Positions 1 through 64,000 of a DNA stretch of 64,000 nucleotides are shown here, one piece after another (position 1 is the first letter of the stretch; each line of letters opens with the position of its first letter). The notes under the pieces were generated by a model. It saw nothing but the letters and a program-made list of their open reading frames with translations, ran no database searches and was not told the DNA's origin. A program made the position numbers and the translations under genes. The DNA comes from an uncultured Pseudomonadales bacterium. Lineage in GTDB: Bacteria > Patescibacteriota > Microgenomatia > UBA1400 > PJMF01. Location of the stretch: NCBI GenBank assembly GCA_964633875.1, contig CAZWKL010000002.1, forward strand, positions 23,338 to 87,337, written 5' to 3'.

Positions 1-957
1 GATCAGCATGGCCAACAGCAGTTTGAGCGGAATCAACCAAAACTTGGTGCTAGCCATCGTCACCGCGCCGCTGGCGCCGTAGCTCATGGTGAGTTTGGCG
101 GTGTAAAGACCGGTGCCCCAAATTTGCTGCCACTCGTCTTCAAAAGTTCGGCTCATCAGCGGGAAGACGTTTCTTGGTTCAATTTCTAAAGTATCGACTT
201 TTCTGCCAAACATGTTGTAAATTTCAATGCTGGTTCTGGGGGTGATATGAATGTCGGAAGCATTTTCCACGATAAAAGAAAATGGCACCGGGCCGAACTC
301 GGTGAACTTAGGGAATTGGAAGTCACGCACAAAGGCCTCTTCATTGATCGGGCCGTCAACAATAACGTAAAGCAGAGTGCCAACTTTTTGACTGATGGCG
401 CTAGCTGAAACCAACTCGCCTTCGCCGGTTTCCTCACCGTTCACAGCCGGCTCATGAGTAATCATGGCGTAGTGACCACCGGGCAGGGCATCTTCCGGTA
501 CTTCAATCAAAACATTAACCGCACCAGTTTCGTTCCGGTTGAGAGTTTGTGTTTGTGGCACTAAAGTTAGCCAGGAGGCTAAACTCCAGCGGTTGGAAAC
601 TTCTTCATCAACCGAAATCGGGGTGAAGCCGTCCTCAGCGACAGTAAAATCTGCCGCCCGGGAAACAACGTTAAGTGGCTGGTTGGACTCGTTGCGTACC
701 CGCACCTGCACTTGCTGGCGTTCTCCGGGATCGAGTAAAATGCTGTTGTCCTCGCCCAGGCGGGGCGGGATGGCCGTGAGAGCAATATTGGTGAGGCCTG
801 TTTGTTCTTGAGGCTGGCCCTGATCCAGCTGCTCTTGAGCCAGGGAAGTGTTCGTGACGGCAACAGCCGCGGCTGTCAGAGTGGCGGCAACTAAGCCAGC
901 CATGATCAACCGGCGCTGAGTCAGCTTAATAAAAAGTGAAGTTTGGGCAGTTTTCAT
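1..957 (-). CDS. DUF916/DUF3324-like cell-surface protein, 5' complete. The ORF is open to the window start, with a C-terminal TM helix at about 1..42.
   Basis: Manual translation of the minus strand from the ATG at 957 gives MKTAQTSLFIKLTQRRLIMAGLVAATLTAAAVAVTNTSLAQ (signal peptide), continuing to ...STKFWLIPLKLLLAMLI with no stop before coordinate 1. It is absent from the ORF track because it is edge-truncated. Its architecture is signal peptide, beta-rich ectodomain and C-terminal TM, like the 2547..3515 protein. Confidence 0.55.
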   Translation of the reverse strand, partial: MKTAQTSLFIKLTQRRLIMAGLVAATLTAAAVAVTNTSLAQEQLDQGQPQEQTGLTNIALTAIPPRLGEDNSILLDPGERQQVQVRVRNESNQPLNVVSRAADFTVAEDGFTPISVDEEVSNRWSLASWLTLVPQTQTLNRNETGAVNVLIEVPEDALPGGHYAMITHEPAVNGEETGEGELVSASAISQKVGTLLYVIVDGPINEEAFVRDFQFPKFTEFGPVPFSFIVENASDIHITPRTSIEIYNMFGRKVDTLEIEPRNVFPLMSRTFEDEWQQIWGTGLYTAKLTMSYGASGAVTMASTKFWLIPLKLLLAMLI

Positions 958-979
958 ATTCAATTGTTATTTATTTTTC

Positions 980-2446
980 CTAAAAAGTAGCCGTGGCTGT
1001 GTAAATGATGAAGTTGGAATAATCGCCGGCTTCGGTACTGGTGTCTGGTATGACGCGGTAACAAACATCGACTCTTTCATTGTCTGAAACTGTGGTGGAA
1101 GAAAAGAGTGACTGCGGTGATTCTGAGGCTTGGAAATCGGCGAACTGTTTGCCACACCAACCAGCACCAGTGCAGTTACCAGTCAAGCCATTGTATTGAA
1201 AACTAACCGTTGTGTTGCCGGTAACGTCGTTTGGCACCAACGAGTAGGCAAAGCCTTTTGAATCAGTGTTGCTGAATTCGTCGACGACGGCATGGGTCAT
1301 GGTGTCGGTATCGCCCCGAGCATCTTGAATACAATCGGTGTCGGTGTCGGTGGTGGGGTCTGGGTTGGTGCAACCTTGGCCGTCTTTGCTGAGTTGGTCG
1401 TTGGCGATAGCGGTGACGACATAGCCGCCCGAGCCGTTGGTGGAAACCTGGAGAGTTTGGGCGGCGTCAGAAAAGTCGCTGAGCAAAAGATTGCCAAAGG
1501 GTACGGCATAAGGGGTAGTGGTGACATCGGTACTGACGCCACAAACGCTGGTTGAGTCGTTGATGCCGATAATCTCAAAGTTGAGTTGAGGCTCAACCGT
1601 AGCAGTGACCCTCACCGCTTCAATGATGCCAACACTGGCGCCGGTCGAGTCAATGACGTTATCGTTGGTATCCAGATGTCTAATAGTGATGGTGTACGGA
1701 TCGGCGGTGCCGCTGCTATGCAAGGACTGGGGAGCGGGGTTGATCAGATTATCCATAGTAATGGTAAAAGCTTGGCCAATGCTGCCGTTACCGGTGTAAG
1801 GGCAGGTGACTTGGACATAATTATCGCTGCCCAGATTGACAGTGTTCACGGTGGGTGAGCCAAAGGTGTGGTTGCCGGCAGGGCCCGGACAAGTGACGTC
1901 TCCGTCAGAGAAGTTGCCAATATCAAAGCCGCCTTGATCTGGGGCACCGTCATTATTATCGCTGGCAGCAATGGGGATCAAAATCTCAAAGCTACCGTCA
2001 AGAATGGCAGTGACGGTGGTAAAAGCCACGCTAACGGTAGTAGCCTGAGGATCATAAATTGGCACCGCAGCGGTAGCGTCACCGGATTGGAGAGCTGTGT
2101 CCAATCTCACTGTGCTGCTATTGAGGATTTCAACGACGTCGTAATCATTGCCGTTAACAGTGCCAAAGAGCAGCGTATCATCAATAGCCAGTTGATCGGT
2201 GTTGTCTGAGGGGGGACCGGAGGTCTCGATGGTCAAAACAGTGGAGCCGATATTGTTGCCAGCACCTACTTCTCCGGAAAAGGACGGCCTGGAGTTGGAC
2301 AGAGTGACGGTGACATCGTTCAGGTTTCCAGCTCGGCTCTGTTGAGCAAACATACCCACCGCGAAAGTAGTAGCAATAGCAATGCCAAGAGCAATGGCTT
2401 TTTGAAGTTTTTTAGCAGCCAGATTTTTCATAGACAAGACAAACAC
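980..2446 (-). CDS. Large secreted Thr/Asp/Gly/Asn-rich surface protein (about 483-488 aa) with an Asp-rich Ca-binding-like stretch and a C-terminal domain shared with the 3546..4313 protein
   Basis: N-terminal signal peptide MKNLAAKKLQKAIALGIAIATTFAVGMFAQQS. Low-complexity T/D/N/G composition with paired Cys residues. Contains the segment TNPDPTTDTDTDCIQDARGDTDTM. The C-terminus is AGDYSNFIIYTATATF. The likely start is the ATG at 2431. Confidence 0.6.
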   Translation of the reverse strand: MFVLSMKNLAAKKLQKAIALGIAIATTFAVGMFAQQSRAGNLNDVTVTLSNSRPSFSGEVGAGNNIGSTVLTIETSGPPSDNTDQLAIDDTLLFGTVNGNDYDVVEILNSSTVRLDTALQSGDATAAVPIYDPQATTVSVAFTTVTAILDGSFEILIPIAASDNNDGAPDQGGFDIGNFSDGDVTCPGPAGNHTFGSPTVNTVNLGSDNYVQVTCPYTGNGSIGQAFTITMDNLINPAPQSLHSSGTADPYTITIRHLDTNDNVIDSTGASVGIIEAVRVTATVEPQLNFEIIGINDSTSVCGVSTDVTTTPYAVPFGNLLLSDFSDAAQTLQVSTNGSGGYVVTAIANDQLSKDGQGCTNPDPTTDTDTDCIQDARGDTDTMTHAVVDEFSNTDSKGFAYSLVPNDVTGNTTVSFQYNGLTGNCTGAGWCGKQFADFQASESPQSLFSSTTVSDNERVDVCYRVIPDTSTEAGDYSNFIIYTATATF

Positions 2447-2546
2447 AACAACTCATTAAGCTCATACAATAATATTAAACTGTTTTTTTTGGGTATGCAA
2501 GTGTTCTTTTGTCATTTTTTGAGTATGTTTTTTGAAGTCGATTTTG

Positions 2547-3515
2547 TTACAGTTTAATACGGTTATTTTGAGCAATTTTGAACCAATAAACCCCGCCAAC
2601 TATTGCCCCCATCAACGCCGCCACAAAGATGGAGAAGGGGATGGCGAAAATAGTGTGGGTATAGGTGGTCAACTCTCCGTCGTTGTCGAGGGTGATGGAG
2701 AATTTGTAGGGGCCGAGCATGAAAGCTGGTCGGAAGGTGAACTCGGTGACTGTTGGGGGTTCGCTGTCCAACTCAGTGGCGCGGATTTTTCTGGAGTTGA
2801 AGCCCAGGACGTTGTCCGGGTAAATTTGGTACTCAGCCACTGGGCGGCCGGTCCAGCTGGTAAGTTTGGCGCTGCCGGAGGCAGCGCCAGCACTAAACCG
2901 CTCATTTTTCAGCACCGGCTGGGCTGTCACTCCCCTAAAACTATCAATCACCCCTGGCAGCCCAAAATCTGCCACTACCAGTTTTTTTTCTAAAATATTT
3001 TTATCCGAAACCAAGATGATCAAGTTGCTGGCCACCGCGCCGCTAATTTGAGTTGCTTCATTACCTCTGGTGCCCAGATTTTCGGTCGTAAAAACCACGC
3101 TCAGGGGATACTCTCTGTCAGGCGCGGTCATGGGCGGCTCTATCTTTAATTGCAATTGTGCTACCTGTCCCGGCTCCATTTCGATTGGCTTTAGCACTGA
3201 AGCTGGCATAGTAAAGTAAGGGAAACTGTGATCTTCCTGCAAAACCGGCGCGCCGGTTACTTCGTGGAGGGAAAAATCCACGATGCTAGGTGTCACTGTC
3301 ACCGCAGCAGCGCCATTGTTTTTGATGGAAATAATGTGTGTTTGCATCATGCCAGGGGCGGCCTTGAGATAAGTGACGGGGGGAGAAACCGTCAACTCCA
3401 GGCTTCTTTGGGCGGTGGCGGGTTGAGCGCTGCCTAACACTAACAGTCCCACTGCCAGCGCCATGGTGGCAATGGTATTTTTGTAAATTCTGTACATTTT
3501 GTATATTTTTTGCAT
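2547..3515 (-). CDS. DUF916/DUF3324-like cell-surface protein with a signal peptide and a C-terminal TM anchor
   Basis: Signal peptide MALAVGLLVLGSAQPATAQ. N-terminal segment SPPVTYLKAAPGMMQTHIISIKNNGAAAVTVTPSIVDF resembles DUF916. The C-terminal GPYKFSITLDNDGELTTYTHTIFAIPFSIFVAALMGAIVGG is a TM helix followed by a short basic tail, as in DUF3324. Confidence 0.6.
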   Translation of the reverse strand: MQKIYKMYRIYKNTIATMALAVGLLVLGSAQPATAQRSLELTVSPPVTYLKAAPGMMQTHIISIKNNGAAAVTVTPSIVDFSLHEVTGAPVLQEDHSFPYFTMPASVLKPIEMEPGQVAQLQLKIEPPMTAPDREYPLSVVFTTENLGTRGNEATQISGAVASNLIILVSDKNILEKKLVVADFGLPGVIDSFRGVTAQPVLKNERFSAGAASGSAKLTSWTGRPVAEYQIYPDNVLGFNSRKIRATELDSEPPTVTEFTFRPAFMLGPYKFSITLDNDGELTTYTHTIFAIPFSIFVAALMGAIVGGVYWFKIAQNNRIKL

Positions 3516-3545
3516 TTTGTTCTAGACATTTTGTACGTTTTGTAC

Positions 3546-4313
3546 CTAATACCCAGGCACAGCCACATAAACCACGGTTGTTTCGTATTTGCCTGCTGCT
3601 TGAGTAGGATTAATCGAAGCCTTGTAAGTCACAGTCGCCTCATCATCAAAGCCAATATTTTCCGAACTCATCACCGCCCGCATCGGTTGGCTCAACTCAT
3701 CATTGGCAAACGGTCGATAATAAGTGTTGTCCTCAAAGTCTGGTGGAATGCTGTCGCCGTCCATATTAAAGCCGAAACCAGCATTTTCAGGCGTATCCCA
3801 AATCTCAGCCGAATCAGGGGTGCAGGGGCCACTGTCACAACTGGTGTCAGGCACGGTGTGAATACTATCGATAGTATGCCTCAATTCATGCAGCTCGTAA
3901 GCATAAACATGGTAGCCACCCGCGCCTCTGGTGGAGATGGTCAGCGTGTGCGAACCGGAACTAAAGGTGCCAGGCACCAGCTCCCCCAAATCTATGGCGG
4001 TGTTGGAAATCAGAAAACTAAACTCGTTAATTTGGTAAATATATTGAAAACCCCCGCCTAGGAAAAAACTTGAAGTGCCATACTCTCCATAAGGTCCGGC
4101 GCCAAACTGACCCACGGTGTCGGTGACTGTGTAGCCGGCGCTGGATTTCTCACCGGAAGTCACATTAAAATTGCCAAACTGAATAATATAAGAGTCAGAC
4201 TGCAATGTTTCCGCGACGGCTATTTGGCAGAGTTGCAAAAAAGTGATAGTAAAAAAAGTCAGCAGGGCAGCCCTCAAAGCCACACTGCTAACTGGCGGGC
4301 TTGGCTGATTCAT
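3546..4313 (-). CDS. Secreted protein (256 aa) homologous to the C-terminal domain of the 980..2446 protein
   Basis: Start set at the internal ATG (cat at 4311..4313) that gives signal peptide MNQPSPPVSSVALRAALLTFFTITFLQLCQIAVAE. Segment HTLTISTRGAGGYHVYAY matches QTLQVSTNGSGGYVVTAI in the 488-aa protein. C-terminus AGKYETTVVYVAVPGY matches AGDYSNFIIYTATATF. Confidence 0.6.
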   Translation of the reverse strand: MNQPSPPVSSVALRAALLTFFTITFLQLCQIAVAETLQSDSYIIQFGNFNVTSGEKSSAGYTVTDTVGQFGAGPYGEYGTSSFFLGGGFQYIYQINEFSFLISNTAIDLGELVPGTFSSGSHTLTISTRGAGGYHVYAYELHELRHTIDSIHTVPDTSCDSGPCTPDSAEIWDTPENAGFGFNMDGDSIPPDFEDNTYYRPFANDELSQPMRAVMSSENIGFDDEATVTYKASINPTQAAGKYETTVVYVAVPGY

Positions 4314-5085
4314 CTTGATTGTCCTGTTCGCTCTGCGATTCTTGGGGTAGGTCTGGCGGCGGCACTTTAGCAGCATTAACCCGGCCAACCATCTTGCCAC
4401 TTTCGCTCTCCAGCAGCGACAGCTGGGCTTTAATTACTTTCAGATCCGGATTTGTTTCCGCCAGCAGTTTTTCAATTACCTGAAGTTTAGGCTTGAGGTA
4501 GCCGTCAATAAATTGTTGCAGCGCCATTTCGCCGGTCTCCGCGTTCTCCAACTCGACTTCTTTCTGCTCAAGCCTGGCTTTATCCACCTGCGACTCAGTG
4601 TACTGATTTTTGGCAAACAAAAAGAACATGAGCAACAGCGGAAAAGCCAGCAGCGCACCGATTTCCAGGCTAGTTAAAGCCGGAGTGAGGGCGTAGTGAA
4701 AGATCATCACCGAAAGGGTGCCGATAATAGCGGTGCTGACCGCCGTGGTCATCACCAACAAAAACAAGTGTAAATAGGTCAGCGGATAAAAATATGACCC
4801 GATATTGCCGGTGTAGCCAATTAAGAGCAGGAAAGCAAAAGTCAGCAGGGCCATTTCCAGAGAAGCGTCCTCCGGTAGCACGTGCCAGATTTTGGCTTTT
4901 TTTACTCTTTTCATCAAGAAATAGACCAAAACCGCGCCGGCGAAAGCCTGGAGCGAGTACTGCGACAACACCGGCAGCTGCAACCAAAGATAAGCAATCA
5001 CAATTACAGCCAACAGGATCAGGGTTTGCCAGTGGGGGCGCGTTTTTTTCAACATATTTTGCAGCATATTTTTCAGTATAACCAA
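4288..5085 (-). CDS. Polytopic membrane protein (about 5-6 TM) with a cytoplasmic coiled-coil and an acidic Pro-rich tail
   Basis: Hydrophobic helices in the first ~160 aa, then EQKEVELENAETGEMALQQFIDGYLKPKLQVIEKLLAE (coiled coil), then PPPDLPQESQSEQDNQDESAKPAS. Overlaps the downstream secreted-protein gene by 26 nt. Diverges from leuS. Confidence 0.55.
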   Translation of the reverse strand: MVILKNMLQNMLKKTRPHWQTLILLAVIVIAYLWLQLPVLSQYSLQAFAGAVLVYFLMKRVKKAKIWHVLPEDASLEMALLTFAFLLLIGYTGNIGSYFYPLTYLHLFLLVMTTAVSTAIIGTLSVMIFHYALTPALTSLEIGALLAFPLLLMFFLFAKNQYTESQVDKARLEQKEVELENAETGEMALQQFIDGYLKPKLQVIEKLLAETNPDLKVIKAQLSLLESESGKMVGRVNAAKVPPPDLPQESQSEQDNQDESAKPAS

Positions 5086-5133
5086 CTTGTAGCTGGCAGG
5101 CTATAGCTGTTATACTACAACTCCCCAATCAGG

Positions 5134-7599
5134 ATGAAAATTAAGCGGGAAAATATGGCGTCAACACAATCTTGGTACGATCACTTAGCAGTAGAACCCA
5201 AATGGCAAAAAGTTTGGGAAGAGTTGGCATTGTTTCAGCGGACCGAGGGAAAAGACCGTGCCGCCGCTGAACTGGACCCCTTGTACTTGCTGTTTGCTTT
5301 TGCCTATCCTTCCGGTTCGGGCCTGCATGTGGGGCATGTGGAAAGCAAAACCGCCCTGGATATTTTAGCTCGCTACTACCGCATGAACGGCAAAGATGTC
5401 TTTTTTCCGGTGGGCTGGGATGCTTTTGGCTTGCCGGCAGAGAATTACGCTATTAAAACCGGCATTCCTCCAGTAGAAACCACCAAGAGCGCCATTGACA
5501 CCTTTCGGGAGCAAATTAAAAGGCTGGCCATTTCCTACGACTGGGCCAACGAAATTGCCACCAATCACCCGGGCTATTATAAATGGACCCAGTGGCTTTT
5601 TCTGGAACTTTTCAAGCAGGGCCTAGCCTACCAAGATGTGGCCATGGTGAACTGGTGTCCGAGTTGCCAGACGGTGTTGGCTAACGAGCAGGTGGTCAAT
5701 GGCCTGTGTGAGCGCTGCGACTCCGAGGTGATTCAGAAAGAAATGAAACAGTGGTTTTTTAAGATTACTGAGTACAAGGATGAGTTGATTGAGGGTTTGA
5801 GTTCGGTGGACTGGCCGGAGGCCACTAAGCAGCAACAGCTTAACTGGATTGGGAAGAAGGAAGGGGCGGTGGTTGAGTTCCCGGTGGTTGGGACTGAGCT
5901 GGTAGTGGATTGCTTCACCACCAGGTTGGATACGATTTTCGGCGCGACTTTTTTGGTCATTTCCCCAGAGAAGTTTGGCAAGATGGAGTTGGATCAAGTA
6001 GTCAAAGCCCAATCGCCCGAGCAGGCCAACCCCGTTGCCGAGTACATCAAGAAGGCTTTCAAAAAAACCGAAGAAGAGCGCCAAGTCGGTGAAAAAGACA
6101 AATCTGGTGTCGATACCGGACTCAAAGCAATCAACCCGGTGAATCAGGAGGAAATTCCTATTTTTGTGGCGGACTATGTTTTGGGTGGCTATGGCACAGG
6201 CGCCATCATGGCGGTGCCGGCGCATGATGAGCGCGATTTTGCTTTTGCCCAGAAGTTTGAGCTGCCGGTTCGTGAGGTGATTGAACCGGCGGGCGAGGGT
6301 TATGGCAAGTTGGTTGAAAGCGGCGCATACACCGGTTTGGCCTCAGCAGCCGCCATGGAAAAAATAGCCGCAGACTTTGACTCTATTCATCCAGAAACCA
6401 CCTACCGCCTGCGCGATTGGCTGATTTCCCGCCAGCGTTACTGGGGCGCGCCGATTCCGATTGTTTATGATCCCGAGGGCCAGCCGCATCTGGTCAAGGA
6501 GGAACACCTGCCTTGGATCCTGCCCACCGACGTTGATTTCAAGCCCACCGGCGAGTCGCCGCTCAAGTCTTCTGCCGAGTTTATCCGCCGCACCGAAGAG
6601 CTGTACGGCCAAGGCTGGCAGCCGGAGTTCGACACCATGGACACTTTTGTGGACTCGAGTTGGTACTTTTTGCGCTACGTGGATTCCAGGAACGAAAACG
6701 AGCTGGCTGCCCGGGAGCAGCTGGAAAAATGGCTGCCGGTGGATTTTTACATGATTGGCTCGGAACACACCGTTTTGCACCTGTTGTATTCGCGGTTCTT
6801 GACCAAGTTTCTGCGGGATCAAGGTTATCTCAACTTTGACGAGCCTTTCCAAAGAATGAGGCACCAGGGGATGATCTTGGGTCCAGACGGCAAAAAAATG
6901 AGCAAGAGCAAAGGCAATGTCATTAATCCAGATGAAATTATTGAAAAATTTGGAGCAGATACCCTCAGGGTTTACGAGATGTTCATGGGGCCGCTTGAGT
7001 CGGATGCTCCCTGGGATGTCCGGGCGGTGATGGGGGTTTTCAAGTTCCTCCAGCGGGTGAACAGGTTGTGTTTGGGGGCGGCTGAAGCAAAGGCGGCCGG
7101 CAGCGAGGCAGCGGTTCGTAAGCTGCACCAGACTATCCGCAAGGTTGGCCATGACATTCCGGCTTTGAAGTTTAACACTGCTATTGCCGCCATGATGGAG
7201 TTTGTCAACGCCTGGGAAGAGGCGGTTAAAGGCGGTGGCGGTTTGAGCCAAGAGCAGAGGCTGATGTTTGTGCGGATTTTAGCGCCTTTCGCGCCGTTTA
7301 TGGCCGAAGAGCTTTATCATCAGCTGACTGGCGCAGAGGAGACAAATAGTGTTCATTTGCAACCTTGGCCGCAGTTTGATGCGGCACTGGCCCGTGAGGA
7401 AGCGGTAGAGATTGGAGTGCAAGTCAATGGCAAGCTCCGCGGTACTGTTGAGATTCCTGCAGACGAGCTGGAAAATGAACAATTGGTCTTGGAAAGGTCG
7501 GCGGCTTTGGAGCCGGTAGCCAAGTACCTCGAGGGCAAGAAGATCAAGCACCAGATTTATGTGCCGGGCAGGATTGTTAGTTTTGTGGTTGAAGGGTAG
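5134..7599 (+). CDS. leuS: Leucyl-tRNA synthetase
   Basis: Class I aaRS signatures: HVGHVESKTALDILARYYRMNGKDVFFPVGWDAFGLPAE (HIGH region) and KMSKSKGNV (KMSKS). 821 aa. The alternative start at 5155 (MASTQSWYDH...) is possible. Confidence 0.95.
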   Translation: MKIKRENMASTQSWYDHLAVEPKWQKVWEELALFQRTEGKDRAAAELDPLYLLFAFAYPSGSGLHVGHVESKTALDILARYYRMNGKDVFFPVGWDAFGLPAENYAIKTGIPPVETTKSAIDTFREQIKRLAISYDWANEIATNHPGYYKWTQWLFLELFKQGLAYQDVAMVNWCPSCQTVLANEQVVNGLCERCDSEVIQKEMKQWFFKITEYKDELIEGLSSVDWPEATKQQQLNWIGKKEGAVVEFPVVGTELVVDCFTTRLDTIFGATFLVISPEKFGKMELDQVVKAQSPEQANPVAEYIKKAFKKTEEERQVGEKDKSGVDTGLKAINPVNQEEIPIFVADYVLGGYGTGAIMAVPAHDERDFAFAQKFELPVREVIEPAGEGYGKLVESGAYTGLASAAAMEKIAADFDSIHPETTYRLRDWLISRQRYWGAPIPIVYDPEGQPHLVKEEHLPWILPTDVDFKPTGESPLKSSAEFIRRTEELYGQGWQPEFDTMDTFVDSSWYFLRYVDSRNENELAAREQLEKWLPVDFYMIGSEHTVLHLLYSRFLTKFLRDQGYLNFDEPFQRMRHQGMILGPDGKKMSKSKGNVINPDEIIEKFGADTLRVYEMFMGPLESDAPWDVRAVMGVFKFLQRVNRLCLGAAEAKAAGSEAAVRKLHQTIRKVGHDIPALKFNTAIAAMMEFVNAWEEAVKGGGGLSQEQRLMFVRILAPFAPFMAEELYHQLTGAEETNSVHLQPWPQFDAALAREEAVEIGVQVNGKLRGTVEIPADELENEQLVLERSAALEPVAKYLEGKKIKHQIYVPGRIVSFVVEG

Positions 7600-7620
7600 T
7601 TTTATCATCATTAACGCTAA

Positions 7621-7692
7621 TTGCGCCAACAAACCAACGCAATTCACGCCATTTCCGTCGGTCGACCAACGCAATTCACGCTATTTGCGTTG
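7621..7692. repeat. Two direct copies of CCAACGCAATTCACGC (7634..7649 and 7666..7681, period 32) plus an inverted partner TTGCGTTG (7684..7692) and AATTGCG (7618..7624), forming a candidate operator array
   Basis: Seen directly in the sequence ttaacgctaattgcgccaacaaaccaacgcaattcacgccatttccgtcggtcgaccaacgcaattcacgctatttgcgttgattcag. It lies 100-170 nt upstream of the AbiEi-like gene start. Confidence 0.4.
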
Positions 7693-7791
7693 ATTCAGTG
7701 CCATTTTCAACAATTTCAAGGTTGTCCAAAAAGCATAATTAATATAAAATTTGAACTACAAGTATGTCTGAAGCCTACCTACAGTTCAAAT

Positions 7792-8373
7792 ATGCAAAAT
7801 AAAATCCTCATTGAGCTTCATAAACAGCCACAAACAGTTTTTACTCTCACAGAAATTTCTTTGTTATTCCCAGGCATATCCTACACAAATATCAAAGACA
7901 GGATGTCTTATCTTACTCGTCGGGGAGCAATTGCCAGACTGAGGAAAGGCGTGTACGCCAAGGAAAATTACAACTCCCAAGAATTAGCCAACAAGCTTTA
8001 TACGCCTTCATATATTAGTTTAGAAACGGTGCTCCAACAGGCAGGGGTGATTTTTCAATACTACGAGCAGATTACTTCAGTTTCCTATCTTTCAAGAACG
8101 GTGCAGGTTTCTGGACATATACTCGACTACAAAAAGATTAAAGAAGAGGTGCTTACCAACAGAGCAGGGATTGTGACAAAAAATAATGTAAATATAGCCA
8201 CGCCGGAGCGGGCTTTTCTGGATGCAATCTATTTGTACAGTAATTACCATGTTGATAATCTAAGCTCTCTTAACTGGAAAAAAATTAATGAATTTATGGG
8301 CTTGTATGTCAACAAGTCCTTAAATCGTCGGGTGGCCGATTACTATCAGATTTATCAGGAAAATAATGCTTGA
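7792..8373 (+). CDS. AbiEi-family (type IV TA antitoxin-like) winged-HTH protein, orphan
   Basis: MQNKILIELHKQPQTVFTLTEISLLFPGISYTNIKDRMSYLTRRGAIARLRKGVYAKEN then YTPSYISLETVLQQAGVIFQY. This matches the AbiEi N-terminal wHTH pattern (..RGxY.. and SYISLESAL). No adjacent AbiEii NTase. The region is AT-rich. Confidence 0.6.
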   Translation: MQNKILIELHKQPQTVFTLTEISLLFPGISYTNIKDRMSYLTRRGAIARLRKGVYAKENYNSQELANKLYTPSYISLETVLQQAGVIFQYYEQITSVSYLSRTVQVSGHILDYKKIKEEVLTNRAGIVTKNNVNIATPERAFLDAIYLYSNYHVDNLSSLNWKKINEFMGLYVNKSLNRRVADYYQIYQENNA

Positions 8374-8429
8374 TAATTTTTGAGCAATTTTCTACAGTTA
8401 AAGCAAGGTTTTCCCTATAAAGTGGGGTC

Positions 8430-9059
8430 ATGTTCGAAAAAACGACCCTTCATCAAATTATTTTTCAGAGGTTGAGAACCAATCGGGTGAAGATTTTGGC
8501 GCTGGTGATTTTTTTGGCGGGCAGTGGAGTGTCCGGCTTTGGTTTGGCTGCGCTGGGGGAGACTGGCGCCGCCGGGTATGAGTTGCAGCCGGTGATCACC
8601 GAATGCACTCAGACAGTTGGCGCCGGCAGCTTGAAAGTGGATGCCGGCGGCGCCATCAAAAACCCCGGCCTTTACACTCTCGATGAAGGCTCCCGGATTG
8701 GCGACGTCATCAAGGCAGCGGGAGGTTTACACCCGGATGCCGATGGCGGTTACATTGCCAGTCAGCTCAACGCCGCCAAGCCGGTCAAAGACGGAGACAA
8801 AATCTACATTCCTTATTTCCAAGAACAGCAGTCGGCGGCGGAAGCAGAGGCCTCATCAGACCAACCGCCGGGCAACAGCAAGCTTATTTCCATCAATCAA
8901 GCCACCGAGAAACAGCTGATGGAGTTACCGCAGATCGGCGCCAAACGGGCTGCGGATATTGTGGCTGGCCGTCCTTATCAATCAATCGAAGAGTTGGTGG
9001 AAATGAGCGTGCTCACTCAAGGTATTTTTGATGGGATTGAAGAGCTGATTAGTCTCTAA
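8430..9059 (+). CDS. comEA: Competence protein ComEA (TM anchor, SLBB domain and helix-hairpin-helix DNA-binding domain)
   Basis: N-terminal TM. GAIKNPGLYTLDEGSRIGDVIKAAGG (SLBB domain). C-terminal INQATEKQLMELPQIGAKRAADIVAGRPYQSIEEL (tandem HhH). Confidence 0.8.
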   Translation: MFEKTTLHQIIFQRLRTNRVKILALVIFLAGSGVSGFGLAALGETGAAGYELQPVITECTQTVGAGSLKVDAGGAIKNPGLYTLDEGSRIGDVIKAAGGLHPDADGGYIASQLNAAKPVKDGDKIYIPYFQEQQSAAEAEASSDQPPGNSKLISINQATEKQLMELPQIGAKRAADIVAGRPYQSIEELVEMSVLTQGIFDGIEELISL

Positions 9060-9164
9060 ATTAGTTATGAGGACAATACTATAGGCTAGTCGATGGACAG
9101 GTAGTTTGTTGATCGGCAACGAGAGGATAACAAATTATGATTTATTAAGCCAAAACTGCTAAAT

Positions 9165-10592
9165 TTGGTCATTATTCGCCGATATTTAGATGTCTTTATA
9201 GTAAAGCAAAATAATATGAATTTTAGCTCTTTAATCACTTTTAAGATATTAATATTAACGCAAATTCTGATAATATTATTGGCTTCGTCTATATATAGTA
9301 GTATGGGGGGAACTAAATTGGGGCGGAGAAGTCCTAGTTGGGCTGTTTTTGCCCTTAAGAACGGCAACGGAGCGAATGAAGATTTACTTGGGGAAATATT
9401 TCAATTACCTCTGGAGCGGTTTACTTTGTTCTTACACAAAAATTACTCGATTAGCACCAGACTTTTACCCCTTGCTAACGGTGTTTTAACAGAAAATATA
9501 TTGAACTATCGGGAAAAGTTGGCAATTACCAGACAAGCCAGTTCGGTAAATAGTGGGATACGCTTTTTGTCCCAGGCTATCACCTCAGGCGAAGAAACTC
9601 TCTTTCATTTCAAGCAACTCGGTATAGCTCAAACCAGATCATTCTTGGGGAAGCCGGCGAGCAATTTTTATGCCCAGCTAGTTTTTGGCAAGTTGGCTGA
9701 AGCGGATAATAAACTGCAGCCTTTATTTGCACTTACAGGGATGCAATATGTTTTGGTTGTTTCCGGCTTTCATTTGAATTTGCTCATCAGAACTGTGACA
9801 GCCAGCTTACAATCCCGCGTCGCCAATTGGCAAGTGGCATTTTTGGCAATAGCGGTGGCAATGGCGTATCACGTGGTTGTGGGTTACTCACCGTCGCTTT
9901 TTCGCGCGGCGGTAATGTCGTGTGCGGCCATCGCGGCGCGCTACGTTTTTTTTCGTCAGCACCGCGCCAGCTACTTTTTCGTGCTGATGATAGTAGTATT
10001 ATGCTTGATGTATAGGGAAAAAATCGAGAACGTATCTTTCCAGCTTTCAGCGGCAGCCACCGCCGGCATTATCTATCTAATGCCTTTTTTTACTCGAGTA
10101 GACAGTGTTATGGCTTCGATTGAAAGAGCGGAAATTAGCGGCGGCTCACTGCGTGGCAGTTTGCTGGCTAAGTATTTTGCTTTAACCAAAGAAAGTTTTT
10201 GGATCAGTGTCAGTGTTAATTTGGCTCTTTTGCCTTTATTACTGTATTACTTTGGTGAAGTCAACTTAGTATCCATTGGTATATCAAGCCTTTTCTTCTG
10301 GATGGCCTCGTTGTTGGTGGCTGGTTCCTGGCTTTTGTTGGCGCTGGCGGCAGCCGCCAGCGCCAATAATTTGCTCCATCAACTGCTTCTACCAGGCAGA
10401 GAGCTTGCTTATTACTTCATGGACTTGGTGGAGCTCATTCTGGGATCGTTTGCCAAATTGCCATTGATCGTGGCCGCGGAAAAATTTGAGCCAATTTATA
10501 TATTTTTGTGGTGGAGTGTGTTAGTAGGGTACGTAGTGATTAGGTCGCAAATCGCGGCGCGAAAAAGAGGATACCAAAGGCTAGCGCTATGA
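9165..10592 (+). CDS. comEC: ComEC/Rec2 membrane channel part (competence domain). The N-terminal DUF4131/OB region appears reduced.
   Basis: LFALTGMQYVLVVSGFHLNLLIRTV is the ComEC competence-domain motif (SGxH). Multiple TM helices follow. The stop overlaps the start of the next gene (ATGA). Confidence 0.75.
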   Translation: MVIIRRYLDVFIVKQNNMNFSSLITFKILILTQILIILLASSIYSSMGGTKLGRRSPSWAVFALKNGNGANEDLLGEIFQLPLERFTLFLHKNYSISTRLLPLANGVLTENILNYREKLAITRQASSVNSGIRFLSQAITSGEETLFHFKQLGIAQTRSFLGKPASNFYAQLVFGKLAEADNKLQPLFALTGMQYVLVVSGFHLNLLIRTVTASLQSRVANWQVAFLAIAVAMAYHVVVGYSPSLFRAAVMSCAAIAARYVFFRQHRASYFFVLMIVVLCLMYREKIENVSFQLSAAATAGIIYLMPFFTRVDSVMASIERAEISGGSLRGSLLAKYFALTKESFWISVSVNLALLPLLLYYFGEVNLVSIGISSLFFWMASLLVAGSWLLLALAAAASANNLLHQLLLPGRELAYYFMDLVELILGSFAKLPLIVAAEKFEPIYIFLWWSVLVGYVVIRSQIAARKRGYQRLAL

Positions 10593-11515
10593 AAAAAAGG
10601 CTGATTTTGGGCATTTTAGCGGTCTTGCTAATTGCGCCTATATATCAACTAATTTCCCAGTGGCCTGATAATTACCTCAGAATCACTTTTTGTGACGTGG
10701 GGCAAGGTGATGCTATTTTGCTTACTTACCAATTCTCGCAGGTGCTGATTGATGGCGGTCCCAACGATCAAGTTTTAACTTGCCTCCAAGACAGGATGCC
10801 ATTTTGGGATAACACGCTAGATCTGGTAGTAGCCACGCACCCGGACGCCGATCACATTGTCGGCCTGACCAGCGTCTTGCAGCGGTATCAGGTAGAGCTA
10901 ATTTTGACTGAAATATCGGGCAAAAATACCAAGGAAGCTGAAGCTTTTTATCATCAGGTCACGACCGCGGTCGAAAATGGCGCTCTGCTCATCCTGCCTA
11001 GGCAAGCTCAACAGCTTATAATAGCGCAAAAACTGGCCTTCGAAATTTTGTGGCCACTCGAGGAAAGTACTGAAATTATAGGGCCTAATTTTCAACCGAC
11101 CGAAACAATATTATCGGATAAAAAGATGATAAAAAGGTTAGAAAACGGTGAAAAAACTGTTAAAAATGACCGATCTATCGTGCTAAATATGCAATTTGGG
11201 GATTTTAAGGTATTCTTGCCTGGTGACCTCGAGAGAAAGGGTGAACAAGCACTACTCGAGATGGGCTTGATAAACGAAGTGAATATGCTAAAAGCGCCGC
11301 ATCACGGGTCAAAAACGAGTACTACACCTGGAATTGCTGCCAAACTCAGACCCGAAATTACGGTCATTAGCAGCGGCAAAAATAACCAATATGGCCACCC
11401 CGCACCAGAGGTAATTGATACTTTAATAGCAATTGGTTCGCGAATTCTCAGAACTGATGAACTGGGAACCATCACTTTTGTCTCGGACGGCCGGCATTAT
11501 TGGCTCGAGGAATAA
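10589..11515 (+). CDS. comEC: ComEC C-terminal metallo-beta-lactamase domain as a separate ORF with its own N-terminal TM helix
   Basis: MKKRLILGILAVLLIAPIY (TM), then ITFCDVGQGDAILL, HPDADHIVGL and APHHGSKTS (MBL-fold motifs of the ComEC nuclease domain). Confidence 0.8.
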   Translation: MKKRLILGILAVLLIAPIYQLISQWPDNYLRITFCDVGQGDAILLTYQFSQVLIDGGPNDQVLTCLQDRMPFWDNTLDLVVATHPDADHIVGLTSVLQRYQVELILTEISGKNTKEAEAFYHQVTTAVENGALLILPRQAQQLIIAQKLAFEILWPLEESTEIIGPNFQPTETILSDKKMIKRLENGEKTVKNDRSIVLNMQFGDFKVFLPGDLERKGEQALLEMGLINEVNMLKAPHHGSKTSTTPGIAAKLRPEITVISSGKNNQYGHPAPEVIDTLIAIGSRILRTDELGTITFVSDGRHYWLEE

Positions 11516-12039
11516 ACCTGGTTTAGCCTGGAACCAGTCGAGTCAATGTTAAGTAGCCATCAGGGAATAATCTCCCACAAAATTTTTGCTGGTGCAACTA
11601 GCAATTTTGTTTTCCAAAGTTAAAGCCTGGTGATGGGTGGAGTGGGCGAGGTTGGTGGAGCCGGCCAATTGCATTTTGAGTGCGCAAAGAAATTCAGCCG
11701 CGGTGACTTTTAGTGATTCTTGCTGCTGCCCGTTGTCACCAAAAATCTGGCTTTGGTAATACTTCGGTTGAAGGTTTTTGCGATCATTGGCTGCGCGGCC
11801 AAAAAATGGAGTTGCTGGCCGATTGGGTAAACAAAGACAAATAAGCTTATAATGAACACATAATGTCAATCGAGTTAAAGGGTATAAATGACCTAAACGC
11901 CTCAGCGCCTGAAAAACAAAATGTACTCAATTTGAGAGAGCAATTTTCGCTATCTGTTCGGTTGAGTTTTGCCCACGGCTTGCCAGTTTCTCCAAGTGAA
12001 GTTATACTAACAACACACGCGCCAGACATGGTTCGCACC

Positions 12040-12262
12040 CATGAATTTGCCGGCTAACTCGCCGTAGCAGAGCGCGGCCGGAGAACAATCCCGGACGGTT
12101 GGGGCCCGTTAAAACCTGAGGCTCACTGAGCCCGCAAGTTTTTCCGCGGTAACGCGGAGAAAGAAAAAGGGTGGTACCGTGTTTCGCTTTATTGGAAAAG
12201 AAGCACCCCTTTGTTGCCGGCGCAAATTTTTGCGCTTGCAGTGAAGGGGTATTTTTGTAGCA
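12040..12262 (+). promoter_or_regulatory. T-box riboswitch leader of argS (Arg specifier, no Stem II)
   Basis: T-box core AGGGTGGTACCGTG at 12168..12181 matches the consensus AGGGUGGNACCGCG. Stem III hairpin ccgcggtaacgcgg lies just upstream. Stem I has a loop ggccggAGAAcaatcccgg, with AGA (Arg) followed by A. A compound terminator hairpin cacccctt...aaggggt plus TTTTT sits at 12204..12256, and its 5' strand can pair with the T-box GGGUG (antiterminator). The following argS starts at 12326. Confidence 0.75.
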
Positions 12263-12325
12263 GAATACACAGAACGTACAAAATTTACAAAACATCCAAA
12301 ACATACGAAATGTAAAGGCGCTTCT

Positions 12326-14188
12326 ATGAAATTTATCAACAACAACTCACAAAATCCCATTAAGCAAGAATTGGAAACACTTATTTGGCAGTCGCTCCAA
12401 GCGCTCAAGCTGCCGCAGCCGGAGCAAATTAACCTGGAGCGACCCGCCAATATTGCGCACGGCGATTACGCCACCAGCGTGGCCATGGAGTTGTTTAGCC
12501 AATCACAAACTAGCAATGAAACAGAATCTTACTCAAGTCCGCGCAATCTGGCGGAGGCTATCGCGGCGGCAATAAACCGCCAACTCGACAGCCAAACCAA
12601 CCCGGCCATCGCCAGCGTGACTGTGGCAGGACCAGGATTCATCAACTTTAAATTGTCTGAGGCTTTTATTGCCGCCAAAATAGGCGAGTTGGCTCAAGAC
12701 CCACGCCCAGCCAAGATGACGCCGGAAAGCCAGCAAAAAATCGTGGTTGAGTATTCTTCGCCCAACATCGCTAAACCGTTTGCGGTTGGTCATTTACGCT
12801 CGACCATTATTGGTGACGCGGTGGCTAATTTGTTGGAGGCGGCCGGTCACACTGTTTACCGCGATAACCACTTGGGTGACTGGGGGACACAGTTTGGCAA
12901 GCAGATTTACGCCATCAAGGCTTGGGGAGACGAAGAGCAGATTGACCGGGCAGAGAATCCGCTCAAAGAGCTAGTGAGTTTGTACGTTAAGTTTCACCAG
13001 GAGGCGGAAGCCGATCCGGAGTTGGAGGAGGCGGCGCGCGCTTGGTTTAAAAAGCTGGAGGATGGCGATCCGGAAGCGCGCCGCCTTTGGCAAAAATGCA
13101 TCCACTGGTCTTGGCAGGAGTTTGAAAAAATCTACCGGCTGCTTAACGTCAGTTTCACCGAAAACGATGGCCGCGGTTACGGCGAGTCATTTTTCGAAGA
13201 CAAAATGGACGTGGTCATTGCCGAGCTCAAAGCCAAAAACCTGCTGCAAGCCAGTGAAGGGGCAGAGTTGGTCTTTTTCCCCAACGATGAGCTGCCACCC
13301 CTTATGATTCTCAAAAAAGACGGTTCTACCCTCTACGCCACCCGCGACCTAGCCGCCGACAAATTCCGGCTGGAGCACTACGGCCACGATATCACCGTGA
13401 TTAATGAAACCGGCTCTGAACAAAGTCTGTATTTCCGGCAGATTTTCAAAACTGAAGAGCTGCTTGGCTGGTACCAGCCCGGTCAGCGGGTGCATATTGG
13501 CCACGGTATGATTCGCTTCAAAGAGGGCAAAATGTCTACCCGCAAGGGCAATGTTGTTTGGCTCAAAGACGTTTTGGATGAAGCCTACCGGCGAGTAAAC
13601 GCCATTTCCAGCCAGGAGTTGACGGAGGAAACCAAGTGGAAAATCGCTGTTGGCGCTTTGAAATGGAACGATCTCAAGCGCAGCCCTCATCTCAATCTGG
13701 TTTTTGATTGGGATGAGATTGTCAACGTCAAGGGCAACTCCGGTCCTTATCTGCAGTATACCCACGTGCGTTGCGGCAGCATTTTTGCCAAAGCCGCGGA
13801 AAAATGGCAGACCGATGCTGTTAGTATAGAAAGTTATATTACTAAACAGATTGATATCTTGCTTAACCTTTTGATACAGCAAAAAATCACTTTATCACCG
13901 ACTGAGAAAGAGCTATTACGAAACCTTAGCTCATATTACGAAACCTTAGAGCATAGTATGATTGAGTACAGCCCCCATCACTTGGCTAATTATCTCTACG
14001 AGCTGGCTCGCACCTTTAATACTTTCTACAGTGATCATCACGTTGTCAACGAAGCCGCTGATGCTTTGGCGGATTTGGCTGAAACCACCCCGGCCGCGCA
14101 CTTGCGCTTGCTGCTAACTCTGGCTACGGCGCGGGTGATTGCTGCTGGTTTGGATATTTTGGGGATTGAAACCGTGGACAGGATGTAG
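12326..14188 (+). CDS. argS: Arginyl-tRNA synthetase
   Basis: 620 aa. SSPNIAKPFAVGHLRSTIIGDA (HIGH-like region). Class I catalytic core and a C-terminal DALR-type anticodon-binding region. The GKMSTRKG stretch is consistent with ArgS, which lacks a canonical KMSKS. Confidence 0.93.
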   Translation: MKFINNNSQNPIKQELETLIWQSLQALKLPQPEQINLERPANIAHGDYATSVAMELFSQSQTSNETESYSSPRNLAEAIAAAINRQLDSQTNPAIASVTVAGPGFINFKLSEAFIAAKIGELAQDPRPAKMTPESQQKIVVEYSSPNIAKPFAVGHLRSTIIGDAVANLLEAAGHTVYRDNHLGDWGTQFGKQIYAIKAWGDEEQIDRAENPLKELVSLYVKFHQEAEADPELEEAARAWFKKLEDGDPEARRLWQKCIHWSWQEFEKIYRLLNVSFTENDGRGYGESFFEDKMDVVIAELKAKNLLQASEGAELVFFPNDELPPLMILKKDGSTLYATRDLAADKFRLEHYGHDITVINETGSEQSLYFRQIFKTEELLGWYQPGQRVHIGHGMIRFKEGKMSTRKGNVVWLKDVLDEAYRRVNAISSQELTEETKWKIAVGALKWNDLKRSPHLNLVFDWDEIVNVKGNSGPYLQYTHVRCGSIFAKAAEKWQTDAVSIESYITKQIDILLNLLIQQKITLSPTEKELLRNLSSYYETLEHSMIEYSPHHLANYLYELARTFNTFYSDHHVVNEAADALADLAETTPAAHLRLLLTLATARVIAAGLDILGIETVDRM

Positions 14189-14231
14189 AGGGCGAAATTT
14201 CGGGCGTTGCTTGTGATATACTAGGCTTCCA

Positions 14232-15545
14232 ATGTTTGATCATTCTATTAAAAAACTCAGCAATGGCTTGCGGATCATCACCATTCCTATGCCAGGTGTC
14301 CAGTCGGTGACCACGCTGGCGCTGGTTAATACCGGTTCACGCTACGAAAAGCCCAAAGAGGAGGGGATTGCCCACTTTTTTGAGCACCTGGTTTTCAAAG
14401 GTACGGCCAATTATCCCGATGCTAAGGTGTTGGCGGCCGCGATTGATGCCATTGGCGCCGATTTTAACGCCTTCACCAGCAAAGAATACACCGGCTATTA
14501 TGTCAAGTCGGCCGCCAAACACGTCGAGCTGGCGCTCGACGTCGTCTCCGACATGCTGCTCCAGCCGCAACTACGCCAAGAAGATATCGATCGCGAGCGG
14601 GGAGTAATCGTCGAAGAAATCAACATGTACCACGACAACCCGATGAGCTTTGTCGGGCAGCTTTTCGACCGGATGTTTTTCCGCGGTTCCGGCTTGAGTC
14701 ACGACATTATTGGTTCTAAAAAGACGGTAGAAAGCCTGAATCGTGCCGATTTCACCAGTTTCTTGCGCCACTGGTATGGTCTGGGCAACACGGTGTTGGT
14801 CATAGCGGGCAACGCCGAAACCGTTCAAGCCACCGCCACCCTCGAATTGGCCCAAGCCAAGTTCGCCAAAGAACCTGATGGTGTTCGTCCCCGGGACAAA
14901 GTCAGCATTAAGCGCTGGGTTTCTTCAAGCAACCCAATCTCACCCCACACCCTCACAGTCGAAGAGCGCCGCACCGAGCAAGCCCACCTAGTCCTTGGCT
15001 GGCCCGGCATCCACCGGCGTGACAAGGACCGCTACGCCCTCACCCTCCTCAACGTCATTATGGGTGGCAACATGAGTTCGCGCCTGTTTACCGAAGTCCG
15101 CGAAAAGCGCGGCCTTTGCTACTATGTGCGTTCGGACAACGACCACTACCATGACACCGGCATTTTCGGCGCCTCGGCAGGAGTTGATCCTGGCAGAATC
15201 GAGGAGGCGCTGAAAGTAATTAAAGCCGAGTTTGCTGCGCTGGTGGGCGGCGAAAAGCCGGTTACCGCGGCTGAACTGGCCGCCGCCAAAGAGTACATTG
15301 TTGGCAGCATGACGCTGGGATTCGAAGACAGCCGGAGTGTGGCGCAGTACTTTGGTTTGCGGCAGGTGCTTAATGATAAGATTGAAACTCCTCAAGAAGT
15401 GCTCGAGAAAATTCGAGCGGTTGAGCTGGAGGCAGTGCAAAAAATTGCCCGCCGGCTAATTAAAGAGCGGGAAATGCGGTTGGCAGTGATTGGGCCGTTT
15501 AGCCAAGAAGATCAAGAAAAAGTTTTCAAAAAATTTGTAGAATAG
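14232..15545 (+). CDS. M16-family zinc peptidase (insulinase-like)
   Basis: Inverted zinc motif HFFEH in GIAHFFEHLVFKGT. 437 aa with M16 N- and C-domains. Confidence 0.85.
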   Translation: MFDHSIKKLSNGLRIITIPMPGVQSVTTLALVNTGSRYEKPKEEGIAHFFEHLVFKGTANYPDAKVLAAAIDAIGADFNAFTSKEYTGYYVKSAAKHVELALDVVSDMLLQPQLRQEDIDRERGVIVEEINMYHDNPMSFVGQLFDRMFFRGSGLSHDIIGSKKTVESLNRADFTSFLRHWYGLGNTVLVIAGNAETVQATATLELAQAKFAKEPDGVRPRDKVSIKRWVSSSNPISPHTLTVEERRTEQAHLVLGWPGIHRRDKDRYALTLLNVIMGGNMSSRLFTEVREKRGLCYYVRSDNDHYHDTGIFGASAGVDPGRIEEALKVIKAEFAALVGGEKPVTAAELAAAKEYIVGSMTLGFEDSRSVAQYFGLRQVLNDKIETPQEVLEKIRAVELEAVQKIARRLIKEREMRLAVIGPFSQEDQEKVFKKFVE

Positions 15546-15576
15546 TAAAAAATTAGAAAAATTAAGAAAGGACATT

Positions 15577-16071
15577 ATGGAAAAAACAGCTCGCACCGCG
15601 GTTTTGGTCAAGCCTGACGGCCTCCAGCGCGGCCTGATTGGTGATATTATTTCCCGTTTTGAGCAGAAGGGCCTCAAGTTAGTGGGCATCAAAATGCTGA
15701 TTATGGACGATGAGCAGCTCTCGGACTGGTACATTGAGCACAAGGATAAGAGTTTTTTTACCGACCTCAAGAGTTTTATGGGCTCGATGCCGATTATAGC
15801 CATGGTTTGGGAAGGCATTGACGCCGTGCCGGTGGTTCGCAAGCTGATTGGGACTACTTTGGGGCGCGAGGCGGAGGCCGGTTCCATCCGGGGTGATTAT
15901 GGTATGAGCCAGCAGATGAACTTGATTCATGCTTCTGCAAATGGCGATGACGCCGAGCGCGAAATCAAAATCATTTTTGAAAACGATGAACTTTTTGACT
16001 ACCATACGGCGCTTGAAGCCATTGTCTACGCCGAGTCGGAGCTGAAGAAGCTGCAAGGTATTGACCAGTAG
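15577..16071 (+). CDS. ndk: Nucleoside diphosphate kinase
   Basis: TAVLVKPDGLQRGLIGDIISRFEQKGLKLVG. Catalytic His region NLIHASANGDDAEREI. Confidence 0.9.
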   Translation: MEKTARTAVLVKPDGLQRGLIGDIISRFEQKGLKLVGIKMLIMDDEQLSDWYIEHKDKSFFTDLKSFMGSMPIIAMVWEGIDAVPVVRKLIGTTLGREAEAGSIRGDYGMSQQMNLIHASANGDDAEREIKIIFENDELFDYHTALEAIVYAESELKKLQGIDQ

Positions 16072-16173
16072 TTGTTAGTCATTACCAATAGTTAACAAAC
16101 TCGTAGTGTGTACAGAGAATAAACCGGAAACATTGCAGGAAGTGGAGAATGGGAGGCTCAACTATTATCGCTG

Positions 16174-16245
16174 TGTCCCCACCAGGAATCGAACCTGGAT
16201 TTAGCGCTTAGGAGGCGCCCGTTCTATCCATTGAACTACAGGGAC
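16174..16245 (-). tRNA. tRNA-Arg (anticodon CCU)
   Basis: The reverse complement gtccctgtagttcaatggatagaacgggcgcctcctaagcgctaaatccaggttcgattcctggtggggaca folds as a cloverleaf. The anticodon loop is CUCCUAA. The TPsiC loop is TTCGATT. No encoded CCA. Confidence 0.85.
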
Positions 16246-16288
16246 TAAGCTGATATCCGCTTATTATAACTGTTTTTTTCCAAAAACC

Positions 16289-16711
16289 TCAGGTTTGTTG
16301 ATGGTCTATTTTCAGTCCCAAAAGCCTGCGAAGCCGAAACTCAATTGAGCGCATAGTTTGCTTCTCAACTTCTGAAAATTCAAACAAGACGTCTTTCGCT
16401 TTCAAATCATTACTCACTTGACTCAAAATTTTAATAAGCTTGGTTTGAAATTGGTGATGGTTCCTAATTTGAGCAGTAATTGCTGCTGGCAGCTGAAAAA
16501 GCTGCTCTTTGGGGGATTTAAGTTCCAAAAGAGTTTTGAGCAGCGCCATTTCTTCCGTCGGCAAGTTTCCCAAGTTTTCAAAATGAGCAATTATTGCTTG
16601 AGCTGTTTCGCTCCAGGCTTGAACGTAATTTCGGACACGCTTGGAAAGCTCCGGTTCTTCGGTTGGGAGGAATTGATTGGGTGTATCCGGTCCTTGTTCT
16701 ATGATTGACAT
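16289..16711 (-). CDS. Hypothetical protein (140 aa) flanked by two tRNA genes
   Basis: An ORF with a plausible helical composition. No recognisable motifs. Confidence 0.4.
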   Translation of the reverse strand: MSIIEQGPDTPNQFLPTEEPELSKRVRNYVQAWSETAQAIIAHFENLGNLPTEEMALLKTLLELKSPKEQLFQLPAAITAQIRNHHQFQTKLIKILSQVSNDLKAKDVLFEFSEVEKQTMRSIEFRLRRLLGLKIDHQQT

Positions 16712-16748
16712 AATATTGAATCAAACCCCTCAAGCTTGCTGTTTTTTG

Positions 16749-16821
16749 TCGGAGATGGCGGACTTGAACCGCCGGCCTCACCGTCCCGAACGGTGCACTC
16801 TACCATCTGAGCTAATCTCCG
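16749..16821 (-). tRNA. tRNA-Pro (anticodon CGG)
   Basis: Reverse complement cggagattagctcagatggtagagtgcaccgttcgggacggtgaggccggcggttcaagtccgccatctccga. Anticodon loop UUCGGGA. Position anchored against the overlapping ORF-track frame. Confidence 0.85.
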
Positions 16822-16918
16822 GTGGCTGGCTGCTAGCTTTGGCAGCGTCTTTTCCAGCAGGGATATTGTACCAGGATTGATTTCAATAGCGTAGGGGTTG
16901 GGAGAGGTAATTGTAAAA

Positions 16919-16934
16919 ACACACAACCGTGTGT
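16919..16934 (+). promoter_or_regulatory. Inverted-repeat operator ACACAC-AACC-GTGTGT overlapping a TACAAT -10 element upstream of the MazE-like gene
   Basis: Perfect 6-bp inverted repeat with a 4-nt spacer 15 nt upstream of the antitoxin ATG. This is the typical autoregulated TA promoter layout. Confidence 0.4.
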
Positions 16935-16948
16935 ACAATTTCAACTAT

Positions 16949-17245
16949 ATGAACACCAAAAAGCTACGGTATTTTCAAGATTTGGCTGCTAGTCTTCAAT
17001 TTGGTAACGGTAAAGCCAACAGAAGGGTGCAATTGAAAATGCCGGCCGAAGTGGTGGAGCAGCTTGACGAGCTATTTCCCGGCATTGACCGCAGCCGGTT
17101 GCTGACTCAGTTGGCTGTCGAGGCCATCAACCAGCAACTTAGATTTGCCGACAGAGCGGTATTAAGAGATTTAATTGCTGATGAGCAGTCAAGTCTGGAT
17201 GAGATGCTCCAATATCTGGAAGAGAGGGATGCCGGCAATGTTTGA
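16949..17245 (+). CDS. Antitoxin of a MazE/PemI-like type II TA module (ribbon-helix-helix-like)
   Basis: VQLKMPAEVVEQLDELFPGIDRSRLLTQLAVEAI. Overlaps the start of the downstream PemK/MazF toxin. Start chosen at the internal ATG 16949. Confidence 0.6.
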   Translation: MNTKKLRYFQDLAASLQFGNGKANRRVQLKMPAEVVEQLDELFPGIDRSRLLTQLAVEAINQQLRFADRAVLRDLIADEQSSLDEMLQYLEERDAGNV

Positions 17246-17588
17246 CAGCGCTCGTCCTCAACCAGGAGATATTTATCTGGTCAGGTTTCATCCAGGTTAT
17301 GGAGCTGAGTTCAAAAGATACCGGCCGGCAGTGGTAATGGCCGCCAACCACATGGATCAGCGCTTCGTTTTGATCGCTCCTTTCACCACTCAGACGAAAA
17401 TTTATCAGCCAGAAACAGAGATTCTCATTCGAGTTAATCCGGCGCTGGAACAGGACTCACTTTTACTAGCTTGGTATCTGCAAACAATTGACATTAACAG
17501 GTTGGAAAAAAAGCTTGGCCGGCTCAGCAGCACGCAGATGCGGCTGGTAAAAAAGGCCACTAGCCACTACTTCAACTCAATTGCATAA
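17229..17588 (+). CDS. PemK/MazF-family endoribonuclease toxin
   Basis: MPAMFDSARPQPGDIYLVRFHPGYGAEFKRYRPAVVMAANHMDQRFVLIAPFTTQ matches the PemK/MazF fold signature. Confidence 0.8.
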   Translation: MPAMFDSARPQPGDIYLVRFHPGYGAEFKRYRPAVVMAANHMDQRFVLIAPFTTQTKIYQPETEILIRVNPALEQDSLLLAWYLQTIDINRLEKKLGRLSSTQMRLVKKATSHYFNSIA

Positions 17589-18913
17589 AGATTAGCCGGC
17601 GTGTCCGGACTAAACGAAGTTTTGATCAACAATCTATTGCCGTCAGGCCAGGGATAAATAAAGGAATGTTCAAATGGGCCAGAGTAGAGAGTGGTCTTGT
17701 TGGTGGCGTCGTAACCCATGATGTTCACCCCGCCATCTTCCACAAACAGCAGGTGCAGCGAGTCAGGATACCACTGGAAAGTGTTGGTAAAAAGCGGGGT
17801 GTGATAAACCTTAAAATTCCTGGCTGTGACCGCGGCAGCAGTGGCCTGTAAAGAAGTGAAAGCGCTGGCGGAGGCGGTCAGCAGAGGAGACCGGGGGTCA
17901 TGCAAGTCGGTGGCCAGCAGGTATTTGGTATTGATTTCCGCTTCGGCGCTGGCCTCTTCTCCTACTCTAAAATTCTTATCTTCCTCACGGTCATAAATAT
18001 AAATCCCGCCTGGAACAAGAGCTCTTTCTTCTGGCTGAGTGTTGGTGGCCGGCAGAGCTGGCACCAGTTCGTCCGCCAGCGTCAGCTCCTCGGTAGCAGT
18101 GTAAAGCAGCCGTTTTTTGTCCGGAGAAATATAAACATTTTTGGCGCTGGCAGTGGCGATACTAATAATTTCCGGCGGAAACTGAGCCAAAAACTGCCTT
18201 TCTCTGATGTACATTTCCTGTTCCCATTCAGACAGAATTTGCTGGCGCTGGAAAACCACATCCGGCAGAGTATCGAGGTCGCTTTGGCGGCCGATGGGCA
18301 GAATCACTTGCCTGTCATTGCTCAGCACCATCACCTCACTACTGTCAGGAGACCAAATAAACTCGGCCGTTGAGAGCTCAAAATCTTCCGAATCATTACT
18401 AATTTGTCTGGGGCCTTGTGAGAAAGAGAGTGGCGAACTGTTGAGTTCAAACAAGTAAAGTCCGTTTTTTCTTTGGGCTGAAGCTGAAGCGGTGTAAAAA
18501 ATCAGCTTTTGTCCATCCGGTGAAGGGGTAATATTTTCCACGCCGGTAAAAGTGAGGGTAGTTAAACTGGGGGCAACGGGAAAAAGTTTGGCATTGGTTT
18601 GGGCTACTAATTCTTGCTCAACTAACATCATTTTTTGCCAGGTGTTGTAGCCATCGCGCTTGATTTCTACCAAATACTCACCCGGAACCAGATAAAGAGT
18701 ATCGTCAGTAGCTGTGATGAGCTTGCCATCAATATAAACTTCAGCGCCGGTGGGGAAAGAATTCGCGGCCAGCAAGCCGGTGCCATTGACAAAACCTTGA
18801 TCAGTGACGCGGTAGCCGCCTTTGGCATAGTGAATCGCCAAAAAAGTGCCGACGATGACTACCAATAATGAAAGAACGGCATACACTACGCGCGGCTTGA
18901 ACCAAGATTTCAT
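17567..18913 (-). CDS. Membrane-anchored PEGA-domain protein followed by a TolB-like beta-propeller domain
   Basis: Start set at MKSWFKPRVVYAVLSLLVVIVGTFLAIHY (TM). PEGA domain PTGAEVYIDGKLITATDDTLYLVPGEYLVEIKRDGYNTW. Repeated WSPDSSEV, YISPDKKRLLYTA and QWYPDSLHLLFV blades. Confidence 0.7.
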   Translation of the reverse strand: MKSWFKPRVVYAVLSLLVVIVGTFLAIHYAKGGYRVTDQGFVNGTGLLAANSFPTGAEVYIDGKLITATDDTLYLVPGEYLVEIKRDGYNTWQKMMLVEQELVAQTNAKLFPVAPSLTTLTFTGVENITPSPDGQKLIFYTASASAQRKNGLYLFELNSSPLSFSQGPRQISNDSEDFELSTAEFIWSPDSSEVMVLSNDRQVILPIGRQSDLDTLPDVVFQRQQILSEWEQEMYIRERQFLAQFPPEIISIATASAKNVYISPDKKRLLYTATEELTLADELVPALPATNTQPEERALVPGGIYIYDREEDKNFRVGEEASAEAEINTKYLLATDLHDPRSPLLTASASAFTSLQATAAAVTARNFKVYHTPLFTNTFQWYPDSLHLLFVEDGGVNIMGYDATNKTTLYSGPFEHSFIYPWPDGNRLLIKTSFSPDTPANLYAIELK

Positions 18914-18941
18914 AGGTTTAGTATAGCATGCTATATTAGGG

Positions 18942-19970
18942 GTGATGAAGATACCTTTTATTTCCCAAATCGTGCGTTTTGTCGGGATTGATTTGGGTTC
19001 TAGCCAGGTGAGAATTTGGACAGACCGGTCCGGTTTTGCCATTGATGAGCCGGCGCTGATTGCTTTTGATGCCAAAACCAAAAGGATTTTAGCGGTCGGG
19101 TCGGAGGCGGCAGAAATGCGCGGCCGAGTCAGTAAAAATGTGGTGGTGGAGCAGCCTATTCAGGATGGGAAAATTTATGATTTGGAAACTACCAGAGCGC
19201 TGCTGCGGGTATTTTTGCAGAAAGTTTTAAGCTCCACCAACTTGATTAGTCCGGTTTATATGTGCAGTGTGCCCGCCAAGAGCAGTGAGGCGGATTTGCA
19301 GGCCGTCACGCGGCTGATGTACAACCTGGGCGCGCGGGAAGTTTACACTATTTCCAGCCCGCTGGCGGCCAGTATTGGCGCCGATGTGCCAATTGCCGAT
19401 GCTTCCGGCTGCTTTATTCTTCACTTGGGTGCTGATGTAGTTGAGGGGGCGGTGATTTCGCTTGGCAGCATGGTGCATTACGAAAGCACACATTACGCTG
19501 GCAATTTTCTCAGCAAAAGATTGCAGTATTTAATGAAAAAAGAGTTCGCCCTGGATATTAGCCTGCAAACTGCGGAAGAAATGAAGCGCCGGGTAGTTTC
19601 TGCCTACGGATTGAAGGAAAGAAAGATGTTGGTAACGGGGAAGAGCGCTCATGACGGCAGTCCCAAGGAAATCAGTGTTACCGCTGCCGATGTGGCGCCT
19701 GAGTTGCTTAAGTTGCTCGAAAAGTATGAAAAAGTGCTGCGCCAACTGTTGTCCACTATTCCGCCGGAACTAACGGTGGACGTGATCGATAAAGGCTTGC
19801 TGCTTGCTGGCGGCCTGGCCAATATTGACGGCGTCAGTCAGTATTTTGTCGAAAAAATGGGCATTCCGGTTTCGGTTGTGGATAATCCCGAGCAGGTGGT
19901 GATCAAGGGGACGAGCATAGCGCTGGAGCACCTGGATTTGTTTAAGGAAAGTTTGGGGTATCAGAGTTAA
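18942..19970 (+). CDS. Divergent MreB/actin-like ATPase (paralog 1)
   Basis: VGIDLGSSQVRIW (phosphate-1 motif). FILHLGADVVEGAVISLG (phosphate-2 motif). LLLAGGLANIDGVSQYF (adenosine motif). Confidence 0.7.
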   Translation: MMKIPFISQIVRFVGIDLGSSQVRIWTDRSGFAIDEPALIAFDAKTKRILAVGSEAAEMRGRVSKNVVVEQPIQDGKIYDLETTRALLRVFLQKVLSSTNLISPVYMCSVPAKSSEADLQAVTRLMYNLGAREVYTISSPLAASIGADVPIADASGCFILHLGADVVEGAVISLGSMVHYESTHYAGNFLSKRLQYLMKKEFALDISLQTAEEMKRRVVSAYGLKERKMLVTGKSAHDGSPKEISVTAADVAPELLKLLEKYEKVLRQLLSTIPPELTVDVIDKGLLLAGGLANIDGVSQYFVEKMGIPVSVVDNPEQVVIKGTSIALEHLDLFKESLGYQS

Positions 19971-20133
19971 GGTTTGTTTTGTCTACGGAGGCAGCTTGTT
20001 CTTTAAGATAGGACTCTGCTGTTTTGCTGATAATAAATTTGATGGTCTTGGGTAAAGAATAGCCAAATTGTCGTCCGTAGCTAGACAGAATAGCGGTTTC
20101 TTCATTGGTTAGTGTCAGCTGTACTTTATTCAT
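19942..20133 (-). CDS. Small hypothetical protein (63 aa), possible RHH-like
   Basis: MNKVQLTLTNEETAILSSYGRQFGYSLPKTIKFI. Overlaps the mreB-like 3' end by 29 nt. Weak call. Confidence 0.25.
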   Translation of the reverse strand: MNKVQLTLTNEETAILSSYGRQFGYSLPKTIKFIISKTAESYLKEQAASVDKTNLNSDTPNFP

Positions 20134-20181
20134 AGTGTTCCCATAGTAGCAACAAAGTAGTTTGAAGTCAATATATTGTAA

Positions 20182-21588
20182 CTACTTTTTAACAAGCGCC
20201 CTCACCGCTGCAGTAAACTGATTGCCTCTGTCTTCGTAGTTTTTGAAAGTGCCAAAACTGGCGCTGGCCGGACTAAGCAAGACCACCCAGCCATTTCTGG
20301 CAAATTCGGCGGCCGCGCTCACCGCTTCCTCCATCGACAAAACCTCTTCCTTGATAAGATTGGGATTTTTTATCTCATTGGCTAGTCTGGAACCGGTGGG
20401 GTTGAAGTAAAGCAGCATCCGGACATCGCTTTCATCAATAGTGTGAGCCAAAGCGGAAAAGTCTTGTTGGCGCTCGTGGCCGCCGGCAATCAAAGCCATT
20501 GGCCGGCCCTCATAGCTGTTGATGGCGGCAATAGCAGCTTCAGGCGTGGTGGAAAGCGAGTCATTAACAAAAGTCACGCCTTTAACTTCCGCCACCTCCT
20601 CCAGGCGGTGAGCCAGCGGCTGAAAACTTTGCAGTCCTGCGCGAATTGCAGCTGTTTCCGCCCCGAGCTGTTTGGCGATCACCACCGCCGGCAGGCTGTT
20701 GAGCAGGTTGTGCTCGCCTTTAAGAGGCAGCTCGCTGATATCGGCGATTTTTTCTTGCTGATAATAGATGGCATTGTCCTGAATGTAGGCCAGCGGGTCG
20801 GGGTGGTCAGCTTGGTTGGCGGTTTTTTTACCAAAAGGCAGCTTTTTAGCTTTGCTGTCATCGGCAATCTGCCGCGGCAGCTCAAAAAGCGGGTTATAAA
20901 CCACAAAATCATCTTTATGCTGAAACTGGACAATTCTGGCTTTGGCGGCGGTGTAACTGGCAAAATCAGGATAGTAGTCGAGATGCTCAGGAGTGATATT
21001 AAGAATGACGGCAAAATGAGGACTACTGCGAAGATTAAGCAGCTGGTGCGAAGAAAGCTCCAGCACGTAGTAGTCGGCCCTGATTTCCTGGTGGAGCAGA
21101 TCAAGCGGCGCCTGGCCGATGTTGCCCGCCAGGACGGTTTTGCAGCCAGCCTTGGTTAGCACGTGATTAATCAAAGCGCTGGTAGTGCTTTTGCCTTTAG
21201 TGCCGGTCACGCCAATGATAGTCTGATGTTCTCGGACAATTTGCAGGAAAAGGTTGGTGTTGGAGTTGAAATCAAGGTTTTTTTGTTCGGCTTTTTTGAT
21301 CAGCGGATGAGTGATGGGGATGCCCGGCGTCTTAAACATTACGCCGCTGCCGATCTCGTAATTGGTGATGGTATCGAGAAAAGTGTCGGCAGTAGTAATG
21401 GTGGTATACGGGTTGCTAGCGGCCTGTTGCCAGTGTTGATCCAGGTCTTGAGGTGGTTTGTCGTCGATGAGGATGAGTTTTTTTTCAGGAAAAATTTTCC
21501 GGAGATAATTGTAGGTGGAAAAACCTTCCAAACCGAGGCCGAAGATATAAATTTGCCTGTTTTCCAGTTTTGCTAGCGGGTTTTTCAT
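20182..21588 (-). CDS. murD: UDP-N-acetylmuramoylalanine--D-glutamate ligase
   Basis: Mur ligase P-loop IGVTGTKGKSTTSALINHVL. N-terminal Rossmann region IYIFGLGLEGFSTYNYL. C-terminal FVNDSLSTTPEA. Confidence 0.85.
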   Translation of the reverse strand: MKNPLAKLENRQIYIFGLGLEGFSTYNYLRKIFPEKKLILIDDKPPQDLDQHWQQAASNPYTTITTADTFLDTITNYEIGSGVMFKTPGIPITHPLIKKAEQKNLDFNSNTNLFLQIVREHQTIIGVTGTKGKSTTSALINHVLTKAGCKTVLAGNIGQAPLDLLHQEIRADYYVLELSSHQLLNLRSSPHFAVILNITPEHLDYYPDFASYTAAKARIVQFQHKDDFVVYNPLFELPRQIADDSKAKKLPFGKKTANQADHPDPLAYIQDNAIYYQQEKIADISELPLKGEHNLLNSLPAVVIAKQLGAETAAIRAGLQSFQPLAHRLEEVAEVKGVTFVNDSLSTTPEAAIAAINSYEGRPMALIAGGHERQQDFSALAHTIDESDVRMLLYFNPTGSRLANEIKNPNLIKEEVLSMEEAVSAAAEFARNGWVVLLSPASASFGTFKNYEDRGNQFTAAVRALVKK

Positions 21589-21610
21589 TGAGTTGCTTCC
21601 TTTACTTCGC

Positions 21611-23008
21611 CTATTTCGCTGCTTTCAGCCAGTTTTCCCAGGTTTGAGAAGGGATGAGATGCTCGTTATTCCAGGCTTGAAGGATTGTTTGAGCACGTTC
21701 GTCTAAATTTGCTTCTTGGGAAAGAACTTGTTTGTACACTTGTTGCAATAATTGTTGGCTAGAATCCGGTTGTGTCTGCTGCCATTTTTGCCAGCAAAGG
21801 TGGAAAGCGGCCAGAGATTCTTCGTGGGTGCCCACGCAGTCGAAAGGTTTGTGTTCACTGGCGCCTACTAGCTCGAGGGCGATGGTCAGCAGCTCGGGTT
21901 TATCTAACAAGTTCTCACCAAAATACCCGGTGAGTTCAGAAAGGTTTACAAATGGATAAAGAATTATAAAAGCAAAGAGGCATTTTGAGCACTGACCACA
22001 CCAACTGTTGGTTTTTTGGCCAACGTTGCAGCTCCTGAAAATGGGGTGGTAGGTTTTCATGGTTGAGAAAATTTTGGCTATCTGTAGCTCAAAAAGCGGC
22101 CTCATGTAAGAAAAGTAGCGAGGCGAGTTGGCAGGGTAGAACTGGCTGATATAGGCGCTGAAAGCTTTTTCGAAAGCAAAAGTTTTGGAGTACTGGTGGT
22201 TGATTTCCTTGCCGAGATATTCGACGTTGCCCTCGTTGGAACTGCGCTCGTTTGAGACCGGAATAAAGTGGTAGTCGTGCAGTCTGGCCGCCAGCAGGCT
22301 AGTGAAGGCGAAGAGGGCAGAGATCGGCACATGTCCATTGAGGTAGCCCTGGGAGTTAAGTGAGAGTAGGAGCGGATCCAGTTCTCTGGTAACGGTGATG
22401 GTTTTGAGTTGGCTGGCAGCGGCAATATCTCGGGCAGCTTGAGTGGGGTTGATCAACAAGCAGCTTAAGTTGGCAGGATCGAGATTTTGCCTGAACAGCT
22501 CCAGCGTCACGGCCGAGTCTTTGCCTCCGCCGAGGGGAATCAGGATTCTGGGGTTGGCAGGTTCTGGCAGGTTGAGTTGAGACGCGGTTGGCTCAGGTGT
22601 TTCAGGGAGAGCAGTCCGGATGGAGACGAAATCAGGCGCGGTGAACTCAATTTGGTTGATGTAAAAGTACTCACCCATGCCTTGAATCAGCAGTTGGTGC
22701 CACCAGGAAGTTTGTTCTGGAGTTAGCGGCTGGGCCTCGATGATAATTTCGGGGGCAGCGGTCAGCTTCCAATAACTCAACATCTCTGCCAGGCCAAGGG
22801 AAAAGGCATGCAGATTTAGCTCGACTTCACTGATTTGCCGGAACTGCTGTTCGGAGACATTGGGAAAATGCATTGAGGGATGGAAATCAAAGCCCGGCTC
22901 AATGAAGAAATGCCATTGGAGGGTGAGGGTGTTGGCATCCCAATGCCACTCATACTTTTTGTAGAAAAAACGCGGGTGTTGCGACCTCAGTTCAGTTACT
23001 GATTTCAT
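21611..23008 (-). CDS. PP-loop ATP-pyrophosphatase of the QueC/ExsB-like type with about 150-aa N-terminal and about 125-aa C-terminal extensions. Possibly an N-acetyl-sugar amidotransferase-like enzyme.
   Basis: PLGGGKDSAV (PP-loop SGGxDS variant) at about residue 160. FRSCNVGQKTNSWCGQCSKCLF, a QueC-type C...CGxCxxC zinc motif. Total length 465 aa. Confidence 0.6.
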   Translation of the reverse strand: MKSVTELRSQHPRFFYKKYEWHWDANTLTLQWHFFIEPGFDFHPSMHFPNVSEQQFRQISEVELNLHAFSLGLAEMLSYWKLTAAPEIIIEAQPLTPEQTSWWHQLLIQGMGEYFYINQIEFTAPDFVSIRTALPETPEPTASQLNLPEPANPRILIPLGGGKDSAVTLELFRQNLDPANLSCLLINPTQAARDIAAASQLKTITVTRELDPLLLSLNSQGYLNGHVPISALFAFTSLLAARLHDYHFIPVSNERSSNEGNVEYLGKEINHQYSKTFAFEKAFSAYISQFYPANSPRYFSYMRPLFELQIAKIFSTMKTYHPIFRSCNVGQKTNSWCGQCSKCLFAFIILYPFVNLSELTGYFGENLLDKPELLTIALELVGASEHKPFDCVGTHEESLAAFHLCWQKWQQTQPDSSQQLLQQVYKQVLSQEANLDERAQTILQAWNNEHLIPSQTWENWLKAAK

Positions 23009-23416
23009 GGACTTTCATTATAGTGGAAGACGCCAAAAAGTGCATCCGAGTATGATTTTCAGCGAGTTGAAAGGTGTTGAGAAAAAATAGAGCAAAAATC
23101 AACAAATACTCAAGAAATATAGTGTTCAAAAAGGGCAAAAAATGAATAATAAACTGCGAAAATAGCAATTTTTAAGAAAAAAATAGTCTCAATTGCCTTC
23201 GGACAATGTTGGGCTTTGGCCGGAAAACGAATTTTTTACCGCACAAAAACCGAAGAAAATTGCTTTTAGGAAAAGCAAAAGAAAACAGTGTACAATGATA
23301 AAATAGTGGCGGTCCAGTTAGCTCAGAAATTTGGACAAAAATGATTTTACCAGGCTATTGCTTTGGTTTTTCTTCAAAAATGCCTGGTTTGTAACAGTGA
23401 GGTAATAAGAGAGAAA

Positions 23417-24202
23417 ATGATTGATAAGACAGTGAAAATATTCGATTTAGCCATTTTTAGCAAAAGCAGATTGGAACTGCTAAAAATTTTGCAAAATCAC
23501 TTGCGGCAGCAAAATGGGCTGCTGGTGATTTTTACGCCAAATCCCGAGCAAATTATGCTCGCGCGCAGGGACAAGACATTTGCTTCATCTTTGGGTTTTG
23601 CCGATATTTTGGTCCCCGATGGCTTTGGTTTGGTTTTGGCGGCCAAAATGAAGGCTCTTTTTCTGGCTCAAAAGGCGCTGGAGGAGCGAATTGCCGGCAT
23701 TGATTTAGCTGAAGATTTGCTCAAAATCGCGCGGGAGCAAAAATTGCCGGCGCTGATTTTGGGCGGCCGTGGCTATCAGGGCCGGGAGGTTTCAGGGAAA
23801 TTGGATATTGGTGGCTGGCCGGTTGAGTGGCATCAAGCTTACCAAGATGTCAGGCAACCTCTGGAGGCAGAGGAAAAAGCGGTAGTGGCTTTGATCAAAA
23901 ACCTGCGGCCGAGTATTGTTTTTGTGGCTTTTGGCGCGCCGCATCAGGAAAAATGGGTGGTAGAGCACCGGGAACTGCTAGAAAAATCGGGAGTGCTGCT
24001 GGTGCAAGTGGTGGGCGGCGCTTTCGATGTCATCCTCGGCAAGTTCCGCCGGGCACCCGGCTGGATGAGGCGACTCGGCTTAGAGTGGCTGTTTAGACTA
24101 TTTCAGCAGCCCTGGCGGCTCAAGCGGCAGCTGCAGCTGATTCCGTTTATGTTTTTAACTTTTAAACAGGTGCTGGTGAAGCAAAGGCGGGGGAGGAAAT
24201 GA
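23417..24202 (+). CDS. WecB/TagA/CpsF-family glycosyltransferase (N-acetylmannosaminyltransferase-like)
   Basis: VIFTPNPEQIMLARRD and FADILVPDGFGLVLAAKM match WecG/TagA signatures. Start at the internal ATG 23417. Confidence 0.75.
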   Translation: MIDKTVKIFDLAIFSKSRLELLKILQNHLRQQNGLLVIFTPNPEQIMLARRDKTFASSLGFADILVPDGFGLVLAAKMKALFLAQKALEERIAGIDLAEDLLKIAREQKLPALILGGRGYQGREVSGKLDIGGWPVEWHQAYQDVRQPLEAEEKAVVALIKNLRPSIVFVAFGAPHQEKWVVEHRELLEKSGVLLVQVVGGAFDVILGKFRRAPGWMRRLGLEWLFRLFQQPWRLKRQLQLIPFMFLTFKQVLVKQRRGRK

Positions 24203-24240
24203 AAAATGCCCCAGGCTTTCAGCCTGGGGCAAAATCAACT

Positions 24241-24531
24241 CTACTCATCTCCTGGTGTAATGCCCAACAACCAGAGAACGGACTCTTTTTTGTAGCGCCG
24301 GTCACCCCGAGAGTTAATCCGGATCGCAGGCAGCTTGCCTCTCTTGCCCCACCGCTTAATCGTCAGGGGGGAAACTCTGAGCAAATCTGCTACTTCGCGG
24401 ACTGTCAGCAGGTCAGGCAGATTATTGATATCGAGCCTACTGGCGTCGTCAGCTCGGCCAGTCCTTTTATCTTCCGCAACTTGCCCATTAGGGTCAATAT
24501 TGCTGATGGTGGTCATAGCAGGTTCGCTCAT
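24241..24531 (-). CDS. Excisionase/MerR-type helix-turn-helix DNA-binding protein (HTH_17-like)
   Basis: LTVREVADLLRVSPLTIKRWGKRGKLPAIRINSRGDRRYKKESV. Confidence 0.65.
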   Translation of the reverse strand: MSEPAMTTISNIDPNGQVAEDKRTGRADDASRLDINNLPDLLTVREVADLLRVSPLTIKRWGKRGKLPAIRINSRGDRRYKKESVLWLLGITPGDE

Positions 24532-24904
24532 GAATCCTTTCTTAATTTACCTTGGTATCAAGGCAATTTCTAATATTTTTATTGATATTTTTAAAATGGG
24601 TCAAACTCCGTGTAAGTTGTATTTAAAGTAGCAGAGTAGACTGAAATGGGTCAATAGGTAAAAGCTTGGTAAAAGGGCAAATTTTAGCCTGGTAGAACCC
24701 TGGTGGCATACCAATTCCGGCGCTTGAGAAAACTGAGTTTTCCACATCAACAACCCATAGTTTTTCCATCAACGACCTATATTTTTTCAGTGTGAATAAG
24801 AACTTTATTTCCCTCAAGTCAGAACAAAAATCGCTCGGTTTCGGTTTCTCTCCAAACCGCCAGGCCCCTAAAAAAAGGCCAGACAGGCATTGTTTAGCAA
24901 GAAG

Positions 24905-24946
24905 TCACAAAAAACCCCGCCTGTAACAGCGGGGCTTCCCGTTTTT
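24905..24946. terminator. Bidirectional rho-independent terminator downstream of rplL
   Basis: Stem CCCCGC (24915..24920) pairs with GCGGGG (24929..24934). It is flanked by an A-run on the plus strand (a U-run for the minus-strand transcript) and by TTTTT on the other side. Confidence 0.6.
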
Positions 24947-24959
24947 CGTATCTGTTAGC

Positions 24960-25349
24960 TTATTTAAGCTCAACGACACAACCAGCCTCTTCAAGGGCTT
25001 TTTTGGCTGCTTCAGCGTCTTCTTTCTTGGCGCCTTCCAAAACGGTTTTGGGCGCTTCTTCAACGAAAGCTTTCGCATCACCCAGACCAAGTTCTGGTTT
25101 GAGCTGGCGGACAGCTTTAATCGCGCCGATCTTGTTAGACCCGGCGTCCTTGAGGATGACGTCGAACTCGTCCTTTTCCTCGACTGCACCGGCCTCGGCC
25201 GCGCCACCTGCTACTGGAGCAGCCATCATTGGGGCTGCCGCGGTTACGCCGAACTCTTCTTCAAGAGCTTTCACCAGTTCAGAAACTTCCATAAGGGAAA
25301 GTTCCTTGACGGCATCGACGATTTTTTGAACATTTTTTGCATCTGCCAT
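24960..25349 (-). CDS. rplL: Ribosomal protein L7/L12
   Basis: [35 protein letters not shown] ... [15 protein letters not shown]. Confidence 0.93.
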
Positions 25350-25384
25350 AATTGTTCCTTTCTTAATACTTTCCTAATAGCGAT

Positions 25385-25894
25385 TTAAGCCTCTTTCCTG
25401 TCTGCAATAGCCTGGAGAGCATAGACCAAATTGCGCTGCGAAGCCTGCAAAACATTGACTAAACCCTGAGCCGGACTCTGAATGCGGGCCATCAACATAG
25501 CGATCAGCTCTGTCTTGCTTGGCAGCTTGCTCAGAGCCTCAACTTCCTCGGGGGAGAGGACTTTGTCATCTACAAAACCCTGTTTGATGGTGAGTTTTTC
25601 GTTGTCTTTATGAAATTCAAAGAGCTTTTTCAGGGCAGTCACAGCATCTTCGTAAGAAAAAATGAGCGCGTTCATCCCAGTCAAGGACTCCGCGAACTTG
25701 CCCTTGCCAAGGGCGATATCAATTAGGGTATTTTTGGTCACAAACATTTCGCCGCCGGCCTCTTTCAGCTCGTTGCGCAGCTTCACCTGGTCATTAACAC
25801 TGGTACTGGAGTAATCAACCACCACCGCTGATTTGGTCTTGGCGAGTTTGTCTTTGATAATGGCGACTTGCTCGAGGTTTTTCTTGTTTGGCAT
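25385..25894 (-). CDS. rplJ: Ribosomal protein L10
   Basis: Start set at [57 protein letters not shown]. The longer ORF-track start is preceded by low-complexity non-L10 sequence. Confidence 0.9.
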
Positions 25895-26100
25895 ATTTTT
25901 CCTGTTTTTTTGAGGCCGGGTTTCTGAATTTAGTTGAGTAAAAACAAAAAACACAGCTTGGTACTGTGTTGAACAAAGACGCCTAATTTTTGCACTGCAA
26001 AAGGCTTGGTTTCTCCTCGGCGTGGCTTCTGTCTGCTTCTGTCTGTTTATGGCGGACTGCACGCTGTCTTTGGACAACAGGGGAAATTATAACACAAGTC
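25895..26100 (-). promoter_or_regulatory. Possible L10 (rplJL) autoregulatory leader region
   Basis: About 200 nt of untranslated GC-rich sequence with hairpin potential immediately upstream of rplJ. The call is by position only. Confidence 0.3.
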
Positions 26101-26127
26101 GGGGAAAGAACAAGTTTCACAGACTAA

Positions 26128-26562
26128 TCAAAAGGTCAAAGCTGCTTTTTGATAAAGCTGTCTGAGATTACGATCGAGAGTTAATAATTTGGCTTTTTGT
26201 TCAAGGGCTAATTGAGCATAACTGGAATCGTAGTAGCTGCAGTTGTGTTCCAGAGAAAAACGCAACGTCTGTTCGTAGTTGGGTGAAAGATAGTTAATAG
26301 GGAATGACATAAAAGTTTGGAAGATTGTTTTTGCTCCTCGCTGATCAAGTCTGCCGCGCAAAACACAGGTTCGTAAAATGTTGCCAACTTCAAAAATAAG
26401 TAGTTTTGGAGCCAGAAAATTTATGGCAGGATTTTCTAGAAGTTTGATTAGCTCTGGTCCACGAGTACTAGCCGATAGTTTGCGTTCGTCTGGCAAAAGC
26501 ACGCTGGCTACCACGAATGAATCAACCACGTAGGCAGAGTTGGCTTTATGCTGACCGGCCAT
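26128..26562 (-). CDS. vapC: PIN-domain toxin (VapC family)
   Basis: YVVDSFVVASVLLPDE (N-terminal acidic Asp) and YDSSYAQLALEQKAKLLTLDRNL (C-terminal PIN motif). Confidence 0.8.
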   Translation of the reverse strand: MAGQHKANSAYVVDSFVVASVLLPDERKLSASTRGPELIKLLENPAINFLAPKLLIFEVGNILRTCVLRGRLDQRGAKTIFQTFMSFPINYLSPNYEQTLRFSLEHNCSYYDSSYAQLALEQKAKLLTLDRNLRQLYQKAALTF

Positions 26563-26806
26563 AGTCTCTCAATTCTTGATAATCCAGTTGCTGATTTGAT
26601 TTTTGGATCAAAGACCAATTTTGTTGGATTTTTTGCATTAATTTAGTTCGTTCAGCTTGAGCTTGTTCAAGTTTGGCCTTCCGATAAACCTTGGCGATAG
26701 CAGCGCGAATGAGCTTGCCTTTAGTTACTCCTTGTTGATGGGCAAGTTGAGTGAGTAGTCGATTGTCGTCTTCAGATAGTAGCAAATTGGTTCTGTGGGT
26801 TAGCAT
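26546..26806 (-). CDS. vapB: Ribbon-helix-helix antitoxin (VapB/CopG-like)
   Basis: NLLLSEDDNRLLTQLAHQQGVTKGKLIRAAI. 17-nt overlap with vapC. Confidence 0.7.
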   Translation of the reverse strand: MLTHRTNLLLSEDDNRLLTQLAHQQGVTKGKLIRAAIAKVYRKAKLEQAQAERTKLMQKIQQNWSLIQKSNQQLDYQELRDYGRSA

Positions 26807-26819
26807 AATTATATCTATA

Positions 26820-26831
26820 GTAACATGTTAC
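26820..26831. promoter_or_regulatory. Perfect 12-bp palindrome GTAACATGTTAC 14 nt upstream of the vapB start; candidate operator
   Basis: Seen directly in the sequence. Its position fits TA autoregulation. Confidence 0.4.
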
Positions 26832-26864
26832 TTGATAAGCGTCAAGGAAACCAAATATTCCTTA

Positions 26865-26893
26865 TTGCAAATTAGTCGCGTTTGTTCTATATT
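26865..26893 (+). promoter_or_regulatory. Sigma70-like promoter TTGCAA-N17-TATATT
   Basis: -35 at 26865..26870 and -10 at 26888..26893. The predicted transcription start is about 10 nt before the ATG at 26904. Confidence 0.35.
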
Positions 26894-26903
26894 CAATCAA
26901 CAC

Positions 26904-26981
26904 ATGAGTAAGTGCATGTCTTTCCTCACTATCAAGAACATCCAAACCTGCGTGTCCGGAGGTTGTGACTTGAGTGAATAA
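26904..26981 (+). CDS. Candidate micro-ORF (25 aa, MSKCMSFLTIKNIQTCVSGGCDLSE) between its own promoter and terminator
   Basis: ATG at 26904, stop TAA at 26979..26981, three Cys. Speculative. Confidence 0.25.
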   Translation: MSKCMSFLTIKNIQTCVSGGCDLSE

Positions 26982-27003
26982 AAAAAGACAGCACTTAAAA
27001 CAC

Positions 27004-27027
27004 AGCCTCCGAACCGGAGGCTTTTTT
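27004..27027. terminator. Rho-independent terminator AGCCTCCG-aac-CGGAGGCT followed by TTTTTT (bidirectional-capable)
   Basis: Seen directly in the sequence. 8-bp GC-rich stem followed by a T-run on the plus strand. Confidence 0.6.
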
Positions 27028-27090
27028 GATTTTATTAGGCATTGGCGTTGGTTGAACGCTTGGTTGAGCACCAGTGTTTAAGCAACCTCA

Positions 27091-27303
27091 ATGCAAGGAA
27101 TATCAAGTATGAAAATACAGAAAGGACAGATGCGAGCAGACGATTTAGCTTTGCCATATTCCAAAAAAAGCCTGGAAGCGCTGGCGAATACACTGAAAAT
27201 CCACCGCTCCTTGGTGTGGCTGGATCCGGTCACCGGCAGCCTGAGTGTTAAAAAGGTTGGTCCGATGAGACAGGAAGAAGCAGAAACGAAAGAAGAGGGT
27301 TAA
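27091..27303 (+). CDS. Small hypothetical protein (70 aa)
   Basis: ORF only. Followed by a weak hairpin tctcc..ggaga plus TTTTTT at 27392..27417. Confidence 0.3.
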   Translation: MQGISSMKIQKGQMRADDLALPYSKKSLEALANTLKIHRSLVWLDPVTGSLSVKKVGPMRQEEAETKEEG

Positions 27304-27570
27304 AATTTGCGGCCAGCGTTTGTCCAAGCTACTACTACCACGACTATTATCCCTGGTTAGGGCGGGGTAGTGGTGGCACGAACTTCTCCTCTCTAACCGG
27401 GGAGATTTTTTGTTTTTCTAACCGCGGCCAGCGGAGTCAGAAACAAGGCCACAAGCAAGGCCAAGCAAGGCCAGAAACAGTGCTACAATAGAAAAAGATT
27501 TTGCTGCGGTGGGATGAGTCTGCTTCCTTGGAGGAGTATTGCCGCCGCAACAGACCAAACGAAAGGATTT

Positions 27571-29325
27571 ATGCCCGGAAAAAATAACTTAGAATTGGAA
27601 AAATTGGAAAATTTGCGCCATTCGGCTGCCCATTTGCTAGCCGCCGCCGTATTGGAGTTGCGCCCAGACACCAAACTCACCATTGGCCCTGCCACCGATG
27701 ATGGTTTTTACTACGATTTTGATTTTGCTGAGCCTTTTTCTGAGAGCGAGCTGCCTGCTGTTGAGGCTAAAATGCGTGAGCTGGTCGGTGGCTGGCACGA
27801 TTTTAAGCGGCAAGAAGTTTCTACCGAGGAGGCTTTGGCCCAGTTTGCCGGCAACCCCTACAAGGCAGAGTTGATTGCAGAGTTGGCTGAAGAAGGCCAG
27901 CAAATTTCTTTGTACCGTTCCGGTGATTTTACCGACCTCTGCCGCGGTGGCCACATCGACAACCCCGCCGAGCAGCTTCAGCATTTTGCTTTACTTGCCG
28001 TAGCCGGCGCTTACTGGCGCGGCAGTGAAAAAAATCCCATGCTCACCCGCATTTACGGCACGGCCTTTTTCAGCCAGGAGGAGTTGGCTGCTCACTTGGC
28101 CATGATCGAAGAAGCCAAGAAGCGGGACCACAAAAAACTTGGCAGAGAACTCGATCTATTTACATTTTCCGAAAAAGTTGGTTCGGGTTTGCCTTTATGG
28201 ACGCCTCGAGGCACTTTGCTGCGTGAGATTCTCAACGATTTTGTTTGGGAATTGCGCAGACAAAAAGGCTACGAAAAAGTAGAAATTCCCCATATCACCA
28301 AGAAAGATTTGTACGAAACCAGCGGCCATTGGGACAAGTTTACCAATGAATTGTTTCGCATTACCACCCGCGAAGGACATGAGTTTGCCATGAAACCCAT
28401 GAACTGTCCGCATCACACGCAAATTTTTGACAGAAAAATGCATAGCTACCGCGAAATGCCGCAGCGCTACGCCAACACCACTATGGTTTACCGTGATGAA
28501 CAATCGGGAGAACTGAATGGCCTTGCTCGGGTCCGCTGCATTACTCAAGACGATGCTCATGTTTTTTGTCGCCAATCACAGGTTAAAGAAGAAATGCTGA
28601 AAATTTGGGAGATTGTCGAAAAGTTTTATTCAGCGGTTGGCTTTGAAGTTGAACTCCGCCTCTCACTTTCTGATCCTGAGCAGCCGGAAAAATACCTGGG
28701 CTCAAGAGATTTGTGGGAAAAATCTGAAAATGAACTCAGGGCAATGGTGGCGGAACAAGGAGCTAGCGCAATTGAGCAGTTGGGTGAGGCCGCTTTTTAC
28801 GGACCCAAGCTTGATTTTATGGCTCATGATTCATTGGGTCGCGAGTGGCAAGTTGCCACTATTCAGCTTGATATGAATATGCCCGAAAGCTTTGATCTAA
28901 ATTGTATTAATGAGGACGGAGAAAAAGAGCGGATTGTGATGATCCACGCTGCCATTATGGGTTCAATTGAGCGCTTTCTTTCTATCATTATTGAACACTA
29001 TGCCGGCCGTTTTCCACTTTGGCTCTCTCCGGTGCAGGCAAAAATTCTGCCGGTTTCAGACAAGTTCAATGATTATGGCCAAAAAGTTCTGGCGGCATTG
29101 AAAGAAGCGGATGTGCGGGCGGAACTGGATGACCGCTCTGAACGACTGGGCGCCAAAATTCGCCAGGGAGAAATGGAAAAAGTGCCTTACTTGCTGGTAG
29201 TAGGTGGTCAAGAAGAGGAGGCCGGTACCGTGACCGTGCGCCGGTGCGGTGAAGATCAACAAGAAGCACTCGAACTCAAAGAATTTGTGAGGAAAATAGT
29301 AAACGAAGTTGCAGAACGTCGTTAA
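27571..29325 (+). CDS. thrS: Threonyl-tRNA synthetase lacking the N-terminal TGS domain
   Basis: Start at MPGKNNLEL. Editing-domain motif LRHSAAHLLAAAV (HxxxH). Class II catalytic core. C-terminal anticodon-binding domain. Confidence 0.92.
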   Translation: MPGKNNLELEKLENLRHSAAHLLAAAVLELRPDTKLTIGPATDDGFYYDFDFAEPFSESELPAVEAKMRELVGGWHDFKRQEVSTEEALAQFAGNPYKAELIAELAEEGQQISLYRSGDFTDLCRGGHIDNPAEQLQHFALLAVAGAYWRGSEKNPMLTRIYGTAFFSQEELAAHLAMIEEAKKRDHKKLGRELDLFTFSEKVGSGLPLWTPRGTLLREILNDFVWELRRQKGYEKVEIPHITKKDLYETSGHWDKFTNELFRITTREGHEFAMKPMNCPHHTQIFDRKMHSYREMPQRYANTTMVYRDEQSGELNGLARVRCITQDDAHVFCRQSQVKEEMLKIWEIVEKFYSAVGFEVELRLSLSDPEQPEKYLGSRDLWEKSENELRAMVAEQGASAIEQLGEAAFYGPKLDFMAHDSLGREWQVATIQLDMNMPESFDLNCINEDGEKERIVMIHAAIMGSIERFLSIIIEHYAGRFPLWLSPVQAKILPVSDKFNDYGQKVLAALKEADVRAELDDRSERLGAKIRQGEMEKVPYLLVVGGQEEEAGTVTVRRCGEDQQEALELKEFVRKIVNEVAERR

Positions 29326-29711
29326 TCGCTTGCACTGATTAAATCTACCTGCTTGTATTTCAATATTTTGTGGTCATTGGTAATCAACTGCAGTTTTTCT
29401 GTTTGGGCTTGGCAAATGAGTAATCTATCAAAGGGATCACGATGAATGTTGGGTAAATTTTGTAGTGCCAGAGTGTGATTTAACTTGATGTTTAATATTT
29501 CGAATGCATCAGAAAATAAATCTCTTGGATTTACATCTAACTTGAATTGTTGATGAGAGTTTAACTTGATGCAAATTTCCCAGGCAGAGACGACGCTGAC
29601 AATAACTAAATTTTCGGGATTTTGAATAATACTTCGAATAGAAGTGCTAAGACGCTTATCGTCTGTATGCCACCAGAGAAAGACCTGAGTATCAAGCAAG
29701 TATTTTTTCAT
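29322..29711 (-). CDS. PIN-domain toxin (VapC family)
   Basis: MKKYLLDTQVFLWWHTDDKRL ... QLITNDHKI. The stop overlaps the thrS stop by 4 nt (convergent). Confidence 0.8.
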   Translation of the reverse strand: MKKYLLDTQVFLWWHTDDKRLSTSIRSIIQNPENLVIVSVVSAWEICIKLNSHQQFKLDVNPRDLFSDAFEILNIKLNHTLALQNLPNIHRDPFDRLLICQAQTEKLQLITNDHKILKYKQVDLISASD

Positions 29712-29953
29712 TCTAAATCCGCTAAATCTCCATAAAAGAGCTTGAGAATCTCAGGGGATAGTTCGTTGAAGTTATCTGGAATATTGATTTTGCCTTTGAA
29801 CTGACCGGGTTTTCGCGACTCGGCAAATTTATAAGGAACTAATTTGACAACTGGTTTTCCGGACTTAGCAATAATAACTTCCTCTCCATCTAGTGCCTCG
29901 TTGACTAATTTAGAAAGTTGAGTTTTTGCCTGGTGCATATTAATTATTTTCAT
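29708..29953 (-). CDS. Phd/YefM-family antitoxin
   Basis: MKIINMHQAKTQLSKLVNEALDGEEVIIAKSGKPVVKLVP. ATGA overlap with the PIN gene. Confidence 0.75.
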   Translation of the reverse strand: MKIINMHQAKTQLSKLVNEALDGEEVIIAKSGKPVVKLVPYKFAESRKPGQFKGKINIPDNFNELSPEILKLFYGDLADLE

Positions 29954-29965
29954 ATTGCTGTCTCC

Positions 29966-29988
29966 AAGTTAGCTAACTGGACTAACTT
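29966..29988. promoter_or_regulatory. Inverted repeat AAGTTAG-N9-CTAACTT with an internal palindrome TTAGCTAA upstream of phd; candidate operator
   Basis: Seen directly in the sequence, 13 nt upstream of the phd start. Confidence 0.4.
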
Positions 29989-30078
29989 AGAGTATAGCAA
30001 CAGCTGGTATTAAAGTAAATATACCCACTGTTTCTTGCATCAAGCGTAGAAAAACCCCACTTTACTAATGGAGTTTAT

Positions 30079-30774
30079 CTAAATCTCCACCCGTACGCCG
30101 GGGCTCATGGAAGCCGATAAAGTCAGTTTCACCAGTTTTGGACCAACCGCACTGATTAAGGCCTCGATATTTTCCGCCAATTTATCCGTGTCCATGGAAA
30201 CTTTACCAACAGACACATGCAGAACCGGCTCTTTTTTGTTGGTTTTCAGCACCGTAGTGCCGGCTTCGAGCTCTTTTTTCTTGGCTTTGGGGTTGGGGGT
30301 GAGAGTGCCGCTTTTAGGATTGGGCATCAGGCCTTTGGGACCCAAGACTTTACCGAACTTAGCCAATTTAGGCATATACTGCGGCTCGGCGATCAGCACG
30401 TCAATGCCTGCCACCTCGCCCGCTTCGATTTGAGCCAGGACTTTGTCATCAACAATCACTGCCTTCACTGACTTGCCGGTGCTGTGGGGCAGCGTGACTG
30501 AGCCAACTTGACCAACCTCCCGCACCACCAGAGCGGCAGTAACAGTGCCGTCAAACTTGGAGTAGGAAAGATCCTTCACCAACTCCACGGCATTGACCAC
30601 CTTATATTTTTTGGTTTTGTCCAGTTTAGCGCGATGAGCGCGGTATTTTTTGCTGCGGGATCTTTGCGGCGCGGGTTTCTTGCTGGTTTTTTCAGCTTCA
30701 GCCGGCGTTTCCGCTTCGACAATCTTGACTTCGTCCGTAGTAGCGGACATATCAACGTTTTTTTTGGCTCCCAT
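30079..30774 (-). CDS. rplA: Ribosomal protein L1
   Basis: 231 aa. KKYRAHRAKLDKTKKYKVVNAVELVKDL...GKSVKAVIV. Confidence 0.93.
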   Translation of the reverse strand: MGAKKNVDMSATTDEVKIVEAETPAEAEKTSKKPAPQRSRSKKYRAHRAKLDKTKKYKVVNAVELVKDLSYSKFDGTVTAALVVREVGQVGSVTLPHSTGKSVKAVIVDDKVLAQIEAGEVAGIDVLIAEPQYMPKLAKFGKVLGPKGLMPNPKSGTLTPNPKAKKKELEAGTTVLKTNKKEPVLHVSVGKVSMDTDKLAENIEALISAVGPKLVKLTLSASMSPGVRVEI

Positions 30775-30846
30775 ATAATCTCCTTTTTCCTGGTTGGGCG
30801 ATTTTTAGGGCTCGCACCAGGATAAGTACTAACGATACTTAATAGT

Positions 30847-31272
30847 TTATAACTCCACTTGCACACCCATGCTGCGGGCAGTACCGGCTACGGTTTTGAT
30901 GGCCGCATCCAGGTTTTCGGTATTCAAATCCGGCAATTTTTTCTCAGCAATGGCGCGGATTTGATCTTGAGACAAAGTGCCAACATGATCACGTCCGGGC
31001 TTTTCACTGCCTGATTTAAGTTTCAAAGCCTGCTGAATCATGGCCGAAACCGGCGGCAGTTTCAGCTCAAAAGTGAAAGATTTGTCTTTGTAAACGGTAA
31101 TTTCCGCGGGAATAGTTTCGCCGCGCCGGTCGGCGGTGGCGTCATTATACTGCTTGATAAAGTCCATCATGTTGATACCGGCCTGGCCGAGAATCGGTCC
31201 AACCGGAGGAGCCGGAGTAGCGGTACCGGCCGGTAGGTTGAGCTTGAGGACTTGGTCTACTTTTTTTGCCAT
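30847..31272 (-). CDS. rplK: Ribosomal protein L11
   Basis: MAKKVDQVLKLNLPAGTATPAPPVGPILGQAGINMMDFIKQYN. Confidence 0.92.
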   Translation of the reverse strand: MAKKVDQVLKLNLPAGTATPAPPVGPILGQAGINMMDFIKQYNDATADRRGETIPAEITVYKDKSFTFELKLPPVSAMIQQALKLKSGSEKPGRDHVGTLSQDQIRAIAEKKLPDLNTENLDAAIKTVAGTARSMGVQVEL

Positions 31273-31323
31273 AATAAACTCTTTCTGAATCAACGATTAT
31301 AACACATCTCGGTTTGTAATAAT

Positions 31324-31959
31324 TTAAACTTTTTTGACTTGCAGGAAGTCGAGTGTCACCGGAGTTTCCCGGCCGAAAATATTCACCAGCACTTCCACCT
31401 GGCCTTTTTCTTCGTCAATGCCATTGACAGTGCCGAGGAAGTCATTGAACGGCCCATCGGTGATGCGCACCGCTTCGCCCTCGACGTAATCAGCCTTGTA
31501 TTGTGGCGCGGCTTGAGTCATGTACTTCTTGATGGCTTCCACCTCGTGTTTGGGCAGAGCGGTGGGTTTGTTGCCAACGCCGACAAAGCCGGTCACGCCT
31601 TGAGTAGTGCGGACAGCCAGCCAAGAATCATCGGTCAATTCCATTTGTACCAGCATGTAGCCGGGGAAAATTTTCTCACTCACAGTTTTGCGCTGACCGC
31701 GCTTAATCTGAATTTTTTCTTGAGTCGGGATGAGCACAGCCAGAATTTTGCCGGTGAGATTGAGCGTTTCGGCGCGCTGTTTCAAAGTTTCTGCTACTTT
31801 GTTTTCGTGGCCGGAATAGGTATGAACCACATACCAGCGGGCTTTGCGATTTTCCGCTTCCGAAATACGAATAATATTAGGTGAATCAACTTTGACTTCC
31901 TGAATTTCAGGAGGTGTGAGCTGTTGGTTGTCGTTATTGTCTGCCATAATTGCTGCCAT
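31324..31959 (-). CDS. nusG: Transcription termination/antitermination factor NusG
   Basis: KARWYVVHTYSGHENKVAETLKQR (NGN domain). GEAVRITDGPFNDFLGTV (KOW domain). Confidence 0.9.
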   Translation of the reverse strand: MAAIMADNNDNQQLTPPEIQEVKVDSPNIIRISEAENRKARWYVVHTYSGHENKVAETLKQRAETLNLTGKILAVLIPTQEKIQIKRGQRKTVSEKIFPGYMLVQMELTDDSWLAVRTTQGVTGFVGVGNKPTALPKHEVEAIKKYMTQAAPQYKADYVEGEAVRITDGPFNDFLGTVNGIDEEKGQVEVLVNIFGRETPVTLDFLQVKKV

Positions 31960-31964
31960 TCTTT

Positions 31965-32183
31965 CTACAGATTTGTCACTACAAAAGACATCAGTTCTTG
32001 GAAAAAATAGTCCAAGGCACCAATGTAAGCGCCGATAATAATAGTCACCCCGATCACCAGAATTGTCATCTCAATGGTTTGACTTTTATCAGGCCAGGAG
32101 ACTTTTTGCATCTCCCTGCCAACTTGTCGCAAGTAGGTAGTGGGGTTGACCATAGGCAAAGTATTGTAGCAAAGAATGGTCAA
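31965..32183 (-). CDS. secE: Preprotein translocase subunit SecE
   Basis: 72 aa with a single TM. VSWPDKSQTIEMTILVIGVTIIIGAYIGALDYFF. Located immediately upstream of nusG. Confidence 0.75.
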   Translation of the reverse strand: MTILCYNTLPMVNPTTYLRQVGREMQKVSWPDKSQTIEMTILVIGVTIIIGAYIGALDYFFQELMSFVVTNL

Positions 32184-32281
32184 TTATGAAATACCTAGGC
32201 CATTGACTGGCTTTAGAAAATATGAAATTGTATGAAGAGTGAGAATTCGTGGTTTAAGATGCGGCCATCATAACCAAATTC

Positions 32282-32312
32282 TTACAAATCAAGCGGTCTA
32301 TTTTGTTATAAT
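32282..32312 (+). promoter_or_regulatory. Promoter with an extended -10 (TGtTATAAT) and a -35-like TTACAA
   Basis: TATAAT at 32307..32312 preceded by TGt. TTACAA at 32282..32287 (spacer 19). Confidence 0.4.
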
Positions 32313-32319
32313 TTAGGTA

Positions 32320-32480
32320 CAAAAGAAGCACTTTAACAACCGCGTGTGAGAGGCACAGGAATTTTCCTGAACACCTTACATAAGGGCTGATGGATCGTCG
32401 CTTGGCGCTGTGGCGCTGGGCGCATCCTGCCCACCTGCAAATTGCGGGAACATGGTGTCTCTCACACCCGGCGGTTAAAG
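32320..32480 (+). ncRNA. Unclassified structured RNA candidate (about 140-160 nt) with a long closing helix and three internal hairpins
   Basis: 5' arm AACCGCGTGTGAGAGGCAC (32338..32356) pairs with 3' arm GTGTCTCTCACAC..CCGGCGGTT (32455..32476): a 13-bp core with one G-U, extendable to about 18 bp. Internal hairpins: CAGGAAttTTCCTG, GCGCtgtgGCGC and CCTGCaaattGCGGG. The single G-U pair favours the plus strand. Confidence 0.45.
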
Positions 32481-32524
32481 GCGTTTTGGGCTTCTGATCT
32501 AGTCCTATATGGTAAAATATATTC

Positions 32525-32923
32525 ATGATTGAAGAGAAAATAGGGGAAGATTTAGCAAAGATTGCTGATCTTTTTGAAAATTTGCTAAAGCCCGCTGTGG
32601 ATTTAAGGAATAGTATTGCTCCGGAAATGGAGTATGTTGCTTCCGGAGTTATGTTATATTTTGTTCTTTCCATAATGCTAAAACATGGTATTTTTTCTGA
32701 AAACATGTCCGGTGCCGGGTTGGTAGTGACCAAGCAAATGGCGGATGCTTTGAGTCAATTTATTGACACAAAGACTAGTGTAAGTTCAGAAGCAGTCTAT
32801 GGAGCAGTAGCAGGAACTTATGCTTTGTTCGTGATTGATGGCGCGCGGCGGATAACAAAAGAAAGGCTGCCGCAGATTTTGGCTTGGTTTCGAGTATTTG
32901 TTCTGCACAATTCCTCTGAATAA
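32525..32923 (+). CDS. Hypothetical protein (132 aa) downstream of the structured RNA
   Basis: ORF with one hydrophobic segment. No recognisable motif. Confidence 0.45.
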   Translation: MIEEKIGEDLAKIADLFENLLKPAVDLRNSIAPEMEYVASGVMLYFVLSIMLKHGIFSENMSGAGLVVTKQMADALSQFIDTKTSVSSEAVYGAVAGTYALFVIDGARRITKERLPQILAWFRVFVLHNSSE

Positions 32924-32984
32924 TGGTAAAATCTCACGCATGTGGGCGTTGCTGTGGTGCAGCGCGTTCTTTAAATTAAAAATT

Positions 32985-33059
32985 GCCCAGATAGTTCAGT
33001 GGTAGAACGCCTTCTTGGTAAGAAGGAGGTCGAGGGTCCGATTCCCTCTCTGGGCTCCA
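32985..33059 (+). tRNA. tRNA-Thr (anticodon GGU), CCA encoded
   Basis: gcccagatagttcagtggtagaacgccttcttggtaagaaggaggtcgagggtccgattccctctctgggctcca. Anticodon loop UUGGUAA. Position anchored to the overlapping ORF-track frame. Confidence 0.88.
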
Positions 33060-33108
33060 GTATTAGTTCAGGAAAGATACTGTGTCTTGCCTCAGCAGTG
33101 GGGCAGAT

Positions 33109-33191
33109 GCCAGGTTACCCAAGCGGCCAACGGGGGCAGACTGTAAATCTGCTGGCTCACGCCTACGTAGGTTCGAATCCTACACCTGGCA
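33109..33191 (+). tRNA. tRNA-Tyr (anticodon GUA), type II long variable arm
   Basis: gccaggttacccaagcggccaacgggggcagactgtaaatctgctggctcacgcctacgtaggttcgaatcctacacctggca. Anticodon loop CUGUAAA. Confidence 0.88.
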
Positions 33192-33670
33192 CTTTGATAA
33201 TAGTTTGATAATAGAACGATTCTTTTCTAAGTTAATCAGCGTAAATATCTTCTCGAGTTAAAGTATCAAGAGGAGAACCGATATCTTTAGACTGAAAAAT
33301 TATTTTCTTTTTATTCTTTTTAGTTTTTCCGACTATATACCTTTTTTGGTTTTTTGGTGTTTGTGGTAGCTTTGGTTAATTTCATAAAACATATTATGAC
33401 ATAAATATATGGCAGGATTGATTCCTGTAGTTTATAATGCACGCACCTTGCATATAATGGAGAAGATGGTAATAAAATAGCGGAATGAAGTTTTTGATTT
33501 TGGGATTACTGAGGCCGCCGCCTCAAAAAACCAATCAGCGCGAAGAAAGACAATTTTTCCGAGTGAGCTTGATCCGCCGTCGGGAAAACTGGGAAATAAA
33601 CCCATTTTTTATAGGCGGATCATGCAGGCCGGTGTTGCTGGCCGGCACTCAGAAAAATTGTTTTCTGAAC

Positions 33671-33744
33671 GCCATCTTAGCTCAGTTGGTTAGAGCGACG
33701 GTTTTGTAAACCGTAGGTCCGGGGTTCGAATCCCCGAGATGGCT
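33671..33744 (+). tRNA. tRNA-Thr (anticodon UGU)
   Basis: gccatcttagctcagttggttagagcgacggttttgtaaaccgtaggtccggggttcgaatccccgagatggct. Anticodon loop UUUGUAA. Confidence 0.88.
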
Positions 33745-33809
33745 CAAGAGAGCAGCTTGTGTTACAATACTTCCTCTTGAGTTTACGAAAGCAAAATAAT
33801 AAGGAAAAT

Positions 33810-34013
33810 ATGGCAAAAGCAAAAAAAGGACCAAGACAAATCGCCGGTTTAAAGTGTGATGCTTGTGGCTCGTTCAACTACTTGACCGAATACAACAAAA
33901 ATAACGAAACCTTGATGAAACAGACCAAGAACGTGAGTACTTTTCCCCTCAAGAAATACTGTAACGTTTGCCGCGCTCATCAATCTCACGTGATGGCTAA
34001 AAAACTGAAGTAG
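33810..34013 (+). CDS. rpmG: Ribosomal protein L33
   Basis: MAKAKKGPRQIAGLKCDACGSFNYLTEYNKNNETLMKQTKNVSTFPLKKYCNVCRAHQSH. Zn-ribbon CxxC...CxxC. Confidence 0.85.
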   Translation: MAKAKKGPRQIAGLKCDACGSFNYLTEYNKNNETLMKQTKNVSTFPLKKYCNVCRAHQSHVMAKKLK

Positions 34014-34041
34014 ATTTTTTTAGCGAATTAGCGCGAAGCAA

Positions 34042-35367
34042 TCACATCTCTTTTCGCGCCAGCTTCACTACTTTGACAATTTCTTTGGCGCCATTCAAGA
34101 AAAGCGGATCAAGTTTGTGCGCGTTGAGCATGGCTTGCTCGATCCAGGACTGAGATTTCCCCTGAGAAGAGCGGAGAACTGCCAGCTGAGAAACAATGTG
34201 GGCCACGTCCGCCTGCCTGGAAATTGCTTTTTGCTCAAAAATAACCCTGATTCGCTCTTCCCATTCGCCCCATTCAGCCAGTGACAGGATAAAGCTGCCG
34301 GAGGCGGCCGCGTCGTAGGCCATGTCGCCGGAAGGTTTGGAAAGGAAGCCGTGCGCCCAAGGAAAGCCGTACTTGATGAGCATTTCGTTGGCGTCGACAA
34401 TTTGCGGATGGTAGAGAACCCGAAACCTAGCCTTTTTGTCCGCCAGTTTGCCGGGCGCTATTCTGGCTCTGCCGGCAAGAAAAACCGCTTCTTCATAAAT
34501 ATCCCGATGGGTGCCGGCGTAGACCAACAGCCGGAGTTGTGGGTCGCGCTTTCTTAATTCCGGCAGCAGTTGCTCGAGGAGGTTGAGGATTTCTTGCTTG
34601 TTGGTGCCGAGGCCGCCGGTGGTGAGGGCGAGATTGAGCGGGCCGCTGCGCCACGGGTTTTTTTTGGTTTTGGCGGCGATGACACGCGGATCCACCGGCG
34701 GCCCAGTCACAATAATTCTGTCCGGCTCGGCTTCAATCCCTAACTTGGCTGCCTTTTCCAAAAATTCCGTCTTAGTATTTTCATCAAAAGTACAAAACCA
34801 AAGATTGCTTTTATCCGCGTTAGTCACATACTCTGTTCTCACATGCGGATCAGTAATCACTTGCACCACTTTTTTGCCTTGTTCAGCCAAAATATTACCG
34901 GCGGCAATATGAAAAGAGAGAATTGGCCGGTGAATATTTTCCGTTAAGTAAAGCAGCGGCGGCGTAATACTACTCAGAATTGGCAACTTTTGCCTGCCAA
35001 AATTATCAATAAAATCCTTGACGGTTTTCAAAATCGAGTAGCGGGCAATGGTTTTGCCAACCGCTTGGGTGAACTCAATCGAAAACCAATTCTTTTTAGA
35101 AACGTAATTGGTGGGTTCCACAATCCAGGCCCGATCCGGCCGCAGCCGGTCCCCCCAAATCTGAGTCGCCACCCCCAGCGCCATCGAGTAATGCGCCCGC
35201 GAAAACACCACGTCGGGAATGGTATCATCATCCGGCAAACCATGCATCCGCTTGAGGTCCTCCTTGTAAGTGGCCGAAACAGTCACAATCGGAATCTCGG
35301 TTTGCTCAAGCAGGCGCTTGTCTTCTCGATAAGTTTTGACTAAATGAGGGTCGAATAATTCAGGCAT
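34042..35367 (-). CDS. Putative GT-B glycosyltransferase (MGDG-synthase/MurG-like C-terminal half)
   Basis: NLALTTGGLGTNKQEIL and FLSKPSGDMAYDAAASGSFIL resemble the C-domain nucleotide-sugar binding motifs of GT28-type enzymes. Assignment tentative. Confidence 0.5.
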   Translation of the reverse strand: MPELFDPHLVKTYREDKRLLEQTEIPIVTVSATYKEDLKRMHGLPDDDTIPDVVFSRAHYSMALGVATQIWGDRLRPDRAWIVEPTNYVSKKNWFSIEFTQAVGKTIARYSILKTVKDFIDNFGRQKLPILSSITPPLLYLTENIHRPILSFHIAAGNILAEQGKKVVQVITDPHVRTEYVTNADKSNLWFCTFDENTKTEFLEKAAKLGIEAEPDRIIVTGPPVDPRVIAAKTKKNPWRSGPLNLALTTGGLGTNKQEILNLLEQLLPELRKRDPQLRLLVYAGTHRDIYEEAVFLAGRARIAPGKLADKKARFRVLYHPQIVDANEMLIKYGFPWAHGFLSKPSGDMAYDAAASGSFILSLAEWGEWEERIRVIFEQKAISRQADVAHIVSQLAVLRSSQGKSQSWIEQAMLNAHKLDPLFLNGAKEIVKVVKLARKEM

Positions 35368-35434
35368 GCAGTTAGCATATCTAAGAAAGAATTTGCGGTC
35401 TAGTAGCAGCGGCGTGTTACAATATTACTCTTAA

Positions 35435-35505
35435 AGGGCCGTAGTTCAACGGTAGAATAGAGGTCTCCAAAACCTTTGATGGGGGTTCGATTCCCTCCGG
35501 CCCTG
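35435..35505 (+). tRNA. tRNA-Trp (anticodon CCA)
   Basis: agggccgtagttcaacggtagaatagaggtctccaaaacctttgatgggggttcgattccctccggccctg. Anticodon loop CUCCAAA. Coordinates +/-1. Confidence 0.88.
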
Positions 35506-35522
35506 CAGAATCACTGTGCGCA

Positions 35523-36362
35523 TCACCGTCTTTCACTTTGTTTATTTCTGAGTATAAAAAGCAACACTCCAGTCAGTGTAGTAGTTAGTAAATAGAGAGC
35601 AGCCAGATTTTTAAATCTTACTTTGGCATTTTCAATTGCTTCCTGATCCAGAGTGACGGTGTTGACTTCGTCGCTGTGGCCCGAAAAAGCAACCTGGGCC
35701 CTGGCAATTACAGTGTTAATGTTGGCAGTTGTTTGCAGTGCATCCACCAAGCCTTGAACAGACGTCGCCTCAGCAGGAATTGTTGGAAGATTGTGGATCA
35801 AAGCTACCCCGGATCTTCCCACTCGGGTCCCAAGAAATTGGAGAGCGCCAGTGCCACTTTCTGGTACAACATTTCCACTTGATTCAACCTTAGCTCTCAG
35901 CAAGCTGCTGAGCGGATTGGTCAGGGCAGTAGTAGTGGCTGTTGCCAGCCAGAAGTTGTCGTTAGTCAGCGCGGCTCGGTACATTGCCAGCCAAGCACTA
36001 ATTGCCTCCTGGACGCGATCGGCAAGGGTGTCGATAAGTTGGCCGGTTTTTGCATCATGAGCTTCGGGATTATTAGCTTGTATATGCCTGGCCAGCATGC
36101 CATCCAGCGCATCAGTGCTATTGGCCAGGAGCATCGCTAACACCAACTTGTGGGAGGCTTTCCAGTCTAATTCGCCTTGTTTCTCAAGATAGCCGGTTAG
36201 CAGAGAAATTCCGGTTACAGCCAAAGTGCCGCTGGCAGTAAGATGATTTGGTCTAAGCCAGGGCAGTGTTTCAGACAGCCGGGCAACAAACGGTTCAAGT
36301 TTGGCAACATGTTCTCTGAGAGAAGAGTTTCGCGGAGTTGGCGAGCGTTCTGCTGTTGACAT
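35523..36362 (-). CDS. CDP-alcohol phosphatidyltransferase family protein
   Basis: DALDGMLARHIQANNPEAHDAKTGQLIDTLADR matches D-G-x2-A-R...G-x3-D-x3-D. There is a C-terminal TM. Confidence 0.75.
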   Translation of the reverse strand: MSTAERSPTPRNSSLREHVAKLEPFVARLSETLPWLRPNHLTASGTLAVTGISLLTGYLEKQGELDWKASHKLVLAMLLANSTDALDGMLARHIQANNPEAHDAKTGQLIDTLADRVQEAISAWLAMYRAALTNDNFWLATATTTALTNPLSSLLRAKVESSGNVVPESGTGALQFLGTRVGRSGVALIHNLPTIPAEATSVQGLVDALQTTANINTVIARAQVAFSGHSDEVNTVTLDQEAIENAKVRFKNLAALYLLTTTLTGVLLFILRNKQSERR

Positions 36363-36497
36363 AGTTGGAGTTTTAACTTTGAGTATTATAACCTACGGCT
36401 AAAAAGGAAAAACTACAGTTATTGCAAACATTGACGAGTATCTTAAGAACTTATGAGGTTAGTTTCTAGAGGTTATTTTGTTTAGCTTAATTTTGTA

Positions 36498-36525
36498 TTG
36501 ACAAAAGATGTACAAATGTTAGAAT
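36498..36525 (+). promoter_or_regulatory. Near-consensus sigma70 promoter TTGACA-N16-TAGAAT placing the transcription start at or next to the brnT ATG (leaderless)
   Basis: -35 at 36498..36503, -10 at 36520..36525, ATG at 36532. Confidence 0.55.
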
Positions 36526-36531
36526 TTTAAT

Positions 36532-36819
36532 ATGGCTTTTAACATTAAATTCAACGAAGAAAAGAATCAAGTGTTAAGAGCAACTCGAGGAATAGGGTTT
36601 AATGATGTGCTGATCTCGATTGCCGATAAAAAATTATTGGCTAATATAAAACACCCAAATTCCCGCCGGCCTAATCAAAGAATGTATGTAATCGAAATTA
36701 ATGGTTACGCATATGCGGTTCCCTATGTAGTAGATATGAAGAAAAGTGAGATTTTTCTAAAAACTCTTTATCCCAGCCGAGTTTTAACCAAGAAATACTT
36801 AAAAAAGGAGGACAAATGA
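36532..36819 (+). CDS. brnT: BrnT-family (DUF497) RelE-fold toxin
   Basis: MAFNIKFNEEKNQVLRATRGIGFNDVLISIADKKLLANIKHPNSRRPNQRMYVIEINGYAYAVPYVV. Confidence 0.75.
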   Translation: MAFNIKFNEEKNQVLRATRGIGFNDVLISIADKKLLANIKHPNSRRPNQRMYVIEINGYAYAVPYVVDMKKSEIFLKTLYPSRVLTKKYLKKEDK

Positions 36820-37118
36820 GCAAACAAAGAAAAGACCCATTCGCTAATTTAATTTTAGACCAAGAAGAGCAATTACTGGAAGAAGCTCTTGAAAGAGGAG
36901 AATACGAAGAGGATCCTCAATTTGAAGAAACTAAAAAAATGCTTGAAGAAGCTGCCGCTCGTTATTTGGAGCTGAACACTACCAAGCCTATCACTATTAG
37001 AATTAAGCAACTGGACTTGATTCGGATTAAAGCTAAAGCAGCAGCCAAAAATATGCCCTATCAAACCTTGATCAGCTCTCTAATTCATCAATATGCTAAG
37101 AGCCAGTCTACTCGCTAA
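36816..37118 (+). CDS. brnA: BrnA-family antitoxin
   Basis: ITIRIKQLDLIRIKAKAAAKNMPYQTLISSLIHQYA. ATGA overlap with brnT. Confidence 0.7.
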   Translation: MSKQRKDPFANLILDQEEQLLEEALERGEYEEDPQFEETKKMLEEAAARYLELNTTKPITIRIKQLDLIRIKAKAAAKNMPYQTLISSLIHQYAKSQSTR

Positions 37119-39459
37119 TCCCGAGCAAATTTTCTGGCGCCTTAATCACCACAGGAATATCTCTAAACTCCTCAGGTTCGTGACCGCGTGAGAAAGTAAC
37201 ATTGCGGTTGCAGTGCGGATTATCAGCGTGATGCGCTTGATTGATGGCAGCTAAGCTCAGTCCACCGCTTGCTTGTGCAAATTCACGCACCCAGTTTTCG
37301 AGCGCTTGGCCCAAACCCATCCGGTGAACCATCTCCTGAAAAGCTTCATCAGCCGCGTCGGAAAAATTTCCCGGCGCACCATCCGGTTTTAGCGGTACGT
37401 GTTTCAGATGTGGTCTTTGGCGGGCAGGATAAGTCCCTTCAGAGTCTGCAGATTTCAACCAGTCAACCTCAGGTATTTCTCCTGTGCAAGAATTGGCAAA
37501 AAGTTCCAGCGCGATTTTTTCAAAAACAATTTTTATATCCGGAGGAAGTCCAGCTGTTTCCTCAAGGAAAACAACGTTGGCAATGGTAGCAGGAAAGGTC
37601 AGATGGAGTTTGATTTGTGGCTGTTCCAGATCAGGAAATGTATCTGGCCGGTTGACTAAATTAAAAGTAATCAAAAAACCTCCCTGCTGATGATAACGCA
37701 GCTGGGCGGAAGCAATTAATCCGGGTATTTGCGGGTGATCATCCAAATAATACAGATCTCCCGCTTCGGTCAGGCCTTGTTTAAATGACCGCACTATTAA
37801 TCGTCGCAATTGAGCATTCTCTTTGAGTAGATCAAGACCTCGGTTTCTAATTTCTTCCGGCAGCGAATAATCAATCAGTGCCTCCAGCGGTGTTTTTGGC
37901 TGAAAATCCCTATTGGTAAGATAGAGCAGCACTCCCGGATAGTCTTGGATAGTAAACAAAAGCTCTGTACTTTCCATCAGCTCTCTGCGTTTAAAGTTCA
38001 TTTTCTCGTCTTGTGTCAACAGGTTTTCGGCAAAACGAGCCACTTCTTGAGGAGAATTGAGAATGCCTACTTGTTCATCTACGATGAGGTAGCCACTCAA
38101 TCCTCTGATGGCAAAGGAGTGAATGTGCCAGCGGCGGCCGGTAGCTTCTTCCTTTTCTACTTTTTCGCGATTAACTGTTTTGCGGATCATGTCAACAAAG
38201 ACGCCGGAACGCACCAGTTTTCTAAGCGGTTTCAATTCTTCAGGAAATTCCAGGCTGTATTTGTAAGGAAATTCACCAACAATGCTCCAATCTATAGGCG
38301 CCATGAACAGAGTCGATGCGGGGGTTTCAGCACTTTGCTGCAGCCGCCCTTCACCGTCAGGCGTTTTAGCCAGATGCTTGCCTTTTTGGTAATTAAAAAT
38401 GTTTTGCAATCTTTCTGAATATGAACCTGATCCAATTGCCACTCTCATCAGTGCGGGCGGGACTGGCTGTTTACTTTGTTTTCTGATCTGGTTCGCGCTG
38501 AGATTATGGCTTTCTTGAATTTCTGAATTATTCGCTTGTGCCTGCAAGTTATGTTTAAGCAAAGCCAGTATTTCTGGTACTTTTTCTGGTCCAGTGGCCA
38601 ACTCGGGATAAGCTTTAATAATTGAAGCAATAAAGGAAAGTTGCAGTAGATAAGGATCGTAGGCGCGGTTGTTTTTGTTAAATTGCTCCTGTTTGCTGGT
38701 GATCTCAGCCATTAAACTCAAAGCCATATTGGTGTAGGTAGCTATAACATACAGGTCTTCCATTTTTGGGTGAGCGGTATAAGTACCGAGGAACAAGCTT
38801 AGCCAGGGCAGAGAACCAACTGGCGCAACTTTGTTATACTTACCAGTGGAAAGATCAACCGCTGCTTCCGCAAGCGACAAATCATCAAGATTCTCAGCAG
38901 CCAAATAGACAAGTTTTTCAACAGTGACCAAAGCTCTGTGCCAATATTGCTGATCTTGGTCGTTAAAGCGTTTGTCTATCAGGCCGTTTAAGATCAATTC
39001 AGAGGTTTCTTTAAGATTTTTGCCAATTTTATCTGCGGAAAAATGATCAAGTTTGTTGAGAGCTCGCAAAAATGTTTCCAACTCACGCTCATCCCACACA
39101 TGATCGGAGAGTTGTTTCCAGTCATAACCGCGTAGTTGTTTGTTGAGATTTTTTAAAAATGCACTCAGAACTTTGAGTTGCTCAGAGTTGTCCGAGTTTT
39201 TGGCAATAAAAGCGGCATTTTCCACGGCCGAGATGAATTGAAGCAACGCGGCTGGGGAGGATGTGATGCGCTCAATTATTTCTTTGCTGGCGCTATCAAT
39301 ATCTTGAAAAGATTCTGGTAGTCTTGGCAATGGGGTTTCAGTCTCATCAGGGACTGGTTGTTCCGGTGAATCACTAATTGGTTGTTGCTCGGCCGCATTG
39401 CCCAGAGAGGGAAGGGCAGTTGATTGTTCAGACGGATCAGTTTCAATTGAGTTGATCAT
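37108..39459 (-). CDS. Large cytoplasmic protein of unknown function (783 aa), co-oriented directly downstream of the nucleotidyltransferase gene
   Basis: No signal peptide or TM. No motif I can assign. Contains RRWHIH (an Rx4H, HEPN-like spacing) and a His-rich C-terminal segment HHADNPHCNRNVTFSRGHE. 66-nt gap to the upstream NTase gene. Confidence 0.8.
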   Translation of the reverse strand: MINSIETDPSEQSTALPSLGNAAEQQPISDSPEQPVPDETETPLPRLPESFQDIDSASKEIIERITSSPAALLQFISAVENAAFIAKNSDNSEQLKVLSAFLKNLNKQLRGYDWKQLSDHVWDERELETFLRALNKLDHFSADKIGKNLKETSELILNGLIDKRFNDQDQQYWHRALVTVEKLVYLAAENLDDLSLAEAAVDLSTGKYNKVAPVGSLPWLSLFLGTYTAHPKMEDLYVIATYTNMALSLMAEITSKQEQFNKNNRAYDPYLLQLSFIASIIKAYPELATGPEKVPEILALLKHNLQAQANNSEIQESHNLSANQIRKQSKQPVPPALMRVAIGSGSYSERLQNIFNYQKGKHLAKTPDGEGRLQQSAETPASTLFMAPIDWSIVGEFPYKYSLEFPEELKPLRKLVRSGVFVDMIRKTVNREKVEKEEATGRRWHIHSFAIRGLSGYLIVDEQVGILNSPQEVARFAENLLTQDEKMNFKRRELMESTELLFTIQDYPGVLLYLTNRDFQPKTPLEALIDYSLPEEIRNRGLDLLKENAQLRRLIVRSFKQGLTEAGDLYYLDDHPQIPGLIASAQLRYHQQGGFLITFNLVNRPDTFPDLEQPQIKLHLTFPATIANVVFLEETAGLPPDIKIVFEKIALELFANSCTGEIPEVDWLKSADSEGTYPARQRPHLKHVPLKPDGAPGNFSDAADEAFQEMVHRMGLGQALENWVREFAQASGGLSLAAINQAHHADNPHCNRNVTFSRGHEPEEFRDIPVVIKAPENLLGISE

Positions 39460-39525
39460 CTTGGGTGTATTATACCTTAAGGTAGAGCGGGCGTATAAAG
39501 AAATGAGGATTGGTTTTTCTCCTCC

Positions 39526-40353
39526 TCACCGAAAAAGCCTGATCAGTCCATACAAAAACCCGCCGCTGGCAGAGATTCTGCCGTTCAATTTGTAATCAAG
39601 CAGCCAATACAACTGCAGCAGCCGGACCACGTAAGGATGGGTTTTGCTCATGCTGCTAATCATCTCGATGACTTGCTTCCTCGACTCGTCACTCATCAAT
39701 TCCTCAGGATGTTCCTGGAGAAAGGCAAAAAACTCTGCCAGTTTTTTCCTATCTTTAGGTTTTTCACAACCGTTGCGCAAAAAATAGCGCCAGTAAGTCC
39801 ACTCGCCGGAAAAAGTTGGCACCCGGCAGCCGCCGTAATCGCGCCAGTAAATCTCAAAAATATCTGCCGGTACCTCCTGAATCACGCTCCTGAACAAAAG
39901 ATAGTACATTTGGTCATCTTTGATAATTTGTGAAAAAAACTGAAACAGCGATCCCAACTTTTTTTCAAAAAGAATCGGATCGAGGGTGACTTCGGGGAAA
40001 TTTTTCTTATTTTTGGCGGCTTTGGTAATTGCCGCGGCGGCTGCGTTAATAGTTTTTTCGTTTGGGCCGAGAGCGATAAAATCCAAGTCCGGTATTGAGC
40101 CGTTGTCGCGGCGGGCATAAAGTGGTTGGCCTTGGATAGCCTTGAGCGCGTGGCCGCCCACCAGCACCGCTGCCACGCCGTGTTGGTTGAGAATGTCCAG
40201 GACTGTGTGCAAATGCTCGGCGTATTCTTGTTCTTCCGGAGTGGGTTTTTCCGGCTGGCGATGGTCGGCTTCTGTGGTCTCAGGAGGCGCAATGGCCTCG
40301 ACAACCTCAGCGATCTTGACAGGGTGGGTAAGTTCAACAGTCATTTGCCCCAC
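39526..40353 (-). CDS. Pol-beta superfamily nucleotidyltransferase (AbiEii/ANT(2'')-like minimal NTase)
   Basis: LDILNQHGVAAVLVGGHALKAIQGQPLYARRDNGSIPDLDFIALGP, i.e. GG-x-A-L ... S-x-P-D-L-D-F. This is the GS/GG...[DE]x[DE] NTase signature in AbiEii-like spacing. The N-terminal ~45 aa are acidic and Pro-rich. Confidence 0.6.
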   Translation of the reverse strand: MGQMTVELTHPVKIAEVVEAIAPPETTEADHRQPEKPTPEEQEYAEHLHTVLDILNQHGVAAVLVGGHALKAIQGQPLYARRDNGSIPDLDFIALGPNEKTINAAAAAITKAAKNKKNFPEVTLDPILFEKKLGSLFQFFSQIIKDDQMYYLLFRSVIQEVPADIFEIYWRDYGGCRVPTFSGEWTYWRYFLRNGCEKPKDRKKLAEFFAFLQEHPEELMSDESRKQVIEMISSMSKTHPYVVRLLQLYWLLDYKLNGRISASGGFLYGLIRLFR

Positions 40354-40442
40354 TATTATATAGCAGCCACGAAATAAGTAATTTTTTGGTGTACACTATC
40401 TTCAATTAGCTGCTATTAATTATCAAATCGGGAGCAAGCAAA

Positions 40443-41414
40443 ATGAAAAAAATTCTCGTCACTGGCGCGTTTGGACAAATCGGCACGGAGTTGGTGCCAT
40501 CACTGCAAGCAAAATACGGCCGCGAAAACGTCATTGCCATGGGCAACCGCAATCTTCCCGAAGATTTTGACGGCGTGGTGGAGGCGCTGGAGTTGCCCAA
40601 CTACGAAGGCCTCAAAGCTCTGATTGAAAAACACGACGTGGGCACCATTTACCACATGGTGTCCTTGTTATCGGCAAAAGGCGAAATAAACCCGGATTTG
40701 ACCTGGGATATCAATGTTAATTCGCTCAAGGATGTGCTTGATTTGGCCAAAGAATATCAACTTAAGGTTTTTTGGCCGAGTTCAATTGCTGCTTTTGGCC
40801 CAACCACGCCCAAGGACCAAACGCCGCAACGCACGGTTTTGGAACCAACCACCATGTACGGTGTCACCAAAGTTACCGGCGAAAATCTTTGCCACTATTA
40901 TTACTTGAAATATGATGTTGATGTCCGCAGTGTTCGCTACCCCGGGCTGATTAGCTGGAAAGCCGAGCCCGGTGGTGGCACTTCAGATTACGCTGTCGCC
41001 ATCTTTTACGACGGTCTCCAACATGGCAAATACACCTGTTTTGTCGGGCCGGAAACCACGCTGCCGATGATGTATATGGATGACGCGGTTAAAGGCACCA
41101 TTGACCTAATGGAAGCCGACCCGGCCAAACTGACAGTTCGCCACAGCTATAATTTGGCTGCTTTTAGCTTTACCGCTGCCGAGTTGGCGGCTGAAATCAA
41201 CCGGCACCTGCCGGTAGCGGTAGATTACCAACCAGACCATCGCCAGCAGATTGCCGATTCTTGGCCGAACTCGATTGATGATTCGGTGGCGCGTGCGGAT
41301 TGGGGTTGGCAGCATCAGTTTGGTTTGGGTGAAATGACGACTGAAATGATTGCCAAACTGAAAGACAAATTTCAAGCTGAAGGGAAACTGAAAAAGGAGG
41401 CCGCCAATGCCTAA
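40443..41414 (+). CDS. tdh: NAD-dependent epimerase/dehydratase-family L-threonine 3-dehydrogenase
   Basis: MKKILVTGAFGQIGTELV (Rossmann fold). YGVTK (YxxxK). Overlaps kbl in an operon. Confidence 0.8.
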   Translation: MKKILVTGAFGQIGTELVPSLQAKYGRENVIAMGNRNLPEDFDGVVEALELPNYEGLKALIEKHDVGTIYHMVSLLSAKGEINPDLTWDINVNSLKDVLDLAKEYQLKVFWPSSIAAFGPTTPKDQTPQRTVLEPTTMYGVTKVTGENLCHYYYLKYDVDVRSVRYPGLISWKAEPGGGTSDYAVAIFYDGLQHGKYTCFVGPETTLPMMYMDDAVKGTIDLMEADPAKLTVRHSYNLAAFSFTAAELAAEINRHLPVAVDYQPDHRQQIADSWPNSIDDSVARADWGWQHQFGLGEMTTEMIAKLKDKFQAEGKLKKEAANA

Positions 41415-42657
41415 AGCCAATTTTTACAGCCTGCTGCAACAGGAAGTGGAGCGCTTGGATGAAGCTAAAACCAGCAAGCGCTCGGAAAAAATTATCGAGA
41501 GTTTTACCAACGATCCGGCTCCCAAAGCGATTATCAACAACCAAGAGTACCGGATTTTTAATTCCAACGATTATTTGGGATTGCGCTTTCATCCCGCCCT
41601 CAAAAAGGCCGAACATGAAGCTTCTGAAAAATTCGGCTCCGGCCCGGGAGCGGTGCGGTTTATCTCCGGTACCCTTAAAGTTCATCAGCAGCTAGAAGCA
41701 GCACTGGCACGATTCCACCAACGCCAAGCCGCCATGGTTTTTTCGTCCGCTTTTGCTGCCAACATGGCGGTTTTGTTCGCGCTCATTACCGGCCAAAGCA
41801 AGGGGACGGTGGTGCACAATGATGTTTTGGTGATTTCTGACGAACTCAATCACCGCAGCATTATTGACGGCATCAGAGTGGCCAATCATCCCAAAGAAAT
41901 GAGAAAAATTTTTAAGCATCTGGACGCGCCAGACCTGGCGGCTCAGTTGCAAAGCGGCCTTGGCCAGCACAAAAGGGCGCTGGTAGTGACGGATGGGATT
42001 TTTAGTATGCTGGGCGAGTATCAGGATTTAAGCAAAATTCGCCAGGTCATTGACGAATATGATCAAAAATATGAAGACGGCGTTTTGTTAATTGTAGATG
42101 ATGCTCATGGCATCGGCGCTTTTGGCGCCACCGGGCGAGGAACCGAAGAAGCCAGCGGCGCTCAGGCCGATGTTTTGGTTGGCACGCTCGGCAAAGCTCT
42201 GGGAGCCGATGGCGGCTATGTGGTAGCCGACCAAGTAGTCATTGATTATCTCAAAGAATCAGCCGCCACTTACATTTATTCCAACTCAATTTCGCCTGGA
42301 ACCGCTGGTGCAGCTTTGGCAGCAGTCGAGTTGTTGGAGAGCAAGGAAGGACTTAAGATTCTGGAAAAATCCAAACAAAATGTTGAGCTTTTCAAAAAAT
42401 TGATGCAAACAACTGGTTACGAATTTGCGGCGACATCAATCCATCCCATTCAACCGATTTTGATTGGCGATCCCAAAAAAGCCAGCGAACTGACCCGCTT
42501 TTTGTTTGATCAGGGCATTTTAGTAACGACCATCAGCTATCCGGTAGTGCCCCAAGGCAGAGATGAAATCCGGGTGCAAATCAGCGCCGCCCACACCGAG
42601 GAAGACATTGAAAGTTTTGTTGAAACCATCAAAAAATCATCAACAATGAGTAAATAA
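41407..42657 (+). CDS. kbl: 2-amino-3-ketobutyrate CoA ligase (glycine C-acetyltransferase), PLP-dependent
   Basis: NSNDYLGL and the PLP-Lys motif VGTLGKALG. 416 aa. Confidence 0.9.
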   Translation: MPKANFYSLLQQEVERLDEAKTSKRSEKIIESFTNDPAPKAIINNQEYRIFNSNDYLGLRFHPALKKAEHEASEKFGSGPGAVRFISGTLKVHQQLEAALARFHQRQAAMVFSSAFAANMAVLFALITGQSKGTVVHNDVLVISDELNHRSIIDGIRVANHPKEMRKIFKHLDAPDLAAQLQSGLGQHKRALVVTDGIFSMLGEYQDLSKIRQVIDEYDQKYEDGVLLIVDDAHGIGAFGATGRGTEEASGAQADVLVGTLGKALGADGGYVVADQVVIDYLKESAATYIYSNSISPGTAGAALAAVELLESKEGLKILEKSKQNVELFKKLMQTTGYEFAATSIHPIQPILIGDPKKASELTRFLFDQGILVTTISYPVVPQGRDEIRVQISAAHTEEDIESFVETIKKSSTMSK

Positions 42658-42659
42658 AT

Positions 42660-43013
42660 CTAGACTTGATCAGCGGTATAAACCACCCCAATAGCTTTCC
42701 TGACGGCGTAGAAAATCAAGGCGTAAATGAGCATTGCCACTAGGATTGACCAATCAATAACGACATTGCCGGCACTGGCTGAAGGAAAAATAAAGCGGAA
42801 GGGCAGCATGAGAATTTCCGCTGCGTCATCCACAAATCTTACAAATCCGGCTGTTTGATTGGCTGCCGTTGCCTGAAAAATAAAACTAAGCAACAAAAAA
42901 CCTTCTATCAGAAACAGAAAAAAGTCCATAATTCTGTGGGCTAGTAGATATGGTTTGGCCTCATTATCAACCACTGCCTGACGAGTTTCTCTGACAATAG
43001 TGTGTTCTTGCAT
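42660..43013 (-). CDS. YggT-like small integral membrane protein
   Basis: Two TM segments and an NVVIDWSILVAMLI motif resembling YggT IDFSP. Confidence 0.5.
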   Translation of the reverse strand: MQEHTIVRETRQAVVDNEAKPYLLAHRIMDFFLFLIEGFLLLSFIFQATAANQTAGFVRFVDDAAEILMLPFRFIFPSASAGNVVIDWSILVAMLIYALIFYAVRKAIGVVYTADQV

Positions 43014-43159
43014 AAATCCTTTCTGAAAAGTGTTTGAAAGAAAGTGTAAAGAACTTATATAAGAATTGAGTAGATTGTAGGTTACAATTTGATTTGATTA
43101 AGGTTTTTGCTGAACATCAACCACAATACCCCAAATCTCCATACTGAAAAAACACGGAA

Positions 43160-43603
43160 TTATCCGAGCAAACTGGCAATTTCCTCAGGCAGCATTTCTT
43201 TGATCTGTTGGCGAATTTCCTGAGGAACTGAGTCTAAAACTGTAGTAAGAGTTTTAGACACCAATTCTTCAAATTCTTCTGCTGTGACTGTTACCGGAGG
43301 GAATTTTTTTTGCGCGTGGTCAAGAAATTGTGACCGGTTGTATTTTAGAGGAACGCTATTGGGATCCCAACCTTCATAGTAAAAACCTCTCACCAACATC
43401 GGTAATTCCGAACCCAAGTGTACCGCCTGATGTACCGGCAGCCTGTCCCTCAAAGCCTGGAGGCTAGACCGCAGTAAGTCATACGATTGCTGACGGCGAT
43501 TTTTCCATCCCAATTTATTTTCCAGGGAGTTGAGCAGTTCGTTGGTTTCGCGTATGGTGTGGTCAAAACTATCTAACCCGGTGTTAGATCTCTGCGTTAG
43601 CAT
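43160..43603 (-). CDS. DUF2267-like protein
   Basis: SLQALRDRLPVHQAVHLGSELPMLVRGFYYEGWDP is a pattern recalled from the DUF2267 family. Confidence 0.5.
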   Translation of the reverse strand: MLTQRSNTGLDSFDHTIRETNELLNSLENKLGWKNRRQQSYDLLRSSLQALRDRLPVHQAVHLGSELPMLVRGFYYEGWDPNSVPLKYNRSQFLDHAQKKFPPVTVTAEEFEELVSKTLTTVLDSVPQEIRQQIKEMLPEEIASLLG

Positions 43604-43692
43604 AAACGAAAGTATAGGATTTTATTGTGAGGGAGTGGGCAGAAGAAATTGAGAAGTTGGTAAGAAAATTGTTAAAGTGAGTTTAAGTTCAG

Positions 43693-44523
43693 CTAAAAAT
43701 TTTCTTCTAAGAAATCTAAGATGCCATAAGCTAGCGCTCTGGCAGGAATTTCCGGTTGATCAACAATAATTTTTCTATCACTAGCGTTGGTTAAAAAGCC
43801 GGTTTCCAAGAGCGCGCCCGGAGTTCTGGATGAAATGGCGTGCTCATATTTGTGATAAGCAAAAGAGTAGTGGTGAGTCATGTTTCTGGTGATGTTGTTG
43901 TTGTCTCGACGCATGCCGGTTTCTTTCTCGTAAGCCTGATCGAGAGCAGCTGCCAGTTTATTCGCCAAGCCTGTTCTATCTTTGGCAGATGAAGCCACCT
44001 TAAAACCGTTAGCTTTGGGATTTTTGTCACTGCCGTCAGTGTGGACAGAAACATAGGCATTGGCTTTATATCCCGGCGGAATGACTGCTGGCAAAATGTC
44101 GACAACCACGCCTTGTTTTTCCAAAATATCCCGAGCGCGGACTGCAATCGCTCCCGCTACCTCTTTTTCCCACTTGCCGGCCGCATAGGCGCCGGTATTG
44201 CCTTTAAGCCATTCAAGTTCAGCTGGCGGATTTTCATTTTCAAAATGCCCAACCTGAATACCGACGCGCAAGTTTTTGTTGGTAAAACTGGGGAGATCCC
44301 TGGTCGATGTACTCTGAGGAATTGCCGCCGCCGCCTCGTCCACCAGCGGCTCATTAAAAATTTGTTGTTGGATCATTCTGGTAATGGGATTCGTTTTTGT
44401 TGGTGCTAAAGGAGCAGTACTTGCTGGTGGAGCAGTGATAGCTATGCCCAACGCCAAAATTAAACCAACAAAGCTGTTATGCAGCGTCATTGACGCAGGT
44501 CTTTGGGCAGATTTTTTTAGCAT
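43693..44523 (-). CDS. N-acetylmuramoyl-L-alanine amidase (Amidase_3 family), secreted
   Basis: Signal peptide. VSVHTDGSDKNPKANGFKV. PGALLETGFLTNASDRKII. Confidence 0.8.
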   Translation of the reverse strand: MLKKSAQRPASMTLHNSFVGLILALGIAITAPPASTAPLAPTKTNPITRMIQQQIFNEPLVDEAAAAIPQSTSTRDLPSFTNKNLRVGIQVGHFENENPPAELEWLKGNTGAYAAGKWEKEVAGAIAVRARDILEKQGVVVDILPAVIPPGYKANAYVSVHTDGSDKNPKANGFKVASSAKDRTGLANKLAAALDQAYEKETGMRRDNNNITRNMTHHYSFAYHKYEHAISSRTPGALLETGFLTNASDRKIIVDQPEIPARALAYGILDFLEENF

Positions 44524-44665
44524 GAAGGGTGAATATTAATACACGGGTAAGCATCGTGCAAGGGCAAAACAAAAGCAAAAGCAATCACTCGAGATAAAAA
44601 ACGAGCATAAACAACAACCTTCACTTTAGCTTGAAATATAGGCCTAAATTAGCAGTTGGCAGACC

Positions 44666-45556
44666 CTAAAGTTCTTTTAAGAATTTTTTGAAGTCTTCGC
44701 CGTATTTATTATTGGCCAGCATGAACTTAACGTGAGCCTTCATGTAGCGGAGCGGATCGCCGGTGGTCATCCACTCTCCGTCCACCACTTTGACCTTGAC
44801 AGTGCCGTGTTTGGCCACTTGATGGTTGGCGTCTTGCAGCCAGAGCTCATTATCGAGTCCGGTGGCGTCAGCTTTCAGATACTCAAAGACTTTGGGAGTC
44901 AAGACATAGCGTCCATATGAAACCAAATTGGACGGCGCTTGGTCGCGAGGCGGTTTTTCAATCACTATTTCGACTTCTTCATCTGAGCCGTCCTTGAGTT
45001 TGACTACGCCATAGCGGTCTACTTCGTCCCAGGGTACTTCTTGAACAGCCAAAATGCCGTCAAGGTTTGGCTCTTGATGATAAAAGTCCACAATTTGCTT
45101 GACCGCGCTAGTTTTGCCTAGAACCAAATCATCACCCCACATCACCACAAAAGCCTCATCGTTTTCTACCAACTCCTTGGCAGTGAGAATCGGCCGGCCA
45201 TTGCCGTAAGGCAGCCGCTCATCTTGAGGCATAATGGTAATTTTTGGCAGCTTAAAAACTTTTTCAACCTTATCCCAGCGATCCAGCTTGCCTTGGCGGA
45301 TCATCAGAGTGCGGATATTGGTGGCTGAGCCGTAGAAATAATCTTCAAACTTGGTCACTTCTCCGGGAGAAGCAATAATAATTACTTCTTCAATGCCGGC
45401 ATCAGCGCATTCTTCGACTAAATACTGAATAATCGGCTTATCAATTAGCGGCAGCATTTCCTTGGGAAAAGTTTTGGTAATTGGCAAAAACCTGGAGCCA
45501 AAACCCGCGGCAGTAATAATAGCCCGCTTCACTTTTTGATTGGACTGTTCTTGCAT
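44666..45556 (-). CDS. galU: UTP--glucose-1-phosphate uridylyltransferase
   Basis: KRAIITAAGFGSRFLPITKTFPKEMLPLIDKPIIQYLVEE. Confidence 0.88.
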   Translation of the reverse strand: MQEQSNQKVKRAIITAAGFGSRFLPITKTFPKEMLPLIDKPIIQYLVEECADAGIEEVIIIASPGEVTKFEDYFYGSATNIRTLMIRQGKLDRWDKVEKVFKLPKITIMPQDERLPYGNGRPILTAKELVENDEAFVVMWGDDLVLGKTSAVKQIVDFYHQEPNLDGILAVQEVPWDEVDRYGVVKLKDGSDEEVEIVIEKPPRDQAPSNLVSYGRYVLTPKVFEYLKADATGLDNELWLQDANHQVAKHGTVKVKVVDGEWMTTGDPLRYMKAHVKFMLANNKYGEDFKKFLKEL

Positions 45557-45620
45557 ATGGTGAGCTTATCTAACACTACTTAATATTTAATATTTAGTAC
45601 GTAAATAGCAGTATAGCAAA

Positions 45621-46259
45621 TTAGCCGAAATTTTGTTTTTCGCTTGCCAAAAAAGTGGTTTCACCATGACCCGGATAGCAGAGAGTATTGTCTGGCAACT
45701 CAAAAAGTTTTTGCAGCGAGGTATGCATGGCTTTGAAGCTGGAATAGCTGTGATCAGTGCTGCCAAGGCCGTTTTTGAAGAGAGTGTCGCCGGTGAAAAG
45801 AATTTGTCCGTCATCAGCATTCAGCGTCATTAAACAAATGCTGCCAGGAGTGTGGCCGGGCGTTTCAATTACTCGCAGTTTTTGTTTGCCAATGGGCAGA
45901 ACGTGATTTTCTTCCAGGAAAACGCTGGGGGTTGGTACCGGATCCACCAGGCGTTTAAGCCAATGTTTGGCCCGGCTCTGTACTGATTCAATCAGGAAAA
46001 GGTCTCGCTGATTTATCATCACCGGGATATTAAAATTGAGCTGCACTTCCAGAGTACCCAAAATGTGGTCGAAATGTCCGTGGGTCAGCACGATTGCTAG
46101 GGGAGTGAGTTCGTTTTCCAAAATGGTGGCGGTGATGGTTTCGCCGCTATCGGCAGGGTCGATAACCAGGCAATCTTTGGTTTCACTGCAAAAAGCCAAG
46201 TAGCAATTGGTTTGCAGCTCGCCCAGCTCCAGAGTAATGACCTCGAGTTCATTTGACAT
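45621..46259 (-). CDS. MBL-fold metallo-hydrolase
   Basis: LTHGHFDHILG (HxHxDH). Confidence 0.75.
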   Translation of the reverse strand: MSNELEVITLELGELQTNCYLAFCSETKDCLVIDPADSGETITATILENELTPLAIVLTHGHFDHILGTLEVQLNFNIPVMINQRDLFLIESVQSRAKHWLKRLVDPVPTPSVFLEENHVLPIGKQKLRVIETPGHTPGSICLMTLNADDGQILFTGDTLFKNGLGSTDHSYSSFKAMHTSLQKLFELPDNTLCYPGHGETTFLASEKQNFG

Positions 46260-46320
46260 TTAACCTTGTGTTTCAGTATGATTTAGTCATTAATATCCTA
46301 TCACAGCAGGAGAAAGCCAA

Positions 46321-46608
46321 ATGCAAGAGGATCTGCAAGTTCCCACCCATGAAACTCAGCCAGCTGATCAAGCAATTGGTCAAGCGGTCGAGCCAGTAGC
46401 CGCCGGAAAACCTCGGCTTAAATATTTGTTAGGGCTTTTGGCGCTTTTGGCTGTCGTGCTCGGGGCTGTTTTTGTTTTTGGCTTTGGTCAAACTGAAGAA
46501 GAACAGCAAACGGAAGAAATGAAGCAAATGATTGAGTTGGAAGCTGAGCGAGCGGCAGACTTCCAGGAGGAAGAGTTCATTCCTTACGAAGAGTTGCCGA
46601 TTATGTAG
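46321..46608 (+). CDS. Small single-TM protein with an acidic C-terminus
   Basis: YLLGLLALLAVVLGAVFVFGF (TM), then an EEEQQTEEMKQMIELEAE tail. Confidence 0.4.
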   Translation: MQEDLQVPTHETQPADQAIGQAVEPVAAGKPRLKYLLGLLALLAVVLGAVFVFGFGQTEEEQQTEEMKQMIELEAERAADFQEEEFIPYEELPIM

Positions 46609-47283
46609 TTAAAACCACAGCTGAGTGAGGAGAGTAGTCCCAAACTCAATGATTGGCAGAATAATTTTTCCCACCAAAGAAACGCCCCCAAAAGGGAAAA
46701 TTAGTAATATTAATAGTATAGTGCCGTATTGTTGCATAAACTGTTCAAACTCGTAAGCAAATTGTTGGGGCAGGACAGCAAGAGCAATTTTGCTGCCATC
46801 CAGGGGGTAAACTGGCAATAAATTAAAGACTGCCAGCATAATATTGACCTGCACCGCCGCCAGCGCAATCAGGAGAAAAATGTCTGGCATGGCTATGACA
46901 GTCTGGAGTAGAGCAAAAATAACTGAGATGATCCCCGCCAAGATGATATTTGACGCCGGTCCGGCCAAAGCAATTAAGGCTGTATCCCGCACCGGCTCCT
47001 TGAGATTGTAGGGGTCGAAAGGAACGGGTTTGCCCCAGCCAAAACCTATCAACAGTAGGGTGAGTGTGCCGAGGGGGTCGAGGTGGGCTCTGGGGTCGAG
47101 GGTAATCCGGTCGTTATATCGGGGGGTTGGGTCGCCAAGACGGTCAGCTACCCAAGCATGGGCAAATTCATGAATAGTAATTGCCACCACTAAGGCAGCC
47201 AGAAAAATGACGATGCCAATGATGGTCCAGATGGTAACGTTTCCAGACAAAAGTGTTAAAAGCATGAGCCTATTATATATCAT
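46609..47283 (-). CDS. Site-2 protease (M50) family zinc metalloprotease
   Basis: ITIHEFAHAWVA (HExxH) and NLLPVYPLDGSKI (LDG motif) within a polytopic membrane protein. Confidence 0.75.
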   Translation of the reverse strand: MIYNRLMLLTLLSGNVTIWTIIGIVIFLAALVVAITIHEFAHAWVADRLGDPTPRYNDRITLDPRAHLDPLGTLTLLLIGFGWGKPVPFDPYNLKEPVRDTALIALAGPASNIILAGIISVIFALLQTVIAMPDIFLLIALAAVQVNIMLAVFNLLPVYPLDGSKIALAVLPQQFAYEFEQFMQQYGTILLILLIFPFGGVSLVGKIILPIIEFGTTLLTQLWF

Positions 47284-47363
47284 TTATGACACTTATTTCT
47301 TGCTTTAAACTTGCTTGCTAGCGGCTTGAAAAGGTTGGGGAAAATGGTATAATCACGATTCTT

Positions 47364-47588
47364 ATGTCAAGCTATTCATTTAAATATCCAGCATCAGCTC
47401 ATATCGGCAACAATGTTTCCCATGCTAAGAACCGCACCAAACGCCGGTTTAAGTACAATTTGCACACAGTCACGGTTGTGATGGATGGGGTCAAGCAGCG
47501 TATGAAAGTGCCCACCAAAGTACTTCGTCAACTCAAAAAAGCCGGAGTGACCACTCATTACCAGAATGTCAGTGAGTCTGCTGAGTAA
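47364..47588 (+). CDS. rpmB: Ribosomal protein L28
   Basis: GNNVSHAKNRTKRRFKYNLHTVTV. Confidence 0.85.
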   Translation: MSSYSFKYPASAHIGNNVSHAKNRTKRRFKYNLHTVTVVMDGVKQRMKVPTKVLRQLKKAGVTTHYQNVSESAE

Positions 47589-47590
47589 AA

Positions 47591-48556
47591 TTATTCCTCA
47601 ATTGAGTTTTTGATTTGGTTCCAGGTAGCTGGAATTTGACCTTCGAGCTGTACTTTTTCAAGTTCAAGCAAGCCGTTAACTGCGGCAGTTCTCAGAATTT
47701 TCATTCTTTGCTGGTTTTTGCTGGTGGGAACGAGCGTCCAAAGTCCTGGCCAAGGGGAAAAGGCTCGCACGGCGTGGCTGAGCAGTGTGGCCGTTGAGTC
47801 GTGAAAGTTGCTGGCTTGTTGCAGCAGGGCGGAGTGGTAAGTGTTGGCGGAAACGCCTCGTGTGGCTGCCCTAACAATTTCCCATTCCACAAATGAGTCT
47901 TTTTTCGACAACCGGCGCGCTAACGGCGTTGGCGTTTCCGCCTGTTGAGCTACGGGCTTAATTTCTCCGGCAGCAAATTTTGCGATATCATCTCCCAAGT
48001 GTTTGTTTATCAAGTTAAAACTAAAGTGGTAATAATCGTCATGATTCCATTGGTGATCAATCTCAAACTGGTGCTGAGCCAGCACAGGACCGGAATCCAG
48101 TCCCTGATCCATCACCATCAGGGTCACGGCTGAGGTCTGGTCGCCAAACAAAATAGCGAACTGCCCGGGAGAACTGCCTCTCCACTTAGGCAGGGCAGAA
48201 GGGTGAATATTAAGCGGCGCTATTTTTGGCCATTCCAGCAGTTTTTTCGGCACCAGGTAGCCAAAATCTACCACCAACAAGTAATCCGGCTGTTCAAAAT
48301 ACTCGGAATTGGTAATTTTTGTTAATAGCTCATTAGTGATCTTGTTCTCAACCAGCACGACAGGAATATTTTCCTTTTCGGCCAACAAATGAAGCGGGTT
48401 TTGGCTGATAATTTTTTTTCTGCCGACCGGTTTTGGTCCGGGAGTGATCATACCGGTTATGATAAATCTCGAATCCTGATGGAGAGTTTCAGCACAGGCT
48501 TGAGTCTTGGTTGTAGTTCCCGCTATGACGATTTTGTACGGCATAATTGAGTTCAT
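47591..48556 (-). CDS. fmt: Methionyl-tRNA formyltransferase
   Basis: LNIHPSALPKWRGSSPGQFAILFGDQTSAVTLMVMDQGLDSGPVL. Confidence 0.9.
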   Translation of the reverse strand: MNSIMPYKIVIAGTTTKTQACAETLHQDSRFIITGMITPGPKPVGRKKIISQNPLHLLAEKENIPVVLVENKITNELLTKITNSEYFEQPDYLLVVDFGYLVPKKLLEWPKIAPLNIHPSALPKWRGSSPGQFAILFGDQTSAVTLMVMDQGLDSGPVLAQHQFEIDHQWNHDDYYHFSFNLINKHLGDDIAKFAAGEIKPVAQQAETPTPLARRLSKKDSFVEWEIVRAATRGVSANTYHSALLQQASNFHDSTATLLSHAVRAFSPWPGLWTLVPTSKNQQRMKILRTAAVNGLLELEKVQLEGQIPATWNQIKNSIEE

Positions 48557-49101
48557 TAAATTATCTCTAAAAATTCTCGGTCAATCTCTTCGAATTTATC
48601 CTGCTCGATTTCCTGATAAACAGGCAGATTATTCTTGAGAGAGTGATCGGTAAAAAGAATTCCATTGAGATGGTCAAGTTCATGTTGAATCACTCGGGCA
48701 GGAAAATCAGCAAACTTTTCTTTTTCGCGCACTAATTTGCCATTTTTGATTTGATCAAACTCCAGCTCCACCCATTCCCAACGGAAAACCGGTCCGTACA
48801 AACGGGGGATGGACAAGCAGCCTTCCATAACCGGATCATCTTTATCTTGACCGAGGGTTTGTTCCGGCGAGTGTTTGGTAATAGTAGGATTGATAAAAAC
48901 TCTGGAATCTGTTACTTGAGTAGCGAAAATCCGCCATAATTTATTGACTTGAGGAGCAGCCAAGCCAGCGCTGGGTTTTTTGGTGGATTTTAGAGTATTT
49001 TGTAGTTCTTTGATAAATTCGTGCAGTTTTTTGTCCACTTTAACTACAGGCTCAGACTTTTGTCTCAGGGTTGGGTGGGGAATTTCAATTATCTCCATCA
49101 T
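48556..49101 (-). CDS. def: Peptide deformylase
   Basis: GLAAPQV, EGCLS and HELDHLNG motifs. 1-nt stop/start overlap with fmt. Confidence 0.9.
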   Translation of the reverse strand: MMEIIEIPHPTLRQKSEPVVKVDKKLHEFIKELQNTLKSTKKPSAGLAAPQVNKLWRIFATQVTDSRVFINPTITKHSPEQTLGQDKDDPVMEGCLSIPRLYGPVFRWEWVELEFDQIKNGKLVREKEKFADFPARVIQHELDHLNGILFTDHSLKNNLPVYQEIEQDKFEEIDREFLEII

Positions 49102-49152
49102 TCGGTCATTATACCGCTACTCAAGATTAATCCAAAACCGGAGTCTCCAGGC

Positions 49153-51339
49153 TTAATCAGTTTTGTTTTCACCTGCGAACTCCGCCAATCCCTCTAGTGC
49201 GGCAGGATTATTGGCGCTGATATGATCAATTACATACCGGTATTGCTCCTTGGCTTCCGTTTCCCGCCCGCTTAGTTTCAGAGTTCTGGCCAGTTGTATT
49301 CGGGCGTTTTCATAATCAGGTTTTAGTTCAACTGCTTTTTCTTGGGCAGCGCTGGCGGCCTCAATATTTTCCAGACCCCACTCAACCAGACCCAGATTGT
49401 GCCAAAGTTTGGCATCAGTGGGTGCTCTTTCAATTGCGCTCACCAAAGCAGCTTTGGCAAAAAGAAGATAATCGGTGTTAATTGGAGATAAGGAAATGAA
49501 AATCCTGGCTCTGGTTTTATAAAAATTAAGATGAGCCGGATTAAGGGATAATGATCTGTCGCTAAAGCTGATTGCCGCTTCAGCCAATTCTGCCGCGGCT
49601 GTGGCGTCATTTTCTTGATCATAAGCTACTGCTATTTTGGCATAAGTGTCTGCCAGTTCATCATAAAAAAGTGCTTCATTTGGAGATCTCTCCACCGCTT
49701 CTTGCAAGTAGAGCAGGCCATCAAGGTTTTGGCCGCTATCAATCAAAGACTTACCAGAGCTAAAAGCCACATCTGCCTGGCGGTAATTGTAAATACCGCT
49801 CAGGAGTATTAAGACCGCCAGTACTGTTAAGGTAGCAGCGCCAAATTGCCAGCCGTTGGTAAACTCAGGTTTTTTGGTGGGTTGGTTGAGAACGGCAACT
49901 TGGCTGTTATTCTCAGCATCCTTAATTAGAACTAGCGCGGAAATGGCAAAGAACAAGAACGTTAAGACAGTAGTCATCACGGTGGAGAAGCCAAAAAAAT
50001 TCGAGACAGTTAAAGCAGCCAATCCCGACAAAAGCCCCAGTTGCACCAAGTTGTTTTTTCTGTAGATTTGCCGGCTAGCCGTAACAACAAACCAGCCCCA
50101 CAGCAGCAGGTACGTCCCCAAGCCAAAAATGCCAGTGGTAGCTAGGAAATTTAAGAATTCATTGTGGGCTTTGTTGTAGAGGAAATCCCACTCGGAAACC
50201 AGGTTATGTTCGACCGGTCTATCTAAATAATAACTGTAAGCAAAAGTTTCTACCCCTGAGCCAAAAAACGGATAACGCTGCCAGACTTTTAAAGCTCCTG
50301 CCCAGACAATTTTCCTGATTTCGCCGGAATCTGTGCCGCCCAGTTCCATTTGGTTGGCTGGGAGTGCTGTAACGATGTTAGTCTGGTCTGAGTTTGTTTC
50401 AAGGAAAAGTTCTCGTATTGAGGGAGTGTAAGTAGTGCCAAAGATTGCCGCGAGAGTGGCAAATAACAGCAAAAACCCCAGAGTGTATTGGATCACCCGC
50501 CTGCTTAAATAATATCCTGGAGAGAAACGAGCCTGACGTGATGAGTTTTTCCAGGCGTAAACCAAAGCGCCAACGGCAAAAATCGCCATTCCCACCCCCA
50601 AACCCAACAGACCGGAACGCGATTGAGTAAAAATCAGCGCCATGAATAACAACCCACCGCCAACCCCCAAAAGCACTTTCTTAAAGTAATTAGCCTTTTC
50701 TGTAATAGCCAGATAAATGCTGGCAGGAATCAAAGTAATGACGTAGGCCGCCAACCAATTTGGCTGCCCAAAAGTGGCAAAAATCCGCTCTTGCACTTTT
50801 TGCATCCAACAGTCCACGCCAAAATTACTGCCTTTGGACAAAATCAAACAACTGGCAGAATGGCCAAAGTGTTCAAGAATACCATAAATTGAAACAATCG
50901 TTCCCGAAGTGACTGCGGTCAGCAAAAGTTGCTTAATTGCCTTGAGAGGCACATTGCTCACAAAAGCATAATAAAGCAGGTAATAACTGGTGACCGACAG
51001 CAGCCCGCCATGAAAACGGCTGTAGTAACCCAGCATGGAAGTGCGCGGGTGCAGCGAGAGCAGGGTAGAAACAACTTGCGAAATCAAAAACATGAGCAGC
51101 GGCAAATCCAGGTATGTTCTCTGGAAAATAAATCTTTTCTCCTGAATCATCCGCAAAACCCAAGCTCCACCAATCAGTACGCTCAGCGCATAAACCAAAA
51201 CCATCTTGTTGAATTCAAAAAGCTCTTCAGTTCTAAAGGAAAAGTAAAGCGGTACGGTCAAGAGCAAAAAATGGTACAGTACCAGGATAATTTTTTGCCA
51301 CGGACCCGATTTTTCAAACATACTTTCCCTATTATACAA
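49153..51339 (-). CDS. O-antigen ligase/Wzy-like polytopic membrane protein with a C-terminal TPR-repeat domain
   Basis: About 12 TM helices followed by repeated TPR-like units (YYDELADTYAKIAVAY...LWHNLGLVEW). Confidence 0.75.
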   Translation of the reverse strand: MYNRESMFEKSGPWQKIILVLYHFLLLTVPLYFSFRTEELFEFNKMVLVYALSVLIGGAWVLRMIQEKRFIFQRTYLDLPLLMFLISQVVSTLLSLHPRTSMLGYYSRFHGGLLSVTSYYLLYYAFVSNVPLKAIKQLLLTAVTSGTIVSIYGILEHFGHSASCLILSKGSNFGVDCWMQKVQERIFATFGQPNWLAAYVITLIPASIYLAITEKANYFKKVLLGVGGGLLFMALIFTQSRSGLLGLGVGMAIFAVGALVYAWKNSSRQARFSPGYYLSRRVIQYTLGFLLLFATLAAIFGTTYTPSIRELFLETNSDQTNIVTALPANQMELGGTDSGEIRKIVWAGALKVWQRYPFFGSGVETFAYSYYLDRPVEHNLVSEWDFLYNKAHNEFLNFLATTGIFGLGTYLLLWGWFVVTASRQIYRKNNLVQLGLLSGLAALTVSNFFGFSTVMTTVLTFLFFAISALVLIKDAENNSQVAVLNQPTKKPEFTNGWQFGAATLTVLAVLILLSGIYNYRQADVAFSSGKSLIDSGQNLDGLLYLQEAVERSPNEALFYDELADTYAKIAVAYDQENDATAAAELAEAAISFSDRSLSLNPAHLNFYKTRARIFISLSPINTDYLLFAKAALVSAIERAPTDAKLWHNLGLVEWGLENIEAASAAQEKAVELKPDYENARIQLARTLKLSGRETEAKEQYRYVIDHISANNPAALEGLAEFAGENKTD

Positions 51340-51383
51340 ATTCCTGGTATATTATTTAGTATATATATTAGAGGAGAAAGATA

Positions 51384-51935
51384 ATGAACGACCAACCTGC
51401 CCAAGATTACTCTCAGTATCCCCCTCAGCCGCCAGCTTCGGTTTTACCCGCTGATCAACCTCAAAATGCTCCTGAAAGTGGTAGCGACAGCGCCACCCCT
51501 TCAGAAAAACTGGAAGACCAAAACGTTTTCTTTATGCTCGGGGTGACCGATGGCTCCAATGACCAGCGCGAGGAATTCCTAGATGAGCTTCAGCAAGTGA
51601 TTTGGGAAGATTTTCTCGAATATGATGTCAAATTATTAATGACTACTGAAGAATATGAAGAACTCCAACGATTGTTGTCAGAACAGGCTGGTCAGCCGTT
51701 GGCACAGCAGGAGACAGCGGTTGAATACATTGAAAAACTGGTGCCAGAACTCGAAAACATCATGCTGGAAAAAGCCCTTGAGCTTAAAGCAGATTTATTG
51801 AGGGAAAGAATTACCGGCATGAAAGAGTATTTTTCAGGTCAGCAAGAAGCAGCAGAAAAAATCAGCCGTGCCGAAGAATTGATTGTGCAAGAACGGTGGT
51901 ATTCGGCTGCGGCACTGCTTAACAGCATCTCCTAA
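51384..51935 (+). CDS. Acidic hypothetical protein (183 aa) preceding the mreB-mreC-mreD-pbp2 operon
   Basis: Pro/Gln-rich N-terminus and an acidic helical C-terminus. No recognisable motif. Confidence 0.45.
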   Translation: MNDQPAQDYSQYPPQPPASVLPADQPQNAPESGSDSATPSEKLEDQNVFFMLGVTDGSNDQREEFLDELQQVIWEDFLEYDVKLLMTTEEYEELQRLLSEQAGQPLAQQETAVEYIEKLVPELENIMLEKALELKADLLRERITGMKEYFSGQQEAAEKISRAEELIVQERWYSAAALLNSIS

Positions 51936-51964
51936 ATCCTTGCCTCATCTTGTATACTTTCGTC

Positions 51965-53014
51965 ATGAATAAGTTTGGCGCCTTTATTGGTGGCTTGGTT
52001 TCCTCCGGTGAGACGATTGATGATCAGCTTTTTATCGATGCTGGCTCCAGCAATACCAGAATCTACTTGGGGGAGCGCTTGGTGTACTCTGAGCCGACCT
52101 GCGTGGCCGTCCACCGTCCCAGTGATACGGTAGTGGCCATCGGTACCAAAGCGCAAAAACTGTTGGGTAAAGTCGGCGAAAACATGGCAGTCAGTTTTCC
52201 GGTACAACATGGTGTGGTGGCCAATCCGGCTCATATGGAAATATTTCTTTCAACCGTACTAAAAAGAATTATGACCGATTTTTCCCTGAAAAGAACCATT
52301 CTGGGCATGAAGACCTGGTATGCCATGCCAGTTAGTGCTTCGCCGTTAGAAAAACAATTTATGCGCGAAATTTTATCCAGTGTAGGTTTTGCGAAAATTA
52401 ATTTATTGCCAGGAATTGAGGCGGCTTTTCGCAGTGTAGTCGAAAAAAGTTCTTCCACTCAATCATATTTTGTGTTTAATCTTGGTGGGCAGTTGGCGGA
52501 GATTGGTATTTTTTCCGCTAATAATTTTGTTACGGGTAAAGCAATTAAATGGGGTGGAGTGCAATTCACCGAAGCCATCCAGGAAATTATTCGTCATGAG
52601 CACGAGTGCGCGATTGGGTGGCACATTGCTGAGCAGACGAAATTCGATATTGCCAGAGTGCTTGGAGAGAGGAGTGGGAGCAAGTCAAAGACAAAGGCAA
52701 CCGTTCGTGGCAAGGATGTTATCAAACAAATCAGCAAAACCGTGGTGGTTTCAGCAGATATTTTTGACGTCAGTTTTAATGAATTGATGGAAGAACTGTT
52801 CAGTTCTCTGGAAACTTTTTTGTCTGAGCTGCCTTCGGAGTTGGTCACCAATGCTTTGGATCAAGGCATTTATCTAACCGGCGCCGCCAGTCAACTTGAC
52901 GGACTAGGTGAGGCGCTGGCAGAAAAACTGCAGTCAACGGTCAATTATTCCCAGCAGCCGGGTACGGATACTGTCAAAGGAATGGTGAGATATGTCAAAA
53001 ATTACTCTCTATAA
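51965..53014 (+). CDS. mreB: MreB-like actin homolog (paralog 2, in the mre operon)
   Basis: LFIDAGSSNTRIY, FVFNLGGQLAEIGIF and GIYLTGAASQLDGLGEAL (actin-fold phosphate and adenosine motifs). Confidence 0.75.
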   Translation: MNKFGAFIGGLVSSGETIDDQLFIDAGSSNTRIYLGERLVYSEPTCVAVHRPSDTVVAIGTKAQKLLGKVGENMAVSFPVQHGVVANPAHMEIFLSTVLKRIMTDFSLKRTILGMKTWYAMPVSASPLEKQFMREILSSVGFAKINLLPGIEAAFRSVVEKSSSTQSYFVFNLGGQLAEIGIFSANNFVTGKAIKWGGVQFTEAIQEIIRHEHECAIGWHIAEQTKFDIARVLGERSGSKSKTKATVRGKDVIKQISKTVVVSADIFDVSFNELMEELFSSLETFLSELPSELVTNALDQGIYLTGAASQLDGLGEALAEKLQSTVNYSQQPGTDTVKGMVRYVKNYSL

Positions 53015-53777
53015 ACCGATTTCTGAAAGAAAAGAATTTGCTGTAGTAGTTTTGCTGGCGGTTTTGTTGGGCATGGGAGAGTTTGTGGGTTGGACTAGAG
53101 TGGTTTCTGCCCAGATAGAAGTTGTCTTAAATCCCCTGCAAGCTTTTGAAACACAACTAGCGCGGCTGATTAGTTGGCCGACGAAATCATTTTTTACCGG
53201 TTATCGCAGTGCCGAAGAGTTGCGGGAGTTAAAAGTTAAGTACGCGGCTCAAATTTCAGAACTCGATGAGCTGGACCGCCTCCGCAAGGAAAATAATCAA
53301 TTGAAGCAAATGTTGGAAAATTCCGAGCGGCCGAATGAAAATACCAAAATTGCCGTGCCGGTGGTGTCGTTGGCGTATCCGGCGGTGGCGGCTGGTAGTC
53401 AAAGTGGAGTCAGGCAGGGCGAAATGGTGACTTTCCAAAATACGCTCTTGGGTGTCATTACTCAGGTTTCCGAGCATCAATCTAGAGTTGCTCTTTTAAC
53501 CAGAAAAGACAGTGTGCCGATTTTGGCTAAAACCAGCAGTGGCATGCAGGGAATTGTGACCGGTAATGGCAAGCAAGTTATCTTAACCGAGGTTCCTCAC
53601 GGTATAGAGCTCAATAAAGATGAGCGGGTAGTGACGGTGGGACAAGAAGGGATCAGACGCGACGTTTTGATTGGAGTTATCGGCGCGGTGATTACCAGAC
53701 CTTCCGCTCCCACTCAAACTGCCATAGTGCAGCAACAAGTGTCATTTTTTGACGCTCCGGCGGTAGAAATTTGGTAA
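52992..53777 (+). CDS. mreC: Rod shape-determining protein MreC
   Basis: N-terminal TM. Coiled coil ELRELKVKYAAQISELDELDRLRKENNQLKQ. C-terminal beta domain. Confidence 0.8.
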   Translation: MSKITLYKPISERKEFAVVVLLAVLLGMGEFVGWTRVVSAQIEVVLNPLQAFETQLARLISWPTKSFFTGYRSAEELRELKVKYAAQISELDELDRLRKENNQLKQMLENSERPNENTKIAVPVVSLAYPAVAAGSQSGVRQGEMVTFQNTLLGVITQVSEHQSRVALLTRKDSVPILAKTSSGMQGIVTGNGKQVILTEVPHGIELNKDERVVTVGQEGIRRDVLIGVIGAVITRPSAPTQTAIVQQQVSFFDAPAVEIW

Positions 53778-53846
53778 TAGAAATCAAGCAGAGTGTTAAG
53801 TGAGAGGTTTTAAGCAAGGGGTGCTAAGCGAAGAAAATAAAGGAGA

Positions 53847-54323
53847 ATGATGATTAAAGCAATTTTGCAGTTTCTTTTGATATTTTGCTTCCTGGTGTTG
53901 TTGCTGAGTTTTGAATCTGTTATTGGTTTGCCGGTGATATTTTTGGCGGCGCTGAGCTTGCTCAGCGCCATGTTTTCAGGGCTCCTGTGGTGGCCATTGG
54001 CACTGATTTTAATGCTCAGCTTCGTGATGGCAGCAGTTTACCAAGTGCCAATGGTGACCACTTTCATTATTTTGGTTTTGACGATTTGGTTTAACATCGG
54101 GGGGAGGGGAGGAGTACTAACCAAACGAATGTGGCGGATTTTGTTGGCGGCGGCAGGAGGCTCACTAGCGATTCTACTAATTTCTGGAATCAATGTGGCT
54201 GAACTCAGTTTGCTAACACTGATTTTGCAAAGTGGTATAGTATTGCTGCTGGTTTGGCGGGTGTTAGGGCTGCCAGCCGGCTCAGACAAGTCCCTGACCA
54301 AACGCCTCTGGCGCAACCGATGA
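53847..54323 (+). CDS. mreD: Putative MreD (polytopic small membrane protein)
   Basis: About 5 TM helices. Position between mreC and pbp2. ATGA overlap with pbp2. Confidence 0.5.
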   Translation: MMIKAILQFLLIFCFLVLLLSFESVIGLPVIFLAALSLLSAMFSGLLWWPLALILMLSFVMAAVYQVPMVTTFIILVLTIWFNIGGRGGVLTKRMWRILLAAAGGSLAILLISGINVAELSLLTLILQSGIVLLLVWRVLGLPAGSDKSLTKRLWRNR

Positions 54324-56218
54324 ATATTTTTAAACAACTACCGCCAAAAGTGCTTTTCTTTTTTGCAGTTTCCCTGGCAGTATTCTCGCTCCTGGTGTGG
54401 AGATTGGCAGATTTGCAACTGATGAACGGTCGTTCCTATTTAGCTATGGCTGACGCCAACAAATTATTTACTGCTAGAATTCCGGTAGAACGGGGGATTT
54501 TTTTAGATAGATACGGCGATCCGTTAGTGTACAACAAACCCCGGTATTACCAACTCGCCAACCCCGAGGCTTTATATAGCGAAAAAGAAGAAATTTCCCG
54601 CGAAGAGGCCTTAATCGCCATGGCTTCGGGCAGTGAGAGTGTGGGCTATGAATTGGAAAGAGAATTTCTGTTTCCGGAGGCCATTGCTCACGTGTTGGGT
54701 TACACCGGATCGGTGACGGCTGATGAATTAAAAAAAGACACCAGGCTTCATATTGAGGATAAGACTGGAAAAATGGGCATGGAACGGGTTTTTGATGAAG
54801 TTTTACGAGGTGTGGCTGGAGCTAATTTTTATGAAGTTAATGCTCTTGGCAATAAACAAAGAAAAGTTGGTGAGCGGGAAGGTATTCCTGGCTCGAATAT
54901 TGCCACGACTATTGATCCCTATTTGTCGCAAATCGCTTTTACAGCTATGGACGCCAAGCGTGGCGCCGTGGTTATTCTCGATAGCGAGACTGGAGAAATT
55001 TTGACTTTGGTGAGCACGCCCACTTATGATCCTCAGGCTTTAAGTACCAAATACATTGATCCTGAATTAGAAAGACAAAGAAGACAGCAGGTGAATGGAT
55101 TTTTTACCCACCCGCAAAAATTATTTTTCAATCGAGCTATTAGCGGTGCTTACCCACCAGGATCAGTTTTCAAAATTCTCACTGCCCTGGCTGGTTTGGA
55201 TAGTGGAGCGATCGATGCCGGTAAAACGGTCGATGATACCGGAGTTCTAGAGGTGGGAGAATATTCTTATGCCAATTGGTACTACACTCAATATGGCAGA
55301 ATGGATGGGCCGATTTCCTTGGTGCGCGCTTTGGCGAGAAGTAATGACATTTATTTTTACAAAGCAGCCGAATGGACTGGTCCGCAAAAAATTGCTGATA
55401 TGGCCAGACTTTTTGGTTTGGGGAAATTGACAGGCATTGAACTTCCTGGAGAGGCTGCCGGTTTAGTTCCTGATCCTGCCTGGAAGGAGCGGGAGTTGGG
55501 TGAACGCTGGTACTTGGGCAATACTTTCCATTTCGGCATTGGCCAGGACAATCTTTTAGTGACACCGTTGCAGCTGGCCCAATATGTTCAGGCAATTGCT
55601 AAGCATGGCACACAATGCAGTCCTCATTTGGTGAAAACTAATCCGTTGGAGGTGGATGGTAGTTTGGCCAGCCATTGTAGTGAGCTGGGAGTAGCTGAAG
55701 AAAACTTAGAACTGGTTTTGCGAGGGATGTTGGATGCCTGCAGTTTTGGTGGCACTGGCTTTCCCTTTTTTCCCCACAACCAAAGGTTTAGACAAGAGGG
55801 ATTATCGCCAGTGGAGCAACTTAACGAAGGGGCGGTGGCTTGTAAAACCGGCACTTCTGAGTTTGGTGGTGTTGATTCCAGGGGATACAGAAACACACAC
55901 GGTTGGTTTACTGCCATCGTTGGAATTAAGAAAGCGGACATTTTGCCCGCTGGTGGAGCCAACTTGCAATCTGGAGATTGGGATGACGAAGCTCATTCGT
56001 TTCGGGATCGCTGGTTGAGCAGAGTTGATGAAACCGGTTTTCCGGACAGTTTGGTTATGGTGGCTTTGGTGGAAAGTGATGAAGTTTCCCCTTATCGCGA
56101 AGGTTCTGCTGATGCGGCGCCAGTGATTAAAGACATTGTTGATTGGATTTATGGTACTAATATCAGGGCAGAAGCGCTGTCCGAAGAGGAGATCAGAGAA
56201 GCCGGGTTAGCGGAGTAG
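54320..56218 (+). CDS. mrdA: Penicillin-binding protein 2 (elongasome transpeptidase)
   Basis: GSVFKILTA (SxxK), RSNDIYFY (SxN) and ACKTGTSE (KTG). Start at the internal ATG 54320. Confidence 0.88.
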   Translation: MNIFKQLPPKVLFFFAVSLAVFSLLVWRLADLQLMNGRSYLAMADANKLFTARIPVERGIFLDRYGDPLVYNKPRYYQLANPEALYSEKEEISREEALIAMASGSESVGYELEREFLFPEAIAHVLGYTGSVTADELKKDTRLHIEDKTGKMGMERVFDEVLRGVAGANFYEVNALGNKQRKVGEREGIPGSNIATTIDPYLSQIAFTAMDAKRGAVVILDSETGEILTLVSTPTYDPQALSTKYIDPELERQRRQQVNGFFTHPQKLFFNRAISGAYPPGSVFKILTALAGLDSGAIDAGKTVDDTGVLEVGEYSYANWYYTQYGRMDGPISLVRALARSNDIYFYKAAEWTGPQKIADMARLFGLGKLTGIELPGEAAGLVPDPAWKERELGERWYLGNTFHFGIGQDNLLVTPLQLAQYVQAIAKHGTQCSPHLVKTNPLEVDGSLASHCSELGVAEENLELVLRGMLDACSFGGTGFPFFPHNQRFRQEGLSPVEQLNEGAVACKTGTSEFGGVDSRGYRNTHGWFTAIVGIKKADILPAGGANLQSGDWDDEAHSFRDRWLSRVDETGFPDSLVMVALVESDEVSPYREGSADAAPVIKDIVDWIYGTNIRAEALSEEEIREAGLAE

Positions 56219-57541
56219 TTTTGCCCGCTGCTGATCCCAGTAGGCGCCGCGCCGGCAGAGCAGCTCATCGGCTTTTTCAGGTTCTTGCATTAGTTTCTCG
56301 ACGGCAATTTCCAGCAGCAGCGTGTTTTGCGAACCTTTTACCAACAGCAAACTATCTTTTTCTAACTGTTTTTCCAGGTAGATGGCGGCTTTGGCGGCAT
56401 CCGGAAACCATTGGGCTGGAGTATTGGTAGTGGCAATGACCGGCAGGGCATACTGCCGCATAGCTGGGCCAACCAAGGCAATTTTATCGCAAACTGCGGC
56501 GGCTTTTTTGGCCACCCGCTCGTGTTCAAGTTTGGTTTCCTGACCCAGTTCGCGCATATCACCCAAGAGCGCCAGTTTTTTGCCAGGAGCAATTTGGTTG
56601 ATCAACTCGAGAGAGTCCAGCATCGGTTCGGCTGAGGCGTTGTATGAGCTGTCAAGAATGTAGGCGCCGTTGATAGCCGGAATTAGGGAGGAACGTCCCT
56701 TGGGCAGTTTGAAGTTTTTTTGGAGGGACTTGATCGCTTTTTCGACGGTGATGTTTTGGCTGATGGCCGCCGCGAGAGCGGCGGCCAAAGTATAACCGAA
56801 ATGTTCCGGTAAAGCTTGGCTAGGGAATTTTAACTCATAGTTTTTATTTTGATATTTCAAGCTAAAACTGGTACCGCTCAGCTTTTGACTTGCTCCCACC
56901 ACCCGGATGGTAGCGTTTTTAGTTTGGCCAAAAGTCAAAACCGTGGCTTGAGTTTTCTCGGCGTGCTTCATCACATTGGCGTCGTCGGCGTTGAGAATCG
57001 CTGTGCCGTTTTCAGGCAAGCTGGTGATGAGCTTACCTTTTTCCGCCGCGATCAAGGCTGTCACTTCTTCTTTGCGTTGCCGCGGGTCGATAGTTTTTAC
57101 CAGATTATCAAAAGGTTGACTGTGCGCCGCGCCAGCATTAAGAAAAATTCCCACCCGGGGTTGAAGAATAGTCAACAAATAGGCCATATTTTTGGGTGCA
57201 TCAGGGCTGTCGATAGCCATTTCCACGATATAAACGTCATATTTTTCTTTGTTAGTGAACAACTTGATTGGTGCCGCCAAAATCAGATACAACCACTCCA
57301 GACGGGAGTAATTTTTATTGCTCAGCCCCATAATATTAAGAGGAATACCGGATTCAGAATTAGCTTTGTAGCCCGTTTTAGTCCTGAAATGGTCCTTAAA
57401 AATGGCCTCGACCGCGTTTCTGGCGCTACTTTTACCCGCCGAGCCAGTAATGCCAATAATCAAGGGCTGATTCTTTTTGAGCTGAATCTTGGCTAAAAAT
57501 TTAAAATACTCAAGAATCAGTCTGCTCAGCAAAGGTTTCAT
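56207..57541 (-). CDS. murF: UDP-MurNAc-tripeptide--D-alanyl-D-alanine ligase
   Basis: IIGITGSAGKSSARN (P-loop), ILDSSYNASAEP and LLGDMRELGQ (MurF signatures). Confidence 0.8.
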   Translation of the reverse strand: MKPLLSRLILEYFKFLAKIQLKKNQPLIIGITGSAGKSSARNAVEAIFKDHFRTKTGYKANSESGIPLNIMGLSNKNYSRLEWLYLILAAPIKLFTNKEKYDVYIVEMAIDSPDAPKNMAYLLTILQPRVGIFLNAGAAHSQPFDNLVKTIDPRQRKEEVTALIAAEKGKLITSLPENGTAILNADDANVMKHAEKTQATVLTFGQTKNATIRVVGASQKLSGTSFSLKYQNKNYELKFPSQALPEHFGYTLAAALAAAISQNITVEKAIKSLQKNFKLPKGRSSLIPAINGAYILDSSYNASAEPMLDSLELINQIAPGKKLALLGDMRELGQETKLEHERVAKKAAAVCDKIALVGPAMRQYALPVIATTNTPAQWFPDAAKAAIYLEKQLEKDSLLLVKGSQNTLLLEIAVEKLMQEPEKADELLCRRGAYWDQQRAKLLR

Positions 57542-57585
57542 AGATTGTACAGTTATTACTAGCTAATAGAGTTAGTGTACTATGT

Positions 57586-58746
57586 ATGGTTCGCAAAAGT
57601 AATACGAATGATCAAGTGAAGTTGTCCACGGCGGAGTTGGCAGCGGTCTTAAGTGTGCCCGGCATTGGCAGGAAAACTGTTCGCCAAATCATGACTTACC
57701 TAAATAAACACGAAGTAAGCTTTGGGGAATTTTGGCGAAAATTGCCGATTTCAGTTGTGGAATTACTTTTATCAAAAAAACAGCTGGATAGCCTCAAAAA
57801 CTTCAAAAAAGAACACACAATTAGCTCGTATAATGACTCTTTGTTGGAGCAGGGGATTCAGCTGATTTCTTATAAAGATATCGCTTATCCACCGTTGCTT
57901 TTGGCCGCTGCGGATTTTCCATTGCTGCTCTTTGCAAAAGGAAACACGAAGGTGCTCAGGGACCGGCGCATGATTGCCGTAGTTGGTACCAGAAGAGTAA
58001 CGGCGTATGGCAAAATGGCGACCCGGAAGATTGTCGGAGAACTATGTTTGGAAGAAGCCATCATTGTTTCAGGATTTATGTATGGGGTTGATGCCGAAGC
58101 CCACCGGGCAGCCATTTTGGCAGGCGGTCAAACAGTAGGAGTGCTTGGTTATGGTTACAACTATCTCTTCCCCGAGAGACAACGACCACTATTTAGCAAT
58201 CTTCTTGAACACGGCGGAGTGTTTATTACCGAATTTCCTCCTTATGTCGCTCCCAAAGCCGGACAGTTTCCCGTTAGAAATAGAATTATTGCCGGCATGT
58301 CTCAGGCTGTAGTGGTGATAGAAGCCGCTTCAAGAAGTGGTACAACCATTACTGCCAACTGCGCCCTTGAGGAGGGCAGACTTGTCTGTGCCGTTCCCGG
58401 GCCAGTTACCAGTCCATTTTCTGACGGCACCAAGAATTTGCTCAAACAAGGCGCAGTGATGGTGGGTAGTGGCAGCGAAATTATTGGAGAACTGCAGTCA
58501 AGTTATCCAGAATGTTGGCAGGGCAATTATGCAGCTAAAAATTACAGCTTTTATCCCGGCGGCCATGATTCTCCGGAAAAAATCATATATGATATGCTGA
58601 TGGCTCAGTCACTTAGTACGGAAAAGTTGAGTCAGCAAATTCAATTACCTGTTGTAGAATTAAACACATTGTTGACACAATTGGAGTTAAACGGCAGGAT
58701 TGTCAGGAATGGTTTGAACTGGACAGCTGTGTCCATCGATGAATAA
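57586..58746 (+). CDS. dprA: DNA-processing protein DprA (Smf)
   Basis: LSVPGIGRKT (SAM/HhH domain). IAVVGTRRVTAYG and VVSGFMYGVDAEAHRAAILAGGQTVGVLGYG (Rossmann-like DprA domain). Confidence 0.85.
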   Translation: MVRKSNTNDQVKLSTAELAAVLSVPGIGRKTVRQIMTYLNKHEVSFGEFWRKLPISVVELLLSKKQLDSLKNFKKEHTISSYNDSLLEQGIQLISYKDIAYPPLLLAAADFPLLLFAKGNTKVLRDRRMIAVVGTRRVTAYGKMATRKIVGELCLEEAIIVSGFMYGVDAEAHRAAILAGGQTVGVLGYGYNYLFPERQRPLFSNLLEHGGVFITEFPPYVAPKAGQFPVRNRIIAGMSQAVVVIEAASRSGTTITANCALEEGRLVCAVPGPVTSPFSDGTKNLLKQGAVMVGSGSEIIGELQSSYPECWQGNYAAKNYSFYPGGHDSPEKIIYDMLMAQSLSTEKLSQQIQLPVVELNTLLTQLELNGRIVRNGLNWTAVSIDE

Positions 58747-58748
58747 TT

Positions 58749-60983
58749 ATGCATTTAGTAATAGTAGAATCACCCACCAAAGCTAGAAAGTTAAGCTCAT
58801 ATTTGGGCAAAGATTTTCAGATAGAAGCCTCGATTGGTCACATTCGTGATTTGCCAAAAAGTGGCATTAATGTTGATACAGCCAATAATTTTGAACCTAC
58901 CTACGCGGCTTCACCCGACAAGAAAAAAGTCATTACCAAACTCACCCAGGCCGCCAAAAAGGCAGACAATATCTATCTGGCCACTGACCCGGACCGGGAA
59001 GGTGAGGCTATTGCTTGGCATATCAAAGAAACTTTGGAAAGCAAAAAGGGGTTGGGCAAGAAAAATTTCATGCGGGCCACTTTTCATGAAATTACCAAAC
59101 CTGCTGTTATTAAGGCCATCGAAAACCCTGGTGTTATCAAAATGGATTTGGTGGATGCTCAGCAAGCCAGAAGAATTGTAGATAGGCTGGTAGGTTACGA
59201 AGTTTCCCCGGTGTTATGGAAAAAAATCCGTCGCGGCCTTTCTGCCGGCCGGGTGCAATCGGTGGCTTTGCGGTTAATTGTCGAGCGCGAGCGGGAAATT
59301 GAAGCTTTTAAACCTGAAGAGTACTGGGAAGTTGATGTGGCGCTCAACACCAGCGGCAAACTTGACTTTACCGCTTTCAAAGATGGAGCGGCCAAGGATG
59401 ATTTGCCTGAAAGTCTGTTGATTGGCAGGCTGGTGAAACTGAATGGCCAGACTTTCAAGCCTACCAAAGAGGCGGATGTTTCCGGACTCAAGACAGTTTT
59501 GCCTGCTGCTACTTACGAAGTGGCGGAAGTGGAGCGCAAGCAAAGGAAACGCAGTAGTTTGCCGCCTTTTACCACTTCCACCATGCAGCAAAAAGCCGCC
59601 GTTGTTTTAGGCTACAGCGGCAAGCAAACCATGCGTTTGGCGCAGCAGCTTTATGAAGAAGGTCTGATTACTTATCACCGCACCGACTCCATGAGCTTGT
59701 CACAGGCCTCAATTGGGATGGCCAGGGAGTATATTGTCAATGTTTATGGAACAGAGTATTTACCTGAAAAACCCCGATATTTTGCTACCAAAAGCAAAAA
59801 CGCCCAAGAAGCCCACGAGGCTATCAGGGTCACTGAAGTGGCCATCAAAGCAGAAGAGGTTATGGCTAAAGGCAGCAAATTTACCAATCAGCACGTGCGT
59901 TTGTATGATCTGATCCGCCGCCGCTTTATTGCCAGCCAGATGGAGACGGCCATCTACGACCAAACCACCATTCTCACCGACGTCAAGCCCAACACCAGCG
60001 GCGGCGGCAAAAGCAAAAACATTAAAAGCGCCCAGCTCAAAACCACCGGCTCTATTTTGACTTTCGACGGCTGGATGAAACTTTTCCCCGGCAGCGACGA
60101 TACCCTGCTACCAGAAGTTGAGCAAGGTCAAAGCCTGGATTTTGTCGATCACAATTACGCCCAGAAATTCACTCAACCGCCCGCCAGGTACAACGACGCT
60201 TCCTTAATCAAAACTTTGGAGAAAATGGGCATCGGCCGCCCCAGCACCTACGCCTCAATTGTTTCGGTGATTGAAGACCGCGGCTATGTTGAAAAGCAGC
60301 AGAAGCGGTTTTTTGCCACCCCGATCGGCATGACCGTGACCGATTTCTTGATGGAACACTTTACTACCTTCATGGATTACGAATTCACTGCCGAAATGGA
60401 AGAAAATTTGGACAGAATTGCCAGAGGTGAGAAGCAGTGGCGCAAAATTGTAGGCGAATTTTACACGCCTTTTCATGACAAAGTAGAAAAAGTGACTGAA
60501 AATGCCAAGCGCCAACAAGTGCCGTACGAGCAAACCGGCGAAAAATGCCCGGAATGCGGGACGGCGGAGGGTGGAGAAATTGTCATCCGCACCGGCCGCT
60601 ACGGCAAGTTCAAAAGCTGCAGCCGCTTTCCCGACTGCAAATTTACCGAAAATATTGTGGCTACCATTGAGGGCGTTAAGTGTCCGCTTTGCGGCCAAGG
60701 TGGGGTGATTGCTAGAAATACCCGCTGGGGCAAACAATTTTATGGCTGCAGCACCTATCCCAAATGTGGCTGGGCCAGTTGGCAAGAACCTAAGCCGGGC
60801 GAAACTGTAACAGCGGCAGAGTGGGCCGAACTGCAAGCCAAGCGTGAGGAGCGAAAAAAGAAGTGGCAAGAGCGTCGTAGCAAAGGTAAGGCCGCCAAGA
60901 AAACCGCAAAAACCAAAACCACCAAAACAAAAAAGTCCGCAACACCCGGTGGCAGGAAAAAAGCCGCCAAAGCTAAAACTTAG
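58749..60983 (+). CDS. topA: DNA topoisomerase I
   Basis: [20 protein letters not shown] (Toprim domain). C-terminal Zn ribbons CPECG and CPLCG. Lys-rich tail. Confidence 0.93.
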
Positions 60984-61801
60984 ACCGCCATTTCGGCCTT
61001 GATCCGCGGATGATGTTGGTAATTTTCTAGCTTGACATCATCCATGGTAAAGCCATCAATATCTTTCACTTTTGGATTAAGCCAAAGAGTGGGTGAATCA
61101 TAAGGCTTTCGGGACAGCTGTTCCTTGACTTGATTAAGATGATTTTTGTAAATATGGGCATCACCTAAAACATGAATGAACTCCCCTGGCTCCAAATCCG
61201 TCACCTGGGCCACCATGTGCAACAGCAGAGAATAAGAAGCAATATTAAACGGTACACCTAGGAACATATCGCCGCTGCGTTGGTACATTTGCAGGGAAAG
61301 TTTGCCTTCAGCCACAAAAAATTGGAAAAAAACGTGACAAGGCGGCAGCGCCATTTGGTCAAGCTCACCCGGATTCCAGGCGGAAACAATCAACCTCCGG
61401 TCGTAGGGGTCTTTTTTGATCCGCTCGATCACTTCCGCTAATTGATCAATTTCCTTTCCCTCAGGATTTCTCCAGGATCGCCACTGGACTCCGTAAACTC
61501 GACCTAAATCTCCCTCAAACTTGGCTTTGGGTTTCCAATAGGGAGCATCAGCGTTGGCGTCCCAGATGTGACAGCCCATTTCATTGAGAACTTTGTTGTC
61601 AGAAGTGCCCTTAAAAAACCAGAGCAGTTCGGCTAGGACTTGCTTGAAAGCCAGCTTTTTGGTGGTCACAGCCGGAAAACCCTGGGAGAGGTCGTAGCGG
61701 GTTTGCAGACCAAAAACCGCGATAGTACCAACTCCGGTACGGTCATCTCTGGCGACCCCATTTTCAAGCACATACTTGAGCGAGTTGAGGTATTGCTGCA
61801 T
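60980..61801 (-). CDS. thyA: Thymidylate synthase (folate-dependent ThyA)
   Basis: [13 protein letters not shown] (catalytic Cys). [23 protein letters not shown]. Confidence 0.92.
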
Positions 61802-61843
61802 TTTTCCTTTGTTTACTTTTGGTTTATTTAATGTCTGTATTTT

Positions 61844-62422
61844 TTACTCTTGGTTGTCTGGAAAATTCTCCGCCATTTTGCTGGCCTGGACTGAAAAGTT
61901 GTTGAAGTACTTACTGCCGAGTGAGGGATCGCCGTATTGTTTTTCTGCCGGACTCTTGAGTTGGCAGAAAGCTATTTGGGCAATTTTCATTTTGGGATAA
62001 AGTTTGATTGGCATGCTGTTGGTATTGAAGAGTTCGAGAGTGGCTTTGAGTTTGTTGCCGGGATCAACAAAACCGGCGGTAGTGTGGATGATTAAACCAA
62101 GTCTAGCCAGACTGCTTTTGCCCATAATGTTGAGACAGTATTGAGGCCCAACGCCAAAAAAATCATCTGTCACAGCCAGGGCAAACTCGCCGGGGTGGAG
62201 GACAAAGTAGTCATTTTCATTTTCCAGGGTGATTTTGGTCATGTATTCTGCCACTGGTTGTTTGGGATCGATGATCTCAACTTTATGTTTGTCAAAAACC
62301 AGAAATTCGTTTCCAAGCAGGACATCATAGCTGGCGGGTTGGAGCCTGGCGGGGTCGAAGTTTTCAATAATAATTTCGCCCGCGCTCAGGGCTGCTTTAA
62401 TATCAACATCAGATAGGTACAT
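61844..62422 (-). CDS. dcd: dCTP deaminase
   Basis: MYLSDVDIKAALSAGEIIIENFDPARLQPASYDVLLGNEF. Confidence 0.88.
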   Translation of the reverse strand: MYLSDVDIKAALSAGEIIIENFDPARLQPASYDVLLGNEFLVFDKHKVEIIDPKQPVAEYMTKITLENENDYFVLHPGEFALAVTDDFFGVGPQYCLNIMGKSSLARLGLIIHTTAGFVDPGNKLKATLELFNTNSMPIKLYPKMKIAQIAFCQLKSPAEKQYGDPSLGSKYFNNFSVQASKMAENFPDNQE

Positions 62423-62490
62423 AACAATTTCCTTCTCACCTAATATAACTGATTTTAAAAATTTTTGAACAGTGAGAAGCGTGGTAGGAT

Positions 62491-63009
62491 ATGCTCATGC
62501 ACGTTTTCCTTATCGCTGCCGTTACCTTGGATGGCTTTATTGCTCAAACCAAAAACCAGAAATCCACCCAGTGGACCAGTAAAGCTGATGCTGATTATTT
62601 TAGAGCCAGGTCAAAGCAAGCGGGGGCGCTGGTGATGGGCGCTACCACTTTTGCCACGATTGGCGGCCCGATGCAGGGCAGGAAAGTTTATGTGTTGACT
62701 CGGAGTCCGGAGGATTTTGAAGGCTATCATCGCGATCAGGTGGAGCCGGTGGCTTTACCGCTGGAAGAATTGGTGAATAAAGTTGAAGCCGAAGGCTTTA
62801 AGGAGTTGGCTGTTTGCGGTGGCGCTAGCGTTTACCACCAATTTATGGCTGCTGGTTTGGTGCAAACTTTGTACTTGACGGTTGAGCCGAAGCTGTTTGG
62901 TAAGGGTATCAAGCTTTTTTCTGGTAATTTGGCTGAGGTTGAGTTGAAGTTGAAAAAAGTTAAAAAGCTCTCGGAGCAAACAATTTTGTTGGAATATCAG
63001 GTGAAGTAG
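62491..63009 (+). CDS. folA: Dihydrofolate reductase-family protein
   Basis: VFLIAAVTLDGFIA...GALVMGATTF. Genomic context with thyA. Confidence 0.7.
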   Translation: MLMHVFLIAAVTLDGFIAQTKNQKSTQWTSKADADYFRARSKQAGALVMGATTFATIGGPMQGRKVYVLTRSPEDFEGYHRDQVEPVALPLEELVNKVEAEGFKELAVCGGASVYHQFMAAGLVQTLYLTVEPKLFGKGIKLFSGNLAEVELKLKKVKKLSEQTILLEYQVK

Positions 63010-63017
63010 TAGGGAAG

Positions 63018-63467
63018 TTGAGTATGGCAGAAAAAATTGCAGTGGTAATTAAGCGGTTTGATCAATCTTTGCCGCTGCCAGAGTATAAGACGGCTGGGGC
63101 AGCTGCTTTTGATCTATACGCCCGGGTGGAGACCACCATCCCCGCCGGTGGTATCGGTTACGTGCCTTTGAACATCGCCCTGCAGCTGCCCCCCAACCAC
63201 TGGGCGCTTTTGAGCGCCCGCAGTTCATTGCACAAGCGCGGCCTGATGCTGGCCAACGGCATTGGGGTGGGCGACTACGATTACCGCGGCGATGAAGACG
63301 AATACCAGGCAGCCATCTACAATTTTTCTTCCCAAGATGTGGTGGTTGAGCGCGGCGAGCGCCTGGTGCAAATGATCATCATGCCTCGCACGCCGGTAGA
63401 GTTTCAAGAATTAGAGCATTTTGCCACCAACAGCCGCGGCGGTTTTGGCAGTACTGGTAGAAAATGA
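63018..63467 (+). CDS. dut: dUTP diphosphatase
   Basis: AGAAAFDLYA and the C-terminal SRGGFGSTG motif. Confidence 0.85.
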   Translation: MSMAEKIAVVIKRFDQSLPLPEYKTAGAAAFDLYARVETTIPAGGIGYVPLNIALQLPPNHWALLSARSSLHKRGLMLANGIGVGDYDYRGDEDEYQAAIYNFSSQDVVVERGERLVQMIIMPRTPVEFQELEHFATNSRGGFGSTGRK

Positions 63468-63546
63468 CGGTAGAAAATGAGTCGCTGCTGATATACAGCA
63501 CTTAGTTTGCTATATTAAAAAAGGGCAATTTTGAAGAAAGGAGCCA

Positions 63547-64000
63547 GTGCCAAAAGCAAGCAAGAAGGGTTTTCTCATCACTTTTGAAGGCGGAGAAGGA
63601 GGAGGCAAGACCACCCAAGTGGTGCGTCTGCGCGACAAGCTCACTAAAGCCGGCAAAGACGTGTTGGTGTTGCGTGAACCAGGCGGTACGGTGATCAGCG
63701 AACAAATCAGAGAAGTAGTACTTTCTTCGAAAAATATCGGCATGGCCTACACTACAGAAGTATTACTATTTCAAGCTGCCAGGGCGCAGATTTACCGCGA
63801 ACTGGTTTTGCCATCGCTCAAAGTAGGCAAATTTGTTTTAATGGACCGCTCCCGCGACAGCTCGGTGGTCTACCAAGGAATGGTGCGTGGTTTCGGGAAA
63901 GATTTGATCGAGCAGCTCAATAATATTTCTACCAAAGAAACTTACCCAGATATAACATTTTTACTTGATTTACCAGCAAAAGTTGGATTAAAAAGAAGAG
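63547..64000 (+). CDS. tmk: Thymidylate kinase, 3' truncated by the window end; GTG start
   Basis: FITFEGGEGGGKTTQ (P-loop) and LMDRSRDSS (DR motif). RBS AAAGGAG 5 nt upstream of the GTG. Confidence 0.8.
   Translation, partial: MPKASKKGFLITFEGGEGGGKTTQVVRLRDKLTKAGKDVLVLREPGGTVISEQIREVVLSSKNIGMAYTTEVLLFQAARAQIYRELVLPSLKVGKFVLMDRSRDSSVVYQGMVRGFGKDLIEQLNNISTKETYPDITFLLDLPAKVGLKRR

Follow-up and report, generated by a model that had tools for sequence, protein, structure and literature searches.

thrS between the rplKA and rplJL ribosomal units of a Woesebacteria-like bacterium: a probably old gene order with later toxin-antitoxin additions

In a 64-kb window (the whole stretch of DNA analysed, 64,000 nt), which comes from a Woesebacteria-like bacterium within the Microgenomates (CPR/Patescibacteria), the rplKA and rplJL ribosomal genes are separated by 4184 bp carrying thrS and two toxin-antitoxin (TA) pairs. 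Comparison with relatives makes it very probable that thrS has long been inherited between two ribosomal operons, and that the TA genes are later, interchangeable additions to the gaps around it. Since the position of thrS appears old and the TA genes appear to be later additions, we regard the split as an ordinary inherited gene order. What looks like a striking break in a near-universal gene cluster would thus reflect a relocation to the boundary between operons that is both old and neutral.

Genes were called from Pfam and NCBIfam profile matches, compared with the gathering score (GA) or cutoff. The minus strand carries, in order, secE (31965-32183; SecE is called at the equivalent position in relatives), nusG (31324-31959; Pfam NusG/KOW), rplK (ribosomal protein L11, 30847-31293; Ribosomal_L11_N and Ribosomal_L11), rplA (L1, 30079-30774; Ribosomal_L1, 89.6 bits), a Phd-PIN pair, an RHH-PIN pair, rplJ (25385-25894; Ribosomal_L10) and rplL (24960-25349; Ribosomal_L12_N and Ribosomal_L12). 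The rplA match is limited to residues 124-218, the N-terminus being Lys-rich and divergent. Between the two TA pairs lies thrS (threonine--tRNA ligase; TIGR00418, 682 bits, cutoff 384), called at 27514-29325 on the plus strand. rplA is therefore not followed directly by rplJ, and this layout bears out the preliminary description: the rplKA/rplJL cluster is split, two PIN-toxin modules, as identified and placed by the profile matches, bracket thrS, and thrS lies on the strand opposite to the ribosomal genes. The true thrS start is probably 27571 rather than 27514, because the start is preceded by a AAAGGATT(T/A)ATG motif in the relatives L081 and L084 and because the length of homologues is 578-595 aa. 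The encoded ThrRS has the Pfam domains tRNA_SAD, tRNA-synt_2b and HGTP_anticodon and lacks a TGS domain.

The order is shared by relatives. GTDB representative genomes yielded no close relative (best match 67% identical), and close relatives were drawn from a protein collection and contig look-ups. The blocks rplL-rplJ, small ORF plus thrS, and rplA-rplK-nusG-secE are common to relatives whose ThrRS identity ranges between 99% and 59%. L086, L081-83, L084/85, L089, a JGI 3300072015 contig, L091, L094 and L096 have the full order; L092/L093 and L095 follow it as far as their contigs extend. Across all clade members the rplA-rplJ gap measures 2.6-7.4 kb. The order of the window recurs in five or more contigs of independent origin, drawn from three samples. 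The preliminary description had allowed for an assembly error at the junctions, and the sequence clearly derives from a metagenome-assembled genome, in which TA genes, as repeated families, are able to cause misjoins. Identical order in contigs from ENA ERZ27247346 (152 kb), Logan SRR13001968 (17 kb), Logan SRR8449813 (28 kb) and JGI Ga0172382, and equal order in many diverged relatives, exclude such an error at the junctions and reduce the chance of chimeric joins between ribosomal and TA-thrS segments to a negligible one.

Synteny comparison also uncovered relatives of the kind that the preliminary description had named as evidence against its own reading, with identical order and no TA genes. 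L084/L085 (81% ThrRS identity) and L089 (69%; Woesebacteria GCA_017999345.1) have rplJL, thrS and rplKA in this order without TA genes. Elsewhere, TA content was unlike between every pair of relatives compared. L081 (89% identity) carries the same RHH-PIN pair as the window, together with AbiEii and a partner and a MazE-PIN pair on the other strand, amounting to three TA gains or losses between the two; the Phd-PIN pair was seen only in near-identical genomes. Other cargo consists of PIN+Phd, ParE+Phd and MazE+PIN in L091, PIN+Phd and an HD protein in L093, a membrane protein and an HD protein in L094, and Fic and others with RHH+PIN in L096.

Since TA content varies in this way, the TA genes did not arrive with thrS, and the proposal that TA cassettes invaded together with a relocated thrS fails on the relatives that keep the order without TAs or hold different ones. 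In its strongest form this proposal has a composite mobile cassette of vapBC, thrS and phd-vapC entering an rplKAJL operon in a single event. The TA genes do lie tightly around thrS, with overlapping stop codons of PIN2 and thrS, and they are foreign in composition: the four have GC 0.35-0.42 (Phd 0.37, PIN2 0.35, PIN1 0.42 with GC3 0.37), GC3 0.34-0.37 and codon fit -0.065 to +0.02, against host means of 0.484 +/- 0.024, 0.523 +/- 0.059 and 0.084 +/- 0.036, respectively. The codon-usage check of thrS against the genome, however, gave native values for thrS (GC 0.484, GC3 0.487, codon fit 0.098), in contrast to the TA genes. The two pairs differ in phyletic depth, RHH-PIN but not Phd-PIN being present in L081, and thrS holds an equal position in the TA-free relatives. 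The block as a whole is not foreign and has no integrase or transposase; searches around the TA cassettes and around the entire block for direct or inverted repeats and target-site duplications returned chance-level short matches only. We consider single-event entry of such a cassette highly improbable.

The suggestion that TA genes stabilise the region fares little better. Under this explanation, addiction would retain the modules by preventing loss or rearrangement of the rearranged region. TA cassettes recur in both gaps in several lineages, and a home-made profile of eight PINs of the locus family, which could miss divergent PINs, detected two PIN ORFs in the 64-kb window, both of them within the 4.2-kb interval. 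The order is nevertheless equally conserved in the TA-free genomes at 81% and 69% identity, so TAs are not needed to hold the region together; an addiction module is superfluous for thrS and the ribosomal genes, which are essential, and TA turnover is rapid, as the comparison with L081 shows. We judge stabilisation very unlikely.

The long-inherited order left both ribosomal units intact. Neither operon is interrupted, since a terminator still follows rplA and rplJ retains its own promoter and an L10-leader-like attenuator. On the rplKA side, secE-nusG forms the start of the transcription unit, which ends in a minus-strand hairpin with U tract at 30047-30081 (fold -15.6 kcal/mol, z = -3.3); TA-free L084 has, at this position, a bidirectional terminator common to rplA and thrS. 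On the rplJL side, the check for a retained promoter and leader found a -10 box TATAAT (26086-26091, minus strand), which all the relatives have too, and, with it, an L10-leader-like element spanning 25936-26091 on the same strand. The Rfam RF00557 match is full-length and scores 23.2 bits (local E = 0.057) for the window and 29.5 for L084, both below the GA of 44. The element nonetheless lies 5' of rplJ and contains a terminator (25950-25970, minus strand, terminator scan), and its core CCAAAGACAGCGTGC...CACGCCGAGG is conserved in 7/8 distinct relatives, L096 having a one-base variant (CACGCCTAGG). It shares with the Bacillus-type L10 leader (RF00557) its location ahead of rplJ, a core of the form CC.AAGACAGC...GCCGAGG and a U-tract terminator, and differs from it in scoring 23-30 bits and in having a longer internal insert.

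The E. coli-type secE-nusG/rplKA/rplJL-rpoBC cluster resembles the window in genes, order and use of a single strand, and likewise has rplKA and rplJL as separate units with an L10-responsive leader before rplJL. The window differs in the 4.2-kb block between rplA and rplJ with its reversed thrS, and in what follows rplL, namely conserved HTH_17/MerR-like and WecG-family glycosyltransferase genes instead of rpoBC.

Both TA pairs have the features of VapBC type II modules. PIN2 (VapC-like, 129 aa, 29322-29711, minus strand) is a strong match to PF01850 (63.7 bits), and its Phd/YefM-family antitoxin (81 aa, 29708-29953, minus strand) matches PF02604 (45.8 bits, GA 29.8) and TIGR01552 (36.7 bits). 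PIN1 (144 aa, 26128-26562, minus strand) lies barely above the Pfam threshold (PF01850, 24.9 bits, GA 23.6). The RHH-like (VapB-like) antitoxin gene preceding it (86 aa, 26546-26806, minus strand) has sub-threshold family matches only (PSK_trans_fac, E = 7e-4, below GA; RelB, E = 0.035), and its product is 93% identical in L081. A PIN alignment identified the conserved acidic residues in both toxins (D14, E58, D112 and D130 in PIN1; D7, E45, D95 and D113 in PIN2), and each antitoxin gene lies immediately upstream of its toxin gene, overlapping it by 17 nt (RHH-PIN1) or 4 nt (Phd-PIN2). In this arrangement, the four PIN residues, the promoter palindromes and the low GC, the pairs show nothing unusual for VapBC modules; only their repeated accumulation at the locus stands out.

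The two palindromes of the preliminary description are exact at their positions. GTAACATGTTAC (26820-26831) overlaps the -10 box and spacer of a promoter-like site for RHH-PIN, TTGACG-17-TACTAT with TG (26817-26845, minus strand), and is unchanged in L081 despite diverged flanks. The inverted repeat AAGTTAG-N9-CTAACTT (29966-29988), a putative operator, lies just downstream of the -10 box of the Phd-PIN site, TTTACT-17-TATACT with extended TG (29991-30019, minus strand); within it, 29967-29978 (AGTTAGCTAACT) is a perfect palindrome in itself. Perfect 12-bp palindromes are not rare in the window (18 against 15.6 expected); these two, however, lie across or right beside the -10 boxes of the sole promoter-like sites upstream of each pair. 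The antitoxins would bind these candidate operators and the PIN proteins would be active toxins, and each pair is presumably auto-repressed by its antitoxin and kept by addiction.

Could the PIN modules instead be functionally coupled to the adjoining translation genes, for example as tRNA- or rRNA-targeting VapC-type RNases sharing regulation with thrS or rplJL, among other ways by antisense read-through from thrS into PIN2-phd? No terminator was found after thrS ahead of PIN2, and the stop codons of the two genes overlap. The end of PIN1 and the rplJ -10 box downstream of it are 37 nt apart, which makes read-through into rplJL possible, and in L091 and L093 too the rplJ promoter is immediately preceded by a like-oriented PIN gene. 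TA types, strands and positions vary by lineage, however, and some lineages have none, a pattern more in keeping with opportunistic insertion than with selection for a functional link. Such coupling seems quite unlikely to us. The locus cautions against inferring function from TA adjacency: in a streamlined CPR genome, TA genes appear to pile up wherever the few intergenic sites are permissive, and to have no causal role.

How thrS may have reached its inherited position is suggested by more distant genomes. Roizmanbacteria CP065004.1, whose thrS product is 64% identical to the ThrRS of the window, and L101 keep thrS-thrC-infC-rpmI-rplT-pheST, and both have a Thr-rich leader. The idea of a relocated thrS thus holds at a deep evolutionary scale. 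The thrS-infC-rpmI-rplT-pheST cluster, found in most bacteria, and the window have in common an orthologous thrS and, as in CP065004.1, a Thr-rich leader peptide and terminator before it. They differ in that thrS has left the cluster in the clade of the window, where it has gained an extra upstream unit of P1, uORF1, terminator and small ORF; none of infC, rpmI, rplT and pheST was found in the 64-kb window. In the clade ancestor, thrS would have departed its classical neighbourhood along with its Thr leader-peptide attenuator and arrived, reversed, at the boundary of the autonomous secE-nusG-rplKA and rplJL units, the order then passing on vertically. The short non-coding gaps flanking thrS would have served as permissive landing sites, in which lineages separately gained or lost small cargo of differing kinds, type II TA cassettes among it. 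We infer the timing and direction of this move, thrS into the ribosomal cluster and not rplJL beside thrS, from the two outgroup loci and general knowledge of gene order. In L087/L088 (78% identity) thrS lies beside rplA without rplJL upstream, and in four other CPR genomes it lies 2.5-5.5 kb from rplK-nusG-secE without rplA; the history therefore includes more than one rearrangement.

The 700 nt before thrS are the more interesting part of the locus. Positions 26807-27513, treated as intergenic in the preliminary description, are instead occupied by a promoter, a pair of short leader ORFs, a pair of terminators and one conserved small ORF. The gene is preceded by a conserved threonine leader in what, from sequence, is a leader-peptide attenuator. 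The leader ORF, (L)RPAFVQATTTTTIIPG followed by a stop (27307-27360, plus strand), contains an unbroken run of five Thr codons (27331-27345). Its homologues in L084, L089, L091, L093, L094, L100 and L101 have 5-7 Thr, and 13/88 thrS loci have a Thr-rich uORF on the sense strand, against 0/88 in the antisense control. The predicted attenuator RNA (27350-27415, plus strand) emerged from terminator scan, constrained folding and RNAalifold. An anti-terminator helix (27350-27403) competes with a terminator hairpin (27385-27405) and U tract, mutually exclusive in silico, and folding under constraints produced the expected switch. The consensus from RNAalifold corresponds to the anti-terminator and comprises 19 pairs, 4 of them compensatory. 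Because the 5' arm of the terminator in the window is in a register different from the rest of the alignment, terminator covariation statistics were dropped. Attenuation would respond to charged tRNA-Thr.

No Rfam family covers the attenuator, which has weak Phe_leader or Trp_leader matches only. A T-box, an idea prompted by a GGTGGCAC-like motif, was rejected since the leader-peptide attenuator already explains the region upstream of thrS; no Rfam T-box match was found at E <= 5. A mimic of the tRNA-Thr anticodon arm, as in the E. coli-type thrS operator, was also set aside: by eye, the hairpin loops before thrS have 4-5 nt, unlike an anticodon loop.

Ribosome-mediated attenuators are known ahead of Streptomyces trpS and leuS (PMC1262725), and the S. 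lividans thrL-thrS attenuator has 2 Thr codons (PMC8079986). These classical attenuators of aminoacyl-tRNA synthetase genes, with E. coli pheM-pheST, share with the window a short ORF of cognate codons and mutually exclusive anti-terminator and terminator hairpins before the synthetase gene. The window differs from them in its CPR host, its clear U-tract terminator and an extra uORF-terminator unit and small protein gene upstream, and from thrL-thrS in having 5-7 Thr codons against 2. The Thr attenuator, the L10-leader-like element and the thrS-linked orphan protein offer testable handles on CPR translational homeostasis, of modest value. To our knowledge, gene regulation in CPR bacteria is almost wholly unknown.

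The extra unit begins with promoter P1, TTGCAA-17-TATATT (26865-26893, plus strand, promoter scan), followed by uORF1, MSKCMSFLTIKNIQTCVSGGCDLSE (26904-26981, plus strand), conserved in relatives with the motif I-(K/Q)-x-I-(Q/K), and an intrinsic terminator with T run (27004-27022, plus strand, terminator scan). The whole (26865-27028) is kept in L081, L084, L089, L091, L093, L094 and L096 and has a weak Rfam Phe_leader resemblance (29 bits, GA 55). uORF1 did not qualify as a clean classical attenuator: constrained folds gave an anti-terminator in the window, L081, L089 and L094, and none in L084, L091, L093 and L096.

Next comes the orphan small ORF (27109-27303, plus strand), 64 aa as called, which probably starts at the ATG at 27130 to give 57 aa. 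Its product, 54-64 aa across the clade, has the conserved motif LPYS+K+LE.LA.TLKIHRS.VWLDPV in alignments of relatives, without a Pfam or NCBIfam match (E <= 1). Only 30 clusters, every one labelled hypothetical, were found in a collection of 5.8 billion proteins, and the protein is specific to the clade of the window. The AF2 model (pLDDT 73) shows a helix and beta-hairpin, with nothing below E = 0.8 in Foldseek against the PDB. A split-off TGS domain of ThrRS was rejected, as there was no profile match and the modelled fold is not a beta-grasp. Speculatively, and with considerable doubt, P1, uORF1 with its terminator and the orphan protein may form an undescribed, clade-specific control layer atop the older Thr attenuator, in which the protein could regulate or partner ThrRS or its mRNA and uORF1 could be a second ribosome-sensing leader. 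In L096, the small ORF is translationally coupled to thrS.

Open reading frames and profile searches confirmed that the ribosomal protein cluster is split. On the minus strand, secE (31965-32183), nusG (31324-31959), rplK (30847-31293) and rplA, encoding L1 (30079-30774), are followed by a Phd/YefM antitoxin gene (29708-29953) overlapping that of PIN toxin 2 (PIN2; 29322-29711) and, beyond thrS, by the gene for an 86-aa RHH-like antitoxin (26546-26806) overlapping that of PIN toxin 1 (PIN1; 26128-26562), then by rplJ (25385-25894) and rplL (24960-25349). Between the two toxin-antitoxin (TA) pairs, thrS occupies the plus strand (27514-29325; TIGR00418, 682 bits). Its ORF start at 27514 is probably 19 codons too early; the likely start, 27571, is the counterpart of the motif AAAGGATT(T/A)ATG found before thrS in the related loci L081 and L084. 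ThrRS homologues from CPR bacteria all lack the N-terminal TGS domain and measure ∼580 aa. The Pfam match of rplA was confined to the C-terminal half of L1, the N-terminal extension being rich in Lys and Ala; L1 ranges from 231 to 270 aa in relatives.

The preliminary description had proposed that TA cassettes invaded the operon together with a relocated thrS, or that they stabilise the region. Gene order in relatives bears directly on both readings. The best named ThrRS relatives were from Woesebacteria, Roizmanbacteria and Microgenomates, which places the window in CPR/Patescibacteria, the closest GTDB species representative being only 67% identical; a large protein collection provided relatives at 99, 89, 81, 78 and 69% identity. 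At ∼99-100% identity, the arrangement of the window recurred in at least three independent samples, among them SRR13001968 and ERZ27247346 (L086, L090, L097-L099), excluding an assembly error at the junctions. At 81% (L084/L085) and 69% (L089, Woesebacteria GCA_017999345.1), the order was rplL-rplJ, an orphan small ORF, thrS and rplA-rplK-nusG-secE, without TA genes. The same order without TA genes is the outcome that the preliminary description had named as refuting its reading; the clade inherited the split from its ancestor, independently of the TAs. The observation was correct, and its interpretation was largely refuted.

Codon usage pointed the same way for thrS, which was indistinguishable from host genes (GC 0.484, GC3 0.487, codon fit 0.098, against means ± SD of 0.484 ± 0.024, 0.523 ± 0.059 and 0.084 ± 0.036 for 30 long host genes). 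The four TA genes were not (0.35-0.42, 0.34-0.37 and -0.065 to +0.02, respectively). Inspection of the ORF list and a repeat search revealed no integrase, transposase or flanking repeats at the locus.

The cargo on either side of thrS was variable. At 89% identity, L081-83 (GCA_964515115.1) kept the RHH-PIN pair (91-93% aa identity), with an AbiEii pair added between it and thrS, and carried a plus-strand MazE-PIN where the window has Phd-PIN. The same order was found with an HD protein and MazE-PIN in the JGI 3300072015 contig (68%), with PIN+Phd, ParE+Phd and MazE+PIN in L091 (61%), with a membrane protein and an HD protein in L094 (61%), and with Fic and RHH+PIN in L096 (59%). L092/L093 (62%) displayed rplL-rplJ, the small ORF and thrS, with PIN+Phd and an HD protein as cargo, in a retrieved stretch without rplA. 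Eight PINs from this family of loci were combined into a profile, which detected only PIN1 and PIN2 in the whole 64-kb window. This result and the TA cargo that recurs, in varied form, in relatives point to the two gaps, between rplJ and thrS and between thrS and rplA, as putative insertion hot spots. The likely reason is that a tightly packed genome leaves few intergenic sites that are divergent or convergent, these two among them.

Both toxins keep the four acidic residues (PIN1 D14/E58/D112/D130; PIN2 D7/E45/D95/D113). The palindromes reported for the two pairs were recovered, GTAACATGTTAC on the RHH-PIN side (26820-26831) and AAGTTAGCTAACT...CTAACTT on the Phd-PIN side (29966-29988). Since 12-bp perfect palindromes are common in the window (18 observed versus 15.6 expected), these two gain meaning from where they lie: upstream of each TA pair there is a single promoter-like site, and the palindrome overlaps its -10 box or abuts it. 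The RHH-PIN palindrome is identical in L081 despite differing flanks. The stop codons of thrS and PIN2 overlap (TTAA, 29322-29325) and no terminator was found after thrS in the window, so thrS transcription should run antisense through the Phd-PIN module.

The ribosomal genes on both sides appear autonomous. RNA folding revealed a hairpin and U tract after rplA (z = -3.3), and the 66-nt thrS/rplA spacer of TA-free L084 is a bidirectional terminator. As to whether rplJL retains its own promoter and leader, it does: upstream of rplJ lie a TATAAT box and then an element that matches the Rfam L10 leader over its full length but below the gathering score of 44 (window, 23.2 bits; L084, 29.5 bits). 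The core of this element, CCAAAGACAGCGTGC...CACGCCGAGG, was kept in 7/8 distinct relatives examined, L096 having the one-base variant CACGCCTAGG, and the element ends with a terminator at 25950-25970. These signals indicate that no operon is broken at the locus.

The stretch 26807-27513, previously taken as intergenic, holds a promoter, two leader ORFs, the small ORF and two terminators, all on the plus strand. The predicted promoter P1 (TTGCAA-17-TATATT, 26865-26893) would drive uORF1, a first leader ORF of 25 codons (26904-26981) followed by a strong terminator (27004-27022). This unit (26865-27028) was kept in seven relatives, with uORF1 varying from 22 to 29 codons around the motif I-(K/Q)-x-I-(Q/K). 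Synonymous third-position changes within T-I-K-x-I-Q between relatives indicate that uORF1 is translated; folding predicted an anti-terminator for no more than half of the sequences. The small ORF (27109-27303, probable start 27130) encodes 57-64 aa with the motif LPYS+K+LE.LA.TLKIHRS.VWLDPV. A collection of 5.8 billion proteins contained just 30 clusters of its product, every one annotated as hypothetical, confined to the Woesebacteria/Microgenomates clade and always encoded just upstream of thrS. It matched no profile family; its AF2 model, a helix and a beta-hairpin (pLDDT 73), matched no entry in a fold search. In L096, the end of the small ORF overlaps the thrS start.

Next to thrS lies a threonine leader ORF, (L)RPAFVQATTTTTIIPG followed by a stop (27307-27360), with five consecutive Thr codons and a terminator with a T run (27385-27405). 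Relatives encode MKISCLTTTTTTIPL, MKVKSFVTTTTTTTFPV, MNQILFVTTTSTTTHPI and MIHILFSTTATTTKIPI, and Roizmanbacteria MITTTDRITTATDIIR at the ancestral thrS locus; the predicted attenuator (27307-27415) is conserved across the clade and in Roizmanbacteria too. Constrained folding of the leader reproduced the classical attenuation scheme in silico: free RNA formed the 1:2 helix and terminator, a ribosome stalled at the Thr codons freed the 2:3 anti-terminator, and a ribosome at the stop codon restored the terminator. The RNAalifold consensus was the anti-terminator, with compensatory changes in 4 of 19 pairs. Between the attenuator terminator and thrS lie promoter-like -10 boxes (TGcTACAAT, TGATACAAT, TATAAT; window 27478-27486, L084 near 9950, L089 near 9945), which, if active, would allow basal expression without attenuator dependence. 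Relatives have a similar -10 box of the extended type, either TGATAGAAT or TGATAAAAT, ahead of the Thr leader. In L081, ∼100 nt including the Thr codons and attenuator terminator are deleted (9838-9960 versus window 27304-27500), and its thrS should have lost Thr-dependent control.

Leader-peptide attenuation ahead of pheST is known in gamma-proteobacteria. Streptomyces has attenuators of this kind before trpS and leuS as well (PMC1262725), and S. lividans thrL-thrS is a candidate with two Thr (PMC8079986). The window attenuator therefore belongs to a known type, with five consecutive Thr codons versus two. When the 350 nt ahead of thrS were searched for uORFs with 4 or more Thr per 8 codons, 13/88 thrS loci had one, against 0/88 in the reverse-complement control, and Latescibacterota and Gemmatimonadota have more just outside this limit. 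Short ORFs upstream of thrS with runs of 5-10 Thr codons occur in these two phyla, Dehalococcoidia and other CPR; long runs lie near 9660-9700 in L054, L061 (for example MLTVASAPCLSGFPSGPTATTTTTTTTTTMCAG before the stop), L071 and L073, in L070, and at 9944-9961 in L014 and 192-209 in L018. Such control of thrS seems to be widespread; no Rfam family covers it.

In Roizmanbacteria CP065004.1 and L101 (65-66% identity), thrS keeps its classical neighbours, in the order thrS-(x)-thrC-infC-rpmI-rplT-pheST, which suggests that it was relocated in the ancestor of the window's clade. In L087/L088 (78%), thrS is convergent with rplA and rplJL is missing upstream, and in four other CPR genomes thrS lies 2.5-5.5 kb from rplK-nusG-secE, with rplA not between; the history of its placement is more than a single step. 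Very probably, a native thrS under elaborate regulation came to lie at this operon boundary long ago and has been inherited there vertically, the TA cassettes being a fast-turnover decoration.

Four other CPR genomes (L007, L011, L013, L034) have rplK without rplA, rplJ or rplL after it in the retrieved region, tmk and gatB following in L007, which suggests repeated disruption of the rplKAJL cluster in CPR bacteria. A small HTH_17/MerR-like (excisionase-type) gene (24241-24531, minus) lies downstream of rplL in the place of rpoBC, rpoB and rpoC being absent from the 64-kb window; as its position is kept in all relatives, it is a resident rather than a mobile-element remnant. Adjoining secE-nusG on the opposite strand are tRNA-Thr(GGT), tRNA-Tyr, tRNA-Thr(TGT) and then rpmG, encoding L33 (32985-34013). 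The usual layout is tRNA-tufB-secE-nusG; with no tuf gene between this block and secE-nusG, the arrangement is a further departure from it.

Follow-up and report, generated by a model that had tools for sequence, protein, structure and literature searches.

The window, by which we mean the entire 64-kb stretch of DNA analysed, derives from a Patescibacteria ('Pacebacteria') genome of the candidate phyla radiation (CPR) and carries a genuine and conserved structured non-coding RNA gene on its plus strand at approximately 32320-32488, positioned behind a TGnTATAAT promoter. The element has a GC content of 59%, compared with 33% in the upstream spacer. The 132-aa ORF that had originally been described downstream is present (32525-32923) and begins 45 nt past the element on the same strand. 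At gathering threshold, a scan of the whole window against Rfam places no family on the element and finds only six tRNAs. The parts of the RNA and its flanking features are as follows, where pairing elements are abbreviated P0 through P5 and pRNA denotes product RNA.

32282-32312, plus strand: promoter-like region as judged from sequence, with TTACAA at 32282-32287, a 19-nt spacer and an extended -10 TGtTATAAT (TG at 32304-32305, TATAAT at 32307-32312)
32331-32355, plus strand: 5' strand of the closing stem, comprising P0 (CUUUAAC, 32331-32337) and P1 (32340-32355, including GUGUGAGAGGCA), pairing with 32456-32480
32356-32363, plus strand: internal loop separating P1 from P2, 5' side, CAGGAAUU, with a conserved U-run at its end
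32364-32369, plus strand: P2 5' strand UUCCUG, the 'downstream duplex' by the bubble, pairing with CGGGAA at 32445-32450
32370-32383, plus strand: 5' half of the central bubble, AACACCUUACAUAA, with a conserved RAYA start and a predicted pRNA start site at C32372
32384-32432, plus strand: apical arm, consisting of P3, P4, P5 and the UGUG loop
32384-32387 with 32429-32432, plus strand: P3, GGGC/GCCC, in which GGG/CCC is invariant and the fourth pair covaries between U-A (29) and C-G (21)
32392-32394 with 32425-32427, plus strand: P4, GGA/UCC, with double changes
32397-32408 with 32413-32423, plus strand: P5, with double changes
32409-32412, plus strand: UGUG apical loop
32433-32444, plus strand: 3' half of the central bubble, ACCUGCAAAUUG, with an ACYU '-10-like' start; left arm of the alternative (release-type) hairpin
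32445-32450, plus strand: P2 3' strand CGGGAA, whose partner is either UUCCUG (P2) or CCUG(C) of the 3' bubble
32451-32455, plus strand: 3' side of the internal loop, ACAUG
32456-32480, plus strand: 3' strand of the closing stem
32481-32488, plus strand: U-run GCGUUUUG that follows the closing stem, resembling a weak terminator and possibly marking the 3' end

The original prediction described a long helix behind an extended -10 promoter, and both are present. The 13-bp helix forms between GUGUGAGAGGCAC (32344-32356) and GUGUCUCUCACAC (32455-32467), and its single G-U pair (G32353-U32458), read from the minus strand, would instead be a C-A mismatch. On the outer side, pairing continues through CCG/CGG and then through CUUUAAC/GUUAAAG (32331-32337 with 32474-32480). 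The TGtTATAAT sequence is located 19 nt 5' of the outermost helix and 31 nt 5' of the 13-bp helix, and transcription is expected to start at approximately 32319-32322. A simple promoter scan did not report this TTACAA/TATAAT site, presumably because the 19-nt spacer falls outside the 16-18 nt rule used by the scan. Folding of the window sequence yields a minimum free energy of -75.1 kcal/mol, compared with -50.3 +/- 3.7 kcal/mol for 200 dinucleotide shuffles (z = -6.7), which is far beyond chance.

A covariance model built from the window element (R1) was searched over 80 related genome loci and finds the element in 67 of these, always on the strand opposite nusG. Scores range from 78 to 172 bits at 65 loci and are 36-37 bits at two weaker ones (L072 and L075), compared with 19-39 bits for the reverse complement, which makes the strand clear. 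The window holds one copy, as does each 20-kb locus except L050, which has two. Metagenome loci were retrieved by a pattern that already contained GGG...RCCCACNT; among the pattern matches listed, most are chance matches and R1 matched 13 of 80, so that this figure carries no information on abundance. Across the homologues, the outer helix ends are 137-159 nt apart (median 150). A -10-like TAYRVT hexamer occurs no more than 45 nt 5' of the outer helix in 37 of 66 homologues, 13 of which also have TGn, and all seven distant metagenomic members carry a TATAAT- or TACAAT-like hexamer approximately 5-10 nt before the closing stem. Runs of four or more T residues are found within 16 nt past the outer helix in 27 of 66 homologues and in four of the seven distant members. 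In the few relatives where a tRNA begins 0-11 nt downstream, the arrangement implies that the 3' end is formed instead by tRNA processing.

Because MAFFT, when applied to 68 copies (A3), misplaces the P2 3' strand and the 3' bubble, whose length varies, pairs were counted on a model-based alignment of 66 sequences (A4) with slid-partner controls, and the alternative hairpin was analysed sequence by sequence. Compensatory double changes are evident at 38 of the 45 pairs, and 94.7% of cells are paired, compared with 45-52% when partners are slid. None of 500 shuffles reached any of the five measures, and RNAalifold returned the same fold from an independent MAFFT alignment. The conserved fold is a rod, formed by the closing stem, the 6-bp helix UUCCUS/SGGGAA, a central bubble (14/12 nt in the window), the GGGY/RCCC helix and the apical stem. 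In P0 and P1, all 21 consensus pairs exhibit compensatory double changes and 91-93% of cells are paired; the corresponding values are 14 of 14 pairs with double changes for P4 and P5 together, and 96.7% of cells paired for P2, whose terminal pair switches between C-G (29) and G-C (24). The UU preceding UUCCU is nearly invariant. The 5' half of the bubble begins with RAYA in 65 of 66 aligned homologues (mostly AACA, GAUA or AAUA) and continues with approximately 10 variable nucleotides, and the ACYU that opens the 3' half is invariant except at Y, which is C or U.

This rod differs from the arrangement of three hairpins that had been proposed within the helix, which is recovered as the minimum-energy fold of the window sequence but not as the conserved structure. 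The hairpin CAGGAA/UUCCUG, wherein the loop at 32356-32363 pairs with the adjacent UUCCUG, can form in only five of 66 homologues. The GCGC-UGUG-GCGC tip is conserved, although in the family it caps a longer apical stem. The third hairpin (CCUGC/GCGGG) recurs in 59 of 66 homologues, but it is mutually exclusive with the conserved, covarying P2 helix. On the basis of the rarity of the first hairpin and the covariation of P2, we rejected the three-hairpin model as the structure of the family. The hairpin that the 3' bubble forms with the 3' strand of P2 is nevertheless a recurrent alternative to P2, with a median predicted stability of -7.0 kcal/mol and a mean z-score of -2.4 relative to shuffles, and its upper pairs change in a compensatory manner (GC/GC, GG/CC, CG/CG and AG/CU).

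6S RNA inhibits RNA polymerase through its resemblance to an open promoter, and is usually encoded by one gene per genome, occasionally with two paralogues. We consider it most likely that the element is a short, divergent and so far unannotated member of this known class, which would account for the candidate novel RNA, and we assign a probability of roughly 80% to its being a compact 6S RNA (ssrS-type) gene of a Patescibacteria lineage, with about 150 nt between the outer helix ends. The published 6S RNA architecture is described as a closing stem made from the 5' and 3' ends, followed by a large central bubble and, beyond it, an apical stem with interruptions (PMC8876501), and the rod in the RNAalifold consensus, with its closing stem, P2, 14/12-nt bubble and interrupted apical stem, agrees with this description. 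The invariant columns GGG and CCCAC.U align column for column with GGG...CCCACCU of the RF00013 consensus at the upstream edge of the bubble, and no block of the Rfam 6S consensus is more conserved than this GGG...CCCAC(C/U)U block. The family thus carries both the '-10-like' ACCU (ACYU here) and the upstream-edge G-C helix expected of 6S RNAs. In the copies that match RF00013, the Rfam model places its 5' bubble at the RAYA segment. The capacity for rearrangement that is typical of the class is likewise predicted, in the form of the alternative hairpin.

The original prediction had excluded 6S RNA, and this exclusion does not hold given that the conserved architecture and invariant motifs are those of 6S RNA and that relatives match RF00013 over their full length on the correct strand. 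These relatives are the genome relative L037 (15.8 bits) and the metagenomic loci L152 (19.3 bits; 33 bits with R1) and L093 (35.3 bits, E = 4.8e-6; 38.8 bits with R1), with the caveat that the scores of the metagenomic bridge loci are partly built in by the GGG...RCCCACNT retrieval pattern. None of the copies compared with RF00013 (window, L052, L086, L037, L152 and L093) reaches its gathering score of 46.4 bits, and RF00013 does not match the window copy (E <= 10), L052 or L086. Permissive scans of the window element against Rfam (E <= 10) returned no known family, only noise such as mir-7386, SAM-II and snoTBR7. The reciprocal search also fails, in that R1 with filters off gives at best 5.2 bits, and nothing meaningful, at the Escherichia coli ssrS locus. 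The element is also somewhat short, since typical 6S RNAs are approximately 200 nt (PMC8876501), and the window transcript with leader and tail is predicted to be approximately 165-170 nt, which puts the RNA at or below the lower end of the expected 160-200 nt. Furthermore, the fold with both local hairpins is predicted to be approximately 6 kcal/mol more stable than the open-bubble fold in the window (-79.5 versus -73.7 kcal/mol with P2 enforced), which counts against a 6S RNA assignment.

The initial description of a candidate novel sRNA or riboswitch was correct in that the element is a structured non-coding RNA of the plus strand, but neither a riboswitch nor a novel class is favoured by the data. 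A riboswitch or leader that regulates the 132-aa ORF would be suggested by the proximity and shared orientation of the two. However, no Pfam family covers this ORF, and 5.8 billion proteins include just one homologue of it (99% identical). It sits in an insertion of approximately 410 nt (32479-32889) that is absent from the closest relative, L001, whose NusG is 97% identical. The ORF is an orphan within a lineage-specific insertion, and such an ORF follows no other homologue of the RNA. Neither a conserved class of downstream gene nor a conserved expression platform is found among the homologues. We dropped the proposed cis-regulatory link, and we regard a riboswitch or leader function for this ORF as effectively refuted. 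A more serious possibility is raised by the tRNA genes, since a tRNA-Thr(GGU) gene lies on the same strand within 900 nt downstream in 59 of 66 homologues, with a median gap of 90 nt and gaps of 0-11 nt at four loci, and the closing stem and U-run resemble a terminator in 27 of 66. The RNA could accordingly be a cis-acting leader of the tRNA-Thr/Tyr/Thr operon that controls tRNA transcription as an attenuator or terminator, or acts as a processing or stability element. We judge this to be very improbable. In relatives, the tRNA genes that follow the RNA often have their own -10 element, and many of the intervening gaps listed carry a separate -10-like element (TGGTAAAAT, TGATATAAT and GGTACAAT); in the window, this promoter is located at 32904-32932, between the RNA and the tRNA. 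Distant members have tRNA-Pro beside them, RNase P RNA in the vicinity or no tRNA close by, and the second copy in L050 lies away from tRNAs. Moreover, a simple attenuator would not need a covarying rod of 45 pairs with a conserved bubble. With its own -10 boxes, its downstream U-runs and the tRNA promoters that separate it from the tRNAs, the RNA has the appearance of a stand-alone gene.

If the RNA acts in trans, it could still belong to an undescribed class of CPR bacteria, protein-binding or catalytic, whose rod shape is convergent and whose GGG/CCCACCU block has another role. The absence of an Rfam family at threshold and the failure of R1 to find E. coli 6S RNA are compatible with this explanation, as is the unusual conservation of the internal-loop sequences UUUUCCU, AUGGA, GU and UCCU, of which UUUUCCU and AUGGA exceed the degree of conservation usual in 6S RNA and thereby count against that assignment. 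We nonetheless consider an undescribed class unlikely. The two most conserved blocks of the family fall at those points of the structure where the 6S consensus is itself most conserved. The bubble edges RAYA and ACYU, like the hairpin that excludes P2, reproduce particular features of 6S RNA that have been defined by experiment, and L093 matches RF00013 as noted above. Other housekeeping RNAs fare worse. A signal-recognition-particle (4.5S) RNA would likewise be a rod-like hairpin interrupted by internal loops, approximately 100-150 nt long and found in a single copy at each locus. Domain IV of SRP RNA carries a conserved GGAAGCAGC-type motif, but this is absent from the window sequence, the apical loop is YGUG rather than GNRA within a variable tip, and conservation peaks at the mid-rod bubble rather than near the tip. 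Given in addition that no SRP model matches the window element or the relatives searched at E <= 10, we assign an SRP-type identity only a negligible chance. SRP RNA, RNase P RNA, tmRNA, Y-RNA or tRNA-like RNAs and retron ncRNA were all rejected, as their defining motifs, Rfam matches or associated genes are lacking.

Assuming that the element is a 6S RNA, a mechanism can be proposed by analogy with the E. coli and Bacillus subtilis RNAs. As an abundant and stable transcript, the RNA would bind the housekeeping sigma-RNA polymerase holoenzyme, mimicking an open promoter and filling the active site. The apical arm, from GGGY/RCCC onward, would serve as the mimic of upstream DNA, and P2 and the closing stem as that of downstream DNA. 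The 3' bubble strand starting with ACYU would represent the non-template '-10' strand, and the 5' bubble strand the template. When NTPs are plentiful, polymerase would start a short pRNA at the pyrimidine of RAYA (C32372), and the 5' strand of P2 is predicted to be the template for pRNA positions 4-9. The product of the window copy is predicted to be 5'-GUUCAGGAAAAUU, beginning 5'-GUUCAGGAAAA. Among the homologues, predicted pRNAs read GUU[C/G]AGGAAAA in 38 of 66 and AUC[C/G]AGGAAA(A/U) in eight of 66. After 9 nt of pRNA, corresponding to three nucleotides of the bubble and six of P2, the P2 helix would be exactly and fully unwound, and the freed CGGGAA strand could then pair with CCUG(C) of the 3' bubble. 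Formation of this release hairpin would collapse the bubble and eject the RNA. The release hairpin of E. coli 6S RNA similarly forms after a 9-nt pRNA.

E. coli 6S RNA (ssrS, RF00013) shares with the element a rod made of a closing stem, a downstream duplex, a large central bubble and an apical arm. Its 5' bubble starts with GAUA (G42-A43-U44-A45), of which U44 is the pRNA start (PMC3988568), and the RAYA of the family here, literally GAUA in approximately eight members, is a comparable sequence signature for a template and start site, with pRNA synthesis itself a prediction. Its 3' bubble starts with A131-C-C-U134, a highly conserved ACCU in a sequence verified as ssrS, which corresponds to ACYU. 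In both RNAs, although as a prediction in the case of the family, unwinding of the downstream duplex by a 9-nt pRNA frees its 3' strand to pair with the non-template strand in a hairpin. The pRNA of E. coli, AUCGGCUCAGGGG, may be compared with those predicted here. In contrast, the E. coli RNA is longer (184 nt versus approximately 150 nt), and its downstream duplex of approximately 10 bp and release hairpin of 9 bp exceed the 6 bp and 5-7 bp of the family. Its upstream-edge helix is GAAUG/CAUUC, whereas the family has GGG/CCC as in the Rfam consensus. The E. coli gene lies between zapA and the 5-formyl-THF cyclo-ligase gene, whereas the element precedes a tRNA array, and neither covariance model significantly detects the sequence from which the other comparison starts (RF00013 with the window copy, R1 with E. 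coli ssrS).

The predicted pRNA also resembles that of B. subtilis 6S-1 (bsrA), GUUCGGUCAAAACU, which contains an A4 run (PMC12005410). The 6S-1 pRNA is initiated with GTP and begins with GUUC, as is predicted for the window copy, whose A4 run would occupy positions 8-11, and in both cases the pRNA must unwind a P2 helix. Although 6S-1 is longer (approximately 190 nt), a truncated version reduced to the bubble and short arms can still go through the whole cycle in vitro (PMC8876501), and a naturally compact 6S RNA is therefore plausible. One difference is that 6S-1 relies on pairing of the P2 3' strand with the distal 5' bubble, termed a 'central bubble collapse helix', rather than on an extended 3'-bubble hairpin (PMC8876501), whereas the family is predicted to form a hairpin of the E. 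coli type. Aquifex aeolicus retains 6S RNA in a small, condensed genome (PMC8876501), with the pRNA GUAGGCCCCAUUGACAA (PMC12005410). The retention of 6S RNA in a small genome is a likeness by description only, and the Aquifex RNA belongs to a different phylum and is already recognised as 6S in the literature. Ms1 RNA of Actinobacteria binds the core enzyme rather than the sigma holoenzyme and is much longer. The element here differs from Ms1 in keeping the 6S-specific CCCACCU/'-10-like' motif, which may point to recognition of the holoenzyme type. The two are alike in that Ms1 is described as a rod-shaped, 6S-like RNA found in association with RNA polymerase, one that the 6S model fails to detect (PMC9130861).

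We put forward, as less likely than not, the broader proposal that the element represents a naturally miniaturised 6S family of approximately 150 nt, with a 6-bp downstream duplex, that is widespread in Patescibacteria, systematically missed by the Rfam model and typically located at the head of a tRNA-Thr/Tyr/Thr cluster. This last association varies, since the neighbours of the distant members differ (tRNA-Pro, RNase P RNA or neither). 6S RNA has been described as nearly universal in bacteria, and a search of the accessible literature found no paper joining it with CPR/Patescibacteria. If the proposal is true, ultra-small, host-dependent CPR bacteria keep a growth-state switch that sequesters RNA polymerase, possibly co-regulated with tRNA supply, and few natural 6S RNAs would be as compact as those of the family, which would in this respect recall the truncated 6S-1 that cycles in vitro (PMC8876501). 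Recognition of the family would allow annotators of many small CPR genomes to fill in a housekeeping RNA that is now missing, and would offer a natural 'minimal' 6S RNA with which to study mechanistically what portion of the rod polymerase binding and pRNA-driven release require. It would also show that reduced, probably symbiotic cells still keep a global brake on transcription.

The element (about 32320-32488, plus strand) begins behind a TGtTATAAT box, and this promoter-like sequence, the 13-bp helix with a single G-U pair and the outward extension of that helix are all present as originally described. The plus strand gives a minimum free energy of -75.1 kcal/mol (z = -6.7 versus dinucleotide shuffles), and the element, which occurs once in the 64-kb window, has a GC content of 59% compared with 33% for the adjoining spacer. 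In agreement with the earlier failure to recognize a known family, only tRNA reaches threshold in an Rfam scan of the whole window, and permissive scans of the element return only noise. The surrounding features are as follows.

27514-29325, plus strand: thrS, a neighbouring ORF
29322-29953, minus strand: VapBC-like pair, a PIN-domain (VapC-like) toxin with a small upstream antitoxin-like ORF
31324-31959, minus strand: nusG
31965-32183, minus strand: secE
minus strand, like nusG and secE: rplA and rplK
about 32320-32488, plus strand: the RNA element
32525-32923, plus strand: 132-aa ORF, 3' of the element

The plus-strand order is element, 132-aa ORF, tRNA-Thr(GGU), tRNA-Tyr, tRNA-Thr(UGU), rpmG and tRNA-Trp.

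Relatives were collected through a NusG-based scan with one genome per GTDB species, which yielded 80 loci (NusG identity 71%-97%). All derive from metagenome-assembled genomes of Patescibacteria or of 'Pacebacteria' type; some carry other, inconsistent labels (Pseudomonadales, Methylococcaceae, Limisphaerales, Vitreimonas). The element was found in 18 of the 80 loci by BLASTN and in 67 by R1, a covariance model built from ten of its copies. R1 scores are 78-172 bits in 65 loci and 36-37 bits in L072 and L075, versus 19-39 bits on the reverse complement, and nusG is always on the other strand, just as it is in the window. R1 finds no match in 13 of the 80 loci; in 11 of these the contig upstream of nusG is shorter than about 3.5 kb, and in L012 and L071 it measures 5.5-6.3 kb. 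In a model-based alignment of 66 sequences, 94.7% of cells form standard pairs, a share that drops to 45-52% if the 3' partners are shifted 1-3 columns out of register. Covariation is evident as compensatory double changes in 38 of 45 pairs, and in 500 column shuffles not one attains any of five measures. The structured RNA is real and strand-specific.

The conserved fold, judged by RNAalifold on a MAFFT alignment and by pair counts, is an elongated rod rather than the three enclosed hairpins proposed initially. A closing stem of 21 pairs (P0/P1) leads through an internal loop to P2, wherein UUCCUS pairs with SGGGAA (terminal pair C-G in 29 copies, G-C in 24). A large bubble follows, with RAYA plus about 10 nt on its 5' side and ACYU plus about 9 nt on its 3' side, and then P3 (GGGY/RCCC; fourth pair U-A in 29, C-G in 21), P4, and finally P5 under a YGUG loop. 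Only GGG and CCCAC.U are invariant. Among the proposed hairpins, CAGGAA/UUCCUG occurs in only 5 of 66 copies; the middle one is conserved, but as the tip of P5 rather than as a separate hairpin; and CCUGC/GCGGG is recurrent, but as an alternative pairing that competes with P2. Hairpins of this last, release type (CCUGC/GCGGG, CCUGG/CCGGG, CCUCG/CGGGG and others) are predicted in 59 of 66 copies (median -7.0 kcal/mol, mean z -2.4). Since the window copy is predicted to fold more stably with both local hairpins than with P2 and an open bubble (-79.5 versus -73.7 kcal/mol), the free RNA may rest in a 'closed' form.

In published descriptions (PMC8876501), 6S RNA is a rod whose central bubble separates the closing stem from an apical stem with interruptions. 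The apical arm contains a '-35-like' region, the 3' bubble a '-10-like' one, and a product RNA (pRNA), copied from the 5' bubble and the 5' strand of P2, unwinds the P2 or downstream helix. The element has this layout. Although 6S RNA was excluded in the original prediction, the architecture, the motifs and sub-threshold matches of relatives to RF00013, the Rfam 6S model, point to that class. For comparison we used an E. coli ssrS sequence that is annotated as '6S RNA' in 5,426 genomes at 100% identity. Its 5' bubble opens with G42-A43-U44-A45, where U44 is the pRNA start, and the family has RAYA at this place, with GAUA itself in several members. The E. coli 3' bubble opens with A131-C-C-U134, and the family has invariant A-C-Y-U. 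The Rfam consensus places a capital GGG (5') and CCCACCU (3') at the upstream edge of the bubble, and RF00013 aligns the invariant GGG and CCCAC.U of the family exactly to these blocks. The release-type hairpin is analogous to one of 9 bp in E. coli 6S RNA, in which the 3' bubble pairs with the downstream duplex's 3' strand after synthesis of a 9-nt pRNA. In the family, with initiation at the Y of RAYA, P2 would be unwound once the pRNA is exactly 3 + 6 = 9 nt long. The predicted pRNAs, GUU[C/G]AGGAAAA in 38 of 66 and AUC[C/G]AGGAAA(A/U) in 8 of 66, resemble those of B. subtilis 6S-1 (GUUCGGUCAAAACU), homonucleotide run included, and of E. coli (AUCGGCUCAGGGG) (PMC12005410). We infer that the element binds RNA polymerase and supports pRNA synthesis.

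Scanning metagenomes with a degenerate pattern gave at least 80 loci, and R1 matches 13 of the 80 listed, six at 87-131 bits and seven at 28-39 bits; because 67 are unmatched, the pattern alone is not the source of the matches. The core AUUU(U)CCUGAAYA ... GGG ... ACCCACCU is found in all seven weaker members. In every one of them the closing stem is preceded, at about 5-10 nt, by a separate -10 hexamer resembling TATAAT or TACAAT, and in four it is followed by a U-run. Against RF00013, the distant locus L093 reaches 35.3 bits (E = 4.8e-6 for the element by itself and 1.2e-4 within 4.6 kb), L152 19.3 bits and the genome relative L037 15.8 bits, part of the score being built in for pattern-selected loci by the GGG...RCCCACNT in the pattern. 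Each of the three matches spans the whole model (1-187) on the correct strand, with the two bubbles aligned to each other. Every copy tested stays below the gathering score (46.4 bits), no 6S match at E <= 10 is obtained for the window copy, L052 or L086, and R1 does not detect E. coli ssrS. Overall, we put at about 0.8 the probability that this real, conserved small RNA is a compact, divergent 6S RNA, and as such it adds a new, previously unannotated member to a known class rather than founding one of its own.

A riboswitch or leader serving the 132-aa ORF had also been suggested. That ORF follows the RNA directly, yet it is an orphan (no Pfam domain; a single homologue, 99% identical) within a roughly 410-nt insertion (32479-32889) absent from the closest relative, L001, where the RNA lies 123 nt from tRNA-Thr. 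A role in controlling the tRNAs would accord with the tRNA-Thr(GGU) found 3' of the RNA in 59 of 66 relatives (median gap 90 nt), but among the gaps listed, many include a -10-like box of their own, which in the window is TGGTAAAAT at 32924-32932 and scores as a promoter. A U-run follows the closing stem in 27 of 66 copies, and distant members neighbour tRNA-Pro(GGG), RNase P RNA or no tRNA. With the second copy in L050 also considered, we rejected a cis-regulator: the orphan ORF, separate -10 boxes and varied neighbours indicate that the RNA behaves as an independent gene, whose position beside the tRNA cluster is lineage-specific synteny.

Several further observations concern the RNA and its surroundings. 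The insertion begins immediately past the RNA 3' end and has a copy of TGGTAAAAT on either side, at 32510-32518 and at 32924-32932. The latter is the -10 box of the tRNA operon, and the arrangement looks as though the promoter was duplicated at the insertion site. L050 carries RNA copies at 89-265 (plus strand, 77.7 bits) and 7239-7411 (minus strand, 123.9 bits); the second, about 7 kb away beside unrelated hypothetical ORFs and not by tRNAs, may be a paralogue comparable to Bacillus 6S-1/6S-2. In L086, a distant member from metagenomes, the 6S-like gene is followed at about 900 nt, on its own strand, by a bacterial class A RNase P RNA (279-619, minus strand, 239 bits), which may reflect clustering of housekeeping RNA genes. 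A tRNA-Pro(GGG) lies only a few nucleotides from the RNA in the distant members L152 (395-470) and L146 (2220-2296), and tRNA-Thr follows it by 0-11 nt in L033, L038, L040 and L067, implying that in these lineages the RNA 3' end is made by RNase P during tRNA 5' processing.

VapC-like toxin genes with antitoxin-like ORFs also occur in L001 (8552-9185, between tRNA-Tyr and tRNA-Thr(UGU)) and L054 (4050-4726), at insertion sites that differ among genomes within an otherwise conserved ribosomal/tRNA neighbourhood; the window copy alone was Pfam-checked. A 441-aa ORF without a Pfam domain (34042-35367, minus strand), between rpmG and tRNA-Trp, encodes a hypothetical protein that is conserved in the lineage within the tRNA/rpmG cluster: it keeps its position in L001 (6633-7958) and is longer in L050 (3181-4740). 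For the listed rpmG ORF (33759-34013, plus strand, 84 aa), an internal MAKAKKGPRQ is probably the true start instead of the GTG and would give a normal-sized L33, and NusG has an N-terminal extension of about 35-40 aa before its NGN domain (Pfam match from residue 41). In many relatives the RNA starts a few tens of nucleotides past the stop codon of a same-strand nucleotidyltransferase-like gene (e.g. L054, 5233-6144) whose product, ending ...HEKYG.K...W, appears from sequence motifs to resemble UTP-glucose-1-phosphate uridylyltransferase; the window and L001 lack it, and there secE is the divergent neighbour.

Our literature search found no paper linking 6S RNA with CPR bacteria. The element closes a gap in annotation and provides a naturally minimal 6S RNA, whose mechanism is expected to be the known 6S mechanism.
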